A DNA stretch of 64,000 nt from a virus. The position numbers were made by a program, and so were the translations under genes. The notes under the pieces are model-generated. The model was not told the DNA's origin. It did not search any database and saw only the letters and a list, made by a program, of their open reading frames with translations. Shown one piece after another: positions 1-64,000 of the stretch; the stretch's first letter is position 1; each line of letters begins with the position of its first letter. The stretch spans positions 1-64,000 of the IMG/VR virus record IMGVR_UViG_3300037189_026207; one strand, written 5' to 3'.

Positions 1-1341
1 AGACAAGGTGCTGTATGCGATACTTTCGCGACAGAGTGCTGTCCATCTAGCGCCTCCCCAAGCAGCAGCTCAGACTCAGACTCTAGCGTTGACAACAGCT
101 CGAGCGACAGATCGAGCGACAGATCAAGCGAGAGCGACAACAGCTCGGGCGACAACAGTAGCGACAGTAGCGACAGCAGCGACAGCAGCGACAGCAGCAG
201 CAGCAGCTCTAGCGTCGGGTGCGCGGCTGTCCCGGGTTATTTTAGAATGCCGCTCGGGCCCGGCGATGGTTTTGCTACTGGATTTTTGCCGCCGGATGAC
301 GGAACTGCCATGACTGTCACGCCCGCCGGTAATACGTGGACTACAACATATTTAATGGTCAGACCCGAAGCGGGCGAGTGCCCGCGGTGCCAGTACGAAA
401 TGAAATTATGGTTTACGTGTGAAAACGGTGTGTTTACTGGCGCATGCACTATTGGCGGCGCGCCCGGCATAGTAACCGGGCTTGGGTCGATTACCGTAGA
501 CGAAAACAATAATTTTGTAATTCCGGCCTTTAGGGCGGACTTAGACACAGAACAAGTTACGTCGCAGGACGTGGATATCACATGCGCGAACAATCAGCCG
601 CCGTCTGGCGCCTGCTCCTGTCCGCTGGCATTCCCGTGTGATCCGCCTGCGCCGCTCGGGCCGCCACTCGTGATCCCGGTCAATCAAGGTAATGCACAAC
701 TGCAAGCAGTTATTATTAATCAACCAGCTGTTATCAAAATAGCGCAACCTAACGGCGCAAACCAAGAACCAGAGTGCGAAGGTTGCGACTATGTTGTCGT
801 GCAGGCCCGCGTGGCCGAATTAGATACCGGCTTATACTTACAAGGAGATATAGCCGTTACCTGCGCGGCTGGAGAAGTTGAGCGCGTAGATAACGACACA
901 TATCGTGTGCGTGTATGCCCAAACGATATTGGTAACGTTCAAATAGATATAGCTGTAAGCTGGTACAATCAAACAGAATTGTTGTCGACAACGGTGCCGG
1001 TTGAATATTGTGCTGCCGCGTCGTCGTCATCTTCTAGCTCTGGCGCCCTAGCCGGTGACAGCAGCGACAGCAGCAGCGACAGCAGCAGCGACAGCAGTAG
1101 CGACAGCAGTAGCGACAGCAGCAGCGATAGCAGCAGCGATAGCAGCGGCAGCAACAACAGCGCAGACAGCGAATCAACTGGCTGCATATTTATAGAGTGC
1201 GGCGGTACTGATGTTTACGCTGATTGTGCCTCAATTCCCGGCGGTAACTACGTTATGGACTGCGACGCTTGTGAATGCGTAGAAATAACTGAAAGCACCA
1301 ACAGCGCCAATAGCGCAGCCAACAGCAGTACGAGTCAGTAA
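1..1341 (+). CDS. Cys-rich, poly-Ser/Asp-Ser repeat protein, 5'-truncated; putative virion appendage
   Basis: Frame 1 is open from base 1 (RQGAVCDTFATECCPSS...) into the 247..1341 ORF; Cys clusters are separated by (DSSS)n linkers. Confidence 0.7.
   Translation, partial: RQGAVCDTFATECCPSSASPSSSSDSDSSVDNSSSDRSSDRSSESDNSSGDNSSDSSDSSDSSDSSSSSSSVGCAAVPGYFRMPLGPGDGFATGFLPPDDGTAMTVTPAGNTWTTTYLMVRPEAGECPRCQYEMKLWFTCENGVFTGACTIGGAPGIVTGLGSITVDENNNFVIPAFRADLDTEQVTSQDVDITCANNQPPSGACSCPLAFPCDPPAPLGPPLVIPVNQGNAQLQAVIINQPAVIKIAQPNGANQEPECEGCDYVVVQARVAELDTGLYLQGDIAVTCAAGEVERVDNDTYRVRVCPNDIGNVQIDIAVSWYNQTELLSTTVPVEYCAAASSSSSSSGALAGDSSDSSSDSSSDSSSDSSSDSSSDSSSDSSGSNNSADSESTGCIFIECGGTDVYADCASIPGGNYVMDCDACECVEITESTNSANSAANSSTSQ
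1057..1146 (+). repeat. 12-bp tandem repeat encoding (DSSS) x about 7
   Basis: gacagcagcagc/gacagcagtagc/gatagcagcagc units. Confidence 0.9.
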
Positions 1342-1342
1342 A

Positions 1343-1698
<356 letters not shown>

Positions 1699-1717
<19 letters not shown>

Positions 1718-2166
1718 TATCGTGTAATCGCTTGCACTTAGCTGAAAGATGTGCGCAGCGCGGATACACAATAGACGAAGTATTACCGTGCGTAATTAGT
1801 AAAAATGGCGACATTTGGACTATAGACACAAATCATCCAGCCTACCCCAAAACTGCGCGGCCAAATGCCCCCAAAGCAAAAATTTTAACGAAAACTGCGG
1901 CAGAAAGCAGCTGCAAAGCCGGAACTGCGCTAAAAGAGATAATAAAAAAATGGCTAAAAATTACAGCAACAGCTACGTGCAGCTGTAACGCCCGCGCACA
2001 AACAATGGATGCCAACGGGTGTGATTGGTGCGAGCAAAATATTGATACAATAGTGGGGTGGCTGCGTGAAGAAGCGAAAAAAAGGCGCTTACCGTTTGTA
2101 GATATAGCCGGAAGAGTAATAGTAAAAAAAGCAATTGCCAACGCGCGCAAAGTAAAAATTAAATAA
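1699..2166 (+). CDS. Phage hypothetical protein with CSC/CDWC motifs
   Basis: Overlaps the upstream stop; GTALK...CSC...MDANGCDWC...IVGWLREEA. Confidence 0.7.
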
Positions 2167-2178
2167 TGGAGTTTAGAT

Positions 2179-3522
2179 ATGAGCAATTGCAATAGGCTGT
2201 GCATCCCGTTTTCGAGCTACAACTCGGACATTCACACGCTAGTCGGTGTGTATGCAACCGAAGAAGAGTGCTCGGCGGCATGCAATTGCGCCTCATCTAC
2301 CGCGCCTTCGAGCAGCACAAATCCCCCGACCAGCAGCAGCAGCAGCAGCACAAATCCCCCAGCCAGCAGCAGCAGCAACAGCGGAGTTAGCGGTCAAAGC
2401 AGTAGCGCTACCGCGCAGCTGTGCCAGAGTGAGTTTACACCCACGTGGACTGATTCCGCGGACAACAGTACCACTAGATTTTTAAACGTAAATTTTAGAA
2501 ATGACAAATTTGTAGCGCGTAGCACCGGTTACGCGGGGCAGCAGGGCGACGAAATTGCGCCGTATATTTACACCTCAAACGACGGCGTAAATTGGACAGA
2601 TAGCTCGCTACCAAATTTGTCGGCAAACGATCGTTATTATTTAACAGATTTACAATCCACGCCAGGCAATTTTGTTATTTGCGGCGCCACTTTCTCTGAC
2701 GTGTGGCAAAATAACACGCCATTGGTTCTGACGTCAAGCGACGGGATTTCCTGGGCGCAAGCCGCTAACCCAGGATTTGTCCCGATTCGCGTAGTTCATT
2801 TTGCCGGAACAACAATATTTAAAAAAAATCCGGCCAACCCGTGGAGCGCAACCCCGGGACCGCTGACATTGTCATATTTGGAGAGCGGAACTAACTGGGC
2901 TACTGTTACATACGAAGATCAAGATCTGCCGGGTGATGTAACTGATCATTACGCTGCGGACAGTTATACCGTCGTGGGCGATCGGCTGTACTTTTTTTAC
3001 ACCGCCGGGCTCAAAAATTACGTGGTATCAACGCCTAATTTAATTACGTGGGAGCGTAACGAAATAACAGTAAACTCAAGCATTAATACAAGAATATCAT
3101 TCAATGGCAGCGAAAGTGATGCCGCAAATAACACTCCGGGGTACTCAAAACATGCCGCGTACGGTGCCGGAAAACTAGTTATATTAGGAACAGATACTGC
3201 AACAGCAAAAACTAATACTGTGTTTACATCAGCAGATTACGGCGCTACTTGGACGCAAGCAACAGTTAATTTTAATGGAGGAAATGTAAATACTTTAGTA
3301 TTTTCTTGTGAAAGATTTTTTATGTTTTTCAACGATTCAAGCGGCGGCGGGTTAACGTCTACAGACGGGATAAACTGGCAAACAATGTCGTCGCCGGCCG
3401 GTGTCTGGAAAGATTGCGTTACCGGAAATTGCAAAATTGTAGCCGTAGGTTTTCGTGTTCTGGGTCTGGGCCAAGCGGCGGGTAGTCACATAATAAATAA
3501 TTGCTGCTGCGACGCGACTTAA
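2179..3522 (+). CDS. Asp-box (BNR) beta-propeller protein with Cys-rich N-terminus and Ser linker; putative receptor-binding protein
   Basis: Repeats YTSNDGVNW, LTSSDGISW, FTSADYGATW, LTSTDGINW; GGAG RBS. Confidence 0.75.
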   Translation: MSNCNRLCIPFSSYNSDIHTLVGVYATEEECSAACNCASSTAPSSSTNPPTSSSSSSTNPPASSSSNSGVSGQSSSATAQLCQSEFTPTWTDSADNSTTRFLNVNFRNDKFVARSTGYAGQQGDEIAPYIYTSNDGVNWTDSSLPNLSANDRYYLTDLQSTPGNFVICGATFSDVWQNNTPLVLTSSDGISWAQAANPGFVPIRVVHFAGTTIFKKNPANPWSATPGPLTLSYLESGTNWATVTYEDQDLPGDVTDHYAADSYTVVGDRLYFFYTAGLKNYVVSTPNLITWERNEITVNSSINTRISFNGSESDAANNTPGYSKHAAYGAGKLVILGTDTATAKTNTVFTSADYGATWTQATVNFNGGNVNTLVFSCERFFMFFNDSSGGGLTSTDGINWQTMSSPAGVWKDCVTGNCKIVAVGFRVLGLGQAAGSHIINNCCCDAT

Positions 3523-3640
3523 ATTTAAAGTACTAATAGCCTACAAATAAAAAATAAACGCGACGCCAATAAAAATAATTAACAGCGTTTTACTAATTAT
3601 TTCAGTAAAGCTTGTAGGCGCAAAGACACGAGGCAACGGC

Positions 3641-4405
3641 ATGAGCGAGCAGAACGCACATATTGGCGTAACGGTCGCGCCGAGTAAGTGCGGCGCAGCA
3701 AGCGTATGGCGATTAGCGGAGCTGTACGCTGCGCGCCTCACAGATACGTGGCCGACGTTAAATGTAATATGTGGTTCCTCATCGTCCGCGGAGTCTAGTA
3801 GCAGCTTGCCTTCGCGCGAAAGCAGTAGTAGTTCTAGCAGGGCCGTCCCTAGCTCGAGCATTGGCTCTAGTGACAGTAGCGCCAGCAGTAGTAGCAGTGA
3901 AAGCCAGAGCAGCGACAGCAGCATTAGTAGTAGTAGCAGTGAAAGCCAGAGCAGCGACAGCAGCATTAGTAGTAGTAGTAGTGAAAGCCAGAGCAGCGAC
4001 AGCAGCATTAGTAGTAGCAGCGAGAACCAGTACGTATGTGTAACAGAAAAATACGCGTGCGTAACGCTAAAAAGTTCAAGCAGCTCTAGTTCAAGCAGCT
4101 CTAGTTCTTCTGCGTGCTGCGCATACTTAACACTAAATTTTAGAACTTACACAGTTCCAGACTCGTTGACCGTCTACGATGCAAACGGCAATATAATAAC
4201 AACAACGGGCTTGATTAGTACTGGTAGCGAATTTATACAAATTACTTTGAGTAATTTACCCTGTGGTTTTTACATATGCGTAGACGCGCCATATGTGAGT
4301 ACGGTTTGGGATCTTATATCAACTGGATGCCTAGAGTTACACATTATAGGCGGCGGGCAAAATATAAATGGAGCACAGTATTGCTACCAGTCCTACGAAC
4401 CATAA
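3641..4405 (+). CDS. Ser-rich, Cys-containing protein (putative virion)
   Basis: Long Ser tract followed by a C-terminal beta-rich domain (TYTVPDSLTVYD). Confidence 0.65.
   Translation: MSEQNAHIGVTVAPSKCGAASVWRLAELYAARLTDTWPTLNVICGSSSSAESSSSLPSRESSSSSSRAVPSSSIGSSDSSASSSSSESQSSDSSISSSSSESQSSDSSISSSSSESQSSDSSISSSSENQYVCVTEKYACVTLKSSSSSSSSSSSSSACCAYLTLNFRTYTVPDSLTVYDANGNIITTTGLISTGSEFIQITLSNLPCGFYICVDAPYVSTVWDLISTGCLELHIIGGGQNINGAQYCYQSYEP
3899..4021 (+). repeat. 42-bp tandem repeat x3 (ESQSSDSSISSSSS)
   Basis: gaaagccagagcagcgacagcagcattagtagt at 3899, 3941 and 3983. Confidence 0.9.
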
Positions 4406-4423
4406 TTTAATATACACAGAAAA

Positions 4424-4933
4424 ATGGCGATATACTTCAAACATTTTCTGACTAATTTAAAGAGGCACGATATACCTTTTATCGTGATCGGCGGTAAGGC
4501 GTTGCAACTATTAAGCAAAAAACACAATTTAAATACTGCAATTTTATCGCCAAACGATGTGCAGGATTTAGATATTTTAGTGCCCAGTTCCGTCGAATCA
4601 TTTTTTCAAAAAACATGTAACGCCACGATAACAACAAACAAATTTTTTAAACGATTCACGCCGGTATACCTAACCGAAAAAATAAAAATTGACATACTGG
4701 TCGAGCTGCGCTGCCGCAATATCGTAATAAATAATCAAACTATTGCTGGCGTAAATTACAAAAAAATTATAGAGTACTGCTATTTTGATGCGTTGTATGA
4801 TGTACCCGTAACGGTATTGAATATTTACGCGTATTACGGTATGGTCAAAAGTTGCGGCGAAGCAAAATATAAAGACATACTTGATGAGATTGTACGAGTT
4901 GTTCCCGACGTGAAAGAAAAAATTGTAGCGTAG
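4424..4933 (+). CDS. Pol-beta-superfamily nucleotidyltransferase-like protein
   Basis: IVIGGKAL...DVQDLDILV...KIDIL (GG, DxD and third Asp); AT-rich. Confidence 0.65.
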   Translation: MAIYFKHFLTNLKRHDIPFIVIGGKALQLLSKKHNLNTAILSPNDVQDLDILVPSSVESFFQKTCNATITTNKFFKRFTPVYLTEKIKIDILVELRCRNIVINNQTIAGVNYKKIIEYCYFDALYDVPVTVLNIYAYYGMVKSCGEAKYKDILDEIVRVVPDVKEKIVA

Positions 4934-5232
4934 TGAATAAAATGAACGTAAGTCCAACTAATTCAAAACTGTTGTACGGAACTAAGCCGCACGCCATCAG
5001 CAACGGCGAAGACGAAATATTAATTAAAGTACGACTGCGCGACCATAAAAACAATCCTGTATCAAATCGTCTTGTGGAGCTTGTCGCCGATCGCGCGGGT
5101 GTAGAGATAGTTCAACCGCAAGCAACAGATGAAAACGGATTAGCTACCGGAACTGCGCGAGCAACAACGCCCGGACCAGTACACATTAGCGCGCGAGTAT
5201 TTCCTCCGGCACAATCGTCCTCCTCAAACTAG
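4933..5232 (+). CDS. Bacterial Ig-like (Big_1/invasin-type) domain protein
   Basis: IKVRLRDHKNNPV...TDENGLATG...TPG.V.ISA. Confidence 0.75.
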   Translation: MNKMNVSPTNSKLLYGTKPHAISNGEDEILIKVRLRDHKNNPVSNRLVELVADRAGVEIVQPQATDENGLATGTARATTPGPVHISARVFPPAQSSSSN

Positions 5233-5242
5233 TGAAATTAAA

Positions 5243-5791
5243 ATGAGCTGCAATAACTTACCGCCTGATACAGCTATCGTCGAACTTGACGAGGCGCTGG
5301 GTTTAAATTTTTATACCCCGCCGCTGCCACCGGAGCCGCCTAATTCAGATACGGGTCGCCGGGTGCATTTGACTTGGACGGTTAGCCGCTACAACTACAA
5401 CGGAACAGACGGTATTCGTGTGCGCATAGAGGCAGATTCCGCAGAAGATATGCCGCGTAAAATATTCGCGTATTTGATGTTGCCACTAAAGCCGGGAGAG
5501 GATATAAGAGCGGGCGCATTTGATCACGTGTGCTCGCCGACTGATCTGGAAGAGTATCCCGAAGACGAACCAATTCCAGACCACCGCCCCGAATTTTTTA
5601 GATTAGATTATGTCGACGTTGTTTTACGGTCGCGGACTGAGGTGCATGCGTTTGTGCGCGACGTTGCCGCAGATGTGTATCAATTAAAACGAACACTTGA
5701 TCTAATGGACCATATGCTGCCCGGCGGCGAAATTTGGATTGGCGGGGAGCCGGCATCAAGCTCGAGTAGTCTTTCTTCTAATAGTGGGTGA
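5243..5791 (+). CDS. Hypothetical protein (likely structural module)
   Basis: 182-aa ORF in the operon. Confidence 0.6.
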   Translation: MSCNNLPPDTAIVELDEALGLNFYTPPLPPEPPNSDTGRRVHLTWTVSRYNYNGTDGIRVRIEADSAEDMPRKIFAYLMLPLKPGEDIRAGAFDHVCSPTDLEEYPEDEPIPDHRPEFFRLDYVDVVLRSRTEVHAFVRDVAADVYQLKRTLDLMDHMLPGGEIWIGGEPASSSSSLSSNSG

Positions 5792-5794
5792 TTT

Positions 5795-6097
5795 ATGACA
5801 GACATGGTTGTTATTGAAGACAGTACAATCGTAAGCATGGTTAATGACGCGCGGTTTAATCAGGCAATTCCTTGTTTGATTAATCAATCCGGCAGCGTCA
5901 TTCCCGCGGCCACTGGCTGCGGATCGTGCGCTAGAAAGAGAGCAGAGGGCGCGCGACAGGCAATTCGGCGCGTGAAGGAGTGCTTGGCGGGAATGAGCTC
6001 TGAAAAAAAGACTGAATTAAAACAATTGCTGGGCGCGCAACAAGTAAAAGTAGTATTCGCAAATGCCACCGGACAGATTACAACTATCACGTTTTAA
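5795..6097 (+). CDS. Hypothetical protein with CGSC
   Basis: 100-aa ORF, last gene before an intergenic gap. Confidence 0.6.
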   Translation: MTDMVVIEDSTIVSMVNDARFNQAIPCLINQSGSVIPAATGCGSCARKRAEGARQAIRRVKECLAGMSSEKKTELKQLLGAQQVKVVFANATGQITTITF

Positions 6098-6294
6098 GCG
6101 CTAAATTTTTTGCAAAATCGTGGCATATTATGTGTAGTCCAATCTTTTTATCGGACTACGAGATAGTTTAGAAGCTCACGTCGTGATTTGTATCGGGACA
6201 ACGCTTCACCAATTTATTTAACTGGTGAGCGCTGTGTCCGATACCCCGACCTTTTCCTAACTGTTGGCGCTTTTTCTTAGCTATTGAGGAATCA

Positions 6295-6774
6295 ATGCCC
6301 AAACGCAGTAAGTTGGATAAAAAGTTACCGCCGCAGAAAGTGGTGAAGCCGGCGTTCGTATTGCCCGGCCCAAATTCAGATATTGAGGCGTACGGCTGGG
6401 ACATGTCCAAGTTACGCTACCCCGACCCAAAAAGCGCTGAGAAAAAAGATCCAGATCCGGGACCGCCAATTTTCCTAGCTCCCGAAGCAGACTGGGAACA
6501 CAAACAGCGCTACGGGCACGATATCAATTTTCTGTGCCCGCAGTACATCCAGCTCATGCTAGATAAATCAAAATCTGTCAGAGACGCCGCCCTGGCCGCC
6601 CATGACGAGCGATATACCAAAGATGCGGTCGCTGCAATCGAGCGAGCCGTATTGGCCGAGTTCACCAAAACAATACTGCCCGAAATTCAAAAGAACTTCG
6701 GGCAGATTGCGGGAATAGTTGCGCAATTCTATGCCGCGAGAATTGCACACATTAAAAAGTTCGGCCACGCCTAG
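6295..6774 (+). CDS. Hypothetical protein
   Basis: GAGGA RBS; 159 aa. Confidence 0.65.
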   Translation: MPKRSKLDKKLPPQKVVKPAFVLPGPNSDIEAYGWDMSKLRYPDPKSAEKKDPDPGPPIFLAPEADWEHKQRYGHDINFLCPQYIQLMLDKSKSVRDAALAAHDERYTKDAVAAIERAVLAEFTKTILPEIQKNFGQIAGIVAQFYAARIAHIKKFGHA

Positions 6775-7043
6775 ATCGACGCGAGCACAACAAAATCACG
6801 ACGATAACCGGCGACAGGCCGCTTGCCCATCATCAGCTCGTCGTCGGTTTTGCCGGCAGCATCGACCGGGTACGGACCGCTGGCGCTAGACACGCCAGGC
6901 CGATGCATGCCAGCTTCCGCGGCTTTCTGCAAAACCAAATTAGAGGTAGACGCCGCCATCAGTTCCTCGATATCATTGCCGCTGACCACAAAATCAGCCC
7001 GACCGTTCGCAGACCTAGTGAGATCATCAAGAATGGAAACCAT
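6771..7043 (-). CDS. Hypothetical protein (MVSILDDLTR...)
   Basis: GGAGG RBS 8 nt upstream on the minus strand; protein-like composition. Confidence 0.65.
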   Translation of the reverse strand: MVSILDDLTRSANGRADFVVSGNDIEELMAASTSNLVLQKAAEAGMHRPGVSSASGPYPVDAAGKTDDELMMGKRPVAGYRRDFVVLASI

Positions 7044-7569
7044 AGAAAAAACCTCCGCAGAAGAAAAACAGCTGACCTGGGGTATGGTAACCCAGGCCGT
7101 TAAACTCAGCAAGCTGCAAATCAAAAATATCTTTCGAGTGCGTGGTGTCGAACCGCCGCCGGCCGAACAGGTAATTCAGCCAGACGAGTTAATACTAATT
7201 CTAGCGGCAGACATGCTAGAAAAACTGCTATTCCTGCAGCCCGAGCAGCGTACGTTAATTTTAGACTCTATTTCAGAATGCCTGGGCGGCGTCATAGCGG
7301 GCGATTTCACGCAGCTCGGATTTGTTGACGGGCAGTATTGCTTGTGGACGGGAAATACCGGCTTTCTCGATATAAATAGTGGCGACACTTTAAAGGAATT
7401 GCCCGCGTTTCCGCTCGAGTCAATATCGTATAATCTGAATGAGCTGTACCGTCGTGGTAGGCTAAAAATAGAACGCCGGAGCGGATTTCATGCCAAACGA
7501 CAAACTCCTGAAGGAACTGTGGAAGAGCCCGAAGACTTTTGCGAGCGTCCTACTAACAGTGTTTCTTGA
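7033..7569 (+). CDS. Hypothetical protein (METIEK...)
   Basis: Start inferred at ATG 7033 because the upstream part of the ORF shadows the minus gene. Confidence 0.6.
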   Translation: METIEKTSAEEKQLTWGMVTQAVKLSKLQIKNIFRVRGVEPPPAEQVIQPDELILILAADMLEKLLFLQPEQRTLILDSISECLGGVIAGDFTQLGFVDGQYCLWTGNTGFLDINSGDTLKELPAFPLESISYNLNELYRRGRLKIERRSGFHAKRQTPEGTVEEPEDFCERPTNSVS

Positions 7570-8167
7570 CGCGTTCGGGACTGAGGCACTAGAGTGGGAG
7601 CCGGCTACCATTTCTATGGAGATCGAGGAGGAGTTTGGCGTAGATCTTCCCCAGGCCACATTAGACAAACTGATTGTGGCTATTAATATTTTGACGTCAG
7701 ACAGGTTTTATCGCAGCCTGCCTGACTTCATAATATTTTGCAACGTACTCAGCGGCGACACATACCGCCCAGACATGTTTGATCCGGCCGATAGCGTAGA
7801 GATCGCTTGGGGAATCACTGAAGGTCTGCTGATCGCGCCGCCCGACGAAGGCGAAGAAGAGCCGTTCAGCGCCGAGATTCGCGCGTACATCGGCGCCGTG
7901 CTCGACGCCGAGGGTATAATCAACGCGCCAGATATTCTAAAAATTGCGTTGCGGCGGGCTAACGTGTCCAACGCCGCAGACGAGTTCAGCGACGACCCGG
8001 ATATGTTTAATGCAATCTACGACGTCGAAGCCGGTAAATCTGAAAACATAAACGCAGAAATAAAAGAACGCGCAATTATGATGGCTGAACAGCTAAATGC
8101 GCTACAGCTCACAAATGGCAGCACGGCAGCTGTCGCACAAAAACTGCTGGCGTCAGTTGGTCGGTAG
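7490..8167 (+). CDS. Acidic phage protein (WEPATI...DKL...FCNVLSG), possibly head-associated
   Basis: 225-aa globular ORF. Confidence 0.65.
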   Translation: MPNDKLLKELWKSPKTFASVLLTVFLDAFGTEALEWEPATISMEIEEEFGVDLPQATLDKLIVAINILTSDRFYRSLPDFIIFCNVLSGDTYRPDMFDPADSVEIAWGITEGLLIAPPDEGEEEPFSAEIRAYIGAVLDAEGIINAPDILKIALRRANVSNAADEFSDDPDMFNAIYDVEAGKSENINAEIKERAIMMAEQLNALQLTNGSTAAVAQKLLASVGR

Positions 8168-8198
8168 TTTTGTCGGAGGTACTTTTCAGGAGGATTGC

Positions 8199-8447
8199 AT
8201 GGGATGCATCACGTCCCGCGGCGATATGTGGCCGCCTAAACCGTTCACGCGGTTTATTGTTCGTACGGAGATTAGAGAGCTGGCGGAGCGTTCGGGTACA
8301 TTCGTCAGCTGGGCTGAGGCAGATTATGTCTGGGTTTATCCCGGACAAGGTACATCTTGCGGCGGCACCATCGGCCCCAAACACGACTGGACAGAAGAAG
8401 CTAGTCCAGGACAAGAAATAGCAATTCGCTGTTTAGAGGAGCGCTAG
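8199..8447 (+). CDS. Hypothetical protein
   Basis: AGGAGG RBS before ATG 8199. Confidence 0.5.
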   Translation: MGCITSRGDMWPPKPFTRFIVRTEIRELAERSGTFVSWAEADYVWVYPGQGTSCGGTIGPKHDWTEEASPGQEIAIRCLEER

Positions 8448-8448
8448 A

Positions 8449-8730
8449 ATGCGGAGATTTCCGCCAGGAATTCGCAAAATGTCTCCGCAGATATTTTGCG
8501 ACATTTGCGGAGAAGATTGTCGAAGAGAGGGCAATTACGATAGCGAGTATGCGCAGCTAACCGCTACCTGGGGTTATGACTCGCGTAAGGATGGCGACCA
8601 GTACAGCGTCGACCTGTGCGAAAATTGTTTTGACAAGACGATTGAATTTTTAAAGACAATTCGAAGTGTTAATCCGGTTGAAAAACTGGGCCTGGACGCC
8701 CTTGTAGCAAAAAGTTACTTACCTGAGTAA
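8449..8730 (+). CDS. Small Zn-ribbon protein
   Basis: CDIC...DLCENC; GAGGAG RBS. Confidence 0.65.
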   Translation: MRRFPPGIRKMSPQIFCDICGEDCRREGNYDSEYAQLTATWGYDSRKDGDQYSVDLCENCFDKTIEFLKTIRSVNPVEKLGLDALVAKSYLPE

Positions 8731-8741
8731 AGGAGTTAGTT

Positions 8742-8966
8742 GTGTTAGTTTTGTCGCGCCGGCTGGATGAGACGATCTGCATTGGCGAAAACATTCGCGT
8801 TAAGGTTGTCGATTTCAAACCGGGCGGAGTAGTGCGCCTCGGTATTGACGCGCCGGACAACGTTGTAATCATGCGGCAAGAATTGTTGCCGGATAACAAA
8901 ATGGATTTGCAGCCGCGCCATTTAGAGCGCCGCGCTGAAAAGCAGATTATCGCTGCGCCTAAGTAA
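8742..8966 (+). CDS. csrA: Carbon storage regulator CsrA/RsmA
   Basis: MLVLSRR..E.I.IG..I.V.V......VRLGIDAP..V.I.R.EL; AAGGAG RBS. Confidence 0.92.
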   Translation: MLVLSRRLDETICIGENIRVKVVDFKPGGVVRLGIDAPDNVVIMRQELLPDNKMDLQPRHLERRAEKQIIAAPK

Positions 8967-8992
8967 TTTGTAGCGCGCTACAATCAATTAGC

Positions 8993-10174
8993 CTAAACTT
9001 CCGGCTGGGCGGCCATTTCATAAAGCCGCTCGGCCGGAAGAAGGGCCTCGTGCTCTGGCCCACGCACGACTGCCGAGGCGCCCTTCTCGCGCACTAAGCG
9101 GTCTAACGTGGTTGCCATGCCGCGGTCCAATGTCGGTACGATGGCGGCTAACTTGTCGCGATCAGTGTATACGCCGCCAGCTGATACGGCGTCGGCAAAT
9201 TCGTCGCCCAGCCAAGCGCGGAGATCGTCAACCGCAATCTTCTCTAAATCATCAAGGGCGTAAACATTGCCAGTCACTGTTTCAACGTGGCCAGACATAA
9301 AGTCGTTAGCCACCTTTTCGTTTATCGCGAACAGCACCTCTTCGGCGCGGGGAAGGCCGCCGGCATCGTAAAGCCTAAAAAGCTTGGTCTCACGGTCATA
9401 CTGGTCGACCACGCTAGCCAGCTTAATCCGGCATTCCAGCGTCTGCGTTTCGGTCGGATTGCGCTCAATCAGGCCGGCTAGCTTCTCGAGCTCGCCAGAC
9501 AGCGCAGCGTTCGTTTTACGGCCTAATACGGCCCGCTGGCGTAGGAGCTCAGCCGCAACCTTAGTGGCGCATAAACCGCGCCCAGCGGCCTTATAGAGGC
9601 TGTCTGCTGCGTCATTTACGTCCGCGCTATACTCTTCGGCCTTGGCCAGAATTTTATTAGCGATCTTGTGGCGATCCAGGAATACAAACTCGTCGCGATA
9701 TTTATTAAAATGAGCGGCAGCAAATTTAACTTCCGTGGCGTTGCGCAGGGGCCAGTGCCGCTCGGCGGTACCGTCGTCTGTCCGCCACACAATGGCGAAG
9801 TCGGAGTCGGGGAGCCGCGATAGTGCAGTATTAGCGTCTATGGCAACTTTACGCATTAATTCGTCAACAAGGCCGCCAATGCCAAAATACGTAGCAGACG
9901 CGCGAATCTTATCTTCGACCGCGGCGGCTGTTTTGCTTTCAAACGACGACTGCTTCTCGGCAAACCACAGCGCGGACATCCAAGTTGCGGGAGCAGAGTG
10001 GCACGGGTACAGTTTTTTATGTGGCTCGGCGTACAGATGCCGCGCCATGGTGCCGGAGTCGCCGTGGAGGCGCTCATGCGCGGCGTTTTTTACAAAATCA
10101 GGAGCCGGATACAGCGAAAGCAGGCGGTGAGTTTCTTGTCCGCTAACGTCTTGCGTATGGTCCAATACGTTCAT
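8993..10174 (-). CDS. Putative head/inner-capsid protein with two DUF6582-like repeats and many K-x-A motifs
   Basis: LPDSDFA...WPL....V..A...F...IA.KI...A repeat; 13 of 22 Lys are in K-x-A. Confidence 0.6.
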   Translation of the reverse strand: MNVLDHTQDVSGQETHRLLSLYPAPDFVKNAAHERLHGDSGTMARHLYAEPHKKLYPCHSAPATWMSALWFAEKQSSFESKTAAAVEDKIRASATYFGIGGLVDELMRKVAIDANTALSRLPDSDFAIVWRTDDGTAERHWPLRNATEVKFAAAHFNKYRDEFVFLDRHKIANKILAKAEEYSADVNDAADSLYKAAGRGLCATKVAAELLRQRAVLGRKTNAALSGELEKLAGLIERNPTETQTLECRIKLASVVDQYDRETKLFRLYDAGGLPRAEEVLFAINEKVANDFMSGHVETVTGNVYALDDLEKIAVDDLRAWLGDEFADAVSAGGVYTDRDKLAAIVPTLDRGMATTLDRLVREKGASAVVRGPEHEALLPAERLYEMAAQPEV

Positions 10175-12818
10175 GGGTTTTCAAAGCTCCATTTTTTTCC
10201 GTAAAGATTACGCGCACGCTTTGTCTGTCATAGACATCGCCGTCGAAATCCTTGATTTTCCGATTACCACACACTGTCCGGTCTGTTCTGAGCTATCTCT
10301 TAATATTTATGAAGATACACCCAGATCAGACCTTTGGCTTGCGTGCACAAACTGTCCCGCACATGGAAATATCATAACATTTGCCAGCGCGTACTGGAAG
10401 CTCAATACGCTAGAGACGGCAGACAAATTTAAAGAATTAGGCGTAAATACCCGAGAGTTAAGCCACGACAATAAGCAGGAATTAACCAAGCATGCAAAAA
10501 TTATACATGCTTCGGATCACTTCTGGACCCAGGCGGCTAACCAGCTCTGGACACACAGTAACGACATATTAACGTTAAAATTTCGTGACTTTGGGTTGTC
10601 GCCAGAACTGCCCTGTTACGGACTTGCGGGAATCGCCACGACCAGCCAGATCGCGGAATTATGTAAAAATATATGGCCAGCCTACCCCAAAAGATTGCGC
10701 AACAATATTCCAGTACTAGTGCTGCCGTACTGCGAATTGCCGCGGCATTATTCGGGATTTTTGTTTTTACAGTATCTAGAGGAATTTGAGGTTCGTCGGG
10801 TATTTGTTCCGATGTACACCGGGCGGATGTCGACTCTGGATAAGGTGGACGCCGGATATTACTTGCTCGAGCCGGCGGTGCTCGCGAAAAACGAGGCGGT
10901 AAGCAATGCCGTCTTTGTTGTTGACGATCCGCTGTGGGCGTTAAAGGCGCAAACAATACAGCTGCGGCACGGCAATTCTTTTCTGCCGATTTGCGCGAGC
11001 TACAGCGGAAAAGAAGGCGATACGCTGGGTTATAACTGGAATGGGCTGTCGAGGCAGCGCAGATTCTTTTACGGCAACCGCATCACGCCCGCCATAATAT
11101 CACAAGCAGCTAATGCGCCAGGATATGTATGTGCGTTAAAAAAAGATGGATTAGAAAAACCCACGCAGCCACTCAAAACAATCAAAACACTGAGTCAGCT
11201 ATTTCGATCAGCCACCACCTGGCAAAAGATGCTGACACAAATTTTTGAGCGTAATAACGAAATTACAGCAAACAGCTTTTTTACAAAGTTAACAGTTCCG
11301 GCTGACAGACTGCGAAATTTTTTAACAAATAGTCGCGTGGTGTCGGCGGAGGTGGCGGATGACTTAATGGCGCGCACGTCGCCAACGTACATAACGTCTA
11401 CGGAAGATACGCACTATTCAACCGCGGTAGTCGTGCGCGAAGACGGCTGGTATACGGCAAAAAACTCGCTCATAACTAATTGCGTGCCGGTCATAGAGAA
11501 AATTATTCACACAGATGACAATAAATATTATGTTGGCCACGTAAAAAAACAAGACAAAGTAGTTCCGTTTTATGAGGAGGCAAAAACAATCGAGGACATC
11601 GGTTTTCTTGCCTACGCTGAAAGAATTATGGCGGCGCACGGAGAACACGTCATATTTGTTAGTTACTGGAATCGCCGCAGTAACATTACCGCCATGTCTC
11701 TTCGCCCGCCGGAAATAATTCACACGAGAAGTAAACCCGGCTGGGACGAAATTACAAAAGAACTCTATACAGCAGATTATGCGATTAACACAGACGGCGT
11801 AATCCGCGCTATTCCATGCGCAGATATAAAAACAAAACACGCGTTTAAATTACCTGAGCCGGGGCTATTCCCGCCGCCTTCTGTTTATACGCTGCTTGGC
11901 CCGGCGCATGAAAACACGACGCCTTGGCTTATAGTTGCCGCTACGTTAGCTAACATACTTGCGCCGGCCGCTGATAAAGCGCTGCAAAGTGTTGCAATAA
12001 CTAGCGATTTGTTTTTAGCCGCAAACCAAATATTTAAAAGCATACATCTTGAATGTACAGAAATTCGAACAACGTCGAGAGTAATTACTAAATGTTTTCT
12101 TGACGGTATTGGTCGGACTGAGTGGCCGCGCACAATTTTCAGTTACCACACAACAGACAAAGCAATAGAGTTAGCGCTGGTCAGACACAAAGACACAGCC
12201 GCTACGATAAAGATCGCCCCGGAAACAGTTACGGCGGCACTTAGCTACGGTTGGCAAGTAATCGCCGGAATTGCCCCAAACGCAAACACAGATTACTCCA
12301 GTCTGCCGTACATTGTGGCCGGTTACTTGCAGCACGCACTGAAAAACAAAATTAAATTACTGCAAAACAACAACAAAAATTTAACAATTGCCGTGTTGCG
12401 CGATCTACACAATTGGCTTGCTGAAACATACAACAGTTCGTTTAATTTGGCGCAGGCCGAAAATGGGCTGTTGCTGCCGGGCAATGAGATAATATACTTA
12501 ATGCGCGAAGTTAATAACGCTATACTAGCAAATGAAATAGACCTACTACCCGCTCCGCGCAAAAAAAGACAAAACTGGAGTTATGTCGTCAGAGACAGCG
12601 AAACGTGGTGGCTTAATCAAAGAGCAATTGACAACTACCTAAAAAACATAGGCGCAGTAAAACCAAACTGGCTAGCGATATCTGATTGCTTTGCGCAAAA
12701 CAATTTATTACACGGCGAACGTATTATTCATCAAATGACTGGCCTTTTAGTTAAAAAAGAATGGTGTGATAAATTTTGGACGAGTTACGGAGATGTTACC
12801 AATTCTAATATTGGGTAG
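10173..12818 (+). CDS. Large protein with DnaG-like Zn-binding N-terminus and degenerate TOPRIM/DUF927-like segments
   Basis: CPVC...WLACTNCPAHGNIITF; VFVVDDP where TOPRIM has VEG. Confidence 0.5.
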   Translation: MGFQSSIFFRKDYAHALSVIDIAVEILDFPITTHCPVCSELSLNIYEDTPRSDLWLACTNCPAHGNIITFASAYWKLNTLETADKFKELGVNTRELSHDNKQELTKHAKIIHASDHFWTQAANQLWTHSNDILTLKFRDFGLSPELPCYGLAGIATTSQIAELCKNIWPAYPKRLRNNIPVLVLPYCELPRHYSGFLFLQYLEEFEVRRVFVPMYTGRMSTLDKVDAGYYLLEPAVLAKNEAVSNAVFVVDDPLWALKAQTIQLRHGNSFLPICASYSGKEGDTLGYNWNGLSRQRRFFYGNRITPAIISQAANAPGYVCALKKDGLEKPTQPLKTIKTLSQLFRSATTWQKMLTQIFERNNEITANSFFTKLTVPADRLRNFLTNSRVVSAEVADDLMARTSPTYITSTEDTHYSTAVVVREDGWYTAKNSLITNCVPVIEKIIHTDDNKYYVGHVKKQDKVVPFYEEAKTIEDIGFLAYAERIMAAHGEHVIFVSYWNRRSNITAMSLRPPEIIHTRSKPGWDEITKELYTADYAINTDGVIRAIPCADIKTKHAFKLPEPGLFPPPSVYTLLGPAHENTTPWLIVAATLANILAPAADKALQSVAITSDLFLAANQIFKSIHLECTEIRTTSRVITKCFLDGIGRTEWPRTIFSYHTTDKAIELALVRHKDTAATIKIAPETVTAALSYGWQVIAGIAPNANTDYSSLPYIVAGYLQHALKNKIKLLQNNNKNLTIAVLRDLHNWLAETYNSSFNLAQAENGLLLPGNEIIYLMREVNNAILANEIDLLPAPRKKRQNWSYVVRDSETWWLNQRAIDNYLKNIGAVKPNWLAISDCFAQNNLLHGERIIHQMTGLLVKKEWCDKFWTSYGDVTNSNIG

Positions 12819-12821
12819 GAG

Positions 12822-13157
12822 ATGACTATGAAAATCGAATGGTTGCGCGAATGGCATCAAAAACTTTTTGCAGAAATAGACGCCCGGCGCGACGATTTCG
12901 ATGATGACTTCATTGACGAAGAGTGGCAATTCGTAGAAGACGACGAAGAATACGACGACGATGACGACGAAGATGATTCAGATTTCTCCGAGCCAAAAGT
13001 CGATTGGTACATTGATGACGACGACGAAGACGAAGAATACGACGACGATGAAGACGAAGAGTTTGACTGGGTCGATGACGACGAAGAAGAAGAAATAGAC
13101 GAAGAAGACCCAGAATACTTCGACGACTCGGACAGCGACTTCGATCTTGACGATTAA
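12822..13157 (+). CDS. Extremely acidic small protein
   Basis: D/E runs with interspersed W/Y/F; AGGAG RBS. Confidence 0.7.
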   Translation: MTMKIEWLREWHQKLFAEIDARRDDFDDDFIDEEWQFVEDDEEYDDDDDEDDSDFSEPKVDWYIDDDDEDEEYDDDEDEEFDWVDDDEEEEIDEEDPEYFDDSDSDFDLDD

Positions 13158-13161
13158 GTTT

Positions 13162-13233
13162 GCCGGCGTAGCTCAATGGTAGAGCTGTTGATTTGTAATC
13201 AGCAGGTTGGGGGTTCGATTCCCTCCGCCGGCT
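13162..13233 (+). tRNA. tRNA-Thr(UGU), CCA not encoded
   Basis: gccggcg acceptor, TAGCTCAATGGTAGAGC D-arm, anticodon TGT, GTTCGATT T-loop. Confidence 0.95.
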
Positions 13234-13251
13234 TTTCGAGGAGTCGTCGCG

Positions 13252-13701
13252 ATGAACCAATTTGTAATCACGATAAAAAGCATTAATAAACTAGCGACCG
13301 CAGAAGTCACAGCGATTTATTCGCGCCTGTCGCATAAAAACTCAAAAAGCACTAGTTCAATTAAACCAGAGTTAGAGCGCCGCTATCTAACTTTGACGAC
13401 GGGTCGGCATCCGGACATGTCCGTCGCCCTGATCCGATATAACGAGGAATTAGTGGGCTGGGTAGGAACGCGCCCGTGGCCAGAGAAATTTAAGGGCGAT
13501 CGGATCGTTGCGCAAACAGTAGAGTGCTTTGTGGCGCCAGAGCACCGAAGACGCGGAATAGCGCGGCTAGGGCTGCAGGCGCTTGTAAGTGCCGGGTACA
13601 TCGACAAGAATGCGCCGGTATCTGTCTACGCGCCTGAAGTGGTTAGCTTAGCCACGCAGTGCGGATGTCGAGTAGTTCTTTTTTGCGAGGCAGTAGAATG
13701 A
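13252..13701 (+). CDS. GNAT-family acetyltransferase
   Basis: FVAPEHRRRGIA motif A; GAGGAG RBS. Confidence 0.8.
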   Translation: MNQFVITIKSINKLATAEVTAIYSRLSHKNSKSTSSIKPELERRYLTLTTGRHPDMSVALIRYNEELVGWVGTRPWPEKFKGDRIVAQTVECFVAPEHRRRGIARLGLQALVSAGYIDKNAPVSVYAPEVVSLATQCGCRVVLFCEAVE

Positions 13702-13970
13702 AACGATATCACGAAGAACGCCAAATTATGGAGAATCGCGCAAAAAAGTACCGCAGTATAAATAGCGGCTGGCTTAGTTACTTTGTACCCAACACCGGCG
13801 AGCCAGCAAAACAAACAGAAGTTGGTCGCTATAGAAAATCCTTGCGGTGCGGCGGCTGTGGTCGCGCGCGCTGTCAAGTTTGCCATTCAGACAAATTTCC
13901 AAAACGAAAACTTACGCAAAAAGAAATTCAGAGCAAGAAAGACTTTGACGAGCAACAAAAGGAGCTCTAA
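13698..13970 (+). CDS. Basic Cys-rich hypothetical protein
   Basis: CGGCGRARCQVCH; ATGA overlap with the GNAT gene. Confidence 0.6.
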   Translation: MKRYHEERQIMENRAKKYRSINSGWLSYFVPNTGEPAKQTEVGRYRKSLRCGGCGRARCQVCHSDKFPKRKLTQKEIQSKKDFDEQQKEL

Positions 13971-14503
13971 TGTTTGAGCCCAATGATAACGAGTGGGAAA
14001 ATAACAACGACACGCCAAATTATTGGGATAACAACGAGCCGGTAGAACTTAGGCCCAGCACTTCTATTGCTGATCTGCGCGATAATGCAATTCGCCTTTT
14101 TGAAATGTACTTGGCATTTCGGCTAAAGACTAAGCCAAACTTAGCCGATATCGACGACCGCCGCAGATTTTTGTCTGAAGACGAGACTGAGAGCATCGTC
14201 AAAGAATTTAGCTCTGACGCTGGATTACCGGACGGCGTTTACGGAATTGGCGCAAAGAGCGTAGAAGAGTTGATGCAAAAAACGAAAGCAATCATGCATA
14301 CGCTTATGCAGCGCATCATGTCTAACTTGATGCAAGAAGGCGTAAATCTCGGACTGCTCGATTGCGCGTTTGACGACGAAGAGGGCGCATTTGCATTCAG
14401 CCCGTCCAAAGAAGGCGAGAAAATTATTGAAAAGCTAAAGAATAGCGCCGACACCAAGAAGACAAAAAAAAGAAAAAAGAAAAAGAATGATTCCGAAGAC
14501 TGA
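13970..14503 (+). CDS. Hypothetical protein
   Basis: AAGGAG RBS; coupled. Confidence 0.65.
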   Translation: MFEPNDNEWENNNDTPNYWDNNEPVELRPSTSIADLRDNAIRLFEMYLAFRLKTKPNLADIDDRRRFLSEDETESIVKEFSSDAGLPDGVYGIGAKSVEELMQKTKAIMHTLMQRIMSNLMQEGVNLGLLDCAFDDEEGAFAFSPSKEGEKIIEKLKNSADTKKTKKRKKKKNDSED

Positions 14504-14750
14504 CTGGAACCCGTCTCCATCAGATATTGCATGGCAGCGCGATATGCTGCGAATACTAAAAAATGGCGCGGTATGGGGCGTACCGGTTAGCCTTAGCTCA
14601 TTTAAATTTGACAAGACTAACAAAACGTTTTGTCTTATTGTTGGAGACCCCGCGCACGAAACAAATAGACGAATTGCAAAAGTTTTACAAGCGCTTGGTT
14701 ACGCAGAAACAGAAAAAACTGGAGAAGAAGATAATGACGACGACGTTTGA
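14487..14750 (+). CDS. Hypothetical protein
   Basis: Overlapping operon gene. Confidence 0.55.
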   Translation: MIPKTDWNPSPSDIAWQRDMLRILKNGAVWGVPVSLSSFKFDKTNKTFCLIVGDPAHETNRRIAKVLQALGYAETEKTGEEDNDDDV

Positions 14751-15060
14751 GGCTAGGTTAGTTACAGCGGTATATGAGACTTCGGAAAAGTATGCCGCTG
14801 CTGTGCGCTACGAAATGGAGCTCGAGGACGGGCGGGCAACAGTAAAGCTCGCGGCCATCGATCGTATTATGAAGGCCGGGGATAACGCTATGACCGGCAA
14901 GCCGCACAGCTTCTCAAGCGCTGAGGCGGCCGTAAATACAGACCGTGAGTATGCAGACTACCTGGGCAAGCAGCGCGAAGCCGTAGTCGAGCGAATTCTG
15001 GCTAAGGCGCGGTATGAGGCCGCGCTGCTTGAGGGTCGGCTGTACGGAGAGAAGGATTAA
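14734..15060 (+). CDS. Helical hypothetical protein (weak UvsY-like resemblance)
   Basis: SAEAAVNTDREY pattern, coiled coil. Confidence 0.45.
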   Translation: MTTTFEARLVTAVYETSEKYAAAVRYEMELEDGRATVKLAAIDRIMKAGDNAMTGKPHSFSSAEAAVNTDREYADYLGKQREAVVERILAKARYEAALLEGRLYGEKD

Positions 15061-15320
15061 TGCAGGCAGCAGATCCTTATTCTATCGAAGTGGGCGATCG
15101 GATTCGCCTACTCGATATGCCGAATGATCCAGACCCGGTGCCGGCGGGTACCGAGGGTGTGGTAAAGATGGTGACTGATATTGGATTTCGGCAAAAGAAA
15201 GAAATCCAACTGGTAGTTAAATGGGATAACGGCCGTAGTCTAAGCTGTATCTGTCCTCCAGACCTCGTGGAAATCGTGAGTAAAAGAAATGAAGCAGGAA
15301 GTAGCGCAGAAATGGATTAA
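15060..15320 (+). CDS. DUF4314-family protein
   Basis: GDRIRLLDM.NDPDPVPAGTEG.V...DIG...V.WDNGRSL. Confidence 0.8.
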   Translation: MQAADPYSIEVGDRIRLLDMPNDPDPVPAGTEGVVKMVTDIGFRQKKEIQLVVKWDNGRSLSCICPPDLVEIVSKRNEAGSSAEMD

Positions 15321-15717
15321 AGCTCTTCGTTCTGGGAAATATAAACAAGGTAGAAAAGCATTAAAGTATCGCGACAAGGGGGTTACGCGGCATTGTTGCT
15401 TAGGCGTTCTTTGCGAGTTGTATCAGCAAGAAAAGAAAAGCAAACAGCAGCGTTGCCTTAAAACAGTTGAAGTAAATCCGGAAAAAGAGTGCTTATGGCT
15501 TGACGTATCCGGCACGGGCAAGTGTCGCGCATTTCGATTTGCAAATACGGCGACGGAGTTACCCAAGAGCGTGCAAAAATGGGCCGGGATGCACAGCGAA
15601 GACGGCGTATACGCCTTCTCGGCTAGCCGGCAATTTAATCTTGCCGCGCTAAACGATAAAGGAACAACGTTTAAAGAAATTGCAGATGTTATTGAAAAGA
15701 AATGCGATGAGCTTTAA
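15289..15717 (+). CDS. Conserved phage protein (W..ALRSG.Y.QG...CCLGVLC...ND...F.EIAD.IE)
   Basis: Recognisable widespread phage motif set. Confidence 0.75.
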   Translation: MKQEVAQKWIKALRSGKYKQGRKALKYRDKGVTRHCCLGVLCELYQQEKKSKQQRCLKTVEVNPEKECLWLDVSGTGKCRAFRFANTATELPKSVQKWAGMHSEDGVYAFSASRQFNLAALNDKGTTFKEIADVIEKKCDEL

Positions 15718-17627
15718 TACCCACCAAAAAATCTATTGCCCATGTCATCGTCAACCCAGTCAGTTGGGTTTTCGGTAACGGCGGTTCGATTACTGATCGC
15801 GCCTAGGCCGGCGAGCTCGGCAAAGTTCGGCCATGCTTGGTTGATGTGCCACAAGGCAGCACAGCCAATGTTTACCGCTTGCGCAAAATCGTCGCTAAGT
15901 AGCACGTTGCGCGTAATCGTGTAGATATCGCCGCCTAGGCGCGACTCAGTTTTATTTTCGACAAGGGCAAGGAAATCCGAGATTAAGCCGGGGCTATCTT
16001 GCGACTCCCAGTCATATTTAAAAAACCGAATTAGTTTTAGCTTGATGGCCTGGCACGTGTACAGCAAAGAACGCGTCTTGTCGAGTGAGTAGTGCTGGCG
16101 GTGATTAATAGGCGTAGATGGCTTAAACACCATTACGTCCTGACTGGCGGCCCTAACAAGCCGCACGGCCATGACGCGGTCCAAATTAAATCCCGCCTGC
16201 ACCATAACCGTTTCGCGGACTGTGCCGGCGCCGGTATAGTCATGCGCCACGAAATCGATTTGGAATTTTTCTGCCCAGCGCATGCACTCCACGGCCTCAG
16301 CCAGGTGGTCTGCGCCGAGAATAATGCGCTTAGCCCACAATACGTCGATTGTGCCGTCGGGGCGGAATCCCAGTACAGTCAGAACAGTAAAAGAAATACC
16401 TTCTTCACCGCCTCCACCCCAGTCAATCGCCAAAACGCGATGCTTGTAGTCCCGTAAATTTTTTAGGCACTCTTTGTTTGGATCTTTTTCATTTGGCCAG
16501 GCTAGCGTGCAAGCATTTCGTAGTTCAGTTTCTGTAATGAGTTTCTGCCCGGCGTCAACAGATTCGCCTAGCACCTCATTGTAGAACTGCGCTTGCGTCA
16601 TATTGCCGAAACCTTCCCGTTTGAGCAATAACGTATTCCATTTCTCTGGGTCAGCGAAGTGGAGCGGCAAAATAAGCTGCGGCACATGGTAGCCCGCAAA
16701 TTGCCAGCGCCGCTCAGGATGGCGATGAACCCAGCGCCCGTGTCTTGGATTAATTGGCTTACGGCATTTTGCGCATACAGTGCCGGGATGTTTTTCACTA
16801 ATGTGGATATTGAACGGCCCAATAATCGCGTCCAGGTCGTGATCGGACGACGGTATGTTCCATTTCCCGCACGAGTGACACGGGATAAACCATTCCGCCA
16901 TGCTGCTCCGGCGGTATAGGCCCTCTAACGGGTTATCTATAGATTTTGGCGTCCCGGTGAAATGCGTAATAGCGTAACGAGAATACGACATCGTTTCTTG
17001 TACGATCGGAATATGGTCCGGATCCATATCCTGAATTTCGTCAAAGCAAACGCGATCTGCAGACACACCGCGGACACGATCTGCGTCCAGCAGCGCGAAC
17101 GAGAACAACATAATCGATTTGTTCTTAAAACTACGCTGCAATACGTTATTTTCAGTATCAGTTCCCGACCACTGCGACTTAACAGGAGATTGATCAATAA
17201 ACGAACGGACGTAATTGTTGCTAAAGCGACGGATCTGCTCGTACAGCGGCGTAACGTATAGCGTCTTGAAAAACGGGATGCTATTCGACATCACGACGCC
17301 ATGCGCGGCCAGGCTTGTCGACTTAGACAACTGTCGGCCTGTTTTCCAGACTTGATTCTTCGGCATCAATAATCTGAAAAGTGGGCCGAACGGGTAATGA
17401 TTTTTTAAAGTGTACGGCTTACCATTTAAATTTAAAACTAGCGGCAGAATGGGTTCCAGAGATGGAAAACATTGTTGCGCAGCTAGCTCTTGCAGCAGAC
17501 CAGCCCGACTATTAAGTGCTTTAGCGTCTGTCGCATCAATTGACACCAATTCCCGAAGAAGTTTTTGAACGCCCTCGTTAGGCGTTTCAATTCCTCCTTC
17601 CGGCGGCAGGGCCGTTTCCTGCAACAT
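15714..17627 (-). CDS. terL: Terminase large subunit (GpA-like)
   Basis: KTGRQLSKST Walker A, RVRGVSAD..CFDE Walker B, GTPK, CxxC..CxxC insert, AIDWG nuclease motif; start inferred at MLQET. Confidence 0.9.
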   Translation of the reverse strand: MLQETALPPEGGIETPNEGVQKLLRELVSIDATDAKALNSRAGLLQELAAQQCFPSLEPILPLVLNLNGKPYTLKNHYPFGPLFRLLMPKNQVWKTGRQLSKSTSLAAHGVVMSNSIPFFKTLYVTPLYEQIRRFSNNYVRSFIDQSPVKSQWSGTDTENNVLQRSFKNKSIMLFSFALLDADRVRGVSADRVCFDEIQDMDPDHIPIVQETMSYSRYAITHFTGTPKSIDNPLEGLYRRSSMAEWFIPCHSCGKWNIPSSDHDLDAIIGPFNIHISEKHPGTVCAKCRKPINPRHGRWVHRHPERRWQFAGYHVPQLILPLHFADPEKWNTLLLKREGFGNMTQAQFYNEVLGESVDAGQKLITETELRNACTLAWPNEKDPNKECLKNLRDYKHRVLAIDWGGGGEEGISFTVLTVLGFRPDGTIDVLWAKRIILGADHLAEAVECMRWAEKFQIDFVAHDYTGAGTVRETVMVQAGFNLDRVMAVRLVRAASQDVMVFKPSTPINHRQHYSLDKTRSLLYTCQAIKLKLIRFFKYDWESQDSPGLISDFLALVENKTESRLGGDIYTITRNVLLSDDFAQAVNIGCAALWHINQAWPNFAELAGLGAISNRTAVTENPTDWVDDDMGNRFFGGY

Positions 17628-17639
17628 AAAGGTGCCCTT

Positions 17640-17822
17640 TTGGGTAAATATGAAAATGGGCGTTATTCGCCCGGACAAAATGACGGTGAACTGCAGTGGC
17701 TAGAAGACGGTATTGGTTTATTGTTTACCGTAGCGTTTTCTAGCATTGTGTTGCTTATTACTGGTGTTGTCAGCATTGTAGCGGGTATTTTCTCGCTCAT
17801 CACCGGAAACGATTACGACTAA
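17640..17822 (+). CDS. Small membrane protein (start uncertain)
   Basis: Hydrophobic C-terminal helix; TTG start after AAGGTG. Confidence 0.4.
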   Translation: MGKYENGRYSPGQNDGELQWLEDGIGLLFTVAFSSIVLLITGVVSIVAGIFSLITGNDYD

Positions 17823-17829
17823 CAATCGT

Positions 17830-17874
17830 GCCGGGGCGAGTATACTGGGGAGTAGCTTGCCCCGGCCTTATTTT
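17830..17874 (+). terminator. Intrinsic terminator-like hairpin
   Basis: gccggggcgag...cttgccccggc then ttatttt. Confidence 0.65.
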
Positions 17875-17886
17875 ATTGAGGAAAAA

Positions 17887-18111
17887 ATGCCAAACATAAG
17901 TAAAAGCGCTAAATTATATCAAGAACGGCGCCAGCCCGATATTCGAAAAACATGGCGGGGTCCTGGTCCGTATCTAAACTTAAAAGATAATCTGGCGCTC
18001 AATTTAAAACTACAGCCGCCACTTCCAATTCCGGAAACGCAAATAAATCCGGCCGCTCCTGATAACACAAAGACAGAAGTTTGGCCATTTGGAGATTTGT
18101 ACGCACCATAA
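17887..18111 (+). CDS. Hypothetical protein
   Basis: GAGGA RBS. Confidence 0.5.
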   Translation: MPNISKSAKLYQERRQPDIRKTWRGPGPYLNLKDNLALNLKLQPPLPIPETQINPAAPDNTKTEVWPFGDLYAP

Positions 18112-18281
18112 TGAAAGCTCAACCGACAGAAACTTTTGTTGGCTTTGGCAGTTTAATTTTCGGCGCGGCGTTGTTGGCTACGCCTGTGCTTGGCGCTCAA
18201 GGTTTTATTGGCGCTATCGTGACCATGTATTTTTGCTTGGTATTCTTAAACGGAGCCTCTGGCGGAAAACGACGTGGCTAA
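18111..18281 (+). CDS. Small two-TM membrane protein
   Basis: Hydrophobic; TAATG coupling. Confidence 0.5.
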   Translation: MKAQPTETFVGFGSLIFGAALLATPVLGAQGFIGAIVTMYFCLVFLNGASGGKRRG

Positions 18282-18630
18282 CGCACTAGATTTCATCGCG
18301 ATTGTATTTGCTACCGGCGCTATTATTGATGTGTGGCATAACGGCAGTATATTTGCCACAGCGCGCGCTATCGTGCAGGCGAAACAAGATGTCGCCCGTG
18401 ATGGCTCGTTTATGCTTTTGTGGACAGAACTTCTAACCTGCCCATTCTGCAAGAGTTATCATATCCCAATTTATCTGTACGTTGCGCTCTTGTCAGCAGA
18501 CTGGCTCGGGGGTATCGTAGCCGTGGGCGTCAGGGTTGTAATCTACGGCCTCGCGGCGACCAGGGTTAGCAATATTGTTGACGGCCTTTTACCAAAAGAA
18601 ATGAGATATGACAGAGAACGAATTATCTGA
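18274..18630 (+). CDS. DUF1360-like membrane protein
   Basis: ELLTCPFCKSYH flanked by TM helices. Confidence 0.65.
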   Translation: MANALDFIAIVFATGAIIDVWHNGSIFATARAIVQAKQDVARDGSFMLLWTELLTCPFCKSYHIPIYLYVALLSADWLGGIVAVGVRVVIYGLAATRVSNIVDGLLPKEMRYDRERII

Positions 18631-19033
18631 CGAATCCAACAAGGCTCAGCCGGCCCCGGTTATTGAATCTAATGATCCGGCTTGCGATTTGCGGTTTTTC
18701 GGCGCTGCTAATAAATTTGCCGAAGAGATGATCAAAAAAATTCCGGAACTGCACGGCGTGGCGGTAATTCCGATGTGGACGCCGCAGCTTAAGGACGTGC
18801 CTAACGGATTACTGCGGTTACGCAACGAAACGCCGCCGTATATCGCGGCACTACTGCAAATGTCCGGAAATGTCGTGGCATTTAATATTGATGTGCAGCG
18901 CGACATGCTGCACCAAATGCGCGCGTTTGATCAGATGGCTAAAGATATTGCCACAGAAGTAAAAAATAAAGTCGACGAGTTAACGGCGCTGAACGAAAAA
19001 ATTGCAAATAGCAAGGAGCAAAAAGCGCAATAA
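18608..19033 (+). CDS. Hypothetical protein
   Basis: Operon gene with C-terminal coiled coil. Confidence 0.6.
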   Translation: MTENELSDESNKAQPAPVIESNDPACDLRFFGAANKFAEEMIKKIPELHGVAVIPMWTPQLKDVPNGLLRLRNETPPYIAALLQMSGNVVAFNIDVQRDMLHQMRAFDQMAKDIATEVKNKVDELTALNEKIANSKEQKAQ

Positions 19034-19299
19034 TGCCGACGCTAACAGAAGATCAAATTCTTGTAGATAAACTGCGTAAAAGATACGAAGGTTTGTCCGA
19101 AAAAGACGCTAGAGCCGATCTTCACGCAAAGTACGCTGAAACTTGGAACGAACAAGAACTAGCCGCCGAGTTTGATGTGCTGGCGATAGACGGACCAACT
19201 GTCCAAGTAGTCCGAAAAGTCGATAGGCAAGCGGGAACTGTCGGATATATTGAGAAGCCGCGGGTGTACTTTGCCTTCGTGGGGTGTGATGATGAATGA
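19033..19299 (+). CDS. Hypothetical protein
   Basis: TAATG coupling. Confidence 0.6.
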   Translation: MPTLTEDQILVDKLRKRYEGLSEKDARADLHAKYAETWNEQELAAEFDVLAIDGPTVQVVRKVDRQAGTVGYIEKPRVYFAFVGCDDE

Positions 19300-19732
19300 A
19301 TACAAAAAATTTGGTACCGGAGCAGTGCGCAGTAACGATCGCGAAACTGTCCGATACGACTTGATTTCGCCCATTGGATTGCGCGCCCTGGCCGAAACAT
19401 ACGCAGAGGGAGCCGAGAAGTTTGGCGCAAATAACTGGGAAAACGGCATGCCGGTTACGGACATCATAAACCACGTATTAGCGCACATCTACGATTTTTT
19501 AGGGGGGTGCCGGAAAGAGCCGCACCTCGCTCACGCCGCCTGGGGATTATTAGCGGCAATACACTCGCTTGAGCAGTGGCCGGAACTGAATACAGCCACG
19601 CTCCGCGGCCCAAACTGCACGTGCCCGCCCGCTGCGCAGAAACCCGCAGCCGCAGCCGCGGCGGCCGCAGCAGACGGGCAACTCGATACTCTACGGCAAA
19701 AATATGCCGCGCCGACGAATGGAAATTCGTAA
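19292..19732 (+). CDS. dATP/dGTP diphosphohydrolase domain protein (DUF5664)
   Basis: FGTGAVR...RYDLISP..L...A....GA.K.G.NNW..G....HLAHA. Confidence 0.85.
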   Translation: MNEYKKFGTGAVRSNDRETVRYDLISPIGLRALAETYAEGAEKFGANNWENGMPVTDIINHVLAHIYDFLGGCRKEPHLAHAAWGLLAAIHSLEQWPELNTATLRGPNCTCPPAAQKPAAAAAAAAADGQLDTLRQKYAAPTNGNS

Positions 19733-19747
19733 ACGGCTGTTCAGCTA

Positions 19748-19776
19748 TTGAAACTTTTATTGCGGTGACCTATCTT
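19748..19776 (+). promoter_or_regulatory. Sigma70-like promoter
   Basis: TTGAAA-17 nt-TATCTT upstream of 19819. Confidence 0.55.
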
Positions 19777-19818
19777 TCAATGACCGCCACGAACCGGCGG
19801 CCACCCAAGGAGCTAGAC

Positions 19819-20598
19819 ATGTCCGTCTCGACAGGTACGTCTGCAGAGAATTTTTGGGACGACGGCCTTGAAGAAGAAGCAGAGTGCGAAAAGTTTCTGC
19901 AAGAGCAGAAAACAAAAGTTATTGAATACGAAGAAGAAGAGACCAGCGCAGAACTCGCTGGTGACGACGAAGACGAAGACGAAGAGTACGAAGAAGACGA
20001 AGAAGAAGAAGATGTCGATGATGATATTGAGGACGCTGCGGACGTAGAAGAAGAAGAAGACGACGACGTTGAGTTGCCGGAAACGGACCACGCCGCAGAA
20101 GAAGAGGATAGTGAAACGGAAAATGATCCGGTTGCTGACGCCGAAGATGCAGATGCAACCAAATCTGTGAAAGGAAAGAAGATGGCTAAGCCGAAGACAC
20201 GGACTGGCGGTAAGACGAAGGCCGAAGCGATTCGCGAAGTAATTGACCGGCGCAAGCGAGCCGGCGAGTCGCTGCGTCCGCGAGATATTATTGAAGAGCT
20301 GACCGATAACGGGTTTGCTGTTAATGCGTCGCAGGTTAGCGTCACGTTGCGCAGCATGGGCGTGCCTCCGGCGCCGAAGGGTCGGATCAAAGGCACCAAG
20401 ATTAAGCCCGCGACTCCTGGCGCTGAGCCCAAGAGTCGTATGGCGCTGAAGACGGGCGTTGGCGAAAAGCCAGCGCACAACGGCAAGCCGGCCGACGCGG
20501 CTAACATGGTAGACATGGCCGTTGAGTTTCTAAAGGCCGCAGGCGGTCACGACAAGGCCGTCGAACTGCTCGACTCGATTGCGCGCTTTGCTCGCTGA
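19819..20598 (+). CDS. Protein with acidic N-terminus and basic DNA-binding-like C-terminus
   Basis: AAGGAG RBS; D/E tract then TKAEAIR...PRDIIEEL...G..V..SQVS. Confidence 0.7.
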   Translation: MSVSTGTSAENFWDDGLEEEAECEKFLQEQKTKVIEYEEEETSAELAGDDEDEDEEYEEDEEEEDVDDDIEDAADVEEEEDDDVELPETDHAAEEEDSETENDPVADAEDADATKSVKGKKMAKPKTRTGGKTKAEAIREVIDRRKRAGESLRPRDIIEELTDNGFAVNASQVSVTLRSMGVPPAPKGRIKGTKIKPATPGAEPKSRMALKTGVGEKPAHNGKPADAANMVDMAVEFLKAAGGHDKAVELLDSIARFAR

Positions 20599-20626
20599 TC
20601 GATAGTCGAGTTTCGTGGATTGCGCT

Positions 20627-20671
20627 ACCCGGCGCGGGCTTGGTCGAAAGGCTGGCCCGCGCCGGGTTTTT
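20627..20671 (+). terminator. Intrinsic terminator with GAAA loop
   Basis: acccggcgcgggc...gcccgcgccgggt then T run. Confidence 0.85.
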
Positions 20672-20844
20672 GCGTTTGTAGCCGAAAAATCGCGGTGGCT
20701 TGACGCGGCGACAGAAATTCGGCATCACAGAAGAAACGGGCCAAGCTGACTGGTGGCCTAACCAATCAATGTCCGCGCGATGAGCGCGCCACAAATTTAA
20801 TACAAATCATCGGTTTAAACTTTTTCTACAAACAGAAAGCTGTT

Positions 20845-22392
20845 ATGTACCTTTACTTGTTGAAGCACTCGGCCGGCGATGGTTATACGGTTGTTGGTCT
20901 GGCGCCCTCTAGCCGCGGCCGGGCCCCAAAGAATCATCACGCGCATGAATTTACTACTAAGTCCGGCGTGGAATTTAGTGGTTATTTTGCCGGAGTATCG
21001 AAGGATACGATTGATGCGGCAAGCAGCTGCGCTGAAATGAAGCAAGCGGTTGTCGACGGGGCCGGCACGCCAATCGCTCCTGACCCGGAGCAAATGACGA
21101 TTGCCTGGGCGGCTGGAATGCACAGTGTTTTTAAGGCCATTATTCCGACTGCGCCGCCGACAATGCAGCGCCAAATGGAGAGTGTGGTCGCGGCGCTAGA
21201 CAAGATCTTCGACCCGAGTCGGTCTGGCGACACGGTTACCGAAGAAGAGCGTAATGAAATTGAAGAAATTATCGCGAATAATAAGAAGTTGTGCAACGTC
21301 GCGCTGGGCACGCTAGGCGCCAGCTGGACGAGCAAGAACGGGCTGACGTTCGATGCCGTCGAGCGGGTGGCTAAGAAGCGCGGAGCGACCAGTAAGGACG
21401 AAGGCAGCAGCCCAGCGCCCGCAAATGAGCCCAAGGCTAGCGCCTTCGGGTTTGAGCGGCTGAGCGGCGAAAAGCCTGAATTGAAGATTGTTGATCCGGC
21501 CGCGGAGCCGCAAACGACTGAGGCCAGCGGCGTGTTTATGCCAAAACCGGATTCGACTTATATCATCAATGAAAATACCGAAAATCTGTTTAAGATCTTA
21601 AATGTATCGCGACGGCACGGGCCACAAAATGTTAATTTGGTCGGGCCGCACGGTTGCGGCAAGACCGAATTGGCTATTCAATTTTCGGCCGCGGCAGAAT
21701 CGCCGATGCTGATTATGGACTGCGCAAATTTGCGTGAGGCGCGTGACTGGTTCGGCTACAAGACGGCTCGTGAGGGCACAGTTTACTGGCACGAATCGCA
21801 ATTTGTTCGTGCGGTCGAGGCTGGCGGTCACGTAATTCTGCTTGACGAGCTAAATCGCGCAAATCCTCATATTCTCAATACGCTAATGCCGCTGCTGGAC
21901 GGCCGCCGGTTTACGTATCTCGAGGAGAAGGGCGATAAAATTTGTGTCGGGCCGGGTACGGTATTCTTCGCCACGATGAACGAGGGCGCCGGATACACAG
22001 GCACGACCACTATTGACCGAGCTCTCCGCGACCGCTTCCCCCGGCGCTTGGAGCTCACGTATCTCTCCGAAAAGGACGAGATCAAGCTGCTGGTCAATCG
22101 AATTGGAATTGAAAAGGATATTGCGACGCTGCTGGTGCAGATGGCCAACAAGATTCGCCAGGATTCCAGCGGATTGTCTGCGTCGCTAACTGAAAGTGTC
22201 TCTACTCGACAGCTGCTGGCTGCCGCGTACGACTTTGTGATCGGTGGCGTGGAGACGCTACAGTTTACGATCAGCAATCACTTCTCACCCGACGGCGACG
22301 ACGATTCGGAGCGCGTCAAGGTGCAGAATATTATTCAGGGCAAGTTTGGTCATTTACTGGCCGCGAAGGCGGACAAGAAGAAGGGAGCATAA
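20845..22392 (+). CDS. MoxR/CbbQ/CobS-like AAA+ ATPase
   Basis: GPHGCGKT, ILLDELNRA, ATMN.G.GY.GT..IDRAL.DRF. Confidence 0.9.
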   Translation: MYLYLLKHSAGDGYTVVGLAPSSRGRAPKNHHAHEFTTKSGVEFSGYFAGVSKDTIDAASSCAEMKQAVVDGAGTPIAPDPEQMTIAWAAGMHSVFKAIIPTAPPTMQRQMESVVAALDKIFDPSRSGDTVTEEERNEIEEIIANNKKLCNVALGTLGASWTSKNGLTFDAVERVAKKRGATSKDEGSSPAPANEPKASAFGFERLSGEKPELKIVDPAAEPQTTEASGVFMPKPDSTYIINENTENLFKILNVSRRHGPQNVNLVGPHGCGKTELAIQFSAAAESPMLIMDCANLREARDWFGYKTAREGTVYWHESQFVRAVEAGGHVILLDELNRANPHILNTLMPLLDGRRFTYLEEKGDKICVGPGTVFFATMNEGAGYTGTTTIDRALRDRFPRRLELTYLSEKDEIKLLVNRIGIEKDIATLLVQMANKIRQDSSGLSASLTESVSTRQLLAAAYDFVIGGVETLQFTISNHFSPDGDDDSERVKVQNIIQGKFGHLLAAKADKKKGA

Positions 22393-22395
22393 CTT

Positions 22396-25300
22396 ATGGG
22401 TTGGGCTTGGAGATCATCTGAGTCGTACGGCGACAAGGACGAGCCTGCTGAAAAGCCCGAAACTGATAGCCCCGGCGCTAAGGAGCCCGAGGCATCGGGG
22501 TCGGAAAAGAAAAAGAGTTGGTGGGATCAATTCCACGATAATTCGACAGAAGACGATTATTCTTCTGACTGGCGCGGATATCAGGGACCGGCATCAGACG
22601 CCGAACGCTATTCATACGGCGGCGCAATCGATGATTCTGATTCTCAGTGGTACCGTAAAAGCAGCTTTAAATACAGTAAGTACAAAGACTACTCTCCGAG
22701 CAGTCTGTTTCGCAGCGCATTCTATTCGCCGCGGCTGTCTTACGGCGGTCTTTCGTCGGGTGAGAATGAAGCTAAAAATAAAGCAATTCGGGCACTGCGT
22801 ACGCTTAGTCGTAATGCCAACACGATTTGCGATAAAAACGCAAAAATTTCTTATGCCGTGCAATACAGCACCGGCGTTGACGCAAACACCTTTTCTGAAA
22901 ATTTAATTGACGGAAAGGCTGTTAAGACAATTTATGTGTCTCCGGACAGCGTAGTTAACGCAGAAACTACGGAAGACGAAGACGCAGCGGTTGACGCGTT
23001 GACCGGTTTCGTTTTGCTCCGCGTTCAAATTGCGCAAGATTTTAATGCTCGCGTGATTAACGAGGTAAACGCGACTGCGCTGCGGTCATTGCCGACTAAA
23101 TTGCTTAACGTAATTAAAGATGAAAATGCGACTGCCGGGCCACTGGCGGCAACCTATGTAGACGAGTGCCTTTCCGGCATGTTGTCGAAGGGCCTGCTGA
23201 CGCGACTTGCCCGGCGGCATGTCGTGAAGGACTGGGGCGGCTTTGCGCCGTACTTTGTCCGACACGCTAAGAAATTTACGGGAGTACGAGAAAAGCTGGA
23301 AGCGACAGAACTGTCCGTCGAAGGCTTGGTCGGCAAACTCACCTACAATTTGGTCGACGACGAGAATCCGTTTGATCTTGGCGAAGAAGTCGAGCGTATT
23401 GTTGCGGAGCACCTCGGTGAAGAGGTTGCGCCGGAGAATATTCTCATGACGTGTTTTACGCTCGTACTCAAATTGCGCGATTATGTCCGGCGCAAGCTGG
23501 CAGAAACCGCGGAGAGCCGGACGGAGGCCGGACCAATTGAAAATGAACTGCGCGATATGCTGGAAGAGTTTATCGAGCAGCACGGCAAAAGCGCAGCGGC
23601 GAAAAAGGCCGAAAGCGACGCCGCAAAAAATATGTTAACTGCGTTAGCCGAGCTTATGGGCGAACAGTTTCTGCACCAACAGCAGCAACGCGAAAGTACC
23701 GCCCCAGTCGACGTCCATTCTAGTTATCCTCAAATTCAAAATGAGCTGGTCGCTCTGTCGCATATGGAGCAGCTGTTAAATGCGTTAAAGGATATGGATA
23801 AAACGCTTAAAAGTCACGCAGAGCTGCTGCATAACGCGAAAGACAATCCGAGTGATTTAGCGTTTCACGCGGCAAGGGCGTCATATGAGCAAACAAATAT
23901 TGTAGCTAAGTTTACGCACTTTAATATTGCGCGTAATGAATTCAAGCGGCGTGGGGCTGAAAATAATTTTGACCCACAAAAATACTGCACGGCAGATACG
24001 GCTAAAGTTACAGAAAAAATTGCGGAAGAAACCGCCGCGCTTGAAAAGCTAATCGAAGAGTACCAGCAGACGCTGAAAGACTCGATGGGGGCGCTCAAAG
24101 AGCAAATTGCCGGCCTGGCAAAAACTCAGGCCGAAAAAATGGCGGCGGCAAAAAGCGCGGCAGAAGAATTTGTAAAAACAGCAACTGAAGCCGGACATGA
24201 AATTCAAAAAATGCATGAAGAGTCCGGCAAAATTTCGTCGCTTGGCCAGATTGTACGCGAAACAAACAATCTAGTAGCTCGCATTAAAAATAGATACGAA
24301 GACACCGCGGAGCATATCAATCGCGGCATCGAGTTGATCGAGAATTGTCGTACCATCAAAACATTGAAAACCCAGCATGACAAATTATTAAGCAATGCGG
24401 ATCTTAGCTTTACAGCTGATTTGCGCTCGGATTGGCAGTACAATTGCTCGACTACGGCGATGTCGCATTTTGCGCAAACAGGCGTAGCAGCGCTGGATAA
24501 TTTGAATTACGAAGCCCGCGAGAAGGGCAATCTAGACGACTTGCCAAAACAAGTGCGAGAAAGTCGGTGGCACGAGAGCGCTATCAGAAAATTCTTGTCG
24601 CAACTCAATAGTCCCGACGCCGGTTTTGAGGCGCAGGCGCTGGCACAAACTTATGCCGAAGCGTTTGAGCAACTTGAAAAGATCTGTGAAAATAATGGCG
24701 GAAAATCTGTGCCCAGAAATTTTGACGACATTGAAAATGAAGACCTGAAGAAAAAATTAGAAACACTGGCCAATAGTTTGGGCTTTAGTGATGAGCAGTC
24801 AATGCTCGATGTATTTAACGACGCTGAAGAGCTCCCAGAGTCTACGATGGCCGAAGCCGGCAAAGAAATTGGGCAAAAGATTTGCAAAATTTTACCGCTC
24901 TTTGACGAGCTAAACTCGACTGACAACGAGTTGTTTGGCGAAGTGGTCGGCGTGAAGACTAATGTGCTTGCTGACTCGACGAAGCAGGTAAATGATGAGG
25001 CCCGTAATGATCCGGAAGAGGATTACGTGGCGTACCTCAGTCATTCCGAAGCTAAGCCGGTTGTACACATTTCGCGGCCAAAAATTAATGTGTATGCAAA
25101 AAGAGAAGCGGACGCGTCGAAAAAGCGGATGCGCAATGTGATTACCCGAATCCACGAAGCTTTGCAGTTTCACAACACAAAGCGGACGGGCGATATCTAC
25201 GGCGCAAGCTCCGGCGATCTCGATGAGGGCGGCCTACACAAATTGAGCTACGACTGCGAACATATTTGGACACAAAAGACGATCGCGCAGATTCCGGACG

Positions 25301-25911
25301 TGGCAGTCGGAATTCTCGTGGACCAGTCTGGCAGTATGAGCGGTGGCAAAAAGATATTTGAAGCGCGCGAAATGTGCATTGCGTTGGCTGAGGCAATCAA
25401 AAAGATTCCCGGCATTCATTTGCATATTTACGGCCACACTGCAAATACTAAAAATATGTCCGACCTGACATTGTTCGAGCACTATAGTTCTATGTCAGAT
25501 ACGGGAGTCGCAGCTGCAAATCTGGGAAGCCTGGGCGGCATCGATGCGATTTCGAATAATTACGATGGTTATGCGATCAAGGAAACGGCCAAGCTGCTTT
25601 CACGAGATCCGGCCAAGCGAAAATATCTATTTGTAATTGCTGACGGGCTTCCGCACGGCGAAGGCTATTGCGGGCCAGAAGCAGAAAAGCACGTAACCAG
25701 CGTTTGTAAGTTTGTACGAGAGCGCTTAAAAATCGCGACGTATGCGTTTGCAGTGGGTGTGACTGGATCACACCAAGCCAAGTTTGTGTCACAGTACGGT
25801 AGGGATAACGTAATGTTCCTCACCAATGTGACCGCTTGTCTTCCGCAAATTACTCGATTTTTGCGGAACACTATTCAAAAAGAAAAGACGCTCGTCGAGA
25901 TTGGATCTTAA
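22396..25911 (+). CDS. CobT-like vWA-domain protein with long coiled-coil insert
   Basis: SGDLD..L, ILVDQSGSM (MIDAS), NYDGYAI, VIADGLP. Confidence 0.85.
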   Translation: MGWAWRSSESYGDKDEPAEKPETDSPGAKEPEASGSEKKKSWWDQFHDNSTEDDYSSDWRGYQGPASDAERYSYGGAIDDSDSQWYRKSSFKYSKYKDYSPSSLFRSAFYSPRLSYGGLSSGENEAKNKAIRALRTLSRNANTICDKNAKISYAVQYSTGVDANTFSENLIDGKAVKTIYVSPDSVVNAETTEDEDAAVDALTGFVLLRVQIAQDFNARVINEVNATALRSLPTKLLNVIKDENATAGPLAATYVDECLSGMLSKGLLTRLARRHVVKDWGGFAPYFVRHAKKFTGVREKLEATELSVEGLVGKLTYNLVDDENPFDLGEEVERIVAEHLGEEVAPENILMTCFTLVLKLRDYVRRKLAETAESRTEAGPIENELRDMLEEFIEQHGKSAAAKKAESDAAKNMLTALAELMGEQFLHQQQQRESTAPVDVHSSYPQIQNELVALSHMEQLLNALKDMDKTLKSHAELLHNAKDNPSDLAFHAARASYEQTNIVAKFTHFNIARNEFKRRGAENNFDPQKYCTADTAKVTEKIAEETAALEKLIEEYQQTLKDSMGALKEQIAGLAKTQAEKMAAAKSAAEEFVKTATEAGHEIQKMHEESGKISSLGQIVRETNNLVARIKNRYEDTAEHINRGIELIENCRTIKTLKTQHDKLLSNADLSFTADLRSDWQYNCSTTAMSHFAQTGVAALDNLNYEAREKGNLDDLPKQVRESRWHESAIRKFLSQLNSPDAGFEAQALAQTYAEAFEQLEKICENNGGKSVPRNFDDIENEDLKKKLETLANSLGFSDEQSMLDVFNDAEELPESTMAEAGKEIGQKICKILPLFDELNSTDNELFGEVVGVKTNVLADSTKQVNDEARNDPEEDYVAYLSHSEAKPVVHISRPKINVYAKREADASKKRMRNVITRIHEALQFHNTKRTGDIYGASSGDLDEGGLHKLSYDCEHIWTQKTIAQIPDVAVGILVDQSGSMSGGKKIFEAREMCIALAEAIKKIPGIHLHIYGHTANTKNMSDLTLFEHYSSMSDTGVAAANLGSLGGIDAISNNYDGYAIKETAKLLSRDPAKRKYLFVIADGLPHGEGYCGPEAEKHVTSVCKFVRERLKIATYAFAVGVTGSHQAKFVSQYGRDNVMFLTNVTACLPQITRFLRNTIQKEKTLVEIGS

Positions 25912-25986
25912 TTGTGGCGGGGCGGGCCGGGTAAAACCAGCCCGCTCCGCACCAGTTTACAAGCACTCTAGTTCAAGGAGAACGCG

Positions 25987-26394
25987 ATGGGTTGGTGGCG
26001 AATTTCAGGGCCAAGTGGGCATATTAATTGGTCTGCCGGGTACAACGGCGAAAATGCTACGTTGTTCAACTGCATCCCGGGGCGCGACGACCCAATGCAG
26101 ATGTATAGCGGAGATGAACCCGCAGACATTCTAGATGCGGCAGTTAAGCAAATTGAGGCAGAGCTGCATGACGATGCGTATCGCGCTGCCGTACGAGCGG
26201 TATTTCTTAGGCAGCCGGGAGCGCACAAAGAGCATGAAGAAATTCCGGCCGCTACAAAAGAAATGCTAAAGAATGCAAAAAAACAAATTGAAGATGTTTA
26301 TCAACGCGAATGGAATCGCGCACCTACGCCGGCAGAATTATCGGCAGTGTTTGAGTTTTGTACGAGTTTTCTCAAGTTTGACCGGTCTCAATAA
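25987..26394 (+). CDS. Hypothetical protein
   Basis: AAGGAG RBS. Confidence 0.65.
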   Translation: MGWWRISGPSGHINWSAGYNGENATLFNCIPGRDDPMQMYSGDEPADILDAAVKQIEAELHDDAYRAAVRAVFLRQPGAHKEHEEIPAATKEMLKNAKKQIEDVYQREWNRAPTPAELSAVFEFCTSFLKFDRSQ

Positions 26395-26409
26395 CTTCAA
26401 GGAGTTACC

Positions 26410-26703
26410 ATGAAGAAGTTTGTTTTTGCTTCCATTTTCGCCCTGTCGGCTTTTACCTGCTCGGCGGCAGAGACGAGTGTTGTAAATCACGGCGAGAACG
26501 CGCCTGCTGCTGTCACAGCTGTAGCAGACGCTGCTCCGGCGCCTGTAGCGGTTGAGGGAACTTGCTGCGAGACTAAGCATCATCGTCGCCACGGGGTCGT
26601 GCGGCGGGCTGCGCGTCGAACGGTTGGTGCCTGCCGCGCTGTCGGCCGGGCGGTCGTGAGGCCGTTCGGGCGGGTGTTCGGTAGCCGCAGCTGCTGCCGG
26701 TGA
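26410..26703 (+). CDS. Small secreted protein with signal peptide and Arg/Cys-rich tail
   Basis: MKKFVFASIFALSAFTCSA|AE; AAGGAG RBS. Confidence 0.7.
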   Translation: MKKFVFASIFALSAFTCSAAETSVVNHGENAPAAVTAVADAAPAPVAVEGTCCETKHHRRHGVVRRAARRTVGACRAVGRAVVRPFGRVFGSRSCCR

Positions 26704-26708
26704 ACTAA

Positions 26709-26963
26709 ATGGCGTATTTTAACATTAGAACGACAACAGCGGTCTATCGTGATTACGCCGTAGAGTGCCCCAACGAAGAGGAAGCAAAAAAGCTGGCCAA
26801 CGAGCTAGCCTACGCCGAATCTCCGAAAAGTGTACTCGAGATGTGCAAAGGAAATGCGTACACAGTTCGGAACGACGTGGACGTCACCGCCTGCGTTTCT
26901 CCGATGCCTGAGAATACCTGGACTGGTATTAACCTAGCTGACACTGTAGCGCATCCTGAGTAA
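26709..26963 (+). CDS. Hypothetical protein
   Basis: Y.VE...EEEA...A pattern. Confidence 0.55.
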   Translation: MAYFNIRTTTAVYRDYAVECPNEEEAKKLANELAYAESPKSVLEMCKGNAYTVRNDVDVTACVSPMPENTWTGINLADTVAHPE

Positions 26964-26974
26964 ATGACGGAAAC

Positions 26975-27010
26975 AAATGCCGCGGTATGGACCCGGCATT
27001 TTTACTTTTT
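26975..27010 (+). terminator. Intrinsic terminator
   Basis: aaatgccg...cggcattt then T-rich tail. Confidence 0.65.
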
Positions 27011-27025
27011 AGAAAGGGCAACTCA

Positions 27026-27580
27026 GTGGGAATAGACATCTATCTGTCTTGGCCAAAAATGACCAAGAAACAAAAAGAAGCGCAGCGCGTAGGATTTAGC
27101 GTGTACGACGGCAACACTGGATATTTACGCGAGGCTTACCATGGCGCGCCGTACCCAAGCAAGATTTTAGTGCGTGAAGCATTTGAATCTAAAACTAACA
27201 AGGCAAAAATTCCCGCTAGCTTGATGCGCGAACGGCTTACTCACGTGACAGAACCAGCCCGCGGCGTCGGCATCAACGCCGCGGTTATGAATGAGGTTAT
27301 TAAGAAGATCGCGGAAATGGTGGATAAAGAAAAGCCTGAAGGAGCGCTTGGCCGTTTTGGAGTTTTACACGTAGACCCCGGCACTTTTCCCCCAGAAAAA
27401 CTAGATAACGACGCCATGACAGTTGAGGAAGCTGTCATAAAGCGTTGTCAAATAAATTATCCAGAAATGCAGCCAGAAGAAGTCGCGAGAATGTTGCAAT
27501 CATACCGCGACTTCGTGGACCTGGCGGAACAGATGGAGAAAAAGACTGGAAAGCCCTGTACTGTTTACACGTCTTACTGA
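27026..27580 (+). CDS. Hypothetical protein (MGIDIY-type)
   Basis: GTG start after GAAAGGG. Confidence 0.65.
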   Translation: MGIDIYLSWPKMTKKQKEAQRVGFSVYDGNTGYLREAYHGAPYPSKILVREAFESKTNKAKIPASLMRERLTHVTEPARGVGINAAVMNEVIKKIAEMVDKEKPEGALGRFGVLHVDPGTFPPEKLDNDAMTVEEAVIKRCQINYPEMQPEEVARMLQSYRDFVDLAEQMEKKTGKPCTVYTSY

Positions 27581-27590
27581 GGACAAGAGC

Positions 27591-28031
27591 ATGCCAAGAG
27601 CAAAGAAGACAAAAGCCCAAGAAGAGTGGGAAATCATGATGGATAAGTTTGAAAAAGAAAAGCAAGAAAAGCGCCAAAAAGTTTTAAGTGAATTGAAGAT
27701 TATTAGCGCAGAATTGTACGCTAAGGGTGTCACTAAATTTTCAGTCGAGTACAGCGGAGAAGGCGACTCGGGCGACTTTGACTGTGACTTTTACGAGAAA
27801 AATGACGCGTTTGGCCCCAAAAACAAAAAAGACATTCCAGAAAATGTCAAGCAAAAATTGTTAGACATTGTCTGGGAATTTGTGCCAAGCGGTTTTGAAA
27901 ATAATGACGGCGGTTTCGGCGCAGTGCATATCGACTTTAAAAGCGACGCTATCGAACTGAGCCACAACGAGCGTGTTATTGAAGTACAAACCACCGAACA
28001 AAAGTTTGACTTTGACGGCAAAGAAATTTAG
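27591..28031 (+). CDS. DUF6878-family protein
   Basis: YSGEGDSG...GFENNDGGFG...HNER. Confidence 0.8.
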   Translation: MPRAKKTKAQEEWEIMMDKFEKEKQEKRQKVLSELKIISAELYAKGVTKFSVEYSGEGDSGDFDCDFYEKNDAFGPKNKKDIPENVKQKLLDIVWEFVPSGFENNDGGFGAVHIDFKSDAIELSHNERVIEVQTTEQKFDFDGKEI

Positions 28032-28060
28032 TAACCGAGCAGAAAGCAAAGGATGCTACC

Positions 28061-28405
28061 GTGAAGTTCAAGAAGGCAAAAAAGTTTGAGCAGGCTTTAG
28101 TGGCCGTGCTCGAGTTTGTCCGGGTTACGGCGCACACAAATCCAAAGGTAGTAGCCGAAGTGCTGCAAACAATGGGGCTAAAAGAAGAAAGTTTTGTACC
28201 ACATGTAAATAGGCTTGTCAGGCTCGCGCTTAAAACGACCGACGCGGTAGGCGACAGAATTGACGACGTACTGCGCGAACTTCGGCGGGAGTCGGAGCGG
28301 AGAGATGAGTTAATTGAAACGGCAAAAGAATTGTATAACGCAGCACACCCGGAGAGTGAAGATGGCGACGATATTCCTGACTGCTGCTCAGACGACGAAA
28401 ACTGA
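28061..28405 (+). CDS. Hypothetical protein
   Basis: AAGGA RBS. Confidence 0.6.
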   Translation: MKFKKAKKFEQALVAVLEFVRVTAHTNPKVVAEVLQTMGLKEESFVPHVNRLVRLALKTTDAVGDRIDDVLRELRRESERRDELIETAKELYNAAHPESEDGDDIPDCCSDDEN

Positions 28406-28410
28406 ATAAA

Positions 28411-28791
28411 ATGGCGCATCCATATCATCACGCCTTGTCCAGCGTCAAAAAATGGGGCGGCGACGTAGCCGACTACCTGCCGATTCACGACTGGTTCGAC
28501 GAGAGCAAGTCGTACATGGCAGACTTTCGTCACCGCGCGCTCCGCCATCACGCTGAAGGTATTTTTATGGCGGAGCACTTTTTTGGGAAGACTATTACAA
28601 ATTCCGCCGGGAGAGTAATTCCTGTGCGCTGGGTCGGTGAACAGCACGTGCAAGAAGATCTTGGGCGTATTCCAACCGTAGCTGATTGGATGACAAAAAT
28701 ACGCCCTGAAGATTGGATGATGGGTAGGGTTAAGAATCTAGAAAAAGAAATAGCGGCAGAAAAACCCGCCGAACTCCAGGAGGCAGTATGA
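28411..28791 (+). CDS. DUF6915-family protein
   Basis: MAHPYHHA.SS..KWGG...DY..IH.WFD.SK....D.RHRALRHH. Confidence 0.85.
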   Translation: MAHPYHHALSSVKKWGGDVADYLPIHDWFDESKSYMADFRHRALRHHAEGIFMAEHFFGKTITNSAGRVIPVRWVGEQHVQEDLGRIPTVADWMTKIRPEDWMMGRVKNLEKEIAAEKPAELQEAV

Positions 28792-29120
28792 GCTCTTTCA
28801 AAGTTTTCGATAAAGCTGCGCTACAGCTTGCTAATAAGATTGCAATTAAACGCGGATACAACAGGGCAATTGTTGAAGATTACATTGCCGGCAGACCGGA
28901 CAACTCGCATTGGGTCGTGACGTTCCATATGCTGCACGAGCACGCCGCCGGCAAACCAGTTGATCCGCACGTACGCTGCATGATACAGCAGTTATTTGTA
29001 GAAAATCCGCCGACACTGTTCGTGGATACGGATATGAGTCTGTTTGAACTGCTGCCCGAAATTAGCACCGAGAATGAGGAAGGTAAACCAGCAGAAAAGG
29101 AATCCGCAGTTAATGGATGA
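28788..29120 (+). CDS. Hypothetical protein
   Basis: AGGAGG RBS; ATGA overlap. Confidence 0.65.
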   Translation: MSSFKVFDKAALQLANKIAIKRGYNRAIVEDYIAGRPDNSHWVVTFHMLHEHAAGKPVDPHVRCMIQQLFVENPPTLFVDTDMSLFELLPEISTENEEGKPAEKESAVNG

Positions 29121-29481
29121 CACGCAAAACCAGACCGAGCAGGAAAATCAGCAAGAAAAAGAGCTAATTGAAAAAATTGATTACGTCAGAAACTGGATAG
29201 ATTTAGCGCCCGACTTTCCGATCATGGTGCAAGCGTTTATGGTCAAAGTAATGCTTGACCGCGGAGGCGTCCTTCTGGAGCCCGACGAAGCACAGCGCGT
29301 CGAGGGTTGGGTCGAGAATTTTTACAAGGATCTAAGCACGTTAATGGGTGTGCTGGAAGGCCACATCACCGTGGATTTTCCAGCCGGCCAAATGACGCCA
29401 CACGTGACGCTTACCGAGCAGGGTAACGAGTGGGTTAAGGCACAAATGCCTATGCCCCGCTCACAACCAGAAAGTGAATAA
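29113..29481 (+). CDS. Hypothetical protein
   Basis: Overlapping operon gene. Confidence 0.6.
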   Translation: MDDTQNQTEQENQQEKELIEKIDYVRNWIDLAPDFPIMVQAFMVKVMLDRGGVLLEPDEAQRVEGWVENFYKDLSTLMGVLEGHITVDFPAGQMTPHVTLTEQGNEWVKAQMPMPRSQPESE

Positions 29482-30429
29482 ATGCTACTACTCACTGGCG
29501 CGGCAGGATTTATCGGATCAAACATCCTGCGCGGATTAAACGCGCGTGGGTATACCGACATTATTTGCGTCGACGATCTGACCGACGGCACTAAATGCGT
29601 AAATCTTAGCGGCACAAAATTCTACGACTACTACGACTGCGAAGAATTATTCTTTCAGCGTCTTTCCGTTAAATTGCAAGGCATTATTCACATGGGCGCC
29701 ACGTCGAGCACGGGCGCCGCGGATGGCCGTGAAATTATTGCTAACAACTTTAGCTACACAAAAAAAATCTTCAGATTAGCGGAAAGCAATAACTGCCCAG
29801 TCGTGTACGCCAGCTCGGCCAGCGTGTACGGCAACGGCGCAAGAGGATTCCGCGAAGAGGAGGAGTGCGAGCAGCCTAACTCGCCCTACTCCTGCTCCAA
29901 GTGGATGATTGACCAGTACGTGCATCGGCACAGTATTCCCGCCGTGGGCTTACGGTACTTCAATGTGTACGGTCCTGGCGAAGAGCATAAGCGAGAAAAT
30001 GCTAGTTTTGCGCACAAACTATTTAAAGCAGCGCTACAACAAAGTGCTGTTGAGATATTTGAGCATCCAACACAAACTATCAAGCGCGATTTTATTTATG
30101 TAAAAGACGCGGTTGATATTACGTTGTTTTGCTTATTTAGCAAATTTGTGCCCGGTGTTTACAACGTTGGTACGGGTATTCCGCAAAGCTTCGATGACAT
30201 GCTTGACGCCGGCACAGCTGCGTTCTGGGCTAGTCGTGTTGGCGGAACAGTTCCTAGCGGAGTAAACCGACGCCCGCTGCCGGAAGAGTGGCTGAGCCGG
30301 TATCAAGTCTATACGTGCGCAGACATCACAAATTTAAGAAAATTAGGATGGACTAACCCCATGACTACGCTGCAAGACGGCATGAAGCAGCACTGGGAGG
30401 CAATGACAGATGGAACCAGGGCGACATAA
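29482..30429 (+). CDS. hldD: ADP-L-glycero-D-manno-heptose 6-epimerase
   Basis: TGAAGFIGSNI...LN..G.TDI..VD.L.DGTK.VNL, YASSASVYG, YxxxK (YSCSK), LRYFNVYG..E.HK, RDFIYV.D, YQ.YT.AD. Confidence 0.88.
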   Translation: MLLLTGAAGFIGSNILRGLNARGYTDIICVDDLTDGTKCVNLSGTKFYDYYDCEELFFQRLSVKLQGIIHMGATSSTGAADGREIIANNFSYTKKIFRLAESNNCPVVYASSASVYGNGARGFREEEECEQPNSPYSCSKWMIDQYVHRHSIPAVGLRYFNVYGPGEEHKRENASFAHKLFKAALQQSAVEIFEHPTQTIKRDFIYVKDAVDITLFCLFSKFVPGVYNVGTGIPQSFDDMLDAGTAAFWASRVGGTVPSGVNRRPLPEEWLSRYQVYTCADITNLRKLGWTNPMTTLQDGMKQHWEAMTDGTRAT

Positions 30430-30649
30430 CGCTCAATTCCCTGTAGACGAAAGCGAATACTTATTTGCCCAAGCGGAACCAGAAATTGAATTTAATGAGC
30501 CGCTTGAGGCTAAAGTTATCTCAGACGAATTAGGCGCAACATTCAGCTGCCGAGACTGCGGAGAAATTCAAGAAATTGACTATTGCCTGGGCTGCGATTG
30601 CTTTGTGTGCGAGCGTTGCGCTATGAGTTATTTAGCGGACCGCGCCTAA
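30410..30649 (+). CDS. Small Zn-finger protein
   Basis: CRDC..CLGC..CERC. Confidence 0.5.
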   Translation: MEPGRHNAQFPVDESEYLFAQAEPEIEFNEPLEAKVISDELGATFSCRDCGEIQEIDYCLGCDCFVCERCAMSYLADRA

Positions 30650-31101
30650 TGCAAACGTTTCTGCCTTATCCAGACTATGAAGAATCAGCAAAATGCCTCG
30701 ACTATCGACGGCTCGGCAAACAACGCGTGGAGTGCAAGCAACTGCTGCTCGCGCTTGGCGTGACTGTTGGCGCGCACGTGCCTAAAAAGTCTGGCTGGAA
30801 AAATCACCCAGCCACAAAAATGTGGCGCGGGTACGAAATTGAGTTATGTCGATACGCCATTGTAATCTGCTGGGAATGGCGGAACAGAGGCTACAAAGAC
30901 GAATTAGCGCGTCAATTTATATTTGCCGCAACCGTAAACGCAATGTCCACAGAATCGTGGATCGGTAAAAAACCGCCGTGGCTCGGAGACGATTTTCTAC
31001 ACAGCAGCCACCGCAGCAATTTATTACGCAAAGATCCAGATCATTACGGGCAATTTGGCTGGGAAGAACCCGACAACCTGCCTTACGTTTGGCCGGTATA
31101 G
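30649..31101 (+). CDS. Pyrimidine-dimer glycosylase-related (MSMEG_6728-like) protein
   Basis: MQTFLPY...LD.RRLGKQRVE...W.NHPA..MW.GY...PPWLG...H.SHRSNLLRKD...YVWP. Confidence 0.85.
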   Translation: MQTFLPYPDYEESAKCLDYRRLGKQRVECKQLLLALGVTVGAHVPKKSGWKNHPATKMWRGYEIELCRYAIVICWEWRNRGYKDELARQFIFAATVNAMSTESWIGKKPPWLGDDFLHSSHRSNLLRKDPDHYGQFGWEEPDNLPYVWPV

Positions 31102-31108
31102 CAAAGGA

Positions 31109-31396
31109 ATGATAGTGACAAGCATATGCGAGCGCGGCGGAACCCTGCTTGTTTCCGACGACGGAGACATTCAAGCATGGCTGCCGCTAGGCGGCGACTG
31201 TAATTGGAGAGAAATTTCGTGGCGGAGTAATAATTACCCAGCGTTACGCGTTAGCGATGTAACAGCCACTAAAGCTGAAATTGCGTCATTTATTAAAAGA
31301 AATTACGTTGGTTGGCTTATAAGAAAAGTCAACTTAGCTGGCATTACAACTGACGCAGATGGGCGTATTACAGATCATGCAGGAATTACACCGTGA
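31109..31396 (+). CDS. Hypothetical protein
   Basis: AAGGA RBS. Confidence 0.5.
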   Translation: MIVTSICERGGTLLVSDDGDIQAWLPLGGDCNWREISWRSNNYPALRVSDVTATKAEIASFIKRNYVGWLIRKVNLAGITTDADGRITDHAGITP

Positions 31397-31785
31397 TTGA
31401 TACTACTCAACTACGCGGGTTTACTGGCACAGAAAATTGGTACAGATGGTCGCCGCTGTTTCCTAGAGTGTTACTAACCGACGGCACAAAATATGTAGCC
31501 GAGACAGCTGGCGAGCAAGGCGCATATTGGCTAATGGACGCAATTGCGTCGTACCAGCCTGAATTGCAGAAGAAGCGAAAAATGCAAGACTTTCAGCTGT
31601 GGACGCTGGCTGTTAATGAAAAAGATAAGACTGCTGTTTTAATGTGCCAAGAAGACAGCCATAAAGCGCCAGTTATAACACAAGATATTGATCACACAGA
31701 TTTTGATGTGCCGGAATTACGGCTGTACTGTATGCCGGCCGGCGATGGTAAATCTAAGGTCATTCTTCTCCCTAGTGAGTACTAA
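31393..31785 (+). CDS. DUF6876-family protein
   Basis: FTGTE.WY....TDG..Y.A...AYWL.D.I.S...TDF...LLPSEY. Confidence 0.85.
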   Translation: MIDTTQLRGFTGTENWYRWSPLFPRVLLTDGTKYVAETAGEQGAYWLMDAIASYQPELQKKRKMQDFQLWTLAVNEKDKTAVLMCQEDSHKAPVITQDIDHTDFDVPELRLYCMPAGDGKSKVILLPSEY

Positions 31786-31793
31786 CTATAACC

Positions 31794-33197
31794 ATGTCTA
31801 AAGCTCATAAGAAATTAATTGCAGACACGATCGCCCGCTGGCGCGAAACTATTTTGTACACAGGTCGCGGAGATGTTGACGCCGCAAAAAAGTTGATACA
31901 TTCCGTACACAAAAATGCAAACGTTTTTGTTGTTGATACGCCAGCGCAGTTTTACATCGCGCAAGCAATTTTACGGCGACGTATTTCAAAGAAATTTGCT
32001 GTTGAGACGGTGTGCCCAAGTTTTGGAATTGCGGCAGATTTTGTGAATGATTTACGCGCAATTGGCGGTCCAGTAAATATGATTAACGGGCAGTCTTGGA
32101 GCCGGCGCTCAACCAAAAATTTGTTTGATCGTGCGTGGGTGCTTTACTTGAATAATCTGTTTGCAGACAAGCTTCCCGACGCGAGTATTACACCAGCAAC
32201 CACGCAACGGCTAATCAACGGGCGCTCGCGCTGGTGGGTGCAAAACGACAACGCAATCGATCGGCGTGTCGTAATGGCGCATCAGATGTGTGATCTACAC
32301 GCGCTATATCACAGCTTCGGAAATAATGTTGCCACAAAAATTAAAGAAGAAGTAGACACAACCGGAAAAACGGACAAATTAGGTTTTAATGCAATTGCAG
32401 CGCATCTAGCGTTTCACACAAACAGTCGAATGGTTGAGAACTCGTGTCTCACGCTGGCGGGGGCTGTGTCTAACGCCGGCGTAGACATTGTTAACGGCAA
32501 CTACGACTGCTCGGCGCACTCGTTTGACGCGACGCAAGCAGAAATGCTGTGTCGTATTACAAATTGCAAGAAGCCAGAAGTAAACATTTGCCATGAAATT
32601 TTCCATTACGTGCCAGCTATTATGCATTTTCGCAGCGGATTTTTGTTGCTAGCAGAGCGACCTAAGATTGCGCTAAATGGCGACGGCATACTGCATTCTG
32701 AAACCGGGCAAGCGATTATGTATCGCGACGGCACGGGGTTCTGGTATCTCGAGGGGCATATGCTACGTCAGGCCGGGCGGCAGATCGTGATGAGCCCGGA
32801 AACGCTGGACGGCAAAACTGTCGAGAATATCGAGAACGAGGAGGAACGCAGAATCGCTATCGATCGACTGGGCTGGGAAAAGTACCTTAGCGATATCGAC
32901 GCCAAGGTGCTGGACTCCAGAGAGAATTGGATCGACAATACGATTGAGGTGTTGTTTGCAACTCCGCCACGCCAAGCTGGTCGGGAAGAGCAGCTGCGCA
33001 CATTGCTATCATGTCGGTCAACTGGCCGGCGGTATTTTATGGCTGTACCTAGTGAGACAGAAAATTCATGGTTTCGGCGGCATAAGTCGATCCCAATTAA
33101 AACTTGTGAAGATGTTCAAAAGTGGATGGCAAACGGAGCAAAGTGCGATTATTTGCCTTATGCCAGCCATGATGTTCGAGTGATCGGTGCTTCTTAA
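31794..33197 (+). CDS. DUF6745-domain protein
   Basis: LH...G.A..YRDG.G..Y..G...N.E.RR..I...G...C.STGR.Y...VP. Confidence 0.8.
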   Translation: MSKAHKKLIADTIARWRETILYTGRGDVDAAKKLIHSVHKNANVFVVDTPAQFYIAQAILRRRISKKFAVETVCPSFGIAADFVNDLRAIGGPVNMINGQSWSRRSTKNLFDRAWVLYLNNLFADKLPDASITPATTQRLINGRSRWWVQNDNAIDRRVVMAHQMCDLHALYHSFGNNVATKIKEEVDTTGKTDKLGFNAIAAHLAFHTNSRMVENSCLTLAGAVSNAGVDIVNGNYDCSAHSFDATQAEMLCRITNCKKPEVNICHEIFHYVPAIMHFRSGFLLLAERPKIALNGDGILHSETGQAIMYRDGTGFWYLEGHMLRQAGRQIVMSPETLDGKTVENIENEEERRIAIDRLGWEKYLSDIDAKVLDSRENWIDNTIEVLFATPPRQAGREEQLRTLLSCRSTGRRYFMAVPSETENSWFRRHKSIPIKTCEDVQKWMANGAKCDYLPYASHDVRVIGAS

Positions 33198-33208
33198 AGG
33201 AGAAAAGC

Positions 33209-33790
33209 ATGTCAGCTGTTCTTGACGCGATTCGCCAGGTAACTGAAGTTGCAGAGAAAATTAAGAATGATAGTCCGCAAGATTTTCCAATTGCGGCTAA
33301 TGTTGGAGACGCAGTACGGCAAGGCGATATTTATATTCAATTGCTCGAGCCGTTAACTAAGGCGCCAGCTTTTTATACAAAGATTGCTGAGCCGGTGTTT
33401 CCATATCAGTTAGCGCCTGGAAATACCAAGGGGTCGAGGCATTGTTTGGAAGCCAGTGACGGCGTAGAAATTTACGTACCACAAACTGACGTGCTTTTAG
33501 ATGAGAATCTTGACGGCAATGATCGGTTTGAACTTGGTCGTGGATTTCGAGAGGATGTACACAAGTATGCTGAAAATCTTTCTTCAGTAGCCGGCGTACC
33601 TGTACATGAAATCGCCGCCGGAATTATCGAGGCTATGGATCTTGCTGGTCCGATTTTCGTGTTGAAGAATCCGACTACAGTATCGCATCCAGAGCATGGT
33701 AATTGGAATTTGCCGGCCGGAACGTATCGGTGTGTGTTTCAGCGCACTGTGTCGCTTAGTAGCAACTCTATTCGTAGAGTTTTAGACTGA
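33209..33790 (+). CDS. RQGD-motif partner of DUF6745
   Basis: RQGDI...LA.G...G..H...HPEH....L..G.Y....QR. Confidence 0.75.
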   Translation: MSAVLDAIRQVTEVAEKIKNDSPQDFPIAANVGDAVRQGDIYIQLLEPLTKAPAFYTKIAEPVFPYQLAPGNTKGSRHCLEASDGVEIYVPQTDVLLDENLDGNDRFELGRGFREDVHKYAENLSSVAGVPVHEIAAGIIEAMDLAGPIFVLKNPTTVSHPEHGNWNLPAGTYRCVFQRTVSLSSNSIRRVLD

Positions 33791-33800
33791 TTGTGTCGAG

Positions 33801-33984
33801 TGTTGAGATTTGGATTAATGCCAATCTCAACAATATTTTTTACGCAACAAAGGGCTGGATTAACGCCGCCCTTTGTTGTTTTTGTTTTTGGAGGGCGCTT
33901 TTAAACGCCCTCCAAAACATTTAAATTTGTTCATGTTGCTCTTATTTCTATACTAGGGAAGTATTCCCTAATCGAACTAAGTTC
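33801..33984. repeat. Cluster of five tandem inverted repeats; two share the loop TGGATTAAYGCC
   Basis: Stems at 33801-33832, 33845-33878, 33883-33919, 33954-33970 and 33974-33984. Confidence 0.9.
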
Positions 33985-34107
33985 TGTACAAAGTGGAAAG
34001 CTGGCGACGCAAAACGCCTGAAATTCTAGCCTTTTTTGGCGAATTGAGAAAATCTTAACCTCTGCGAGTTTTGTGGCCGCCCGCATTTTTCTGGGCAAAA
34101 CACAGGC

Positions 34108-34135
34108 TTGCGTCGTTTCGTATTCGCGATACACT
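34108..34135 (+). promoter_or_regulatory. Sigma70-like promoter
   Basis: TTGCGT-16 nt-TACACT, followed by GGAGG RBS. Confidence 0.45.
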
Positions 34136-34160
34136 ACACGCCCTGACTGTTGGAGGCTCT

Positions 34161-34466
34161 GTGGATTACCAAACTGACGAAGAGTTGTTTATTGACGGCT
34201 ACCGGCTTGTTTTAACGTCTCTAGCCTGTCCCGAGCAATACGATGTGTTCAACGCAAATGAAGTCAAAGTTGGGTACCTGCGTTTGCGTAGCGGCTATTT
34301 CCGCGCCGACTGCCCAACCTGCGGTGGCGATACAGTATACGAAGCGCACACACGCGGCGACGGCATGTTCGACAACGACGAGCGCCTGCCGCAATTAAGC
34401 GCAGCTATCGCGGCAATTTCTGCTTATTGGAAAAAGGCTATGGAGGAAAAGAATGACGACGCCTGA
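34161..34466 (+). CDS. Conserved phage protein (ACPEQYD...GYLRLR.G)
   Basis: GGAGG RBS, GTG start. Confidence 0.7.
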   Translation: MDYQTDEELFIDGYRLVLTSLACPEQYDVFNANEVKVGYLRLRSGYFRADCPTCGGDTVYEAHTRGDGMFDNDERLPQLSAAIAAISAYWKKAMEEKNDDA

Positions 34467-34749
34467 CGTAGTAAGCGTGCCGAAGCCAGGCTGTGTGCAT
34501 CCCGTTGCCTATTCCGGCGACGTGCTCAATCAATTGCAGCATTGGCGGCACCGGCATATTGCGCACTCCGGCGAGCTTTACGACGCCGCGGCTGAAGAGA
34601 TTATCCGCCTGAAAAAGTTGTTGTTAAAATATGCAGGTAAGCTTAGCCGGGCAGAAGCAGAGATTCGCGCACTTAAGGGCGAAAATTTAACTCCAATCGA
34701 CCCAACACGAATCGACCCAACACGCGCCGACTCATGGACGACAAGTTAA
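34453..34749 (+). CDS. Hypothetical protein; contains a perfect 15-bp duplication (34695-34724)
   Basis: GGAGG RBS; IDPTR-IDPTR. Confidence 0.6.
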   Translation: MTTPDVVSVPKPGCVHPVAYSGDVLNQLQHWRHRHIAHSGELYDAAAEEIIRLKKLLLKYAGKLSRAEAEIRALKGENLTPIDPTRIDPTRADSWTTS

Positions 34750-35048
34750 TTATAACGCAGATTTTAGACGATATGCGCCGGCACTCATCTGCTGAAAGTG
34801 TCATGCGCTCGCAGCTTTCGGCTAAAGTTGCAGAGCTAGAAAAAGAAGTGAATTCGTGGGAACATGAGTCGCTTAAAGATGACCAACGCATTCGTACAAT
34901 GAAGTACACTATCGCATTGTTTGCTAGCGTGTTAAAACAAATCGCTAATCCGCCCAACGCCGCGGGAGAATACGCACTCACCCGTGCAGATTGCGAAAAC
35001 TTAGCGCGCGCAGTATTAGAGCAGGAGGCCAGTCATGAAGAAAAGTAG
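34734..35048 (+). CDS. Coiled-coil hypothetical protein
   Basis: Operon overlap. Confidence 0.55.
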   Translation: MDDKLIITQILDDMRRHSSAESVMRSQLSAKVAELEKEVNSWEHESLKDDQRIRTMKYTIALFASVLKQIANPPNAAGEYALTRADCENLARAVLEQEASHEEK

Positions 35049-35496
35049 ATTGCACAAGTACATCGGTCGAAATGAAAAATGTCCGTGCGGCAGCAGCATT
35101 AAATTTAAAAGGTGCCACGGCCGCAATTCTTCGGACCGTCGTGTCGTGACGCGCAAAGAATATATCGACGCGGGCGAAATCCCGATTCGCTGGGTAATCG
35201 CGAACGAGAAAGCTACGGCGTTCTTTTCCGACATCAAAAACCGCATTCTTGTATTCGCCGATCGGCAGGTCGCGGTTGACGTTACCCGCCTTGATATTTT
35301 TGCGTCTGCCGGCGAGGGAGAAATTAACTTAGCTGGCGTGGGGCCGAAAAAGTGGCAACATTTGCAAGAGACGTTGCCTTTTATCGAAGTCGGGTCGCTT
35401 GAGATGGCCAAGGCGCTTTTACAGGAGCGCATTGAGCAAAAAACTGAGGAACTAGGCAGTGCAGAAGAAGAAAAAGACAGTAACCCCGAGCAGTAA
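35035..35496 (+). CDS. SEC-C motif protein
   Basis: IGRNEKCPCGS..KFK.CHG. Confidence 0.8.
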   Translation: MKKSRLHKYIGRNEKCPCGSSIKFKRCHGRNSSDRRVVTRKEYIDAGEIPIRWVIANEKATAFFSDIKNRILVFADRQVAVDVTRLDIFASAGEGEINLAGVGPKKWQHLQETLPFIEVGSLEMAKALLQERIEQKTEELGSAEEEKDSNPEQ

Positions 35497-35713
35497 AGCT
35501 GCCAGCAAATCTACTCGCGCTGAAAAACCAGCGTATCTAATTGTTGAAAAAATTGACGGCGAAGTACACGTCTATATGGAATCCGCCAATCATTACGAGA
35601 ACGCTAAGCAGTGGCGCTACGACTCGATCGAGCTATCGCCAGAAGTGCTTGGGCACGAATGTAATTTAGCGGCATACGGCGACAATGTTCATTTTGTTTT
35701 CAAACTTGCTTAA
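35459..35713 (+). CDS. Hypothetical protein (start uncertain)
   Basis: Fills a gap in the operon. Confidence 0.5.
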   Translation: MQKKKKTVTPSSKAASKSTRAEKPAYLIVEKIDGEVHVYMESANHYENAKQWRYDSIELSPEVLGHECNLAAYGDNVHFVFKLA

Positions 35714-35725
35714 CGAAAGGCAGTT

Positions 35726-36106
35726 ATGCTCAATAGTGGCGGCAATACGCCCACGATGCAGGAGATGCTTCGGTATTGGTACACAAAGTTATCTATTGAA
35801 GAGATTGCCAAGCGGCTCGAGATTAGCGTAAATAAGGTTCACAGACTTCGCCGCCGATACAGGCTGCCCACTCGATCCGCTATTGAAAAAACTGGCCGAG
35901 CAAACCACGAGCCGACGCCAGAAGAAATTGTGGAAAGTGCCGCGTTTATTCGGTCAAATTGGACGCCTGCGCAAGAGGCGTCTCGGCGTGTAAATCGCGG
36001 CGCAATCGAGCCGTGGACTCCGCCAAGTTATTCGTATAACAGTCGATCAGGTATTTTTTCTAGCACCTCTTTGTCTAACACCGGTAAAGATAAGGACAAC
36101 GTATGA
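35726..36106 (+). CDS. HTH DNA-binding protein
   Basis: SIEEIAKRLEISVNKVHRLRRRYRLP. Confidence 0.7.
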   Translation: MLNSGGNTPTMQEMLRYWYTKLSIEEIAKRLEISVNKVHRLRRRYRLPTRSAIEKTGRANHEPTPEEIVESAAFIRSNWTPAQEASRRVNRGAIEPWTPPSYSYNSRSGIFSSTSLSNTGKDKDNV

Positions 36107-36354
36107 CTAATTCAGGTGGCGGTTCGTCTGGGTGGGTGTTGGTTTTTATGGTGGTTGGTTTTGCTCTGTTGCTGCAGCTGGTTGTGGGTAACTCTGGCAA
36201 TACATCAACGCCTGCGCATTCAAATTCAAACACGCCGGAGCATCGGTATGTTCGCGAGCGTTTTCGGCAAGAGGGCTTCAGCGGCAGTGACTCTGAAGCC
36301 GCCGCTCGTGCAGTTATCAAGTTCCATGAAGCGCAAAAGCAGCGTGCTCAATAA
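36103..36354 (+). CDS. Small membrane-anchored protein
   Basis: N-terminal TM helix. Confidence 0.55.
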   Translation: MTNSGGGSSGWVLVFMVVGFALLLQLVVGNSGNTSTPAHSNSNTPEHRYVRERFRQEGFSGSDSEAAARAVIKFHEAQKQRAQ

Positions 36355-36829
36355 GCTGCGAGGGTTCTGCAAGCGAGTGCGGCGGAGTTGGGACTACGCC
36401 GTACTCGGTTGGTCAAATTATGATTTTGATTACGGCTACTTATTAGCGGTGCTGCGTTTTAAACTAGAGCGGATGCATAAGTTCCTCTCTGGTCCAGACG
36501 CAATCGCCACTCACGATAAGCCGGCCTTGCAAAGTCTACGATTGGCTGCTAGGCTCGCGAAGAAGCTCGAGACAGACGAATATATCTTCTTCGTCGATCG
36601 GCACAATGAAAAGTGGAAACACGTACCGACACATGAGCACATCGAGCCTACGCCCGATGAGCGAAAAGCCGGTATTGGCATGATTAGTCGTCCAATCCGA
36701 ACGCCAGAGACGGCGGCAGCGCGCACGGAGTATATCCGCGCAGTTGAAGACGACCAAAAGATTAGAGCACGAGATTTAAGGTGGTTATTCTCCATAATTG
36801 AGGAATACCACACGAGATGGTGGGATTGA
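36326..36829 (+). CDS. Hypothetical protein (DFDY.YLL..L.FKL..M...WWD)
   Basis: Common phage motif pattern. Confidence 0.6.
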   Translation: MKRKSSVLNKLRGFCKRVRRSWDYAVLGWSNYDFDYGYLLAVLRFKLERMHKFLSGPDAIATHDKPALQSLRLAARLAKKLETDEYIFFVDRHNEKWKHVPTHEHIEPTPDERKAGIGMISRPIRTPETAAARTEYIRAVEDDQKIRARDLRWLFSIIEEYHTRWWD

Positions 36830-36887
36830 AGGACTGCAGGTGTGTTGCCAGCGGGCCAGATTTACCTCTTAAACAAAAGGAGCACTT

Positions 36888-37898
36888 ATGTGCGCTAAAC
36901 CCAGTTCGGCCGGTTTGCGGAAAAAGATTGCGGCAGCTACTCATACGCCTAAAAAGGTTGACGTGAAGCCGCTCAAAGTGATTTGGATGACCCCGGCGCA
37001 GTGGCATGCTGTTCCGGCAAATCCTTACCAGAAAGCTAATCGCGCTAAGCGCACAAACATCGAGCACCTTCGACATTTTGTTGAAGAGCACGCTACAGTC
37101 CGTATGGGAATTTATCCTGACGGAAAGCGCTGCAAGATCGACGCCCACACGCGCGACGATATTTGGACAAATCGTCCGTGGCTTGTAGATTTTATTCCGG
37201 CGCGGCTACGCGTTGAGTGCTATGAAGTTGCAGACGACGAGGAGGCAGCTGCTCGTTTTCGTCGCTGTGACAACAAGAAGACAGCGAAGAACGCTGCGGA
37301 TGATGTGCACGGATCTTTCCGGCTGCAGGGCATCCCGACGGAGTCGCGGTTCTTTCAAAGTGCTTCAAATATCAAAAGTCCGCTGCAGTACGCTTACGAG
37401 ATTGTGGTCGCTAGCACTAATCCGCCTGGCGTTCCACACTCGCTGAAAGCCGCCACAATCGACGACTATGTAATCATGTTCAAGGACGCTCTTGTCGCCC
37501 TTGACGCGATTAACGTGAATCGATCGCGGTTGAGTGCGCCGTTTATTACGGCGTTTTTGCTTGCCTACACCAAGCACGGTGAAGACGTTCTCCCGTTCTT
37601 TATTCGGGTAAACGAGGGTACTCACGGGCGCAGGGATGGCAAATTAATGTGTCCAATTGCAGCTATTGAGCAAAAGCGTGACAAATGGGATAGCGGCGGG
37701 CGTACTGAGCATTTTGACCTGGTCGTTCAGGTTCTCGGCGCCCTCGACACATTTATGCAGCCCGCGGGCTTCCGCGATCCAAGCTACCAGCCCAAGGTTG
37801 ATATGCAAAAGATCATGGAAGTTGATTTGGATCACTACTTGCTTCGCGCCAAGGCCAAGCGAACTGGCCGCACGTTGAGCAAGCGCATGACGCGGTAA
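36888..37898 (+). CDS. ParB/Srx-like N-terminal domain protein
   Basis: NPYQ...HL...KIDAHTR resembles DGHxR; AAGGAG RBS. Confidence 0.5.
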   Translation: MCAKPSSAGLRKKIAAATHTPKKVDVKPLKVIWMTPAQWHAVPANPYQKANRAKRTNIEHLRHFVEEHATVRMGIYPDGKRCKIDAHTRDDIWTNRPWLVDFIPARLRVECYEVADDEEAAARFRRCDNKKTAKNAADDVHGSFRLQGIPTESRFFQSASNIKSPLQYAYEIVVASTNPPGVPHSLKAATIDDYVIMFKDALVALDAINVNRSRLSAPFITAFLLAYTKHGEDVLPFFIRVNEGTHGRRDGKLMCPIAAIEQKRDKWDSGGRTEHFDLVVQVLGALDTFMQPAGFRDPSYQPKVDMQKIMEVDLDHYLLRAKAKRTGRTLSKRMTR

Positions 37899-37913
37899 CT
37901 TTGTTGTTTGATC

Positions 37914-37951
37914 GCAGGGGGCGGAGGCTTTCTCCGCCCCCTGCTTTATTT
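37914..37951 (+). terminator. Intrinsic terminator
   Basis: gcagggggcggag...ctccgccccctgc then tttattt. Confidence 0.85.
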
Positions 37952-37962
37952 ATAGGTGTACT

Positions 37963-38925
37963 TTGTTTGAAAACTTTGGTCCGCAAAAATGGTGGATCGC
38001 AAAACTTCCCAAATTTGCTACGCAGAACTTCTCTTACAAATACGTAATTCAACCTGCGGCTAATTACAAAAAACGTAAATTTGCATTTAATACATATCGT
38101 GTTGTTCTTGCACATTTAAAGCGCGCTTATCGTTATTGGTTCTACCGATGCCGTGAGCTTGTGTGCAATGACCTCTGGCTCCCGACAGCGCCCGATAACA
38201 ACGCGACAGTTATTCGCCGGGCCGTAGCGCATTGCTTGTATTGCACTCCTAGCCACGTGGTGCTGCATAAAAACAAAAAACCGATACCTGTAAATCCGTG
38301 CAGCCAATATCAAATTTGTCCGTTTTGCGCCGCTCGTGTTGCGGAAGATCTATATCGAAGACTAATGCGGGCGTTGAAAACGCTAAAAACATCTGGCGCG
38401 ACGGCGTGGGCCACATACCGTTGCGAGCGATATGAAGTTGCGGCGAAAGGATTTGCTGATACGGGCCTGAGCGCCGCAGAATTTCAGGCGCACGTCAAAA
38501 AGCTACGCGAAGTTCTCGCCGATGAGCGCGTCCGATATCAAAAAATTTCAAAAGAGGTTGGAACGCAAACACTGGGCGCGCTTTGGGCTGTAGTGCCGTA
38601 TCCGGCTGACACGGGCTGGGTAGTTGAAATTAGGCAATTTTATCTGACTTATCCGCAGTCGCGCCGGCCGGCGAACCGTAAGCGTAATTCCTCTGAGTTA
38701 ACCTCGCAGTCTATTAATATTCGAAATACAAAGCAGGTGATAAACTTACTTGGTAACTTTGTTACTTATCCCGCTAGTCTGCTTACTGCGCATGCGGAGT
38801 TGACTGCAGTTGTTTTACACGCCCGGCGAGGACTGAGACTTTTAAATGGAACCGGACAACTCTACCGAAAAGGCCGAGAAGCCAAAAAAGAAGAAACAAT
38901 ACGAACGGCAGCGCACGTCCCCTGA
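37963..38925 (+). CDS. Basic Zn-binding protein resembling a degenerate rolling-circle Rep
   Basis: C..C...C....CPFCA.R; C-terminal GLRLL.G.G.LY; no HUH. Confidence 0.5.
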   Translation: MFENFGPQKWWIAKLPKFATQNFSYKYVIQPAANYKKRKFAFNTYRVVLAHLKRAYRYWFYRCRELVCNDLWLPTAPDNNATVIRRAVAHCLYCTPSHVVLHKNKKPIPVNPCSQYQICPFCAARVAEDLYRRLMRALKTLKTSGATAWATYRCERYEVAAKGFADTGLSAAEFQAHVKKLREVLADERVRYQKISKEVGTQTLGALWAVVPYPADTGWVVEIRQFYLTYPQSRRPANRKRNSSELTSQSINIRNTKQVINLLGNFVTYPASLLTAHAELTAVVLHARRGLRLLNGTGQLYRKGREAKKEETIRTAAHVP

Positions 38926-40126
38926 GTTTGAAGCGCTAGTGGGGCGGCTTCGTTACGTCGGCGAGTTTCTATTTAGCGGTAATTTGAGCGCGTACGCAGC
39001 AGCAGTCGGCATGACCGAGGAGTGGCTGACATACGTGTTGGATTCTGCCAATCGCGTTCGGCTCACGACTTTTATGCAGTTTGTCACGAGTGGACTGGTG
39101 TCTGCGGAGTGGTTATTTTGTGGCACAGGACCAATGTTAATGTCTAATGTTACAGTTGATTCAATTAGTGGTAATGCATCTTTGCAAAATATTAATAGTC
39201 GTTATGCGGTTTTAAATACGGCTGCCTTAGCTCCGCTTAAGCTGCCAGAGATCCCCGAACATAAACCTTCAACTGTGGAACACAACAATGACACGACACG
39301 ACAAATTATTTCTGTTGCTCGTCAAGTATTTATTTCATCAAAAAACGCTAAACCAATAATTTTGTTCGTCAATGCGGCGCCTTTAATGGCCAACATCGCG
39401 CCAATAATTGAAGAGCTGCTACGCAAGAAGTATTTGACTGGAGTTGCTCTGTCGCTTTCTGCTGCTGAACTGGACTATCAACACTCAGGGCAGACAGATC
39501 CTGGCACATTTAATGATATCGTGATTCGCGGCGGCCAATCTGGTCTTGGCTTGGGTGAGGCGTTGGGCGCTTTTATCGCGAACCGCACTACGAACGACAA
39601 GAGTGTGTTAGCGGCTGCGTATTCTGTTGGCGTACCTGTGACGGTACACGGCAGCGTAGGTGAGTCTCCCATGCATTTCTGCGCAGCCAAAAACGGCGCA
39701 GAGCTTGGGGCGGCCTACGGCGCAACTAGTTATGTTGATTCGCTCGTGTTTGCTGAGCAGGTCCGCAACATGTCCGGCGACGCCATGAGCCTGTTTTTAA
39801 ATTTGGGTTCCGTTGCGCCTGGCTTGCCGCTGCTTTCCTCTGCGATGGCTGCTGCGCAAGAAGGACTTGGTTTGACATTTAATCGATTAAAAATCTCTCG
39901 ATTTACGACGAGAAAAGTGACTAGCAATTTGGACGCGTGTGTATGCGCCCCATATGACTATTCGTTAGCAAATCTTCTGAGCGCATGCGACGCAATCTTT
40001 GAGGGAGGATTCGATGTCTACGTCAATCAAAATACCGGAGAGCAGTTTGCCTCCTTCGGAATGCTTAAGCAGTGTGCTGAAAACGTTCGAGAACGCGCAG
40101 AAGAGCAACGTAAGCGCAAGAGATAA
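38846..40126 (+). CDS. XRE/CI-type HTH fused to a degenerate deoxyhypusine-synthase-like domain
   Basis: VSAEWLFCGTGPM; GLGEALG, SVLAAAY..GVPVTVH..VG, GA..G..SY.D...F, FLNLGS. Confidence 0.6.
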   Translation: MEPDNSTEKAEKPKKKKQYERQRTSPEFEALVGRLRYVGEFLFSGNLSAYAAAVGMTEEWLTYVLDSANRVRLTTFMQFVTSGLVSAEWLFCGTGPMLMSNVTVDSISGNASLQNINSRYAVLNTAALAPLKLPEIPEHKPSTVEHNNDTTRQIISVARQVFISSKNAKPIILFVNAAPLMANIAPIIEELLRKKYLTGVALSLSAAELDYQHSGQTDPGTFNDIVIRGGQSGLGLGEALGAFIANRTTNDKSVLAAAYSVGVPVTVHGSVGESPMHFCAAKNGAELGAAYGATSYVDSLVFAEQVRNMSGDAMSLFLNLGSVAPGLPLLSSAMAAAQEGLGLTFNRLKISRFTTRKVTSNLDACVCAPYDYSLANLLSACDAIFEGGFDVYVNQNTGEQFASFGMLKQCAENVRERAEEQRKRKR

Positions 40127-41171
40127 ATTTTTATTGGCCGCCGCCGCGGTACATTTGGCGCAGCGCTTATTCTCAGGTACCGGCAGTACGAATACAGCAT
40201 TTCGCGAAGCGGCCGCAGTTGAGATGGCGGCTACGCTGAGCAAACTGGCTGAGTTGCCGTGGAACAGGGTAAATTTTCCGGTAGCTAGTGTGCTGACGTC
40301 GCAGACCTACGCCGACATTTTTGCAGAGCACAGCGTAAAAGATTCTGACCGCCCGCAGGTCTTGCTCGAGAGCCTGTTTACATTTCTAAACGTGCTCGAG
40401 ATGGACCCAGATTTAGGGTCAGAATCTGTTCTGCGACAAATTTTGCAAAGTGATGCTGTAACGAGAACTGTTGCGGCTACGCCCATTGAATTGAATTATC
40501 GCGCAAACGTATTAAAGATTTTTTCGCCGGCCAACGTAGCGGCAATTGATCTTGAGCCGTTACAGATTGTTGTGTACCGCGGCGAGCTTTTAGGCGGCGG
40601 ATTCGGGCCTGAGCTCTGGGGCCTGGCGTACAACCACGCGGACGATATGACGTACGTCCTGCTCGAAACGGGCGAGTTCTTAAAATTGCCGTCGACTAAT
40701 CTGTGTCTCGCAACGACGAAAGATTATGCGTCAAGCGAGGTACCGCCGTATTTGCTGGCGTGCGGTAAATTGTTCTTTCCGCACTTCCTGCCAAAGCTGC
40801 GAGTCAATCCGGCGACGATCGCAAAATTAGATAAAAACTTCGGTTCGTTTACGGAGCCTGTCTCACTAGTTTATGCAGACGTTTCTTCGCTAGAAAATTG
40901 TGAATCTGTACTTGACAGAGCTCGCTGGACGAGCGATCATGCGGACTCGAAGGGTGCGGTTAAAACGTTTGACGTAAATAGTTCTTGGCAGATTGTGGTA
41001 AACGCGCAGCAAGCCGCTATTAGGCCATACGTTAGCAGTGTTCTCGTGAATGCCGGAACTGGGTTGGTGATCATGCGCCTCGACACTCCGCGAGAGTTTT
41101 CAGCGTACGGTATTTATTTTTATCCGGCTGGTCCGGCGTCCGCCGCTTTAATTTCTTGCCCCAATCTGTAA
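40014..41171 (+). CDS. Hypothetical protein
   Basis: GGAGG RBS; 385 aa. Confidence 0.65.
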   Translation: MSTSIKIPESSLPPSECLSSVLKTFENAQKSNVSARDKFLLAAAAVHLAQRLFSGTGSTNTAFREAAAVEMAATLSKLAELPWNRVNFPVASVLTSQTYADIFAEHSVKDSDRPQVLLESLFTFLNVLEMDPDLGSESVLRQILQSDAVTRTVAATPIELNYRANVLKIFSPANVAAIDLEPLQIVVYRGELLGGGFGPELWGLAYNHADDMTYVLLETGEFLKLPSTNLCLATTKDYASSEVPPYLLACGKLFFPHFLPKLRVNPATIAKLDKNFGSFTEPVSLVYADVSSLENCESVLDRARWTSDHADSKGAVKTFDVNSSWQIVVNAQQAAIRPYVSSVLVNAGTGLVIMRLDTPREFSAYGIYFYPAGPASAALISCPNL

Positions 41172-41173
41172 AA

Positions 41174-42649
41174 ATGACTGCCGCCACACGTCGCCCGAGA
41201 ATAGTTGTTATTGGTGATTTACTCGCCGACGTGTGGTGGCAGGCCGGGCCATCTAGCCGCAACATAGAGCACGCGGCTATGGCGTTGGTTAGCGCGCCCG
41301 GCAGCAAAAAAATTACTGCTGGCGGCGTAGGCATTGTAGCAGCGGCTTTAGGGCGTGCCGGCTTTCAAGACGTTTCTTTGTTTTCTATTATCGGGCCGCA
41401 ACCCGAAGCTAGTTTAGCGTTGCGAACATTAACGCGAATCGGCGTGAATACTGAACACGTAATTCGCGATGCTGATTTCGTGACGCCAATTAAAACAAGA
41501 TATATCAATGCAAATGGGCATATCCTGCTTCGGCACGATATTGAAACAACGCCGGCGGGTCATTCTGACTTTAGTAGCGCTCTAGCCTATTTAATAAAAG
41601 ATGCTGATTTTGTAGTAGTGTCAGACTATGCAAAAGGTTGTATAACACCGCACGACCGGTTGCGTATTGTGCAGCTGTGCCAGCGCTATTCAAAACTGTT
41701 ACTTGTTGACACAAAACCCAGCGTTATTGACGCGTATCGCTGCGCAAACATATTTAAATTAAATAGAGCAGAAACAGAGGCAGTAGCCGGCGCACCAACA
41801 GGCTCGTTGCTAGATACAGCGTATTTGGCTGCGTGTAAATTAAATTGTGATGCGCTAATCGCAACAGACGGCGACAACGGCGTGGTTTGGGCGTCGGCAA
41901 TGCATAAAAGAAGTACGGCGGCGCCAAAAAAGCATGTCGCCGGAAATTGCGTGGGCGCTGGTGATATATTTTTCGCCGGACTGATTCTTGGATTGGCGCA
42001 GCGCGACGCGCTTGGCGGGCCTGTATCTGCTGATGATTTAGATAAGGCAGTATTTTATGGGCTTGTTGCGGCCGGCCAGCGAGTGCGAACAAATGGGTTT
42101 AAACCGTTCTCGCCCGCGGCGATTCAACAAGAAGTTTTTCGACATCAGACGCGATTTAATCCAGCTCGCAAGATTTGCTCGTACCGCGAATTTTGCCGAC
42201 TTGCAGCGCAGCTCCGTGAATCAGGCAGACGGATCGTGTTTACGAATGGCTGTTTTGATTTAATGCACGAGGGCCATGTCAGCACTTTGATGTGGTCGCG
42301 CAAGCAGGGTGACGCATTATTTGTTGCGGTGGATTCAGATCAAAATGTGCGGCGGCTAAAAGGCGCCACACGCCCTGTGCACGACGAAACGACTCGCGCT
42401 ACAAATGTCGCGGCGCTTGAGTGCGTGGATGCTGTATGCGTCTTTGACGAAACAGCCGCGGATGAAAACATGTCTTTACGCGACCTAATCCGCGCGGTAC
42501 AGCCAGCTTTTTTGACTAAGGGGCCAGACTACGCAGATAAAAAAATTGTTGGACAGGAGTTTGCCGATCAGGTTTTACTTTGCCCGCTTGTTCCGGGTAA
42601 AAGCACAACGGCATTTGTTAATAAAATGACTGGATCCTTTAACTCGTGA
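41174..42649 (+). CDS. hldE: Bifunctional heptose-7-P kinase / heptose-1-P adenylyltransferase
   Basis: VIGD..D, SDYAKG, N..E, GAGD (PfkB); VFTNGCFD.MH.GH, V..LKG..RP, KG.DY, STT. Confidence 0.9.
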   Translation: MTAATRRPRIVVIGDLLADVWWQAGPSSRNIEHAAMALVSAPGSKKITAGGVGIVAAALGRAGFQDVSLFSIIGPQPEASLALRTLTRIGVNTEHVIRDADFVTPIKTRYINANGHILLRHDIETTPAGHSDFSSALAYLIKDADFVVVSDYAKGCITPHDRLRIVQLCQRYSKLLLVDTKPSVIDAYRCANIFKLNRAETEAVAGAPTGSLLDTAYLAACKLNCDALIATDGDNGVVWASAMHKRSTAAPKKHVAGNCVGAGDIFFAGLILGLAQRDALGGPVSADDLDKAVFYGLVAAGQRVRTNGFKPFSPAAIQQEVFRHQTRFNPARKICSYREFCRLAAQLRESGRRIVFTNGCFDLMHEGHVSTLMWSRKQGDALFVAVDSDQNVRRLKGATRPVHDETTRATNVAALECVDAVCVFDETAADENMSLRDLIRAVQPAFLTKGPDYADKKIVGQEFADQVLLCPLVPGKSTTAFVNKMTGSFNS

Positions 42650-42766
42650 GTTTTTGTGTCTGCACCTAGCATATGTGGTTTACTTTTTTTGACTGTTTTT
42701 TGGCCTGTTGTTTTACTTTTTTGGTGGCCTAAAGCAGGGTAGATAATTTGCATCTGGAGGCAGTTT

Positions 42767-43003
42767 ATGGCTGAGGAGACTGAAGTTGCGGCTATTAAAA
42801 CGGCTAAAACAAAAAGCGGCCGCGCAATATCAATACAAGCATGGTTTACCGATAAACTCGGCACTACTGTCGGTGACCGCATGTTTAAAGAATTTGTTCA
42901 ATTTACGGCAGACGCAGCGGGTAGCGGGCCCGGCAGTCCTGGCGTATTATTAGACGTTCGTGGTGGTCGTGTTGTCTCTGTACACTCAGCAGCCTTGGAG
43001 TAA
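42767..43003 (+). CDS. Hypothetical protein
   Basis: GGAGG RBS. Confidence 0.6.
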   Translation: MAEETEVAAIKTAKTKSGRAISIQAWFTDKLGTTVGDRMFKEFVQFTADAAGSGPGSPGVLLDVRGGRVVSVHSAALE

Positions 43004-43006
43004 AAA

Positions 43007-43303
43007 ATGCCGCTATCTGCAGACAAATTAGCTCGCTGTAACGAAGCCCTCACCGCGCTGCATCAGCTTCGCGGCGATTACGGCGATGTGCTTATTGTTC
43101 TTGACTACGTATCTCTTGCGGACGTCAACAACTACCAATCAGATACGGACGACAAACGCGCCGGAGACGTACTTACCGAGGAGGAAATGTCTGGCGTGTT
43201 ATGGCATGTCGGCAAACAGGTAGGCGGCACAAGCCCAGATCTTATTGCGGCTCATGTGGAGTACGCGCTAGACGAGCACACTCGACGAAATACGCCGCAG
43301 TGA
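43007..43303 (+). CDS. Hypothetical protein
   Basis: GGAG RBS. Confidence 0.6.
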   Translation: MPLSADKLARCNEALTALHQLRGDYGDVLIVLDYVSLADVNNYQSDTDDKRAGDVLTEEEMSGVLWHVGKQVGGTSPDLIAAHVEYALDEHTRRNTPQ

Positions 43304-43329
43304 TTTGACGCCAAAGACAAATAACTTTT

Positions 43330-43403
43330 GGGCCTCTAGCTCAATTGGTTAGAGCATCGGACTTTTAATCCGTTGGTTCTGGGTTCGAGTCCCAGGGGGC
43401 CCA
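43330..43403 (+). tRNA. tRNA-Lys(UUU), CCA not encoded
   Basis: gggcctc/ggggccc acceptor, anticodon TTT, GGTTCGAGTCC. Confidence 0.95.
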
Positions 43404-43410
43404 TCACCCC

Positions 43411-43580
43411 GGGCATGCTGATGTCCAGAGCGCCATGGCTCAAGCCGCTGCCTTCATTGCCGGCGGCTCAGCACCCTAGTCATGAGTGGGTTTGTAACCA
43501 TGAAGCCGGCGGTGTTTAAGCTAAGACGGGATTCCTCACGGACGCGCGCCGGAAGTCGTAAACGCAAGGAAGAAAGCGCA
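43411..43580 (+). ncRNA. Candidate structured RNA between two tRNAs
   Basis: GC-rich, consecutive hairpins, no credible ORF. Confidence 0.35.
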
Positions 43581-43583
43581 GGT

Positions 43584-43654
43584 TGCCCGATGGTGTAACG
43601 GTAGCACAAGAGATTTTGGTTCTCTTTGTCTAGGTTCAAATCCTAGTCGGGCAT
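43584..43654 (+). tRNA. tRNA-Gln(UUG), CCA not encoded
   Basis: tgcccga/tcgggca acceptor, agaga-TT TTG GT-tctct arm, GGTTCAAATCC. Confidence 0.93.
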
Positions 43655-43682
43655 TGGTTAGCAATTTTAACAGGAGACACAA

Positions 43683-43946
43683 ATGTCTGATCGTTTTGCG
43701 CTAGAAACTGAAATTTTGAATTTCTCTAACGTCGCCGATGACATAGACAACATCTGCGAAGCGGTACTAGAGCGCGATATGCACACCGACGACATTGCAA
43801 ATGCCTTGATTGGTTTGTCTACGTTGCTCCGGCTGCGCGTAGAAAAGACATTCGACACGTTCAAGGCCGCATTTAAATTAGACGAGTACAGTTCACTACA
43901 CTCTGCTACAGGTGCCGCCAGTGCATGCTCCGAAGAAGACGAGTAA
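43683..43946 (+). CDS. Hypothetical protein (MSDRFALE..I)
   Basis: AGGAG RBS. Confidence 0.65.
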   Translation: MSDRFALETEILNFSNVADDIDNICEAVLERDMHTDDIANALIGLSTLLRLRVEKTFDTFKAAFKLDEYSSLHSATGAASACSEEDE

Positions 43947-44151
43947 GAAACAGCGCGTTATTATTGGCTTATTGACGATCCAAGATCACCTAAATGATTT
44001 GCTGTTAGAGCTGTGCCCGCCCTGCCCAGATTGCTGCCCCCCGCGCGGCCCGTGTGAGCCAGGAGAAGTTCACGATTATGGCCGCGGGGAGATATACATG
44101 TGCGATACGTGTAACGGGCGCGGATACATGCTCCCATCTGACGAAGATTAG
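43912..44151 (+). CDS. Small Cys-rich protein
   Basis: CPPCPDCC...CDTCNGRG. Confidence 0.5.
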   Translation: MPPVHAPKKTSKKQRVIIGLLTIQDHLNDLLLELCPPCPDCCPPRGPCEPGEVHDYGRGEIYMCDTCNGRGYMLPSDED

Positions 44152-44166
44152 CCACCGGAGGCGACC

Positions 44167-44823
44167 ATGGGTAAAATAATATTTGGAGGTCAAACCATGG
44201 CGCCGGCATTCGACACATCGAGAATGTCACCGGATGAATTCAAATTTATCCGGCTGTATTGCGCTACAGCTCGTAATGATTATTACGCTGTGATGACAGC
44301 TGTCGCGCTCGCAGACCCGGCAGAACTGGGATTGACGTGTCCCTTTTCCGCCGCAAAAATGGCTTTTGGTTTTCAGGGTATGTACCGCGAGTACGCGCAC
44401 AAATTCGCCGAGATCGGCGCAAAACACATTTCAGAAAAGACCGCAGAAGAGTGCCTGCCGCCCCTGCTGCCGTCCTTAGACGATGTCGGAAAAATATTTA
44501 CGATGTCGTTTTTCAAGATAGTGGATTCGGCCACGCAAAAAGCAATAGTTACGCCATCAAACAAAGTACCGCACGACGGGTGGAGCAGTGGGCGACCGGC
44601 AGACTGGCAGCATTCGTTAAAGTCGCTGCACGAGATTCAAAAACAAAAGAATCCGGCTGCAGATTTAAATCTTTTATTCAGCAAACTGTTTTCAATATTT
44701 ATGGGGTATACATTTTACAATCAGCCGGGGCTACCCGCTCCCGATGATTACAACGACGATTACGACCCCTACGACGATTATTATGGCGAGGATGACGACG
44801 ATAGTGATTACTACTTCAAATAG
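44167..44823 (+). CDS. Hypothetical protein with D/Y-rich tail
   Basis: GGAGG RBS. Confidence 0.6.
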   Translation: MGKIIFGGQTMAPAFDTSRMSPDEFKFIRLYCATARNDYYAVMTAVALADPAELGLTCPFSAAKMAFGFQGMYREYAHKFAEIGAKHISEKTAEECLPPLLPSLDDVGKIFTMSFFKIVDSATQKAIVTPSNKVPHDGWSSGRPADWQHSLKSLHEIQKQKNPAADLNLLFSKLFSIFMGYTFYNQPGLPAPDDYNDDYDPYDDYYGEDDDDSDYYFK

Positions 44824-44832
44824 GGAGTAATT

Positions 44833-45966
44833 TTGTCTACGCCTTTTTTTGTGTTTTGCGCAGATCTGCATTTAGCAGACGGCGCGTGGACGAGCCGCCC
44901 GGCAATTTACGGCGATTCCTATTACAGTTTTGCCCAGATTGTTGACCATTGTCTGGAGCACAAGCTCCCGATGGTTATTGGCGGCGACGTCTTAGATGTA
45001 AAAAAGAATTTAGCTCGGCCAGTGCAGCAGCTGTATCTGCAGATGTCGCGTATGGCGGAAGCTAAGCTGCCCGTTTACTACATTCAGGGGCAGCACGAAC
45101 TTGACCGCAACGTAACGTGGTTGAGCGTACATCCCTGGCCCGTCAACGTGCATAAGACGACGTTTACAATTGCGGGCTTAAAGATATACGGGATTGATTG
45201 GCTTCCGCGCGGAGAGATCCAGGAAGCCTTTGAGCAAGTTCCGCCAGACACGGACATTCTAGTATGTCATCAGGTCTGGAAAGACTTTATGAAAAACGTA
45301 GGACGACCCGAGTGTCATCTAGGCGATGTGCATCACGTTAAATTTGTGCTGAGTGGGGACTTCCACGTTACCACAATTGAGACGGCGCCAAATGCGCAAG
45401 GAGATCCGGCGCAACTTATCTCAACCGGCTCTACCTGCATGCAAGACATCAGCGAAAGTTCGGACAAATTCTTTTATGTTGTCGGCAGTGGTGGTTCTTG
45501 TTTGGAAGTTTTTTCGCAACAGCTAAAAACTCGCCGCATGAAGTCATATACGGTAACCAGCGCAGAAATGCTCGATGATTTGTGCGCAGGCGGTTTTCTT
45601 AAAGACATTCAAGACATGATCGGAGATTTGCCCGCAGAAATAAATAAACCGCTTGTGCGCGTTAAGTTCGATAAAACTATCCCGGACGCCTATATTCGGA
45701 TTACCACAGCCGTCGGCGACCATGCACATTTATTTTGTGACGCGCTTGTTAACAAAAATCGCGGCGAGCAGGAAACCAATCGCGCAGTCACTAAGAATGA
45801 TTTGCTGACAACCGTAGCGGAGTTGCTGAATAACGACCCCGCTGCGTTTAATCTGGCCAGCATTCTTCTAGCCGCCGATAGCCCGGCCGGCGAACTAGAA
45901 GATCAGTTTGTACAATTCCAAAACCCAGAGGAATCTAAAGATGCAGTTATTGCGTCTGGAAGTTAA
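44833..45966 (+). CDS. SbcD/Mre11 (gp47-like) nuclease
   Basis: ADLH, GGD, GQHE, CHQ, GDFH phosphoesterase motifs. Confidence 0.88.
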   Translation: MSTPFFVFCADLHLADGAWTSRPAIYGDSYYSFAQIVDHCLEHKLPMVIGGDVLDVKKNLARPVQQLYLQMSRMAEAKLPVYYIQGQHELDRNVTWLSVHPWPVNVHKTTFTIAGLKIYGIDWLPRGEIQEAFEQVPPDTDILVCHQVWKDFMKNVGRPECHLGDVHHVKFVLSGDFHVTTIETAPNAQGDPAQLISTGSTCMQDISESSDKFFYVVGSGGSCLEVFSQQLKTRRMKSYTVTSAEMLDDLCAGGFLKDIQDMIGDLPAEINKPLVRVKFDKTIPDAYIRITTAVGDHAHLFCDALVNKNRGEQETNRAVTKNDLLTTVAELLNNDPAAFNLASILLAADSPAGELEDQFVQFQNPEESKDAVIASGS

Positions 45967-48070
45967 GAACTGGTGTCAACATAAATACCGTGTCTGCACA
46001 TTTACACGCGGGCTGGTTGCAATCGTAGGAAAGATTGGCTCGGGTAAATCTAATTTATTAGGCGCAATTTGTTGGCTGCTTACCGGCGAAAATCCAAACG
46101 CCGGCGTAAAAGCTGATAATGTGGCGCAGTTGGCGTCTCCCGACGAGCCGGCATTTGCCACGCTTGAGTTTGAACACTCCGGGCACGTGGTTGTTGTTAC
46201 GCGGCACTTGCTTCCCGAAAAAGAACAAGCCACGCTTCTCGTCGACGGTAATGAGGCTGCTCGCGGAGATAAGGCGGTTACAGCTTACATTGAAAAGCTG
46301 CTCGGTATCGACAGCAAATTTATTTCTCGGTTTGTAATCGTTGCGCAGAACGAGATCTTTGCATTTATCGAGGATGGCGCGGCTGAGGTTGATAGGTTTT
46401 TCCAGAAATTGTTTGGCACAGCGGTCGCCGAGAAATGCCAAGACGTTATCGGCAAACACTTAAACAAATTGACAATCCCAGAGGTAATAGAAACTTCAAA
46501 TCAGCTAATTACGCGGCTTGACGAATTAAATGTCCAATTGAATGCGCTGGACATTGAAATCGCGAAACTACCCTCGCTCGAGTCTTTTTTAGCTATTCAA
46601 CAAACGCAGCAAAAAGTTATTCAAGACTGGGAGCGGCGAACGCGCTTGGTGGCGGAATTAGCTACCGCAGAAAAAAGCACTGAGATTCATGAACAGCAGC
46701 TTCAAGACGCTACGCGGGAACTTGCGCAGTACGACAGTGATCTTGAGGCACTGCGCAAAGCCCTCGGCGGCGATCAGGCGGCACATTCAACCGCTAAGAT
46801 TGCACTAGGGCATTGGGCAAACTATAAGCATTTGTCTACCGCAAAAGAAAAGACGCAAAATCGTATAAATGAAATTGTAACGCTGCGCGCGGCAACACAA
46901 GCTCCGGCAGCACCCGCGGCAGACGTTATTGATGTTGCTGTCAAACAAGAGATGGCGACAATTGCAGAGCTGACGCGTTTAGAAAAATTTGTAAGCACAT
47001 TTGCGACAGACGGCGTAGCCGAGTGTCCGACTTGCCACACTTCCGCAAAAGATTTGAAAAAAGCTGTCGAGCAAGCTCAGCGCAGTATTGTTGAATTAAA
47101 TGCGTTGCGTAAAAAGCAAAATGCGGAGGTTCAAGCGGCGTATACCGCAAAGCAGGCATATGATGTATGGGCGCAGCAGGATTTAAACCTAGCGGCAGAA
47201 GAGAAACAGCTCCGCGAATCCATGGCGCTGTTCTCCAATGTGCAAATGCCCGAGCTGAGCGAAGAAGAGTCCGCAAAAATTGTTATGGACTTTGAAAATT
47301 TTCAAAAGGCTGAGCTGGGAATTCTTCCGCTGGCGCAAGCCGCAAAAGAAAAACGCGCGGCGTTGTCTGGCGGTCTGTCGGCGGCTAAACAGCAATATGA
47401 AAATCTTCAGGCGCAGATTGCTGACATAAAAGTAACGCAGGCAGAGGCGCATATGGCTACCACTGTACTGCAAAATTTAAGCCAGCAGTGTGTCAAGCGC
47501 CAAGAGTTAGAGCGGCAACACGCAGAGTTGAAATTTTCTTGCGATAACATTAATCAACAATATTTAACTGCAAAAGAAAATGAGCAAAAAGCTGAGCGGA
47601 TGCGTGACTGGTCTGCGGTAGCCACTTCGGCAAAAGACGCGCTCAAGGCTGCGCCGAGGATTGTTGCGGCTAGAAATTTAAAAAGACTAGAGGCTGCAAT
47701 AAATGAATTATTACAAGTATTTGGTGTTGACTTTTTTGTACGCGCCGCCAATGACGAATCGCCAACATTTATTGCTGAATTTTTCGATGGACGTAAACAG
47801 CCGGCAAAAAGATTATCGTACGGGCAAAAAACCGTATTAGCGTTAGCTTTTCGCGTAGCTGTTAATGCGTTGTTTGCCGAAGAAATTGGTTTACTGGCGC
47901 TGGATGAACCCACAGCTTATTTAGATCAACAGAGAATTAAGGCGCTAGCCCCGGTTCTTGAAAAATTGCGCGAGCTTTCTACCGCGCGTGGGTTACAATG
48001 TCTATTGGTAACTCACGAAACTAGCCTGGCTCATTTGTTTGAGTCGGCGGTTGAGCTCGATGTGCAATAA
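45941..48070 (+). CDS. SbcC/Rad50 (gp46-like) ATPase
   Basis: GKIGSGKS, zinc hook CPTC, LSYGQK, LALDEPT, VTH. Confidence 0.92.
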   Translation: MQLLRLEVKNWCQHKYRVCTFTRGLVAIVGKIGSGKSNLLGAICWLLTGENPNAGVKADNVAQLASPDEPAFATLEFEHSGHVVVVTRHLLPEKEQATLLVDGNEAARGDKAVTAYIEKLLGIDSKFISRFVIVAQNEIFAFIEDGAAEVDRFFQKLFGTAVAEKCQDVIGKHLNKLTIPEVIETSNQLITRLDELNVQLNALDIEIAKLPSLESFLAIQQTQQKVIQDWERRTRLVAELATAEKSTEIHEQQLQDATRELAQYDSDLEALRKALGGDQAAHSTAKIALGHWANYKHLSTAKEKTQNRINEIVTLRAATQAPAAPAADVIDVAVKQEMATIAELTRLEKFVSTFATDGVAECPTCHTSAKDLKKAVEQAQRSIVELNALRKKQNAEVQAAYTAKQAYDVWAQQDLNLAAEEKQLRESMALFSNVQMPELSEEESAKIVMDFENFQKAELGILPLAQAAKEKRAALSGGLSAAKQQYENLQAQIADIKVTQAEAHMATTVLQNLSQQCVKRQELERQHAELKFSCDNINQQYLTAKENEQKAERMRDWSAVATSAKDALKAAPRIVAARNLKRLEAAINELLQVFGVDFFVRAANDESPTFIAEFFDGRKQPAKRLSYGQKTVLALAFRVAVNALFAEEIGLLALDEPTAYLDQQRIKALAPVLEKLRELSTARGLQCLLVTHETSLAHLFESAVELDVQ

Positions 48071-48073
48071 TTC

Positions 48074-49009
48074 ATGATATACTCAAATGATGAAAGCGCA
48101 ATTAAGCTACACGTAGACGACGCCGGTTTTGTGTGGCACGTTTCCGGGATCGATAAGCCACAAAATTCCGGCAAGTTGGTAGATACATTTTTGTATTCTT
48201 CGCCCGTGCTGCGCGTTAGTTCGAACGTGCGGGTGTTGGGTTTGTCGCAGAATGCAGAATTAATTACTAATATGTATCTGCGAAAGCGTCAGCGCGAATT
48301 AGGCAGCATATTAGTCGCTGGGCCAAACATCTGTGAGTCTGGGTTGGAGCTCCGCGATCCGTACATTGTTTTGATGCGGATGCGCGAGTCTTTTTTAACG
48401 TCAGCTTGCGGCGGTTGGCACACGATGACTGACGCAGACTACGCTACTTATGCGTTAGTGGCTAAAGCCCGGCAAACAGCGCATTGGTTTGATACGCCGG
48501 CGCGAGCTTTTTATACGGCTCACCCGGCATTTCCGGCGCTGCAGTTTATTCCTAACATTTCAAATCAGGACGCGGCTACTCTTTTAGCTACGATTGTGGA
48601 TCCCAGATGGTATGTAGATCGGCGTATTCCTGATCGTGCGTCTAAGCTTGAGTTGTATCTTGGTTTAACGCCAAAAATTCAGCGCCGCATATCCAATGAT
48701 AAAAAATTAATTTGCCGGGGGAGAGACTTACGTTGCGCTATTGTTTTAAATTGCTGGAAAACTCAACACCCAGGCGCCGTCGACTATAATCTGCCGCAAA
48801 ACTTTATCTGGCGAGTTTGGAAAGCGGCCGGCGGTGGCGCGAAGGGTGACCTGCGGGCTTCTCAGGCTTTTGTTCGTTATTTGCGCCTTAACTGGTTAGA
48901 CGCATTAATTTTAAGAGCAGGCCCCCGAGATCGTATTTTCTCTAGCAACAATTTTTTCAAAACATCTGAAGAACGAGACGCTTATTCTACTCATATGTCG
49001 GCAATGTAA
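48074..49009 (+). CDS. Domesticated IS110-transposase/Nop-domain-like protein
   Basis: HP....LQFIPNI....AA.LLA.I.DPRWY...SKLELYLGLTP; C-terminal RA...VRYL...W; DEDD and SG motifs not evident. Confidence 0.65.
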   Translation: MIYSNDESAIKLHVDDAGFVWHVSGIDKPQNSGKLVDTFLYSSPVLRVSSNVRVLGLSQNAELITNMYLRKRQRELGSILVAGPNICESGLELRDPYIVLMRMRESFLTSACGGWHTMTDADYATYALVAKARQTAHWFDTPARAFYTAHPAFPALQFIPNISNQDAATLLATIVDPRWYVDRRIPDRASKLELYLGLTPKIQRRISNDKKLICRGRDLRCAIVLNCWKTQHPGAVDYNLPQNFIWRVWKAAGGGAKGDLRASQAFVRYLRLNWLDALILRAGPRDRIFSSNNFFKTSEERDAYSTHMSAM

Positions 49010-49014
49010 TTTCT

Positions 49015-49509
49015 ATGCAAGAAGTTATTATCAAATTGCGGTTTAATCGGGAATGCTTAGGCGCCTCAAAGCGTAAACGACACTCGCAGGTCGTGTTTTC
49101 TTTTGATCATGATCCCGCCGGGCGCATCATGTTTATGCCGTCTGCGTGGAGTAGCGTTATGCGCTATGCGGCTAAATTATCAAATCGGCATCATGACGCA
49201 GTGCAGAAAATCGACTGGTGCCCGCTTGTAGAGGGTCAGCCTAGACCTGACTGGCGGCGTACGATAGTATCCAAGGCCGGCGAGGCTACCAGGACGCACT
49301 ACGCCGTGCACGAGGCTTTCCCGCCCGGCTCAACTATATTAATTTCTGCAGTTGTCCCAGATGAAATTTCGCTGAAAGAATTTGAAGATTTATTGACAAT
49401 CGTCGGAAAATACAAAGGCTTTTCACCATTTAACAACGCAACAGAGCATTATGGGACATTTGAAGTCTTATCAATCACCACAATCAGAGACAACGCGAAT
49501 GTCGGCTAG
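49015..49509 (+). CDS. Stand-alone RAMP (Cas7/Csm3-like) protein
   Basis: L.F...CLG, F.HD..G.I...S.W...MR.AA, HE..PPG, LL...G.Y.G.SP....YG.FEV. Confidence 0.65.
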   Translation: MQEVIIKLRFNRECLGASKRKRHSQVVFSFDHDPAGRIMFMPSAWSSVMRYAAKLSNRHHDAVQKIDWCPLVEGQPRPDWRRTIVSKAGEATRTHYAVHEAFPPGSTILISAVVPDEISLKEFEDLLTIVGKYKGFSPFNNATEHYGTFEVLSITTIRDNANVG

Positions 49510-51034
49510 TCTAGCGTGCGACATAATTATTAATCGCTGTGGAAACAGATTAACAGTTCATCGCGCCGACAACATGCCTTTTTCGGCGGAATTGCTCGAA
49601 GCGTTAACAAAAGATTTACGCTACCAGCATGTCGAGCATGTTCACGGCGCAGCGCAGCGCAACCCTATTACAGGGCAGCGCCAGTACTTTAAGACGACTG
49701 AGTACAAGTTATTTCGGTATGAGAACGGTAAGCTAATCGTGCTGGGTGGTTACTTAGCCCGAATTGGCTCGCAACTAAAGCGTCTTGGTTGCCGGGTAGC
49801 GTTGCAAGATACCTCGCCACCCCGCAAGCGCCCTGACGCATTTAAACCAGAGTGGGCCAACATGGAGGGCCGAATTGAATTTAGAGCCCGGCAGGAGGAG
49901 TGTTTACGGCTTTTGTCGCGCGTACCTTGTGGAATTATTAAAGCGGTCACCGGTTTCGGCAAGACCACACTTATTGGCGCTGCTGCCCTGCTATTTCCTG
50001 AAGCAAAAATTCATGTTGTTACGAAGTCGGTAGACGTTGCTGAGCGTATTGTTCGGTCTTTAAAGCGTTTTGTGCCCAAAGTCGGAATGGTCGGCGACGG
50101 CTCAAAACACTGGGAGCGTGTAACAGTTATCACGGCTGGCAGTCTCGCTCACTCCGATGGCGACGCTGATTTTTTGTTTTGCGACGAAGTACATCAGCTA
50201 GCCACAGTGAATTTTTCAACATCGCTAGCACAACGATATAAGCACAGCCGCAATTTCGGGCTAAGCGCAACTCCATATGCGCGCATGGACAACGCGCATG
50301 CAGTTCTTGAGCCGTTGTTTGGTCCTATGATATTTGAACTGACATATCAAGAAGCGGTAGAGCTCGGACTAGTCGTACCTATTCGTGTTCGTTGGTTGCC
50401 GATTCGTATGACGTTTAACCCCGCAGAACGATACTCAAATCGTGTGGCGCGAAAGCGTTACGGGGTCTGGACAAACGCTGATCGAAACCGTATGATCGCC
50501 GACGCGGTGCGAGAGTATCCTGACACGCATCAAATTTTGATTCTTGTCGAAACAATCGAGCACGCAGTTCATCTGGGCTCTCTTCTGCCCGAGTTCACGC
50601 TGGTGTACTCGAGCATGTTTCCTTCTGACTGCAACAACTATAAAAAGCGCGGTCTTTTGCCCAAAGATTACAAGCCGCTAAGTGATTACGACAAGCATCA
50701 ACTACGTAATAAATTTGAGTCAGGTGAGCTGCGCAAAGTTATTGCAACAGACGTTTGGGCTACCGGCGTAGATTTTGAGCAGTTAAATGTGTTGGTCCGG
50801 GCCGACGACCGCGACAGTGACATTGTTGACGTTCAGGGTCCTGGCCGTGTCAGCCGTTTATACACCGCGCCTAATGGTGATAAAAAAGAATTTGGCGAAG
50901 TTATCGATTGCATGGATACATTCGACCCTACTTTTTATCGAAAGAGTACGGGTCGTCGCAATTCTTACAAGCTTTTAGGATGGGAGCAGAATTGGAATGA
51001 AGCGCAGCGCAGCTGGAGGAACAATAGCGACTGA
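49499..51034 (+). CDS. SF2 DExH helicase (UvsW-like)
   Basis: TGFGKT, DEVH, SAT, TGVD, QGPGRVSR. Confidence 0.9.
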   Translation: MSASLACDIIINRCGNRLTVHRADNMPFSAELLEALTKDLRYQHVEHVHGAAQRNPITGQRQYFKTTEYKLFRYENGKLIVLGGYLARIGSQLKRLGCRVALQDTSPPRKRPDAFKPEWANMEGRIEFRARQEECLRLLSRVPCGIIKAVTGFGKTTLIGAAALLFPEAKIHVVTKSVDVAERIVRSLKRFVPKVGMVGDGSKHWERVTVITAGSLAHSDGDADFLFCDEVHQLATVNFSTSLAQRYKHSRNFGLSATPYARMDNAHAVLEPLFGPMIFELTYQEAVELGLVVPIRVRWLPIRMTFNPAERYSNRVARKRYGVWTNADRNRMIADAVREYPDTHQILILVETIEHAVHLGSLLPEFTLVYSSMFPSDCNNYKKRGLLPKDYKPLSDYDKHQLRNKFESGELRKVIATDVWATGVDFEQLNVLVRADDRDSDIVDVQGPGRVSRLYTAPNGDKKEFGEVIDCMDTFDPTFYRKSTGRRNSYKLLGWEQNWNEAQRSWRNNSD

Positions 51035-51770
51035 TCCGACGCTGCTCACGCCAGACTGGCATAAAGCACTTTCGGAAAAACAATTAATGGCGTATGTTCG
51101 CCATTCGTATATTTGGCGACAGAGCGGCTCAACAGATCTAGCCAGCCGCGAACAGTTAAAGACAGTACCGAGGTGGGACGGCGGACAAGACGCGTATGGC
51201 GTAAAATTTAGCCCCGTCTGGCCAAAAATTGCGAGACTTATTCGCGCAGTTGATGCAGATCCAGGTATTTGGGTCGCCGCACACTTCTCGCCGATCGCGA
51301 CGCGAAAGTATGTAACGGACAGCGGCTCCTTCGAGGTTCCAGATGTTACGCCGTCAAATTTATGCGGCAAATTATCTGAAACAATTTATCATGAATATTG
51401 CAGCGCTTTTCCAAAGATAACTATCGATGGGTATAACGCGGCTGGCCGGTCCATCGCGCTTAGGCTGCGCAGTCTTCAACGCTTAAATGTGTCTGAAGAC
51501 GATCGGCATTTTTGTGTAATTTGTGACGAAGGATATGTCGCTGCCTCGCCTATCGTTAGGCAGGGTTTCGCTAATGCCTTTAATTTACCTGAAGCTATTG
51601 CGCGTTATTTGTGGCCCGCCGCGCTGGAGTACGACGCGAAACAACGACTGTATGATCGCGTTATTCCAGAATTTATTCCGGCATGGCTTATTTCCGATCA
51701 ACTACTAGACACGGTAAAAAAGATCAGACAGCATTGGAGGCAGTATGAACAATCGGTCGGAAAGGGATGA
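50997..51770 (+). CDS. Hypothetical replication-associated protein (start uncertain)
   Basis: Lies between the two helicases. Confidence 0.6.
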   Translation: MKRSAAGGTIATDPTLLTPDWHKALSEKQLMAYVRHSYIWRQSGSTDLASREQLKTVPRWDGGQDAYGVKFSPVWPKIARLIRAVDADPGIWVAAHFSPIATRKYVTDSGSFEVPDVTPSNLCGKLSETIYHEYCSAFPKITIDGYNAAGRSIALRLRSLQRLNVSEDDRHFCVICDEGYVAASPIVRQGFANAFNLPEAIARYLWPAALEYDAKQRLYDRVIPEFIPAWLISDQLLDTVKKIRQHWRQYEQSVGKG

Positions 51771-53433
51771 GCAGCGCTGTGATATCCCGATTACGTATCC
51801 TGACATGTCTGCTATGTTGCGCGGACTGCTTCGATACGATCGGTTATTTGGCGAGGCAATTCGGGCAGGATTGAAGCCGCATCACTTCGGCACCAATCCA
51901 GACGAGACAGCGCATCAGGTTTTGTACGCTTCAATGTGCGTATTGCGAGAGCAGTACGGCGCGATCACAAAACCAATGCTGATTCATCACATTGCCAGCT
52001 TAATTGTTGGTAATCATGTTGAATTAACTCCTGGAGAGAATGAGTGGCTGCTTGGCCGGGATGACAGCAGTATTCAAGGCTTTATTGAAGAAGCATTTGA
52101 TACTCCGCCGCTATCGTCCGAACAGGAGGCGGCAGAGAAGCGGCACGTAGAATCAATTCTACGTCGCTTTTTAAATTCTCGACTTATTAAACAATCGCTG
52201 CAGAGCGTATTAAATCGTGTAGATGCGAACTCGGCGCCAGAAGATATTGCCGGCCTGCTCGAAAACTTTTGTCGGCAGTCGCAGCGCGTTAAGCATGTCG
52301 GCGAGGCGTTAGACAATGCGGCGGCGTTGCCTGTATTTGGTTCTCCTATTGATTTACCGCCACCACCAGAACCGACAAATGTTCCGTGGATTGACCAGTA
52401 CATCGGCGGCACTCGTCCGCGCGATCTTATTGGGCTACTGGCGCCGTTCGGCGGCGGCAAGACGACGATGGGTATTTCGGCTGCGGTAAGAATCGCAGAA
52501 AATTATTATCTTACTGAGCAGAATAAGATTGCCGTCTATGTCTGCTTTGAAGACGGGGCAGAAAAAATGCGGCACTTGTGTTGGTCCGCCGCGGCACAAA
52601 TTGAGCGTCGGCTTTTTGATATTAAAGACGTAGGCATCGATCCGGAAAAATTTTGGCGCGCGTTCTCTACGGCGGATACGCTTAAAGACTATGAGTTTGC
52701 ATTGCCTATTAATCAGAACGGCAAAGTTATGCTCGGCGAGCGCGAGCGGTGGGAGTCTATTTCTGACTGGTACAACAAGCACTTTGTATTTTTAGATTTT
52801 GCCCACAGTACTGGCACGTCAGCCCGCGGCAACGGCGGCCCCGTGGAATTGGCTGAAGTTTTAAAGCGCGTAGTCGAAGAACGTAAGTGTGACATCGGCT
52901 TCGTTGTTATCGACTACGCGGGTCGAATGATTGACCGTATGATCGGCATTCAACAGCAAGATCAGCTGTGGCGTTACATCAAACTTTTGCCAGACGAGTT
53001 GCGGCGGCACATTGCAGATGAGTTTGACGCTACACTACTGATTGCGCATCAGCTGGCTGCCGGGGACATCAAGTCTTACCCGCCTAGTCGATATAGCCAT
53101 CATCATGATTCACAGGGCGGCAAGAGTTTTGCGGAAAATTTGCACGCGTGCTGTTGCCTCGGTATGCGCGATATTGATACCAAGGCTTGTACGCTGCACT
53201 GGTCAAAGATCCGCGCATTTATGCCCGAATCTCCCCTAGGAATTGTGAAAATTCATGACCACTATGTAGATGTTAATTTAGTGAATGACAAGTATCGTGT
53301 ATGCAAACAGTCTAAGAAAATTTTATTAAACAGTGATATACATCCATTTACCGGCGGTCGTGAAACTTCTTCTCGCCGTAACTCATCTGCTTCTGTGTTG
53401 GATCCTTTTACAGCAAATTTTGGCGACGCATGA
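51745..53433 (+). CDS. DnaB-like replicative helicase
   Basis: APFGGGKT, CFE, VIDY, AHQL. Confidence 0.85.
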   Translation: MNNRSERDEQRCDIPITYPDMSAMLRGLLRYDRLFGEAIRAGLKPHHFGTNPDETAHQVLYASMCVLREQYGAITKPMLIHHIASLIVGNHVELTPGENEWLLGRDDSSIQGFIEEAFDTPPLSSEQEAAEKRHVESILRRFLNSRLIKQSLQSVLNRVDANSAPEDIAGLLENFCRQSQRVKHVGEALDNAAALPVFGSPIDLPPPPEPTNVPWIDQYIGGTRPRDLIGLLAPFGGGKTTMGISAAVRIAENYYLTEQNKIAVYVCFEDGAEKMRHLCWSAAAQIERRLFDIKDVGIDPEKFWRAFSTADTLKDYEFALPINQNGKVMLGERERWESISDWYNKHFVFLDFAHSTGTSARGNGGPVELAEVLKRVVEERKCDIGFVVIDYAGRMIDRMIGIQQQDQLWRYIKLLPDELRRHIADEFDATLLIAHQLAAGDIKSYPPSRYSHHHDSQGGKSFAENLHACCCLGMRDIDTKACTLHWSKIRAFMPESPLGIVKIHDHYVDVNLVNDKYRVCKQSKKILLNSDIHPFTGGRETSSRRNSSASVLDPFTANFGDA

Positions 53434-54473
53434 GCACACCAATTAACCCGACTCTGTATCGTTTGTTAGCTCAAAAATTTGGCGAGGTTAGATTTTCAAA
53501 TGAAGGTTGTCATGCTTACGTGCAACGCATGCCTGATCCTCTTAATCCTCGTCGCACAATTACACGAGCGACGTCATGGGGAGAGTATTACTGCATTAAT
53601 TGTCCGTTCTGTGGCGACACTCGCTTTCGTCTTTGGATTAATCACACTTATGCATCTGAAGTAGTAAATGGTGTTCGGCAGAATACAAATGTCGCCATTT
53701 GTTATAACGAGCAGTGTTTAAAAGTTCCGGGGCGCAGCGAACAGTTAGAACAAATTATTTTCGGGCATGGGCGCCATTTAAAGCCACAGGCGTTGCCCCT
53801 GCAGCCTGTAACGATGCCGCACGAACCAACGCCCGTTCGCCCGCCAGGCACTGTTATTCCGTTGACAGAGCTGCCGCTAGATCATCCAGCCCGAGAGTAC
53901 GTAGTCTCTCGCGGGTTCAGCGCGGAAGAGCTAACTGCAAATTTTAATGTCGGACTTTGCATCAACGTGGACGAGCCGCGGCTGTATACGGCTCGTGGTC
54001 GGTTGTATATTCCAGTTACGTATAGGCAAGAACTCGTGGGGTGGCAATGCCGCGCTATTGCTCCTAACTCAGAGCCAAAATATTTTAACGCCCCCGGAAT
54101 GAAAAAATCTGCGCTGCTTTACAACTATGATGTTGCGCAAAGTCAGCCTTACGTCATTGTGGTCGAGGGCGTGCCGAGTGTGTGGCGATTAGGCCGAGCT
54201 GCGGTATGTTTATTTGGTAAGACTATGTCCTACCAGCAGCAGAAACTTATTGCGCGTACGTGGGCTGGCAAACCAGTATTTTTATTGCTTGACCATGACG
54301 CCAAACCGGAACTTGACCGCGCTACGACGACGCTGTCTAACATGTCGGTTAACGTGGTGCCGGTAGAACTTCCGGACGCGAGAGATCCGGCTGATTATTC
54401 TTTTGCGGACATTGGTGATTTGCTGGCGGCTCGTGCGTCAGCCGCTGGGTTAGGTAGTTCAATCAAAATCTAG
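53430..54473 (+). CDS. DNA primase (Zn finger + TOPRIM)
   Basis: CPFCGD, RLYIP, GWQCR, KY.N, VVEG, LDHDA, DP.D. Confidence 0.88.
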   Translation: MSTPINPTLYRLLAQKFGEVRFSNEGCHAYVQRMPDPLNPRRTITRATSWGEYYCINCPFCGDTRFRLWINHTYASEVVNGVRQNTNVAICYNEQCLKVPGRSEQLEQIIFGHGRHLKPQALPLQPVTMPHEPTPVRPPGTVIPLTELPLDHPAREYVVSRGFSAEELTANFNVGLCINVDEPRLYTARGRLYIPVTYRQELVGWQCRAIAPNSEPKYFNAPGMKKSALLYNYDVAQSQPYVIVVEGVPSVWRLGRAAVCLFGKTMSYQQQKLIARTWAGKPVFLLLDHDAKPELDRATTTLSNMSVNVVPVELPDARDPADYSFADIGDLLAARASAAGLGSSIKI

Positions 54474-54480
54474 GTGTATC

Positions 54481-57400
54481 GTGAAACATAATTTATCGGA
54501 AGCGCTGTACGACCAGCGTCGTCAGCCGATTGTTGAAGCGCAGTGGCCGGCGGTTGATTTTACTGGCCCGGGAATGCCTGCTCCTGGACCAGACTTTGTT
54601 AAGCACGCCATGGACCTCGGCGACGAAGTTGATATGGCGGCTTTTAAGAAAAAGAAGAAACTAGTATTTGGACAAAACTTAGATTACTTGTATCGTCGAG
54701 CGATGTATGACGCAGGTTTTTCTTTGCCTGTGCTCGGCAAGCGCGGGGTGTTTGACGCAAAATTTGTGCCAGGACATTTAATCGGGTCTGATCAGCAACA
54801 AATTGTGTACGGACCAAAACCAGCAAAAATTATGCTGGTCGGAAAAATTCCTGGCCTAGATAACTTGAGCGAAAAGGACGCGTGCGCCGGCACAGCGATG
54901 CACGAATTTTTTCGCGCCATCGGCGAGTTAGGCGTAACCGCAGAAGAGTACAGCAAGTGGTACGTCACGTTTGCTTGTAAGTTTAGCGCCCCAAGCATCG
55001 ACATTGATGTTATTCAGGCGTCGTGGCTAAAAGATTGCGCGCTCATCACGGCGCAAGAACTCAGGATTGTACGGCCAGATTATATTTTGTGTCTCGGAGC
55101 CGACGCCACTAAGGCGATTATGAATTCGCCTGTAAAACTTAATAACCAGGTCGGCGAGATTACTGTTCCTTTACCGGACGGCGGCGAGCATAAAATTCAA
55201 GTTATGTCTTCATTACATCCAGCATTTGTAGCTCGCAGGCCTGATAGTTACGCAGAGTTTCGCGGTCAGATTCAAAGATTTTTAGATCTAACGCAAGATA
55301 AGCTTACAACCACAGAAGACGTCGACCACGCTGAGATTTATACGGAAGATGCGTTACGCGCCACAGTAGACGAGATGATTGCAGACCCGGACGTTAACGC
55401 CAATATTATTGCCGTCGACTGTGAGTGGCACGGTGACTACCCGACTGAGCCCAATGCCTATCTGCGAACAATCCAGATATCAAATAAAGATAAGTGGGCA
55501 CGAACTATTGTGCTCCGGTACGAAGGCGGCGCAGAAGCGTTTAGGCCTAGCCTAGACACGGCGCGTGAGCAGTTGTGCCGACTGTTAAAGAGTACGCCAG
55601 AACGGCAAGTGCGGGTGGGCGGGCACTTCCTGCGGGCGGACTTGCCGTGGCTGATTAATTTTGGCGTAGACGCGCGGCCAGAGTATGCGCCAGATCCTGA
55701 TCCTGAATGTCGCACCCGCGGCGGTTGGGATACAAGTCTGATGTATCACGCGGTGAACGAGACGGCGAAGTACGGGCTGGATGCGTGTACGGTGCATTTC
55801 ACGAATGCACCAACATATTGGGCCCGGCTTGATAAATGGAAAAAGAGCTTCTGCACACAATATAAGATTAAAGGCGGCAACCTGGGCGGCTACGGCGAAT
55901 GCCCGAGCCACATTCTGCATCCGTACGCAAATTATGACGCGGACGTAACTCGTAGAATCATGTTGCGATTTTACGGGACGGACGGGCGTGACGGATTAAT
56001 TGCCAGCGACACCTACCGCAACGATTGCTGGTTGCCGTACTGGACTGCGCACGTAGCGTCGTTAGCGTTTCTGGAAATGGAAATGACCGGCTTTGTTGTC
56101 GACCGCAATCGGGCCGACGAGCTTACAAATTTATTTATGGAAACGCAGGACAGACTGCTAGCGGAGATTCGTCAAGATTTAAGCTGGCCTGACTTTAATC
56201 CAAAGTCGCAGCCTCAACTTGCGGTGGCGTTGTTTGGTCGTGGTTTTATAAGCAATTTTACTAATACTATTACTGTGCCTGATTTTGCGCGTACGTTAGA
56301 CCTAACGCCCATTAAGACAACGGGAAAAAGGCCTAAGTTATGGAAAGATTTAAAGCCACAAACGCGTAAGACCTCGTCGCCGAGCACGGACAAAGAAAGC
56401 TTAGGTATTTTTGGCCACTTGAACGTCACTGCCGCAAAAATTCGTGACTATAAATTTATTGCGCAGGTTTTGCAGTCCGTTCTGCGAAAGCCGAACGCAG
56501 ACGACGACGGAGAATTTGAGACGGATGACAACGGCAATTATTCGTATGAAAAAGGTCTTATCGGTTGCGCGCATGCTGACGGTAAAGTTAGAACGCATCT
56601 TTTCCAGACAAAAGAAACTGGACGCGCCAGCAGCTCCCGACCTCCGCTTCAAAACCTTAGTTCGCGCAGAGAGGACGACTACAAGCGCATCCTTGGAGCC
56701 GCCCACAAACATCCGGTACGTTCAATATTGCGCGTCCCGCCCGGTTATGTCGGCATCGAAACGGATTTCACTGGTGCGGAATTGGCGGTCTTAGCTTGGC
56801 TTAGTCAGGACGCCAATATGATTGAACACGTCCGGCGTAATTTATTGCCAGAAGAAGATCCTGATCACTACGATATTCACTCACAACAAGCCGTTAAAGT
56901 ATTTAATTTAACCAACGTAACGCCAACGAAAAGCGGTATGGTTAAAGCTGGTTGCAAAGGACTGCGTATTGCGGCAAAAAACGTGAACTTTGGTATCCCG
57001 TACGGCCGCGGTCCTGAAGCTATTGCGCGTCAGTGTAAGGAAGAAGGCGTGAGCGTAACGCCAGAGGACTGTAAGGCGATGATTGCGGCTTACTTCTCAG
57101 CTTATCCTAAAACCGAAGATTTTCTTGCGTCTTGCCGGCAGCGGTCGCAGGATCCTGGTTGGCTTGTTGGCCCGTACGGAAGATTTAGACGATTTAGCAA
57201 TTCGGCACATAAGGACGGCGCTACTATTGGAGAGCAGGAACGACAGGCGCAAAACTTTCCAATTCAAGGCGGCGTAGCTGATGCGGTATCTATTGCTCTA
57301 GCTAATTTTGTTAATTATCGCGCGCAGCATCCAGATGTTGAGTATCGCGTAGCTCTTCAGATTCACGACGCTATTATTTTAGTGGTACCTATCGCGCACG

Positions 57401-57600
57401 CCGAGCGTGTATACCACGAGGTTATTCCCAAGTGCATGGTCGACGACGTGCCGTTCTGGCCGCGTACACTGAGCGGTCAGCCGATCCCGGTCGAAAAGCC
57501 GTATCATTTTGGTATTGATTGTGATGTATTTATTCATTGGGGCGAGAAGCTTAAGTCAAATCAAATCGACGAAATGGGCCTGAATTGGCTGAAAAAGTAG
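54481..57600 (+). CDS. polA: Family A DNA polymerase with N-terminal UDG-like domain and 3'-5' exonuclease
   Basis: IMLVG..PG / ILCLG..A / LHPA (UDG); AVDCE, YA..DAD (exo); TGR.SS..P.LQN, D....EL, K.VNFG..YG, NFPIQG, IHD. Confidence 0.92.
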   Translation: MKHNLSEALYDQRRQPIVEAQWPAVDFTGPGMPAPGPDFVKHAMDLGDEVDMAAFKKKKKLVFGQNLDYLYRRAMYDAGFSLPVLGKRGVFDAKFVPGHLIGSDQQQIVYGPKPAKIMLVGKIPGLDNLSEKDACAGTAMHEFFRAIGELGVTAEEYSKWYVTFACKFSAPSIDIDVIQASWLKDCALITAQELRIVRPDYILCLGADATKAIMNSPVKLNNQVGEITVPLPDGGEHKIQVMSSLHPAFVARRPDSYAEFRGQIQRFLDLTQDKLTTTEDVDHAEIYTEDALRATVDEMIADPDVNANIIAVDCEWHGDYPTEPNAYLRTIQISNKDKWARTIVLRYEGGAEAFRPSLDTAREQLCRLLKSTPERQVRVGGHFLRADLPWLINFGVDARPEYAPDPDPECRTRGGWDTSLMYHAVNETAKYGLDACTVHFTNAPTYWARLDKWKKSFCTQYKIKGGNLGGYGECPSHILHPYANYDADVTRRIMLRFYGTDGRDGLIASDTYRNDCWLPYWTAHVASLAFLEMEMTGFVVDRNRADELTNLFMETQDRLLAEIRQDLSWPDFNPKSQPQLAVALFGRGFISNFTNTITVPDFARTLDLTPIKTTGKRPKLWKDLKPQTRKTSSPSTDKESLGIFGHLNVTAAKIRDYKFIAQVLQSVLRKPNADDDGEFETDDNGNYSYEKGLIGCAHADGKVRTHLFQTKETGRASSSRPPLQNLSSRREDDYKRILGAAHKHPVRSILRVPPGYVGIETDFTGAELAVLAWLSQDANMIEHVRRNLLPEEDPDHYDIHSQQAVKVFNLTNVTPTKSGMVKAGCKGLRIAAKNVNFGIPYGRGPEAIARQCKEEGVSVTPEDCKAMIAAYFSAYPKTEDFLASCRQRSQDPGWLVGPYGRFRRFSNSAHKDGATIGEQERQAQNFPIQGGVADAVSIALANFVNYRAQHPDVEYRVALQIHDAIILVVPIAHAERVYHEVIPKCMVDDVPFWPRTLSGQPIPVEKPYHFGIDCDVFIHWGEKLKSNQIDEMGLNWLKK

Positions 57601-57603
57601 GCC

Positions 57604-57631
57604 TAGACTTTCCCCCAAAGTGTGCTAGAGT
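57604..57631 (+). promoter_or_regulatory. Sigma70-like promoter with extended -10
   Basis: TAGACT-16 nt-TAGAGT with TG immediately upstream of the -10. Confidence 0.45.
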
Positions 57632-57687
57632 ACCCGTAGCTCAATAGGAGCTTTTCTTTTTTACTTTTAAGTTTGGAGTATGTTTCA

Positions 57688-59073
57688 ATGCCTCGTTACG
57701 CTAGTCAGAATTTAGCATCTTTTGGCACTCAATCTTCCAATAATAGTGGTGATGGAAAACGACGTTTATTTTGCTACGGAAAGCAACGCAATGTTATTAC
57801 TGTCGGTGGGCGTAAAATGTTGGATGACGGCCTTTGCCTTCGCCTACTGCCGACGTATGAAGTTGATGATCGCGGTAGTCGACTGACCAATGCGCAAGGT
57901 CAACCGGTACTTACGCCGTTCAAGCGGGCCGATGGCTCGTTTGGCGACTGGTGCCGCACGTATGAGTGCGTGTCTTGGTTTGGTCAGCCCGGCTTGCACT
58001 TTGTTGTGCACGACGGCAATCCGTCCCTGAATCGATATGACAGCCCGGTATGGATTCTGTATCAAGCTGCGTACAAGAATAAGGAAACGCCGGGTATTGG
58101 CGCTCTGTTCTGCGATTTGCTAAATCGTCAGGCTGGTTTTCAGCAGCAGACTCATGTCGGTTCGCTGAAGCGGCCTGAGCAGATTCTGTTTGTTAGCGCG
58201 TCGCAGGTTCATACCCGCTCCGACAAGTCGATCGGTCTTGGCGCATATGATCTGGCGGACCAAAAAGAGGGCAACGCCCGCATTTTTGGTTTTAAGAAGA
58301 CCGCTGCTGAAAGCCTGCTGAATGCCCTACAGGTTCAGTCCGACAACGGCGCTCAACTGTGCGGCGATATGCTGGCTGATCCGGCTAAGTTAATTACTGT
58401 GATTTCTAAGTCGTACGGCGCAGCACTTCACCCGAAGCCGCCCCGCCCGCACGGCATCTCGATTGAAGGGCCTGAGTACGTAACGGTTCCGTATTACGCG
58501 CTCTCGCCACAAAATCCCAATGAAGTTGTGATTCTTGGAAAGGTGCAGGCAAAGCCCGACGCCAAGCTCCCGCCGGAGCAGCATTCGGTTATTTTGCACG
58601 ATACCTACAATGGCCAGCGCGTAACCCTCGAGAACTACAGCCGGCAGCTTGTGACCGAGAACATGACGTTTGATGAGGCTATGTATATTATGACGTATGA
58701 AGAGCAGGCTGAATTAATGGTCGGCTCTTTCCCTCGTGAAGCTTTAGATTTTGCTTGGCGTGAACATCCGGAGTACCTGCGGTTCCTTCGGGGCCGCGGC
58801 GCTACTACGGTTGAAATGCCGCAGACCACGTTCCAGCAACCTGCTCCGGTGTCGGCTCCTAGGCCGGCTCCTGCCGCTAGTCAGCCCCAGTGGCCGACAA
58901 ATACGGCACCGCAGTTGACGGACGAAATTGATCCCGATGCTGCGGCTGCTTACTCGCAGCTGCAGGCGGCTATGGGGCAGGCGCAAGCAACCGCTGCCCC
59001 GCAGAATAACGTGGCTGATGTCGTAGCGCAGGCTCGCGCTAAGGCTCAGAAGCAGGTCGGCGCTAAGAGCTGA
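57688..59073 (+). CDS. Putative ssDNA-binding protein (gp32-like position)
   Basis: LRLLP motif, low-complexity tail, sits between pol and recA; GGAG RBS. Confidence 0.5.
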   Translation: MPRYASQNLASFGTQSSNNSGDGKRRLFCYGKQRNVITVGGRKMLDDGLCLRLLPTYEVDDRGSRLTNAQGQPVLTPFKRADGSFGDWCRTYECVSWFGQPGLHFVVHDGNPSLNRYDSPVWILYQAAYKNKETPGIGALFCDLLNRQAGFQQQTHVGSLKRPEQILFVSASQVHTRSDKSIGLGAYDLADQKEGNARIFGFKKTAAESLLNALQVQSDNGAQLCGDMLADPAKLITVISKSYGAALHPKPPRPHGISIEGPEYVTVPYYALSPQNPNEVVILGKVQAKPDAKLPPEQHSVILHDTYNGQRVTLENYSRQLVTENMTFDEAMYIMTYEEQAELMVGSFPREALDFAWREHPEYLRFLRGRGATTVEMPQTTFQQPAPVSAPRPAPAASQPQWPTNTAPQLTDEIDPDAAAAYSQLQAAMGQAQATAAPQNNVADVVAQARAKAQKQVGAKS

Positions 59074-59096
59074 TTTGTATTTATTCTAATCTTATC

Positions 59097-59140
59097 GGCG
59101 GAAAGGGTGCGCTTTGGAGCCACCCTCTTCGCCCCTTTCT
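59097..59140 (+). terminator. Hairpin/terminator
   Basis: ggcggaaagggtg...caccctcttcgcc then cctttct. Confidence 0.55.
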
Positions 59141-59151
59141 ACGAGGAAACT

Positions 59152-60528
59152 ATGGGACGACGCAAAAAAGAACTTGATACTGATATTGATTTAACCGCCC
59201 GTAACGGCGAGCATCCTGTTATTACTGAAATTTTAAAAGCCGCAGCAGAAGAGCAAGATCCTCTAATTGGTCTGCCTGTGCCAGCGTTGTCGGCGCGGTA
59301 TGTTTTGCAAAGTAATATTTTTCCGTTGTCGCGGTTTACGCAACTCCGCGGCGAGTTTAGTGCCGGTAAGTCTGCTTTATTGATTGAGATCATGCGCTGG
59401 TTTGCCGTATATGGCGGCGGCGGTGTAATGATCGATACAGAAAGCAAAGCCAGCCGGAGCATGATTGACGGCATTTGCGGCCACAACCTTGATTACACCA
59501 AGCGTATCGTGGCGGTTCAGGCTAATACCGTAGAAGAGTGGCAAAAGCGTTACATTAGCCTGTGTCAGTTAATTCACAAGCAATGTGATGAAAATAAGTC
59601 AGGCAACGTGTACCCTATGTGCATCGGCGTCGATTCGATTTCTGCCGTCGAGGTAGAGCGACGCGTCGAAAAGGTTGCAGACGAGGGTCATGCGTCGGCC
59701 GGCCATCCGTATCTAGCCCGCAATTTGTCGGACTTTATGCGGACGGCGCTTATTCCAACGCTACGGCACTATCCAATCGCGTTTATTGCCACGAACCATC
59801 TGAAAGAAGAAATTAATCAGATGGGTTTTGGCGCCCCGAAAAAGTACGCTCCAGGCGGCGCTAGTCTAGATTATTATCCAACGCTGATCTTGGACATGGA
59901 GCGAGTCTCTAGCAAGATGGTTGAGAAGAATCAGCAGGAGGGGCAGCAGGTCCGGATCAAGGCGACCAAGAACAATCTTGGCGCTCCTGGGCGGCGTGTT
60001 GTTGTTAACTTGATGTGGTATAGCCGCGCTATACCGCAAACAAGCCCGGACGGCGAGATTACGGGATATGTAACACAGCAGCATCATTACTGGGATTGGC
60101 ACACCGCCACGACCAGGTTGCTTATTGATGTGCAAGACCCGGACCGAAAGCCACAGCCGGGCCACGACCCTAAGATCGCGGAGATTATGCGACAGGTATG
60201 TGACGTAGAGTACAAGCACGGCACCAAGAACGCAGACGTGCCGCTGGTGTACTCAAACGCGCTTGGAATCAGTAAGCAAGACGCCGTACCCGAAGTCGAG
60301 TTGTCGATGATTTTCGAGGAAAACGAGAAGATTAAGGGACTCGTGCACGGGTTACTGGGAATTAATCAGTACGCGGTATGTGATCCTGCGGTTAAGTATC
60401 GTGAGCAGGTTATGGCTGTTATGCGGGAGAAGCAGACGACTGACATCCCAGAAATGATGGCAGCCGCTTCCGCGATTGAAGATTTTATTCCGAGCGAACT
60501 TGATCCTTTGGGCCAGTTTGCAGAATAA
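59152..60528 (+). CDS. recA: RecA/UvsX-like recombinase
   Basis: GEFSAGKS, IDTE, VDS, TNHL, PGG..L.YY, KN. Confidence 0.88.
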   Translation: MGRRKKELDTDIDLTARNGEHPVITEILKAAAEEQDPLIGLPVPALSARYVLQSNIFPLSRFTQLRGEFSAGKSALLIEIMRWFAVYGGGGVMIDTESKASRSMIDGICGHNLDYTKRIVAVQANTVEEWQKRYISLCQLIHKQCDENKSGNVYPMCIGVDSISAVEVERRVEKVADEGHASAGHPYLARNLSDFMRTALIPTLRHYPIAFIATNHLKEEINQMGFGAPKKYAPGGASLDYYPTLILDMERVSSKMVEKNQQEGQQVRIKATKNNLGAPGRRVVVNLMWYSRAIPQTSPDGEITGYVTQQHHYWDWHTATTRLLIDVQDPDRKPQPGHDPKIAEIMRQVCDVEYKHGTKNADVPLVYSNALGISKQDAVPEVELSMIFEENEKIKGLVHGLLGINQYAVCDPAVKYREQVMAVMREKQTTDIPEMMAAASAIEDFIPSELDPLGQFAE

Positions 60529-61094
60529 TGGAACGAGATGACTTTTTCCGGAATTTGTTTGAGAATAATACGCCGGAGGCTGACGCCATTAGGGCGCAGC
60601 GCCAGCTCGCGTACGAGGAGCGCATTATCAAGCGCATCTTGACGGAGTGTGGCGCTGCGCCCGCCAGCTGGGGCGCGTTAGTGAATACATGCCGCCGAGA
60701 ATCACACGAAGATAAATTAAATTTTGGGTGGTTTAATTCTTTTTATCGCCAATTTCCTGGCCAGCTTTGCGGTAAAAGAATTCCTTTTATGCATCAGATA
60801 ACATTAGTAGATTTATTCAAACCGGTAGGCAAGAACAGAGTCGTAAAAGCCGTTAGTAAAGCGCTGGCCGCCCTTTCAGTTGATCCGGTTTTACAGCCTT
60901 ATGTGTTAGTATTTCCAATTGTAAAAACACAATTCTGCGCGCACACTGTGGCCCGCGTCGCATACGACCCGGTCACGGGAACCAATCGAATGCAGTTTTC
61001 TATTCAATCGCCCGCCGGTGTAAGTTCCCGGCCACTGTTTATTGAACCGCTAAAAACATTTTGTGCAGCGCTTGGTAATCAATGGGCTTTGTGA
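60528..61094 (+). CDS. Hypothetical protein
   Basis: TAATG coupling. Confidence 0.6.
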   Translation: MERDDFFRNLFENNTPEADAIRAQRQLAYEERIIKRILTECGAAPASWGALVNTCRRESHEDKLNFGWFNSFYRQFPGQLCGKRIPFMHQITLVDLFKPVGKNRVVKAVSKALAALSVDPVLQPYVLVFPIVKTQFCAHTVARVAYDPVTGTNRMQFSIQSPAGVSSRPLFIEPLKTFCAALGNQWAL

Positions 61095-62236
61095 TGTCGC
61101 CTAGCCAACCGCCTGTTCAATCTGTATTTGCACAAATTGTCGCGCTATCATTCTCTTCGCGGCAGGAAAATGAGTGCATTAATTTTCTGCAAAAGCGCAG
61201 CGACGCTTCTGCGTTAATTACAATCTCGGACGAAGCCCAACTCCGATTAGCCGCTGACGGTCGTTTAATTGAAACAGGCTACCGGTTTAATTTATTGGGT
61301 TTCTTTTCGGTTTGCCGCGCGATATCTGGCGGGTTAAGTCGCGTTTTTGGCGAAGTATCTGGGCTTACGCCATCTAAGCTATACGCGCTAGAGTCATCAA
61401 GCGTTCCGGCAGCCGTGAGCATTTATAACACGGCGTTACGGGTGCGGTTTGAATTATTAAGAGAACGCAACTTGCTAGTCGATAGCTCTAATCGCTCTGT
61501 CGACGGTTTTTTGGGTTTAAATCACAAACTACTCGATAACGCAATTTTTTTGGAAACTATTTTGACGGCTATGCGAGAGCAACAACCGTCTGCAATTTTT
61601 CAAAGAGCCGAGCTTGTAGGGCGAGAGTTGCGCGTGTATATTCTGGACCAAGACACTCGCCGGTCGGACATATACGCCGATCCCGCGCATACTTATGCCG
61701 CTGGTTGGTATTTTTGTAATCGTGAAGATTCGGGGAACGCTGTTAAAGCTTTGCCTTGTTTGTTTACCAAGTTTGGCGTGGCAATTGACGAGAGCGGTAC
61801 GCGAAAACGAGTGATTCACGCCGGCGCCGATTTGATTGGCCGCGCGACCGACTTAATTCGCTCGACATATTTGAAAAAGATAGATCTGAATGTAGTGCGT
61901 TCTCGCGTGGCGGCATTAAATAGTCAGTCGCTTGGATTTGAGGACGGCGGTTCTGCATTTTCTGAAACCGTTAAAAAATGGACTAACTATCTCGTGCGCT
62001 TCGGCATACCGAGAGAGATGGCCGCGGTGATCGCTAAGAACGCTGGAGTTGTGGGTAAAGACCTTGCGCCGCGAGACCCGCTAGACGTGTTTACGCGAAA
62101 GGTTTTAACGGAACGAACAGCTTATGATTTAGTGTGTTCAACTCTTCGCTACGCAAAAAATTTACCATCTAATCATCGTGAAAAGGTTCAATCGGTTGGT
62201 ATGGCGCTGCTGTTGCCTAAAAACAGCGCTAAATGA
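61094..62236 (+). CDS. DUF932-like protein (diverged)
   Basis: L....K.LDN, G....N.E..G pattern; C.NG motif absent. Confidence 0.5.
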   Translation: MSPSQPPVQSVFAQIVALSFSSRQENECINFLQKRSDASALITISDEAQLRLAADGRLIETGYRFNLLGFFSVCRAISGGLSRVFGEVSGLTPSKLYALESSSVPAAVSIYNTALRVRFELLRERNLLVDSSNRSVDGFLGLNHKLLDNAIFLETILTAMREQQPSAIFQRAELVGRELRVYILDQDTRRSDIYADPAHTYAAGWYFCNREDSGNAVKALPCLFTKFGVAIDESGTRKRVIHAGADLIGRATDLIRSTYLKKIDLNVVRSRVAALNSQSLGFEDGGSAFSETVKKWTNYLVRFGIPREMAAVIAKNAGVVGKDLAPRDPLDVFTRKVLTERTAYDLVCSTLRYAKNLPSNHREKVQSVGMALLLPKNSAK

Positions 62237-62247
62237 AAGGAAGTCAA

Positions 62248-63111
62248 ATGTCTCAAGAAAATGAAATAATTGTAGGTCAGCAGGCTGTAATTTCAGCGGC
62301 ATTTTCTGATATGCATGAGAACCTCCAAAAAGCGATCAGCAACATCGACGAGATGATTACTGACCAGCACGCTGCAAACATCCTAACGCTGTGGCGCGTG
62401 GGCGAGATTATTTACGATTTAGAGGTTTGTCCAGATAAGTACTTGACAGATTCGCAAAAATCTAAACACGTTAACCCACTGGCTTTGCTGGCCGATTTTT
62501 TCCGAAAGACATATAGCGTTGATCAGTTTGATATGGCGCGCGGGTTATATGAAAATTATCCGTCGCAAGAGGCTATCTCTAATCTTGTTAACGCGCGTTG
62601 CCCGGCACGACCCAATTGGCGGTTAACGGCGTCGCACGTGCAGCTTCTACTTTCTATCCCTGACAAGGATCAGCGAGAAGTGGTAGCGGAGCGCTGCGTG
62701 AAAGAGGCGTATACCACGAAGGCTCTTGCGGTTGAGCTGACGGAATTACGCGGCGCAGCAAAGCGGGCGGAGAAGAAGCTCACCGCGCCGAAGGGTTTAA
62801 AGCAGCGCGTATACGACTTGCTTGAACATCAGCGCAAGTTTATCGCTAGGTCGGAGAAGTTGTGGCTGGCAGATGACGGGCTATACGATACCGTCATGAA
62901 TTCTTCGCCTACGCAGTTAAACGATACTATTCGCGGATATTTATCCGAAATTGACGAGAATTTTGAAAAATTACAAGAGGCGGTACAGGACCACCGAAAT
63001 ATGATTCGAAGAGTAAGCGAGATGCTGGAAAAGATCGACGCGGAAGCGGCAGACGCAGATGTTATGCGTGATTCTGCCCTGGCCTCATCCGATTCCATCC
63101 TTACCCGATAG
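62248..63111 (+). CDS. YhcG/DUF1016 N-terminal-like domain protein
   Basis: LWRVGEII...L..SH...LL...D...R; no PD-(D/E)xK domain seen. Confidence 0.55.
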   Translation: MSQENEIIVGQQAVISAAFSDMHENLQKAISNIDEMITDQHAANILTLWRVGEIIYDLEVCPDKYLTDSQKSKHVNPLALLADFFRKTYSVDQFDMARGLYENYPSQEAISNLVNARCPARPNWRLTASHVQLLLSIPDKDQREVVAERCVKEAYTTKALAVELTELRGAAKRAEKKLTAPKGLKQRVYDLLEHQRKFIARSEKLWLADDGLYDTVMNSSPTQLNDTIRGYLSEIDENFEKLQEAVQDHRNMIRRVSEMLEKIDAEAADADVMRDSALASSDSILTR

Positions 63112-63118
63112 GTGCTAA

Positions 63119-63643
63119 ATGTTGTTCTTTAAAGATGTTCCGATTGTTGTGGATCCGGGCGTAGCAGCGCTGGAGGTCGGAATCATAAATGTGGCAAAGC
63201 GCGGTAAACGATTATTTTATGTCGTATTCGAGCGCGTTATTTTAAATTCAGAGACGGCGGATGCTCTTCCATTTGTGGTAACGTCGCAAACACCACACGT
63301 GTTTTCGATGCTACCTGAGCTGGACAAAAGCCCGTTCTTACTGGTCTATGACTTGTTCGGGCGGTTGAGTGTCGTTTATACGCGAGAGGAAGGTACGAAT
63401 GCTTGGGTGCGAAATGATGCCGCGCCAGAGCAAGTTGGTGAAACTATTACGCAGTTTTCAGCGCGTTTTTCTTTTAACACAGTCAAAGAGCGAGATAAGT
63501 TTTTAGCCGCTATGGGGCGTATTTCAAACAATAAGTATTCTCGTAATGACGTAGAAACAATTTCCCGGCTTTTAAATGCGACCTCAGTTGGGCCGATAGT
63601 ATTACCAATTGCCATTGTTCCGCCACAAAAAAGTATTGCTTAG
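63119..63643 (+). CDS. Hypothetical protein
   Basis: 174-aa ORF. Confidence 0.6.
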   Translation: MLFFKDVPIVVDPGVAALEVGIINVAKRGKRLFYVVFERVILNSETADALPFVVTSQTPHVFSMLPELDKSPFLLVYDLFGRLSVVYTREEGTNAWVRNDAAPEQVGETITQFSARFSFNTVKERDKFLAAMGRISNNKYSRNDVETISRLLNATSVGPIVLPIAIVPPQKSIA

Positions 63644-63650
63644 GTAAATA

Positions 63651-64000
63651 ATGACAAAAGTTTGCGTATGCGCGTTGCTTTACGGTAACGACAGCCATTG
63701 TGAAAACTTGGCGCTTCGGCTTTTAAACAAAGAGTTTATTGAGCTGGGGAAATACGCAGACTTGCGCATTGGACTTAACGCAGTTGGAACAGCCACGCGG
63801 CAAATCGTAAGCGGGGTAGTCGAAAAACTTCCGGATACTCTTGTAATAGATTCGCCGGAAAACATACACAAATACCCCATGATGCGGCGCCTATTCGACG
63901 CGCGCCCAATAGGGGCCCCGCTTACGATGTGGTTTGACGATGACTCTTGTATTGTTCCCGAGACTAATATTGACGAGTGGTTAAACCGTATAAGTAAACA
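63651..64000 (+). CDS. GT-A-fold glycosyltransferase-like protein, 3'-truncated
   Basis: Manual translation MTKVCVCALLYG...SPENIHKYPMMRRLF...TMWFDDDS (DxD); open to the window end. Confidence 0.65.
   Translation, partial: MTKVCVCALLYGNDSHCENLALRLLNKEFIELGKYADLRIGLNAVGTATRQIVSGVVEKLPDTLVIDSPENIHKYPMMRRLFDARPIGAPLTMWFDDDSCIVPETNIDEWLNRISK

Follow-up and report, generated by a model that had tools for sequence, protein, structure and literature searches.

The 370-bp non-coding gap at positions 33791-34160 is probably (we put it at about 0.7) the boundary between two transcription units, where stacked terminators are followed by a promoter. Plus-strand transcription of the upstream block would end at two tandem Rho-independent terminators, H1 and H2, backed up by a G/C-rich third hairpin, H3. 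The start of the next operon, which leads to the replication genes, would come after these, with an A/T-rich tract, a sigma70-like promoter overlapped by a palindromic operator, and then a leader of ~190 nt. From the sequence we infer termination at the hairpins as well as the promoter and the operator. This is essentially the outcome which the sequence-only reading had set against its own proposals, namely simply stacked terminators, with a promoter region added. H1 and H2 bear an identical tip on different stems, and this identity is not due to chance. A boundary of terminators and a promoter is routine in itself and would be of use for the annotation of transcription units in this uncultured group of jumbo phages.

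The phage fragment and the genes around the gap

The source is an IMG/VR virus record of 80,741 bp with a CheckV completeness of 39%, and the window, that is, the whole stretch of DNA analysed, comprises its first 64 kb (64,000 nucleotides). Since the proteins encoded at the flanks of the gap have dozens of relatives on contigs of ~200 kb, some of them with terminal repeats, the fragment is assigned to an uncultured jumbo phage. The search with the upstream protein gave relatives at 58-66% and an identical protein on a second contig of 171 kb; for the neighbouring protein, the best identity in IMG/VR and a metagenome scan was 47%. At the DNA level, the phage GenBank collection contained no match to the stretch, and a single distant match, to a MAG, was obtained from the genome collection.

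Nearly all genes of the window are carried by the plus strand. The left part contains genes of the large terminase subunit (minus strand), MoxR/CobT-like ATPases, HldD and a pyrimidine-dimer glycosylase. The right part is a replication block with SbcCD, two helicases, a primase, a DNA polymerase and a RecA-like protein, to which the operon downstream of the gap leads. Three complete relatives of ~200 kb (L245, L246 and L247, which are records G003, G004 and G002) contain an open frame of ~1,480 aa that matches the RNA polymerase beta domain RNA_pol_Rpb2_6 (E 1e-52 to 1e-55). Sigma70 region 2 was looked for in these relatives and not found, and a search of the 80.7-kb fragment for the beta domain and for sigma70 region 2 found neither. 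Judging from the complete relatives, the phage group probably carries its own multisubunit RNA polymerase.

Three tRNAs are encoded, tRNA-Thr(UGU), tRNA-Lys(UUU) and tRNA-Gln(UUG), at window positions 13162-13233, 43329-43405 and 43584-43654. The targets of bacterial anticodon nucleases include tRNA Lys(UUU) and Thr(UGU), and because of this the phage tRNAs may serve as replacement tRNAs. The anticodon-loop sequence of tRNA-Lys, CUUUUAA, is also included in the loop of H3, CUUUUAAA, probably as a chance likeness.

The gap and its borders contain the following features, given in window coordinates.

33209-33790, plus strand: last gene of the upstream operon, encoding a 193-aa conserved hypothetical protein, with a strong RBS AAAGGAG and the stop codon at 33788-33790
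33801-33832, plus strand: hairpin H1, arms and tip TGTTGAGATT-TGGATTAATGCC-AATCTCAACA
33811-33822, plus strand: copy 1 of the shared tip, TGGATTAATGCC
33845-33878, plus strand: hairpin H2, arms and tip CAACAAAGGGC-TGGATTAACGCC-GCCCTTTGTTG
33856-33867, plus strand: copy 2 of the shared tip, TGGATTAACGCC, 45 nt from copy 1
33886-33917, plus strand: hairpin H3, (TTTT)GGAGGGCG-CTTTTAAA-CGCCCTCC(AAAA)
33914-33954, plus strand: putative promoter of the next operon, sigma70-like as read from the sequence
33954-33970, unstranded: operator-like 7-3-7 palindrome, TAGGGAA and TTCCCTA around GTA (TAGGGAAGTATTCCCTA), overlapping the -10 element and the start site
33971-34160, plus strand: leader of ~190 nt, with a small terminator-like hairpin and U5 at 34072-34090 and the RBS GGAGG at 34152-34156
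34161-34466, plus strand: first gene of the downstream operon, 101 aa, GTG start, PHROG 21607 (function unknown)

The gap was confirmed: the upstream ORF has its last base at 33790, and the next start is the GTG at 34161, where the match to PHROG 21607 also begins, preceded by GGAGG. It had been described as the largest intergenic region in the window, and this is plausible for non-coding gaps free of tRNAs, the gene calling being crude. The 193-aa upstream protein has 231 homologues in the protein search, all of them unnamed, and no match to it was found in Pfam and PHROG; its AlphaFold model has a pLDDT of 85, and the comparison with PDB folds gave no match.

The impression that the plus strand shifts from A-rich to T-rich around the gap was right as far as the A-T slope is concerned. 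The best single breakpoint of this slope in the whole record lies at ~32,950, with 0.060 per base before and 0.008 after it, so that two compositional blocks of co-directional genes meet near the gap. The shift has no counterpart in the cumulative GC skew of the record, which rises steadily without an inflection.

Probable terminators, putative promoter and leader

The hairpin sequences quoted in the sequence-only reading were found exactly where it had placed them. H1 begins 11 nt past the stop codon of the upstream gene and consists of a 10-bp A/U-rich stem, a U bulge, GG:CC and the heptaloop AUUAAUG, followed on the coding strand by AUA and U6 at 33836-33841; terminator 1 thus spans 33801-33841. 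H2 has an 11-bp stem, a U bulge, GG:CC and the heptaloop AUUAACG, and its tail UUUUUGUUUUU at 33879-33889 reads U5GU5 on the coding strand, which gives terminator 2 a span of 33845-33889. H3 is a G/C-rich 8-bp hairpin at 33890-33913, extended by U4:A4, with an 8-nt loop. Its U-tract, CAUUUAAAUUUGUU, is poor, and H3 may therefore be a weak or back-up terminator or a stabiliser of the RNA 3' end.

When folded as RNA, the segment 33785-33945 forms exactly these three hairpins at -60.3 kcal/mol (z = -7.1; 0 of 200 shuffles were as good). Folded singly, H1 has -12.6 kcal/mol (z = -5.0), H2 -18.4 kcal/mol (z = -6.0) and H3 -20.2 kcal/mol, all with z <= -4.4. As to the features by which intrinsic terminators are recognised, H1, H2 and H3 are all stable stem-loops with G:C pairs, a U-rich 3' tract is present after H1 and H2 and weak after H3, and the array lies behind a stop codon which closes a co-directional gene block. 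The tails of H1 and H2 are U-rich on the plus strand and A-rich on the minus strand, so the signal is one-directional.

Two details of the stems may be added. The 3' arm of H2, CGCCCUUUG, and the 5' arm of H3, UGGAGGGCG, can pair with each other (33867-33897, plus strand) at -10.2 kcal/mol, which excludes both hairpins. H1 and H2 share their outer 5 bp in flipped orientation, TGTTG...CAACA in one and CAACA...TGTTG in the other.

The upstream protein has homologues of 28-51% protein identity in 31 loci, which formed the comparison set. In about 24 of these 31 related loci a strong hairpin directly follows the stop codon of the homologue, so that the presence of a hairpin at this gene's end is conserved in the group. 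In the closest syntenic relative there is a pair of hairpins and then a gap of ~200 bp. Other terminators in the record and its relatives follow the same design of a hairpin plus a U-tract. As a rule, the ordinary terminators of the phage group have G/C-rich stems and short loops, and it is the stem rather than the loop that is conserved. In the hairpins of the related loci the stem is kept (GCCCGGGCGGTAG...) and the loop is variable or even inverted, the reverse of what is seen in H1 and H2; the GGATTAA tip was looked for in the hairpins of these loci and found in none. The inversion concerns a stem GCCCGGGCGGTAG / CTACCGCCCGGGC located ~20-50 nt past the stop of the homologue, whose loop is TTTTTGG in L103 and CCAAAAA in L098, L101, L102 and L104; the two are reverse complements, i.e., the hairpin loop is inverted among related phages.

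Many intrinsic terminators have been mapped in jumbo phages (PMC11512511), and, according to another report (PMC10325885), a terminator at an operon end must hold against antitermination. The array resembles the tandem Rho-independent terminators of rrnB (T1-T2) and of phage operon ends, in which stacked stem-loops with U-tracts on the coding strand stand behind the last gene of an operon and the next promoter lies just downstream, as here. It differs from them in that two of its three hairpins bear an identical 12-nt apical module on unrelated stems, and from the terminators of the phage's own relatives in that there the stems, not the loops, are conserved. To our knowledge, loop sharing has not been described for known tandem terminators. 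H1 and H2 are thus atypical for the phage group, and plain terminators leave the retention of the tip alone unexplained.

The arguments for termination at these hairpins are their stability, the U-tracts pointing in one direction, the position behind the stop and the hairpins of the relatives; the boundary is also favoured by the break in the A-T slope and by the replication module downstream. Against termination stands the RNA polymerase beta-like protein of the complete relatives, because the termination rules of such an enzyme may differ from the canonical ones. The boundary as a whole is weakened by H3, which has no proper U-tract, and by the -35 element of the proposed promoter. This putative promoter is composed of an A/T-rich UP-like tract (33914-33926), the -35 element TTGTTC (33927-33932), a 16-nt spacer and the -10 element TATACT (33949-33954). 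TTGTTC matches the -35 consensus at 3 of 6 positions, and the promoter therefore falls below the threshold of the promoter scan. Taken together, these parts suggest a sigma70-like promoter with an overlapping operator. Two small palindromes had been noted in the gap, and one of them is clear: the palindrome at 33954-33970 occurs once in the 80.7-kb record, where the best of the other sites have 3 mismatches.

The rest of the gap (33958-34165) was folded as well and has no unusual structure (z = -0.6). A ~98%-identical strain from a second sample could be compared over the leader and coding pieces, no contig being available over the hairpins (33660-33934); its leader differs at 5 of 234 bases, and the flanking coding pieces differ at 1-3 bases per 150-234.

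The shared tip of H1 and H2

In the predicted fold, the tip module common to H1 and H2, UGGAUUAAYGCC, has a U without a partner, followed by two G:C pairs that close the heptaloop AUUAAYG. The two tips match in register at 11 of 12 bases, and the identity of the stems is at the level of random sequences. By our own calculation, the chance of such an in-register match is about 2e-6, and the local alignment of H1 with H2 gave p = 0.0008 against shuffles. The claim that one loop on unrelated stems is more than coincidence is thus supported statistically. Partial likeness of H3 to the shared tip (TTAAACGCC) had also been suggested and does not exceed what chance gives (p = 0.14); the idea that H3 descends from a copy of H2 was rejected as non-significant. 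Selection on the loop is what we infer from the contrast between stem and loop within this one genome.

The genome-wide search which the sequence-only reading had proposed found the 12-mer exactly twice in the 80,741-bp record, both times in this gap. A covariance model of H1 and H2 (R1) matched H1 and H2 alone in the record, nothing in four related records at E <= 10, and noise only in 90 related loci. Counts of the tip with up to one mismatch in five related records were at the level of the control, and none of the copies lay inside a hairpin. The tandem-tip pattern gave only coding tandem repeats in the part of IMG/VR examined, and the pattern of the tip plus T5 gave at least 118 stretches in IMG/VR. 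The only tip-T5 copy with a flanking stem of at least 6 bp among the matches listed (L152, the same as L184) was rejected, being inside a minus-strand ORF. A stem-flanked copy in one related locus (L044) was also set aside, as it lies within a coding ORF. The loop sequence GGAGCGAAT, which was looked for too, is absent here. Within the sequence data searched, the shared tip is private to this phage lineage and has no other copy.

In our reading, the tip may be an apical module that two terminators have retained, through common descent combined with selection on the tip or through recognition of both by a single factor. The second possibility can be put more specifically. The tip would be the binding site of a single RNA-binding protein of the phage or its host, possibly of a dimer spanning the two sites 45 nt apart. 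This protein would strengthen or suppress termination or protect the 3' end and, in this way, time read-through from the upstream block into the replication block. Such control adds to termination by H1 and H2 and is compatible with it; we consider it possible, though with a tentative standing well below even odds. It is favoured by loops identical at 11 of 12 positions on stems of random-level identity, a pattern that neutral divergence after duplication cannot yield, by the same predicted geometry of both tips and by the atypical character of these tips among the terminators of the phage group. The same loop on different stems is the usual mark of hairpins recognised by a protein; examples are lambda boxB, the MS2 operator and, in the thrS operator, two anticodon-like hairpins. 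However, the tip has only two copies, both at one locus, with no further one in the 80.7 kb; a covariance model at E <= 10 did not find it in four related genomes or in 90 related loci either, and no candidate binding protein was identified.

The closest parallels are boxB in the nut sites of lambda and P22 and the hairpins of the E. coli thrS operator, in which the same loop is also placed on different stems and two copies stand tens of nucleotides apart, where termination is decided. Unlike these systems, the present array has no cognate protein and no boxA-like partner, the sequence and size of its loop are unrelated to theirs, and its hairpins are the predicted terminators themselves, not loading sites upstream of them. 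It is unlikely, in our opinion, that the tip is a dedicated recognition element through which a lineage-specific factor would read two consecutive terminators and switch between termination and read-through, or alter 3'-end stability, at the border between the upstream block and the replication block. If this were true, the array would represent a type of protein-gated double terminator that has not been described for jumbo phages. A tip serving as a recognition site would offer a compact case in which factor-controlled termination could be tested in a large phage, and possibly a part for synthetic control of read-through.

Coding, replication and RNA-regulator alternatives

A small coding gene could also run through the hairpins, the tip being kept for the sake of its peptide, or translation through the hairpins gating termination as in the pyrBI leader; we consider this very improbable. 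The candidate ORF (33793-33924, plus strand) comprises 43 codons from GTG 33793 to TAA 33922-33924 (MSSVEIWINANL...), begins 2 nt past the upstream stop and spans all three hairpins. The 45-nt spacing of the tips is in frame, each tip translates to Trp-Ile-Asn-Ala in this one frame, and the T/C exchange that alone distinguishes them is synonymous, yet by our own estimate such an in-frame synonymous coincidence has a chance of ~7%. The codon-usage score of 0.17 per codon falls inside the range of real genes, but 24% of the shuffles that stay open score as well and a higher score is reached by one frame on the opposite strand. The region is T-rich, which leaves two of the three plus-strand frames open. 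In addition, the GTG has no preceding SD sequence, the syntenic relative has no such ORF, the protein collection searched contains neither a homologue nor the ORF itself, and internal terminators would cut short the ORF's own mRNA. The 43-codon ORF is therefore treated as a presumable coincidence.

A replication origin, or a site that forms a cruciform or serves packaging at the DNA level, has hardly any probability in our estimation. The origin and cruciform proposals of the sequence-only reading could draw on inverted repeats clustered in the largest gap, on the change of the A-T skew regime nearby and on the replication genes downstream, but they gained no support. Origins are marked by a skew inflection, by iterons or initiator boxes and by an AT-rich unwinding element. 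Here the cumulative GC skew has no inflection, iterons are absent, the two tips are the only direct repeats, and other segments of the record are richer in AT than the gap. The strand-specific U-tracts fit RNA signals and were counted against an origin. Both an origin and a packaging site are opposed by the terminase gene being 16 kb away.

A trans-acting multi-hairpin RNA is equally hard to credit, whether it is imagined as a CsrA/RsmA sponge acting through the GGA of its loops or as an antisense regulator pairing with mRNAs. RNAs of the CsrB/RsmZ type expose at least 4 and up to about 20 GGA motifs in hairpin loops. GGA is present in both tips, but no other loop has the motif, the GG of both copies is base-paired according to the predicted fold, and the Rfam search returned noise only, with nothing near any gathering score, so that the sponge which had been proposed found no confirmation. 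As regards antisense pairing, words complementary to the tip occur in the record at the expected frequency, and the best duplexes are scattered within genes; the one excess complementary word, GCATTAAT, was discarded as a coding sequence for Ala-Leu-Ile. Pairing with ribosome-binding sites is contradicted by the RBSs of the record, which are of the ordinary GGAG type and not complementary to the tip. No separate promoter for such an RNA was seen in the 11 nt that separate H1 from the stop codon upstream.

The cuckoo RNAs, or hairpins with anti-Shine-Dalgarno loops (PMC4615179), are similar in that several hairpins, which differ in their stems but have the same loop, follow each other in phage non-coding DNA behind a gene. 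Their loops are C/U-rich or complementary to a ribosome-binding tag and are conserved in many relatives, whereas the UGGAUUAAYGCC loop has no complementary target in the 80.7 kb and no copy in the relatives searched.

The suggestion that the hairpins are ligands for RAMP/Nop proteins was not borne out: the two candidate proteins, at 48074-49009 and 49015-49509 (called IS110-like/-derived and RAMP/Cas7-like), have no Pfam match at E <= 0.001, and their link to the hairpins is therefore unsupported. CRISPR arrays consist of repeats that are identical, including the stem, with unique spacers and cas genes nearby; a CRISPR repeat or a substrate of Cas6 (RAMP) was rejected here since the stems are unrelated and not identical repeats, and the RAMP-like and IS110-like candidates are without a Pfam match.

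Hairpin promoters, which had also been proposed, would require another geometry. In promoters of the N4 type, a stem of 5-7 bp with a 3-nt loop is read by the single-subunit RNA polymerase of the virion; the stems here have 10-12 bp, the tips 12 nt, and on the coding strand a U-tract comes after each hairpin. A search of the record for PF00940 gave no match, and neither did the positive control of this search.

A motif of another type, TTTTTAGCTAT (often TTTTTAGCTATYAGCGCT, or ...TTGGAGCTTTTATG), stands directly 3' of terminator hairpins and occurs also in L248-L259. It is strictly strand-specific in four of the five related phage records, with 15 matches against 1 for the control, and may be considered a candidate promoter for the phage group's own RNA polymerase, joined to the preceding terminator. 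Its sites are at 6274-6284 and 46586-46596 in the window and at 66526-66536 and 71388-71398 further along the same record.
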